Numbered from the stretch's first letter, positions 1 through 13,395 are shown. The stretch is 13,395 bases of DNA from Deinococcales bacterium (GCA_031414595.1 JANNVX010000091.1:1-13395); one strand, 5' to 3'. A program made the numbers and translations. The notes: generated by a model from the sequence alone, not told the origin.

Positions 1-102
1 TATGCCACTAAACGAAAAGTCGCAGATGACTTCAAGGATTCGATGCGTATTGTGTTTGATAAGGTCATGCCGCAATGGAATTATGTGGCTAAACCGACTT
101 GA
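1..102 (+). CDS. C-terminal fragment of an ISAzo13-family transposase (5' part outside window)
   Basis: Frame 1 reads YATKRKVADDFKDSMRIVFDKVMPQWNYVAKPT* (TGA 100-102). This matches the ISAzo13/Rhodopirellula-type C-terminal pattern Y..grKv...fk..m.i.fd..lp.WNY...P. Too short to appear in the ORF track. Confidence 0.8.
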   Translation, partial: YATKRKVADDFKDSMRIVFDKVMPQWNYVAKPT

Positions 103-137
103 GGTGTAAATCGGGAAGTTATTTACGGACAAATCCT
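1..137 (+). mobile_element. Right end of an ISAzo13-like insertion sequence
   Basis: The transposase tail is followed by ...GAAGTTATTTACGGACAAATCCT (to about 137), which resembles a terminal inverted repeat. An unrelated coding remnant begins immediately after. The boundary is uncertain by 1-2 nt because the left end is not in the window. Confidence 0.7.
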
Positions 138-139
138 TA

Positions 140-229
140 GAGTGCAAGCGCATTTTTACAACCGATATTCGTGATTTTCATGTTTACCGCTATAAAGACC
201 AAATGGCATTTGATGTGATTTGTCCATGA
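140..229 (+). pseudogene. 3' remnant of a PIN-domain (VapC-like) toxin gene cut by the IS
   Basis: Reads (L)ECKRIFTTDIRDFHVYRYKDQMAFDVICP* (TGA 227-229). It matches the PIN C-terminal motif i.T.D.rDF..yR.....f...P. There is no start codon and the frame abuts the IS end. Confidence 0.65.
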
Positions 230-282
230 AAACACCCATTCTAGTTTGTAGACCTTTGGGACAGTCCGCCCGATAGATTGCC

Positions 283-288
283 TAGAAT
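283..288 (+). promoter_or_regulatory. -10 box (TAGAAT), probable leaderless promoter of the patatin gene
   Basis: TANNNT hexamer exactly 6 nt before GTG 295, with no Shine-Dalgarno sequence. This layout is typical of Deinococcus-Thermus leaderless genes. Confidence 0.6.
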
Positions 289-294
289 GAATCT

Positions 295-2103
295 GTGAAC
301 TTAATGAAAATTTGTGTTGTACTGCTGCTGTTGTTTGCACCTATTGCCAAAGCCCAAAGCGCACCGCGCCCCCAAGTGGCGGTAACACTGGCGGGTGGCG
401 TGGCAAGGGGTTTTGCGTTCCTTGGGGCGCTCGAGGTGCTGGTCACAGAAGGTGTGCCAGTTGACCGAATTGTCGGGACATCGGCTGGGGCATTGGTTGG
501 TGGGCTGTACTCCAGTGGTTACAATTTTAAGACCATAGAAGCCATGCTCAACGAGTTGCGTTTTGTACAAGGCGATTTAATAAGAATTTTATTCCCACCA
601 ACCCAAGGGTTACTCGACCCGACAGGTTTTGAAACGGTGTATCGCGCTCTAGTGGACAACAAAAAACTCGAGCATACCTCGCCACGCCTCGCTGTGATGG
701 TCACAGAGTTGCGTCCAGCCCCACCAAAAGCGCTTCTCGAGGGCGATATTGCAAGCGCCATTCGTGCCAGCATCAGTTTACCAATTCTATTTCCAGTCCC
801 AAGTATTGATGGGGTCTACTACGCCGATGGGGGCTTACGCGACCCGTTTCCTGTCGGTGTGGCAAGGGCTTTAGGCAGCGATGTCGTCTTTGGAATTAGG
901 GCATTGGCAGAAGCTGGGGCGCAACCTGATAATTTACTCAATGCCTTGTCTTTTGTGGTCGGTGCGCTGACTGTACCTGTTGATCAGACCCAACCCGAGG
1001 CTTGGATTCGGGTGAAAACCTTTGATACCCTGTACTTTGATTTCTCGAAGGTTTCGGAGTTAATGCAGCGAGGACGCGAAACCGCACGGGCAGAACTGCC
1101 TAAAATTCTCGAGGTATTGCTTAAAAAAGGCGTACCACTAAACCCCAAAGGCGACCCACACGAAAAAAATCCAATCAATCTGGGCTGGCGTGAACGACTA
1201 GCCAAAGGGGTGCAATTAGCTCGAGCCTTACCGCCTGTTTTCACAGTTGCCCCTGCCATTGAACTCGCGCCAAGTGCTTTTGACTGGAACACCCGTCCCG
1301 CCCAACCAACCAGTTACTCGAGTTTGGGGCTAGGTTTGGATTTTACGGGTGGCGTACTCGGTAATTTTAGCTTTGGGGCTGGTTATGTCGAGCGCTTAAA
1401 CGACCCAAATGACGGTATTTTTGCCCGAGCCAGTTATGATTTTTCTAATTTAAGAATTTATGGGCTTTACGACCCCGCAAGGCGACCCGAAAGCACACCT
1501 TGGGAGATTGGTCTCGAGTACCGCGCCGAAAACATCCACAATTCGCCGTTCACCCTTAAAGCCAGTCTGGACAGTTTGGCTTTGGGATTGTCAACAGCCG
1601 CTCGACTCGAGGCTGGAACAACCATCGTCAAAGCCAATCTCGAGTTGCGCTTTGGCTATGCACCGAGCCTGCGCTTACAAACCAGTTTGGGTTTAGAAAC
1701 CAGCTTCAAGCCCTTTTTTATTCGGGCGAGGGCATTTTTAGGTTTGACCACAGGTGGAGCAGAAGGTTTTAGTCTTGGCTATCACAGTTTATTGCGAGCG
1801 TATCCCGCTAATTTTGTGGTCTCACGCCAAGCGATTATTGGCAATTTAGAATTTGGCTACCGTCTCGAGTTACCGAGTGTGGCTGGAATCATTACGGCGA
1901 GTCCGGAGTTCAGGTTGTTTTTTGATGCTGGTTGGGCATTAACCTTAGAAACCAACTCGAGCCAATTTTTGTGGGATTTGGGGATTGGCATTAACTTTCC
2001 GGGGGCTTGGTTTGGCTTTATCCCCTTTGGTTTTGGGTTGGACATGGCTGTGGGCGGCAATCAATTTCGGTTTACGGCGTACACAGTGCTTAACCTGCCT
2101 TAA
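295..2103 (+). CDS. Secreted patatin-like phospholipase fused to an Omp85-type beta-barrel (PlpD/type Vd-like)
   Basis: Signal peptide MKICVVLLLLFAPIAKA. Patatin motifs GGVARG, GTSAG, ASISLP and DGG. The C-terminal half has amphipathic beta-strands with Omp85-like motifs LRAY (compare VRGY), FFDAG and LGIG. Start is GTG 295 or ATG 304. Confidence 0.85.
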   Translation: MNLMKICVVLLLLFAPIAKAQSAPRPQVAVTLAGGVARGFAFLGALEVLVTEGVPVDRIVGTSAGALVGGLYSSGYNFKTIEAMLNELRFVQGDLIRILFPPTQGLLDPTGFETVYRALVDNKKLEHTSPRLAVMVTELRPAPPKALLEGDIASAIRASISLPILFPVPSIDGVYYADGGLRDPFPVGVARALGSDVVFGIRALAEAGAQPDNLLNALSFVVGALTVPVDQTQPEAWIRVKTFDTLYFDFSKVSELMQRGRETARAELPKILEVLLKKGVPLNPKGDPHEKNPINLGWRERLAKGVQLARALPPVFTVAPAIELAPSAFDWNTRPAQPTSYSSLGLGLDFTGGVLGNFSFGAGYVERLNDPNDGIFARASYDFSNLRIYGLYDPARRPESTPWEIGLEYRAENIHNSPFTLKASLDSLALGLSTAARLEAGTTIVKANLELRFGYAPSLRLQTSLGLETSFKPFFIRARAFLGLTTGGAEGFSLGYHSLLRAYPANFVVSRQAIIGNLEFGYRLELPSVAGIITASPEFRLFFDAGWALTLETNSSQFLWDLGIGINFPGAWFGFIPFGFGLDMAVGGNQFRFTAYTVLNLP

Positions 2104-2119
2104 AATTTCGGTTCTCGAG

Positions 2120-2128
2120 TGTTACAAT
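2120..2128 (+). promoter_or_regulatory. Extended -10 box (TGnTACAAT), probable leaderless promoter of clpS
   Basis: TG at 2120-2121 and TACAAT at 2123-2128, 6 nt before GTG 2135. No SD. Confidence 0.7.
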
Positions 2129-2134
2129 TTTCTT

Positions 2135-2431
2135 GTGAGCGAGACCCGCACCTTAACCCGAGAAACCACCAAAGTTGCCACGCCTAAATTGTGGAAAGTA
2201 ATGTTACTGAACGATGATTACACCCCAATGGATTTTGTCGTGGATGTGCTGACCAGAGTTTTTCGCAAGTCCGAAGACGAAGCGATCCAAATTATGCTAC
2301 AAGTTCATCATGCTGGGGCTGGTTTAGCGGGTGTCTACGCCTTTGAAATTGCTGAAACCAAAATCATGCAAACCGAGGACTTGGCGCGTTCGGAGGGTCA
2401 TCCGCTTCAGTGTACCCTCGAGCCAGAGTGA
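2135..2431 (+). CDS. clpS: ATP-dependent Clp protease adaptor ClpS
   Basis: Contains KVMLLNDDYTPMDFVVDVL, IMLQVHHAG, IAETK and HPLQCTLE. Start moved from 1985 (ORF track) to the in-frame GTG 2135, which removes the overlap with the patatin gene and fits the -10 box. Confidence 0.95.
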   Translation: MSETRTLTRETTKVATPKLWKVMLLNDDYTPMDFVVDVLTRVFRKSEDEAIQIMLQVHHAGAGLAGVYAFEIAETKIMQTEDLARSEGHPLQCTLEPE

Positions 2432-2505
2432 GAAAGGCGAAAGTAGAGCCTCCGAAAAGCCTGAAATTCTTAGAAATTTTCGTCAAACGCGTAAATGGAA
2501 AAACA

Positions 2506-2531
2506 GGGCGAACACGGGGGTTCGCCCCTAC
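2506..2531 (-). repeat. GTAG-type REP palindrome, copy 1
   Basis: Minus strand reads GTAG-GGGCGAAC-CCCCGT-GTTCGCCC: a GTAG foot, a perfect 8-bp stem and a 6-nt loop. Confidence 0.8.
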
Positions 2532-2556
2532 CTCACGCATTTTTCACGCCATGACT

Positions 2557-2582
2557 GTAGGGACAGACCCCTGTGTCTGTCC
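2557..2582 (+). repeat. GTAG-type REP palindrome, copy 2
   Basis: Reads GTAG-GGACAGAC-CCCTGT-GTCTGTCC: a GTAG foot, a perfect 8-bp stem and a 6-nt loop. Inverted relative to copy 1, with a 25-nt spacer. Confidence 0.8.
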
Positions 2583-2647
2583 TGTAACCAACGATAAAAT
2601 GGCATTCTTTCGGAGGCTCATAGCCCATAGCTCATCTACGAACAATG

Positions 2648-2653
2648 TAGACT
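2648..2653 (+). promoter_or_regulatory. -10 box (TAGACT), probable leaderless promoter of psuG-rodZ
   Basis: TANNNT hexamer 7 nt before GTG 2661. Confidence 0.6.
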
Positions 2654-2660
2654 AAGGCTT

Positions 2661-3566
2661 GTGAAGCATTTTATTTTTGCGCCTGAAGTCGCAACTGCCT
2701 TAGCGCAGCGTTTGCCTGTGGTGGCACTTGAAAGTACGGTTATCACCCATGGTCTCCCCTACCCTAATAATCTCGAGACCGCTAAAGATTTAGAAGCCAA
2801 AGTGCGCCTTTCAGGTGCGATTCCAGCCACGATTGCAGTGCTGGATGGGAAAATTCATGTCGGTTGCACAAGCCAGCAATTACTGCGTTTGGCTCAAGAA
2901 CCAATGGAAAAAGTGTCTTTGTGGAATTTGCCAGCAATCATGGCAAAAGGCTCGAGCGCGGGGACAACGGTTGCGACCACAGCACATTTGGCACATTTGG
3001 CAGGGATTGAAGTCTTTGCCACGGGTGGAATTGGTGGGGTGCATTTTGATGCTTTTGATGAAAGTGCCGATTTGCCCGCGCTGGCAAGGATTCCAATTGT
3101 GGTGGTTTGTGCTGGGGCAAAAAGTATTTTGAATCTTCATGCGACCATCGAACGACTCGAGACGCTGGGTGTTCCCGTCATCGGTTATGGCACGGATTCT
3201 CTACCCGCTTTCCATACCCCAAGCAGTCCGTACAGTGTGGCAGCCCGTTTGGATACACCCCAAGAAATTGCCAAAGCCCATATTGCAGCCCGTGACCTCG
3301 AGATGCGCCAAGCCATTTTGGTGGCTAATCCAATAGACCAAGGCATCGAGTTTGGTAAAGTTCAGGCGTGGGTCGAAGCGGCTAACCACGAGGCGCGTAA
3401 ACAAATGGTATCGGGGAAGCGACTGACACCGTTTTTACTTTCGGAGTTGGCGCGGTTGTCCTCTGGCGAAACAGTGCAAGTCAACGGTAGACTACTGGGC
3501 AATAACGCTAGGCTCGCGGGAGAGATTGCCGTGGCGTTAGTTGCTGTCCGACTCGAGGCGATATGA
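2661..3566 (+). CDS. psuG: Pseudouridine-5'-phosphate glycosidase (PsuG/IndA family)
   Basis: Motifs PVVALESTVITHGLPYP, GTTVATT, FATGGIGGVH, DESADL, AGAKSIL and GKRLTPFLL. Confidence 0.93.
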   Translation: MKHFIFAPEVATALAQRLPVVALESTVITHGLPYPNNLETAKDLEAKVRLSGAIPATIAVLDGKIHVGCTSQQLLRLAQEPMEKVSLWNLPAIMAKGSSAGTTVATTAHLAHLAGIEVFATGGIGGVHFDAFDESADLPALARIPIVVVCAGAKSILNLHATIERLETLGVPVIGYGTDSLPAFHTPSSPYSVAARLDTPQEIAKAHIAARDLEMRQAILVANPIDQGIEFGKVQAWVEAANHEARKQMVSGKRLTPFLLSELARLSSGETVQVNGRLLGNNARLAGEIAVALVAVRLEAI

Positions 3567-4537
3567 AAGAAGATAATTTAGTTGGTCGTTTGAACATCAC
3601 CCGCGATAACCTCGCACCCCTACTAAAAGAGGCTCGAGAAGCCAAAGGAATGACTTTAGAAGAAATTGCCGAGCGCCTTAAAGTGCGCCCAAGTTTACTC
3701 GAGCAAATCGAAGCTGGACGTTATGAATCCCTGCCAGAAATGATTTACACCCGCTCATACATTCAAAAGTTTGCCCAAATTGTCGGGCTTGCCCCAGAAC
3801 CTTTTGTGACGGCGTATGAACGAATTGCTGCCAATGCCAGTTCGCCCACCTTGGCGCGAAGTGCGGTGCGTACCGTCATCGAATCTGCGCCAGTGATTCG
3901 CCAAGAAGACATTCCACGAACCAATTATGTGCCTTGGATTCTTGGCTTTTTGGGTTTAATTATCATTGGTCTGTTGGCTTTTTTCTTAGCCCAAGGGCGA
4001 ATCCTGCCGCGCAGTAACACTTCAAATAAACCAAGCACGGTTGCCATTATCACCCCAGACCCCAGTCCAACCCAATCTGAGATGGTGCGCTTAAGTGTTT
4101 TGAGTGTACCAAGCGGCGCAACCGTGCAAATAGACAAGTACAACATTGGCACAACCCCACTCAAAGATGCGGTGGTCTCGAGCCGCCCAAACCGCGAATT
4201 GCGGGTGATTAAGGCTGGCTATAAACCGTATGTCAGCACCAAAGATTTGTTAGCCGACACCAACCTAAGTGTGACCTTGGAGCGCCTTGTCTCGAGTACA
4301 CCAATTGCAACCAGTGGCAAGGTGCAACTGGTGTACCGTGGCAGTTCTTGGACTCGGGTGCGCGATGCAAGCGGCAAAATTATCTATGAAGGACAGCCCA
4401 AACCGGGCGATAGACTCGAGTTTACACCGCCCATCGAAGTGCGCCTTGGGCAACCCAGTGTCGTCAGTGCCGTGGTTGGTGGTGTGACCCGTGAGCGTTT
4501 AGGCGGCAGCAGCCCAGTTACGGTTAAGTTGCCTTAG
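3563..4537 (+). CDS. rodZ: RodZ-like membrane protein (HTH, TM helix, PEGA, DUF4115-like C-terminus)
   Basis: N-terminal HTH LKEAREAKGMTLEEIAERLKVRPSLLEQIEAGRYESLP..YTRSYIQKFA. One TM helix (WILGFLGLIIIGLLAFFLA). PEGA-like segment SVPSGATVQID..IGTTP...KAGY. C-terminal SWTRVRDASGKIIYEG...VRLG. Lies upstream of rimO and overlaps psuG by ATGA. Confidence 0.85.
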   Translation: MKEDNLVGRLNITRDNLAPLLKEAREAKGMTLEEIAERLKVRPSLLEQIEAGRYESLPEMIYTRSYIQKFAQIVGLAPEPFVTAYERIAANASSPTLARSAVRTVIESAPVIRQEDIPRTNYVPWILGFLGLIIIGLLAFFLAQGRILPRSNTSNKPSTVAIITPDPSPTQSEMVRLSVLSVPSGATVQIDKYNIGTTPLKDAVVSSRPNRELRVIKAGYKPYVSTKDLLADTNLSVTLERLVSSTPIATSGKVQLVYRGSSWTRVRDASGKIIYEGQPKPGDRLEFTPPIEVRLGQPSVVSAVVGGVTRERLGGSSPVTVKLP

Positions 4538-4572
4538 GGCGTTTTCGTTCTAAAATTGGTTTTGTTTTACGG

Positions 4573-4613
4573 TAAGCTGGTAGCCATCGGGCTAGTAGCT
4601 CTTTTTATTGAGG
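4573..4613 (+). promoter_or_regulatory. Possible -10 box (TAAGCT) and SD (GAGG) for rimO
   Basis: TAAGCT at 4573-4578 and GAGG at 4610-4613, 7 nt before ATG 4621. Confidence 0.4.
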
Positions 4614-4620
4614 TTTTTCT

Positions 4621-6004
4621 ATGAACGTATCCGTTGCAAAAAAAGTTGGTTTTGTCAGTCTTGGTTGCCCCAAAGCCTTAGTTGATTCAGAACGAATCCT
4701 GACCCAAATTCGGGCAGAGGGTTACGAGGTCTCCGCCAGTTATGAAGATGCCGATGTGGTGGTGGTCAATACTTGCGGTTTTATCACCCCAGCCATCGAA
4801 GAAAGCTTAAGTGCAATTGGCGAAGCCTTAGAACATACCGGCAAAGTGATTGTCACGGGTTGCCTCGGTGAACGCCCAGAAACGATTCAAGCCAGACACC
4901 CCAATGTCTTATCGGTGACTGGGGCTGGCGACATTGAAGGCGTGATGAAGGCACTGCACAAAGAAATCCCACCAGACCAAAATCCGTTTACCCAGCTTTT
5001 ACCGATAGGGGTCAAACTGACGCCCAAGCACTACGCCTATGTCAAAATTGCCGAAGGCTGCAATCATACCTGTAGCTTTTGCATTATTCCCAAGCTGCGT
5101 GGTTTACAAGTCTCGAGGGACGCAAGTGAGATTTTATACGAATCGTACCGCCTTGTCTCGAGTGGCACAAAAGAACTTTTAATCATCTCCCAAGACTCGA
5201 GTGCTTATGGGGTGGATATTCGGCATCGGAAGACCGAATACCAAGGGGCAGAAGTGGTTGCCCATTTGGTGGATTTGTGCCAAAAGCTCGGTGAGCTTGG
5301 CGCTTGGGTCAGGCTGCATTATGTCTATCCATACCCGCACATCGAAAACATTGTCAAGCTGATGGCGCAAGGGAAAATCCTGCCGTACTTGGATGTGCCT
5401 TTGCAACACGCCAGTCCAAAAATTCTCAAAGCCATGCGCCGCCCGGGGGCTGGTAAACAATTAGAAACGATTTTGCGCTGGCGTGAAATCTGCCCAGAAA
5501 TAGTTTTACGCAGCACTTTTATTGTCGGGTTTCCCGGAGAAACCGAAAGTGATTTTGAAATGTTGCTCGAGTTTATCCGCCAAGCCAGACTTGACCGCGT
5601 GGGTTGCTTTACCTATTCGCCGGTAGATGAAGCCGATGCCAACAAATTAGAAAATCATGTCCCAGAAAACATTAAACTCGAGCGTTTAGAGCGCTTGATG
5701 GCAGTCCAACAAGAAATTTCTTTAGAAAAAAGCCAAGCCAAAATTGGGCGGGTACTCGAGTGTATCGTAGACGAATACAACGATGACGACGGCGATATGG
5801 CTGGCACAAAACTGATAGGGCGTTCCAAAGGTGATGCCCCTGGTATAGACGGCACAGTGATGATTGCGGCTGGTGCTTTTGCAGGGCAAATTAAAATAGG
5901 GGACTTGGTGATGGTACTGATCGAAGATGCTGACGAGTACGACCTCTACGGCGAAGTCCAGAGTTTGGTGGATTGGCAACCCAATGTGATTCGGATGCCA
6001 AGCC

Positions 6005-6015
<11 letters not shown>
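4621..6015 (+). CDS. rimO: Ribosomal protein S12 methylthiotransferase RimO
   Basis: N-terminal [12 protein letters not shown] and NTCGFI. Radical SAM motif [10 protein letters not shown], then LHYVYP and [13 protein letters not shown]-terminal TRAM domain [12 protein letters not shown]...DEYDLYG. Confidence 0.97.
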
Positions 6016-8640
<2,625 letters not shown>

Positions 8641-8794
8641 CTAAAAGCAGAGAAATGAAAAAAAGTGCTATACCCAGCCTCGGTATAAATTAACCCATAC
8701 AATAACCAAAGTGTGACCACATTGGGTAGATAATTACTTAAGGTTCTCGAGCAAACGGTGTGCAAAATATCGCAGCATAACTACTTGGGAGGCA

Positions 8795-8800
8795 TACAAT
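8795..8800 (+). promoter_or_regulatory. Possible -10 box (TACAAT) for the lipoprotein gene
   Basis: TACAAT ends 26 nt before GTG 8827. Confidence 0.4.
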
Positions 8801-8826
8801 AAAAGTCTTAGACCCTATTTTTCGAG

Positions 8827-10794
8827 GTGAACGTGCAGCGTATATTCTTAATCATATTTTTTCTAATGGCGTGTCAACCGCCAAATCCGCCACCTGTACA
8901 AGCTCCAAGCCTTAGCTCGGATTTGCATCCAAAAGTTCTACTGAATTCGCTCGAGAAAAACCGTTTACAACAAAAATTAGTCGCCCCAGATGCAGCGACG
9001 ACACGATTTAAGGAAATGGTAGACAGAGCCGTGAGTGGTGCGAATATTTACGGCTATGAGGGTTGGTGGTCAGCTTTATTTGGACAATTAACTGGCGAAG
9101 CACGGTACTGCACCGATGCCGTGACTCGAGGCGAAATATGGCTGACCAGTGAAGCCACACGCACCAGTGCAGGGCAACGCGCCAGTGTGGCTGGAGACAG
9201 TTACCTCGAGATTGGTGAAATTGTTGGAAACCTGATGCTGACTTATGATTTTTGTTTTGATACACTCAGCCTCGTACAGCGCCTAAATTGGCGCAATTAC
9301 GCTAAACAAGCTGTTTGGAATGTTTGGAATCATACCCAAGCCAATTGGGGGGCAAGTAGCAACGCTTGGAAAGGGACGCTTGGGGCGCATCCGTGGTCTG
9401 GCTGGAGTGTCAATGACCCTGTGAACAATTATTACTATTCATTTTTGCAAGCCACGATGCTACTGGCACTCGCAGCCGGCGACGAAGACCCTGAAATCAT
9501 GGCGTACCGAGCATTTTTTCGCACCACCAAAATACAAAACGAACTTGTCCCAATCTTTGCTGCTCAGCTTAAAGGTGGCGGCTCGAGAGAAGGCACAGGG
9601 TACGGCACAGCAATGAAGAATTTATTTCGTTTGTATTATTTCTGGGAACGCTCGACTGGTGAACGACTTGCCGATTTAACCCCTCATGCCTTTGACACCA
9701 TGGCGTACACACTTCATGCGATTACACCCAGCAACGACCGTCTTGCTCCGATAGGCGATCATGCCAGGGACGAAACAGCCCGGTTTTTTGATTATCACCG
9801 TGAATTGCTGCTGACTTTAAGTGCCTTGTACCCAAATACCGCTCTGGCGGCTCGAGTCAATGCCGAATTACCAAACATGACGACTCGAGTTGGTGTGAAC
9901 GATCTGGCGATAGGGCGGATGCGCTACAATTACAATTTTATTTGGGATTTCTTGTACGAAAACACCAGCAGTACGTCCCCAATCAATCTGAACACGGTTT
10001 ATCACGCATCAGGCACGGGTCATGTTTTCGCCCGTTCAGATTGGAATTCAGATGCCACTTGGCTCGGATTCATGGCAGGGGCGTACACCCAATCCCACGC
10101 CCATCAGGATGGTTTATCGGTACTGTTCTTTAAGAACCAATGGCTAGTGCATGACCTAAACATGAACTTACCCAGTGGGATCGAACAAGGCATGAATATG
10201 CACGCCAGTTTGCAACTCGGAGCATTTACACCTTCTGAGCGTCCAGACTCGAGCGCGGCATTGGTGGCATTGCAAAACACCCCAGAATTACTGTACCTGA
10301 ACGCCAATCAAGGTACGTTGTACAGCAATCAAAATGTCAAACTCGAGCGGCAAGTGATTTGGCTTAAACCCAATGTACTGGTGCTGTGCGACCAAGGCGA
10401 ATTGGCAAATAGTAACGCGGCACAAACCGCAACTTTGCGCTTCCCTTTGCCTACTCAAGCCAGTATTTCAGGCAATTCTGCTAGCAGTGCAGGTTTACAA
10501 ATTTTCTGGCAAGCTGGCTTGAACGCCACTCAAACCGCCGTTGGTTCTGGGTTTAGGCTCGAGTTAAGCCAAACACAAGTTGGTATGCAACGAATTCAGA
10601 GCGTACTGAGCATGGCAGGAGCAGTCTCGAGCGTGGATTTTACAAGCACTACACAAGTGAACCTCAGTGATGGGCGCAGGGTTCAAGTGGATTGTGGTGC
10701 GAATGGTTTTGTGGCGTTTTCTGGCTCGAGCGGACAAGAAACTTCTCGCACCGTTTTGACTCGAGCCGTACAAGTTATTCCATTGGAGAAATGA
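8827..10794 (+). CDS. Lipoprotein of the heparinase II/III-like polysaccharide lyase superfamily
   Basis: Lipobox LMA-C followed by a Pro-rich linker. Helical N-terminal domain with NNYY, GGSREGTGYG and PIGD. C-terminal RSDW..ATW..F and SHAHQD.......WLVHD motifs. Substrate cannot be deduced. Confidence 0.75.
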   Translation: MNVQRIFLIIFFLMACQPPNPPPVQAPSLSSDLHPKVLLNSLEKNRLQQKLVAPDAATTRFKEMVDRAVSGANIYGYEGWWSALFGQLTGEARYCTDAVTRGEIWLTSEATRTSAGQRASVAGDSYLEIGEIVGNLMLTYDFCFDTLSLVQRLNWRNYAKQAVWNVWNHTQANWGASSNAWKGTLGAHPWSGWSVNDPVNNYYYSFLQATMLLALAAGDEDPEIMAYRAFFRTTKIQNELVPIFAAQLKGGGSREGTGYGTAMKNLFRLYYFWERSTGERLADLTPHAFDTMAYTLHAITPSNDRLAPIGDHARDETARFFDYHRELLLTLSALYPNTALAARVNAELPNMTTRVGVNDLAIGRMRYNYNFIWDFLYENTSSTSPINLNTVYHASGTGHVFARSDWNSDATWLGFMAGAYTQSHAHQDGLSVLFFKNQWLVHDLNMNLPSGIEQGMNMHASLQLGAFTPSERPDSSAALVALQNTPELLYLNANQGTLYSNQNVKLERQVIWLKPNVLVLCDQGELANSNAAQTATLRFPLPTQASISGNSASSAGLQIFWQAGLNATQTAVGSGFRLELSQTQVGMQRIQSVLSMAGAVSSVDFTSTTQVNLSDGRRVQVDCGANGFVAFSGSSGQETSRTVLTRAVQVIPLEK

Positions 10795-10797
10795 CCT

Positions 10798-11184
10798 ATG
10801 CAGCGCCTATCTTCGCCAATGCCACTTGTTTTGTACGAAACTGATATTGCCTTGTACTTCGGACAACTGGTGATTGTTTACGGGCAATACCAGCGCCTAT
10901 CTTTACGCCAAAGCGCCCGCTCAGATTCGCCTTTGGTGCTAACCGAAAAAGCCAAGCTAACACTCAAAGATGGCAAGATCATCTTTATCTTTCCTTTGTG
11001 GCACGAGAAATCTCAGCGCCCACCAGAAGAACTCGAGCGTTACAACAACCAAGCTGTCAAAGCCAGTGGGCTGCTGCTGTTCGAGCAAGGCAATGACCCT
11101 AATGCACCACAGGCGGCACGAAGGGTTGGTCCAGCCTTGTTGCTCGGATCGCTTGAATTGAATCCTTTCCCACATCAAGAATAG
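10798..11184 (+). CDS. Hypothetical protein
   Basis: 128-aa ORF starting 3 nt after the upstream stop on the same strand and filling the gap. It has a globular pattern (GQLVIVYGQY, LTLKDG, RPPEELERY, VKASG). Exact start uncertain. Confidence 0.65.
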   Translation: MQRLSSPMPLVLYETDIALYFGQLVIVYGQYQRLSLRQSARSDSPLVLTEKAKLTLKDGKIIFIFPLWHEKSQRPPEELERYNNQAVKASGLLLFEQGNDPNAPQAARRVGPALLLGSLELNPFPHQE

Positions 11185-11228
11185 CTTCAAAACCAACACG
11201 GGAAATCTGAAACATAAGGAGACCAACG

Positions 11229-11684
11229 ATGGGAGTATTAACCACAGCCTACTCGATTCCACCTGAAGTAATGCGAAAAATTCAGGGTTATAAAAAACAC
11301 TTGGAAAAGATTTTTCAAGCACAAAAAGACTGGAGGTTTGAAAGCTACGGTTTTGACAAAAGCTGGGAAGAAAAAATCCGCATTATTGGCAAATGCTATC
11401 CGCGCACACGCAACCGGTTAAATCATCAAAATTGTTGGAAATATCCCGATTATGATGTTTGGGTGGTCAAGCCAAAAGAGGTCAAGTTTGTGGCTGGCGA
11501 TATTGCCCGTGCAAGCTCGGAAAGCCTAAAAAAATGGGGTTTGAAAGGTGGTGTAAGAGATTATTACGGCGAAATGATTCCTGAAGAACTTTATGATTAT
11601 TACATTGAGAACATCGAAAACTTCAAAGCGTTTTTACAAAAAGCTGCGACTGACGGGAATTATCTGATATTCGCAACAGGTTAA
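11229..11684 (+). CDS. DUF1877/YfbM-like protein, paralog 1
   Basis: SD AAGGAG. Pattern MG....Y, FDKSW, P.EVK.VA..I and FKAFLQKAA..G..LIF resembles YfbM/DUF1877. Confidence 0.7.
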   Translation: MGVLTTAYSIPPEVMRKIQGYKKHLEKIFQAQKDWRFESYGFDKSWEEKIRIIGKCYPRTRNRLNHQNCWKYPDYDVWVVKPKEVKFVAGDIARASSESLKKWGLKGGVRDYYGEMIPEELYDYYIENIENFKAFLQKAATDGNYLIFATG

Positions 11685-11694
11685 GGAGAAGATT

Positions 11695-12177
11695 ATGGGT
11701 GTAATGACAAATGCGTATTCACTCGAGCCTAAGATAATGAAAAAGGTACGAGCCGATAACGAAAATTTAGCTTTTATTCTTGGCGATTGCGAAGACGAAA
11801 GCCAGCGTTGGAAAGTCGAAAGTTACGATTTTGACAAAGGAATTGAAACCTACATTACTATTATGCGTGAAGCTGGTTTTGTAAAAACAGCCAAAAACAT
11901 TGACAGCGAATGGGCAGATTTAGACCTCTTTGATTATAACGGCAATGACCTTTGGGTTATCCCGCCATCACAAGTCAAAGCAATGGTTAAAGAACTTGAA
12001 TCCGCAACCATTGAAGGGATAAAAGCCAAAAATATCGGCGGGCAAGTCACAGACCGTCGAGGCACTGTTCTGGTTGACAGTCTATTTGAAAGCTACCTGA
12101 GCGATATTGACGGTATCAAAGCGTTTTTTAGAGAAGCCATGGAAAAAGGGCATTACCTACTTTTTGCGGAGGTATAA
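11695..12177 (+). CDS. DUF1877/YfbM-like protein, paralog 2
   Basis: SD AAGGAG. Aligns end to end with paralog 1 (MGVMTNAYS, ESYDFDK, DLWVIPPSQVK, IKAFFREA..KGHYLLFA). Confidence 0.7.
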   Translation: MGVMTNAYSLEPKIMKKVRADNENLAFILGDCEDESQRWKVESYDFDKGIETYITIMREAGFVKTAKNIDSEWADLDLFDYNGNDLWVIPPSQVKAMVKELESATIEGIKAKNIGGQVTDRRGTVLVDSLFESYLSDIDGIKAFFREAMEKGHYLLFAEV

Positions 12178-12180
12178 GTC

Positions 12181-13230
12181 ATGAGTATGTATTATCGGTG
12201 CTACGGTTATTTTCGGTTTGAAAACGAATCAGAAGCCAAAAAAAATTATGACATTTTGATCACTCGAGAAGATAATCGGTTTCATTATTTCCCCGAAGAA
12301 CTTAAGCTGGCAGGGGACACGATTACATTTAAGGTAGATGGTAACTTTTCCTCTTATACCACTTGCGAAAAAACCAACGATATTATTAGCGAAGTTGCCG
12401 AAAATGCAAAGGTTGGTATCGTTAAAATAGACGAAGGTGACGGCGAAGATGCAATGTGGAGTTGGCGAACGTACTCGGTTTCAGGCACAGAAGTCTACCG
12501 AAACCACACCAAACCACAAAAGTCGTATCGGTTCAAAGGCGAACTCGAGTTTGCCGACGAAGAAGCGGCTCGTGCAGCTTGCAAAATGCTTTTAACCGAT
12601 ACTACAAATTCGATATTTACCAAGTTTTCAGCCAATCAAATTGTTTTTGATGGCGACAAAAGACAGATTGTTTTTGATGGCAAATACTTACGCATAGACG
12701 CGCATTGCGGCGGCAATGTTGCTATTTTCAAGAAAACCAAGCGGCTTTTACAAAAAATCCAAGCCCAAGCAGTAAGTGGCAATCTCGAGGCTGCCGAAAC
12801 CTTTGTACTGCGCTTCATTCCCAATAGAAGCAAAGATTCTTCGGATTGGGTCAATAATATGAACAGCCAAATTTTTTATCATTACACTGGTAGTTTGACT
12901 TTCGGCACAACCGAAGAAGCCGAAAATGCGTATCAGAAACTCATCAGCCATGAAAAAAGCGTCTTCAGAATCAATGCCAAAAATTCATTTCCGCTTTACG
13001 TAACCCACACAAAACTTGTTTTTGATGACTTCGGCAACTGCCACCGAACATTGTTTAATGACACCGAAGATTTAATCAAAGAATTTGCTGCCATTGCCAC
13101 CAAAGGAAAAATCGAAGGCGCGTTTAGCAATCTCGAGACGATGAATAGTTATTTGGTTTTTCGCATTGTACCTTCAAAAGTGCAAGCATGGAATAGATTT
13201 GTAGAAAAGAGGAAAGAAAAACAGAAATGA
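12181..13230 (+). CDS. Hypothetical protein with three internal repeats of about 110-115 aa
   Basis: SD GGAGG. Repeats begin at aa 5, 116 and 233 with the pattern Y...G...F....eA..a...L. Confidence 0.85.
   Translation: MSMYYRCYGYFRFENESEAKKNYDILITREDNRFHYFPEELKLAGDTITFKVDGNFSSYTTCEKTNDIISEVAENAKVGIVKIDEGDGEDAMWSWRTYSVSGTEVYRNHTKPQKSYRFKGELEFADEEAARAACKMLLTDTTNSIFTKFSANQIVFDGDKRQIVFDGKYLRIDAHCGGNVAIFKKTKRLLQKIQAQAVSGNLEAAETFVLRFIPNRSKDSSDWVNNMNSQIFYHYTGSLTFGTTEEAENAYQKLISHEKSVFRINAKNSFPLYVTHTKLVFDDFGNCHRTLFNDTEDLIKEFAAIATKGKIEGAFSNLETMNSYLVFRIVPSKVQAWNRFVEKRKEKQK
12640..12681 (+). repeat. 15-bp direct repeat with 27-bp period (QIVFDG twice)
   Basis: ATTGTTTTTGATGGC at 12640-12654 and 12667-12681. 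Confidence 0.9.
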
Positions 13231-13259
13231 GCATTTACTACTCATTCAACGGTCAACTA
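13227..13259 (+). pseudogene. 5' stub of a gene paralogous to the repeat protein, interrupted by the IS630-like element
   Basis: ATGA overlap with the upstream stop. Reads MSIYYSFNGQL (compare MSMYYRCYGYF and IFYHYTGSL), then runs into IS sequence and stops at 13286. Confidence 0.65.
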
Positions 13260-13395
13260 AGTGCTTCCCGTGTAACAATCAGATAATGACACCTCCAATT
13301 GCTGTCAACGCTACCATCAAAGCAGCCCGCAATTCAGTCAGTGAGTCATAACAACGACGCGGCATCAAAAATCCTTTGATTTTACGCCAGATATT
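13260..13395 (-). mobile_element. Right end of an IS630-family insertion sequence
   Basis: The transposase tail on the minus strand is followed by a short end ...TTACACGGGAAGCACT and then TA (13258-13259), the canonical IS630 target. Confidence 0.75.
13279..13395 (-). CDS. C-terminal fragment of an IS630-family transposase (5' part outside window)
   Basis: Reads NIWRKIKGFLMPRRCYDSLTELRAALMVALTAIGGVII*, matching the W..lK.....r.y.s..eL segment that follows the catalytic Glu in IS630/DDE_3 transposases. Confidence 0.75.
   Translation of the reverse strand, partial: NIWRKIKGFLMPRRCYDSLTELRAALMVALTAIGGVII

Follow-up and report, generated by a model that had tools for sequence, protein, structure and literature searches.

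CTCGAG is a hyper-abundant, HIP-type genome word in an uncultured family of Deinococcales

The window analysed here, a stretch of 13,395 nucleotides, makes up a complete 13.4-kb contig from an assembly of 120 contigs, with repeats at its ends. It carries a patatin-like ORF, a radical-SAM methylthiotransferase-type gene, the gene for NAD-dependent DNA ligase (LigA) and a lower-GC end (Table 1). The palindrome CTCGAG runs through the window in exactly 65 copies, all within 430-13137, in agreement with the ~65 that the initial annotation had counted by hand. Dinucleotide-preserving shuffles gave an expectation of 1.66 (sd 1.41, maximum 8) and reached 65 in 0 of 200 cases, an excess of ~39-fold, and the ~20-fold enrichment first claimed holds against the zero-order hand estimate of ~3. 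The sites occur in genes on both strands and in intergenic DNA, as had been reported, with 62 in 11 ORFs (41, 9 and 12 in frames 0, 1 and 2) and three between genes, and the contexts originally given were correct (Leu-Glu at 430, Arg in frame 1 at 1220, frame 2 at 1317, intergenic at 2114 and 8746). All four bases are found on either side of the core (left A24 T21 G13 C7; right T25 C17 A13 G10), in agreement with the 6-mer proposed as the unit. The closest LigA loci (83-98% identity) belong to Deinococcales/Deinococcota bacteria, so the genome was rightly called non-cyanobacterial. Repair functions in the window are limited to LigA and an AlkA-type glycosylase of ordinary kind, which places the responsible gene, as had been supposed, outside it.

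Table 1. CTCGAG sites and other features of the window.
Feature	Position	Strand	Remarks
CTCGAG starts (1)	430, 667, 736, 1108, 1220, 1317, 1513, 1606, 1639, 1864, 1956, 2114, 2417, 2772, 2951, 3156, 3297, 3552, 3633, 3698, 4177, 4291		
CTCGAG starts (2)	4415, 5112, 5157, 5196, 5566, 5677, 5755, 6107, 6308, 6431, 6700, 6784, 6904, 7048, 7201, 7374, 7579, 7594, 7783, 7894, 8056, 8205		
CTCGAG starts (3)	8485, 8593, 8746, 8950, 9125, 9205, 9582, 9851, 9884, 10248, 10342, 10558, 10626, 10725, 10760, 11032, 11722, 12263, 12544, 12784, 13132		
Frame-0 site, CTC-GAG = Leu-Glu	430..435	+	in patatin-like ORF 295-2103
Frame-1 site, nCT-CGA-Gnn, Arg codon CGA	1220..1225	+	in patatin-like ORF 295-2103
Frame-2 site, nnC-TCG-AGn, Ser-Ser/Arg	1317..1322	+	in patatin-like ORF 295-2103
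Intergenic CTCGAG	2114..2119	.	
Intergenic CTCGAG	2417..2422	.	immediately 5' of ~176-bp repeat at 2444-2619
Radical-SAM methylthiotransferase-type gene	4621..6015	+	6 sites; used in cross-genome site conservation (15 genomes aligned)
NAD-dependent DNA ligase gene (LigA)	6622..8640	-	14 sites, 6.9/kb
Intergenic CTCGAG	8746..8751	.	between divergent LigA gene and ORF 8827-10794
Lower-GC window end, 40-41% GC, three ORFs	11229..13230	+	site density lower, 0-3.8/kb

The excess extends well past this contig. The 4.49-Mb genome holds 23,235 copies of CTCGAG (5.2/kb, ~1 per 190 bp), which ranks first among hexamers with an observed/expected ratio (O/E) of 23.9 at zero order from base composition, above the ~15-fold genome-wide enrichment that marks HIP-class palindromes. 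Every 5-kb window of the genome (n=1,620) contains at least 4 sites. Density is nearly the same in coding (5.14/kb) and non-coding DNA (5.41/kb; ratio non-coding/coding 1.05), non-coding sites number 3,343 where 117 are expected (28-fold), and coding sites occupy frames 0, 1 and 2 in 11,924, 3,849 and 4,128 cases, so that CTCGAG, like the HIP-class palindromes, lies within and between ORFs in any frame and on either strand. The word is exact: 69% of all TCGA fall within CTCGAG and TCGA is under-represented elsewhere, contrary to an effect of the 4-mer; the other NTCGAN palindromes are rare genome-wide (ATCGAT 89, GTCGAC 26, TTCGAA 29); and half-sites are enriched at spacing 0 only. All 16 flank pairs are used with no extended consensus, the top 8-mer accounts for less than a quarter of sites, and the copies share no sequence past the core of the kind that defines REP- or MITE-type repeats.

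The effect on proteins is large. Among synonymous opportunities, CTCGAG is written in 11,892 of 19,884 Leu-Glu pairs in frame 0 (59.8%), in 3,849 of 8,312 cases in frame 1 (46.3%) and in 4,128 of 11,147 in frame 2 (37.0%). Leu-Glu is the most over-represented dipeptide (O/E 2.22), and Glu-Leu stands at 0.98. The force on CTCGAG overrides codon choice, and through it the proteome has gained ~11,000 Leu-Glu pairs.

Site conservation was followed in 320 site comparisons within the window's genes, in four classes of nucleotide identity with background hexamers as the control. In every class conservation exceeded background, as it does for HIP-class words: 63/71 sites (0.89) were conserved at ≥85% identity against 0.60 for background, 58/84 (0.69) against 0.27 at 75-85%, 21/81 (0.26) against 0.14 at 68-75%, and 43/84 (0.51) against 0.11 below 68%. 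The comparison of orthologs suggested in the initial annotation found positions kept across species and genera; in the LigA gene, five genomes of a different genus (~65% nucleotide identity) share 7-9 of 12-14 aligned sites by codon position. The sites also show local saturation, since a site less than ~50 bp away lowers the chance of another and the spread is more even than that of the opportunities. Occupancy in coding DNA is 0.315 where the nearest other site is 10-20 bp away and climbs to 0.61 where it is 150-300 bp away, against a flat 0.48-0.53 (sd 0.005-0.016) in a within-gene permutation control. Intergenic site pairs have no obvious depletion at 10-50 bp, and the short-range interference in coding DNA could instead reflect the cost of mRNA hairpins between close copies. 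Only two islands, together 37.5 kb and both low-GC variable regions, drop to ~1.6/kb.

All 19 genomes of the family (f1) carry the trait, at 4.3-6.8/kb, one of them (G013) as a single 5.1-Mb contig. In another family, genome G149 reaches 7.2/kb (O/E 28) while its congener G150, with 74% AspRS identity, has 0.28/kb (O/E 1.2), and the majority of the G149 sites are derived; several further Deinococcales genera have the trait in weaker form. The trait has thus been gained or lost among Deinococcales lineages. In two independent lineages it goes together with other GC-rich palindromes being avoided to an extreme degree, as is characteristic of a heavy restriction-modification load, and across 14 sampled genomes the O/E of CTCGAG is inversely correlated with that of 31 other GC-rich palindromes (Spearman -0.78).

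These observations show that an exact 6-mer in duplex DNA is kept up by a directional force blind to frame, strand and coding status. The equal coding and non-coding density, the use of all frames, the positional conservation and the rewriting of the proteome support a lineage-wide force that both creates and maintains CTCGAG at the DNA level. CTCGAG is a HIP-type genome word and belongs with HIP1 among the highly iterated palindromes, and the initial comparison with HIP1 was apt. Like HIP1 (GCGATCGC) and the alternate cyanobacterial HIPs, it is a short GC-containing palindrome tens-fold above expectation, found in and between genes in all frames at positions conserved between genomes, clade-wide with sporadic exceptions in close relatives, in genomes that avoid many other palindromes, and its mechanism, like theirs, is unsettled. 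HIP1 proper is ruled out by a count of 3 CGATCG in the genome and by the Deinococcales lineage. CTCGAG is another word, a 6-mer rather than an 8-mer, in another phylum, and at ~5,200 per Mb it is two- to ten-fold denser than HIP1, for which Table 2 of Elhai gives 300-2,700 per Mb (Elhai, 2015, PMC4390886). Xu et al. (2018, PMC5861425) further describe HIP1 as periodic at 10-90 kb. Unlike HIP1, CTCGAG visibly rewrites amino-acid sequence, and HIP1 has DmtA and DmtC, whereas no common methyltransferase was found among six genomes of the CTCGAG family.

By analogy with these and other genome words, CTCGAG may mark self DNA as a watermark that a dimeric, sequence-specific factor reads during natural transformation, a tentative explanation, the likeliest of those considered though short of probable. 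The reader would recognise CTCGAG when DNA is taken up, or where the word stimulates recombination, or in both steps; word-rich DNA would be preferentially taken up or recombined, and word-bearing alleles would come to replace wordless ones. One site per short stretch would suffice, giving saturation, and newly acquired DNA would be word-poor at first and fill with time. We favour this watermark because HIP1 raises transformation, uptake sequences rewrite proteomes, and cultured members of the phylum are naturally competent. Methylated HIP1 increased transformation of Synechococcus PCC 7002 by up to >100-fold, according to Kamoku and Nielsen (2024, bioRxiv 10.1101/2024.09.10.611283), Rodriguez-Cruz et al. 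(2026, PMC13756078) propose that HIP1 serves as a watermark for uptake, and uptake sequences are reported to co-evolve with proteomes (Findlay and Redfield, 2009, PMC2817400).

Like the uptake sequences of Pasteurellaceae (USS) and Neisseriaceae (DUS), CTCGAG is a short genome-wide word common to a whole family, over-represented in 19/19 genomes and biasing peptides (Leu-Glu, O/E 2.22); it lies inside genes, and is scarcer in recently acquired DNA, and one copy per stretch seems enough. The hosts of uptake sequences are likewise rich in restriction-modification systems. Uptake sequences described so far are 9-12-mers without palindromic symmetry; they occur ~1 per kb, with enrichment between genes or in terminators. 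CTCGAG differs in form, being a palindrome of 6 bases with 5 copies per kb and equally dense in genes and spacers. The frame-blind force at the DNA level, the positional maintenance, the local saturation, the distribution among lineages, the link with restriction load and the lag of acquired DNA, suggested by the two word-poor islands, speak for a watermark. Against it, a 6-mer is low in information, random DNA of the same composition having ~0.2 sites/kb, so that discrimination would have to rest on density; density is ~5x that of known uptake sequences, with only the slight non-coding excess given above; and the effect of HIP1 on transformation needs methylation, to which the methyltransferase comparison across six genomes offers no common counterpart. 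An architectural binding site would predict both saturation and positional conservation just as well, and the repair model of Elhai (PMC4390886) likewise predicts saturation.

Such an architectural site would be bound by a lineage-specific nucleoid or chromosome-organising protein, with selection keeping density roughly uniform. Xu, Lawrence and Durand made the same proposal for HIP1, for which selection and a nucleoid role were inferred (Xu et al., 2018, PMC5861425). Positional conservation well over background, uniform coverage (at least 4 sites in 1,620/1,620 5-kb windows), equal density in genes and spacers and a spread more even than the opportunities are all consistent with it. We nevertheless consider it unlikely: helical phasing at ~10.5 bp between neighbouring sites is absent, the residual scatter being Poisson noise, there is no candidate protein, and the link with heavy palindrome avoidance is left unexplained.

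The initial annotation had proposed a system that creates or maintains CTCGAG. The force itself stands, but the favoured agent, an orphan methyltransferase of XhoI/PaeR7I specificity coupled to repair, was not supported by the searches made here. The other two agents that it named, a DNA-binding protein and an uptake or recombination signal, stand as candidates. Following Elhai's HIP model, a CTCGAG-specific and probably orphan methyltransferase, with methyl-directed or mismatch-specific repair, would preserve word-creating mutations in a ratchet, the word building up to saturation as a by-product. Elhai (2015, PMC4390886) found alternate HIPs together with methyltransferases whose specificity matches, and the model predicts saturation with density. 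This genome has ~25 methyltransferase genes, the restriction-avoidance signature accompanies the trait in both lineages, and its sporadic gain and loss (G149 versus G150) resembles that of mobile restriction-modification genes. Other evidence makes such a ratchet improbable. Among six compared family genomes, no methyltransferase ortholog common to all was found in a search of five methyltransferase Pfam classes, the assemblies being 91-94% complete and unrelated enzymes being able to share CTCGAG specificity. A C5 methyltransferase is absent from G010 and an N6_N4 enzyme from G013, neither of the two gamma-class methyltransferases of G006 is matched in G000, and the D12-class enzymes of the six genomes form two small orthogroups and unrelated singletons.

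Restriction-modification systems of the XhoI/PaeR7I type share the recognition word, but they normally deplete their site, which is enriched here. The XhoI-family endonuclease (PF04555) was found in 0/19 family genomes and in 3/22 genomes of sister families of the same order, each time adjoining a methyltransferase gene. Orthologs of the two XhoI-linked methyltransferases, which neither the family nor G149 has, do not track the trait across the phylum: the beta type occurs in 38/326 genomes (f1 0/16, f3 0/117), and the gamma type in 17/326 (only a 27% match in f1, f3 0/117). In enterobacteria, Dcm/Vsr very-short-patch repair has a bias that raises a methylated palindrome; the effect is small, needs Vsr and depletes T-containing neighbours. 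Vsr was found in 0/19 family genomes, and the one-mismatch transition neighbours of CTCGAG are undepleted (O/E 1.07 for CTTGAG/CTCAAG, 1.23 for TTCGAG/CTCGAA), which disfavours a repair bias of this type.

It is most improbable that CTCGAG is under no force of its own and is a by-product of composition, through codon, dipeptide or TCGA usage or through restriction avoidance clearing away nearly all other palindromes. High-GC relatives favour the codons CTC and GAG, and sites can reach a few per kb in this way, as in samples of family f4 (O/E ~5, 44-55% of Leu-Glu written CTCGAG), and other palindromes are under strong avoidance in this genome. At 47% GC, however, CTC makes up 15.5% of Leu codons here and GAG 32.6% of Glu codons, against the 59.8% of Leu-Glu pairs written CTCGAG, and G150 has the same GC without the excess. 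Synonymous-codon shuffles gave 1,935 ± 28 sites in ORFs against 19,901 observed (~10-fold excess), in line with the original argument that codon-pair bias alone cannot explain them. With the 28-fold non-coding enrichment and the scarcity of TCGA outside the word, the shuffles and the coding, non-coding and occupancy counts refute a compositional origin for this genome. Because the window is an entire repeat-ended contig, a library adapter, faulty assembly or binning, or a small mobile element present in many copies might be suspected, but such a source is hardly credible and is refuted by equal density in 18/18 other family assemblies (4.3-6.8/kb, the single-contig genome included), sites that sit in frame at orthologous positions of conserved genes, and unique flanks with all 16 flank pairs in use.

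In the literature, we found no published report of CTCGAG hyper-abundance in Deinococcales. The word is a second, independent case of the long-unexplained type of repeat that HIP1 represents in cyanobacteria, here in an uncultured family of Deinococcus relatives.

The palindrome CTCGAG, the recognition site of XhoI and PaeR7I, occurs exactly 65 times in the window, in line with the initial annotation, against 1.66 expected from 200 dinucleotide-preserving shuffles (sd 1.41, largest 8), none of which reached 65. The examples cited there were also right: the site at 430 encodes Leu-Glu in frame 0, that at 1220 lies in frame 1 by way of the Arg codon CGA, that at 1317 in frame 2 by way of the Ser codon TCG, and those at 2114 and 8746 are both intergenic. 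Sixty-two of the 65 sites fall inside 11 open reading frames (ORFs) on both strands (41/9/12 by frame) and three lie between ORFs, with all four bases seen next to the core on each flank. The window is the whole of contig C91 of G000, a Deinococcales assembly of 4,488,778 bases in 120 contigs (94% complete, 0.5% contaminated, 47.2% GC). This genome contains 23,235 copies of the word, or 5.2 per kb, which is 23.9 times the base-composition expectation. None of the other 4,096 hexamers is as common, and the runner-up, which overlaps CTCGAG, is a third as frequent.

The simpler causes raised alongside the original claim did not refute it. A TCGA effect does not account for the excess: 69% of all TCGA in G000 sit inside CTCGAG, and hardly any remaining palindrome with a TCGA core is left (ATCGAT 89, GTCGAC 26 and TTCGAA 29 sites). 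Nor does codon or dipeptide usage, as synonymous shuffles within genes yielded 1,935 +/- 28 copies and codon-order shuffles 893, against 19,901 observed in ORFs (3,774 ORFs called in this analysis, 86% of the genome). The word is not peculiar to one contig, with at least four sites in each of 1,620 5-kb windows of G000, or to one assembly, being found at 4.3-6.8 per kb in 18 of the 18 other assemblies of f1, the family to which G000 belongs. Composition effects and artefacts are thus excluded as the cause in G000. The highest-order Markov model, which gave an observed/expected ratio (O/E) of 1.16, was uninformative as an expectation because 5-mers already contain the word. Only the 6-mer is the unit: all flank pairs are used in G000, and the half-sites CTC and GAG are enriched at spacing 0 only, the spaced form CTC-N(1-12)-GAG, considered as an extended version, showing no enrichment. 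The 8-mer CCTCGAGG has 178 sites in G000, about 4-fold below the prediction from the other flank pairs; the C..G flank pair was not depleted (82/875) in G149, a CTCGAG-rich genome of another family, f3.

CTCGAG is about as dense within the ORFs of G000 (5.14/kb) as outside them (5.41/kb), where 3,343 sites were seen and 117 expected, and all three reading frames are used (11,924 / 3,849 / 4,128). In frame 0 the word occupies 59.8% of Leu-Glu pairs (11,892/19,884); in the other frames its share is 46.3% for [TASP]-Arg-[VADEG] and 37.0% for x-Ser-[SR] triplets. Yet among the codons for Leu only 15.5% are CTC, and among those for Glu 32.6% are GAG. No dipeptide of the proteome exceeds its expectation as much as Leu-Glu (O/E 2.22; Glu-Leu 0.98), and there are as many surplus Leu-Glu pairs, some 11,000, as pairs encoded by CTCGAG. 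The force acts on double-stranded DNA and is powerful enough to alter proteins.

Site conservation was assessed by mapping the window genes codon by codon onto orthologous DNA of the 18 other f1 genomes, leaving out eight named loci that duplicated loci already carrying a handle. CTCGAG positions were conserved in 63/71 cases at 85% nucleotide identity or more (0.60 for background hexamers), 58/84 at 75-85% (0.27), 21/81 at 68-75% (0.14) and 43/84 below 68% (0.11), the last class being mostly the DNA ligase LigA across genera. Private sites were found in every f1 genome, 18-78% of a relative's sites being unshared. One-mismatch neighbours of the word showed no depletion (transition O/E 1.07-1.23, transversion 0.17-0.69, median hexamer 0.83). 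Among hexamers gained or lost at 85% identity or more, 15 of 22 differed at two or more positions, compared with 35% in the background; their flanks were also 1.2-1.3 times more diverged than background, so that the multi-position excess comes largely from gains and losses in variable regions, and we claim no multi-base writing events.

Occupancy of synonymous opportunities (positions where the amino-acid sequence permits the word) rose with distance to the nearest other site, from 0.315 at 10-20 bp through 0.443 (20-30 bp), 0.489 (30-50 bp) and 0.54 (50-75 bp) to 0.58-0.61 at 75-300 bp. When occupancy was permuted within gene and frame the profile was flat at 0.48-0.53 (sd 0.005-0.016), indicating that neighbouring sites interfere below about 50 bp and are spread more evenly than the opportunities for them. 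This local saturation is a new result. Gaps between sites in G000 are otherwise near exponential (mean 191, CV 0.99), and no helical phasing between neighbouring sites was found. The arrangement CTCGAG-N-CTCGAG, with starts 7 bp apart, was counted 101 times in G000 and forms a local spike among the gap lengths. The only long stretches of G000 poor in the word are two low-GC, variable islands, 37.5 kb together at about 1.6/kb, one a 29-43% GC run of mid-sized genes and the other with a 3,646-aa ORF; each has the look of variable DNA gained by horizontal transfer.

The gene content of the window is ordinary and includes a patatin-like lipase, a pseudouridine-glycosidase-type (indigoidine synthase A-like) protein, a RodZ-like protein, a radical-SAM methylthiotransferase, an NAD-dependent DNA ligase and several ORFs without a Pfam family, two of which also had no family match when searched against NCBIfam. 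The HhH-GPD gene, considered as a T:G mismatch glycosylase, instead encodes an AlkA-type 3-methyladenine glycosylase (best PDB match 2yg8, E 1e-27). The last three ORFs have 40-41% GC and fewer CTCGAG sites, and for these reasons may have been acquired more recently. The repeat at the contig ends is shared, with 98-100% identity, by about 14 other G000 contigs (C1, C4, C8, C16, C19, C40, C41, C65, C90, C92, C101, C105, C118 and others), where it lies terminally or close to a terminus; it is probably the terminal part of a multi-copy insertion element at which the assembly breaks. Copies of the intergenic repeat, which looks MITE-like, were found on G000 contigs C8 and C92 and in three congeners (G001, G005 and G007).

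Coordinates of unassigned ORFs, repeats and CTCGAG-poor islands in G000
Feature	Position	Details
ORF without Pfam match	window 8827-10794	655 aa
ORF without Pfam match	window 10798-11184	128 aa
ORF without Pfam match	window 11229-11684	151 aa
ORF without Pfam match	window 12181-13230	349 aa
~140-bp repeat	window 1-140 and 13255-13395	one copy at each contig end
~176-bp intergenic repeat	window 2444-2619	many copies, 85-93% identity
CTCGAG-poor island	C46:27000-43500	
CTCGAG-poor island	C14:19500-40500	

The nearest LigA loci (83-98% identity) belong to Deinococcales or Deinococcota bacteria, and the trait is present in all 19 f1 genomes (five genera). We surveyed 326 genomes from the phylum that were at least 80% complete (one row is the unpublished G295, on which no claim rests), and in this set f1 had 4.3-6.8/kb in 16 of 16. 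In genus g7 of family f3 (104 genomes/species) there were 26-1,372 copies per 1.9-6.7-Mb genome, nearly all below 0.25/kb; with CTCGAG strongly depleted, this genus stands at the other end of the range seen in the order, and one sampled g7 locus had 66% GC. In genus g9 (2.1-2.4-Mb genomes) the word is about as numerous as its reverse. Intermediate densities characterize g13, g26 and g27 (2-3.5/kb) and g32, g39, g54, g38, g14 and g6 (1.5-2.8/kb); in the high-GC genera, where 3-50 kb per genome was sampled and densities are not normalised for codon usage, part of the weaker excess may reflect codon usage. The g32 genome G227 (46% GC) had an O/E of 12, with 63% of Leu-Glu pairs occupied. Completeness of the g13, g26, g27 and g32 assemblies is 87-100%. 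Phages were of little help: no HK97-type major capsid gene scored above the Pfam cut-off in the 19 f1 genomes, either because prophages are rare in a restriction-rich family or because they were lost in binning, and a scan of viral collections for three close CTCGAG copies returned at least 80 loci and was uninformative, the 25 densest all lying on GGCC-rich contigs of about 58-70% GC.

The sharpest comparison is offered by two genomes placed in g23, a genus of f3. G149 (121 kb sampled, 51% GC) has 7.2 sites/kb, an O/E of 28 and, in a first 24-kb sample, 86% of Leu-Glu pairs written CTCGAG, whereas G150 (90 kb sampled, 50% GC) has 0.28/kb, an O/E of 1.2 and 6% of Leu-Glu pairs. As LigA was not found in the G149 assembly, aspartyl-tRNA synthetase (AspRS) was used to place it; its identity of 74% to G150 and 63-67% to f1 genomes (G000 included), G042 and g7 indicates that G149 and G150 are real relatives. 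The AspRS gene contains 16 sites in G149, one in G150, none in the g7 genome G040 and 10-13 in three f1 genomes. Compared with G150 and the outgroups, most of the G149 sites are derived, many of them through 2-4 substitutions that also changed the encoded amino acids, implying that the word was built up massively and independently in the G149 lineage or lost wholesale in its sister.

G000 avoids nearly every other 6-mer palindrome (GGGCCC 0, TGCGCA 2, CGATCG 3 and GGCGCC 3 sites) as well as GGCC (152 sites, O/E 0.01) and GATC (O/E 0.14), and encodes about 25 DNA methyltransferase genes; its restriction-avoidance signature is among the heaviest seen. In G149, 14 GC-rich palindromes stand at 0 against about 31 expected, with GGCC and GATC not avoided, and the palindrome landscape of G150 is normal. 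Across 14 sampled genomes the O/E of CTCGAG correlated negatively with that of 31 other GC-rich palindromes (Spearman -0.78), a trend rather than a test, since the genomes are related and some samples small. A mechanistic tie between the excess and the absence of the half-site-swapped GAGCTC was rejected because that loss is part of a wider GDGCHC avoidance (GAGCTC 6, GGGCTC 20 and GTGCTC 16 sites in G000, all O/E 0.01), present in G149 and not in G150, which points to a separate GDGCHC-type restriction system.

The initial annotation had put forward, among other options, the METHYLTRANSFERASE idea, an orphan methyltransferase of XhoI/PaeR7I specificity coupled to repair, and in the form of a single inherited enzyme this was not borne out. 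Neither an XhoI-family nuclease nor Vsr was found in any of the 19 f1 genomes. Real XhoI nucleases occur in three sister-family genomes, each adjoining a methyltransferase gene, which is beta-class in G021 and G033 and TaqI-like gamma-class in G031, where the nuclease is broken. At the G031 locus (L080, G031:C1:1092686-1096915) the methyltransferase is intact, and stop codons interrupt the nuclease gene so that two ORFs are left; the locus looks like a decaying CTCGAG restriction system leaving an orphan methylase. Orthologs of the beta enzyme were present in 38 of 326 genomes, mostly g9 and family f4 and none in f1 or f3, and those of the gamma enzyme in 17 of 326 (g27 3/3, g13 6/24, g40 3/3 and others), with just a 27% match in f1 and none in f3.

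The methyltransferases of f1 are themselves patchy or non-orthologous. No C5 methyltransferase was found in the f1 genome G010 and no N6_N4 methyltransferase in G013, and neither of the two gamma-class enzymes of G006 matches anything in G000. As shared determinants, MT-A70 was rejected with a presence in one of five f1 genomes; D12 was the only class in all six f1 genomes tested, but its copies form two small orthogroups plus singletons, that of G000 reaching no more than 37% identity, across 54 residues, with any of the rest. The best TaqI/Eco57I-like candidate of G000 (contig C89, 559 aa), which resembles the solved adenine methyltransferases 8cxz/7lni and M.BseCI 7qw5, was rejected because only 3 of 18 f1 relatives have homologs. 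Taken with the absence of XhoI-linked orthologs, these patterns do not support a single inherited orphan methyltransferase; unrelated enzymes may share the specificity, and the assemblies compared are 91-94% complete.

CTCGAG is therefore a HIP-type word: a force that acts on DNA and saturates keeps it in place, and the determinant of this force is gained and lost from one lineage to another. The closest known system is HIP1 of cyanobacteria; to our knowledge it has gone unexplained for three decades and was previously known from cyanobacteria only. A search of the main texts of openly available papers found no published CTCGAG over-abundance in Deinococcota.

We tentatively favour the reading that CTCGAG marks DNA as self, a watermark used in natural transformation or recombination, given its saturation, the lag of acquired DNA, proteome rewriting of a kind seen also with uptake sequences, the heavy restriction load and new experiments on HIP1. 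In those experiments natural transformation rose up to >100-fold with HIP1 sites, most of all when the sites were methylated (Kamoku and Nielsen, bioRxiv 10.1101/2024.09.10.611283), and HIP1 is proposed as an uptake watermark by Rodriguez-Cruz et al. (PMC13756078), an article in which a term search returned no mention of Deinococcus, Thermus or hexamers. More speculative is that the watermark is portable, an ultra-dense palindromic signal for uptake or recombination of self-DNA with a reader that two or more Deinococcales lineages (f1 and G149) would have acquired either independently or by horizontal transfer. Once the reader had arrived, tens of thousands of positions would have been rewritten, with changes to protein sequence among them, and this would fall within the divergence time of two congeneric species. 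Two alternatives are less likely but still live. One is that CTCGAG is an architectural binding site; for HIP1, Xu et al. (PMC5861425) showed conservation and argued for selection and a role in nucleoid structure. The other, less likely again, is a methyltransferase-dependent repair ratchet; Elhai (PMC4390886) ties HIPs to methyltransferases and proposed a methyl-directed ratchet saturating with density.

This HIP-like case is independent of HIP1: the word and the phylum are different, the density is higher, and the effect on protein sequences can be measured. The HIP phenomenon is thereby shown to be general, and there is a fresh comparative handle on its cause. That handle consists of a whole family with the trait, graded genera in which it is sometimes weaker and, above all, G149 with 7 sites/kb beside G150 with none of the excess, and gene-content profiling across these genomes could name the responsible gene. 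In practice, XhoI-type enzymes would cut f1 DNA into pieces of about 190 bp unless it is modified, and the word skews codon and amino-acid statistics enough to affect gene prediction, binning and tests for horizontal transfer. If the portable watermark is true, CTCGAG and HIP1 together would mean that restriction-rich bacteria capable of natural transformation have converged on watermarks as a general strategy, and G149 and G150 would be a natural experiment identifying the reader.
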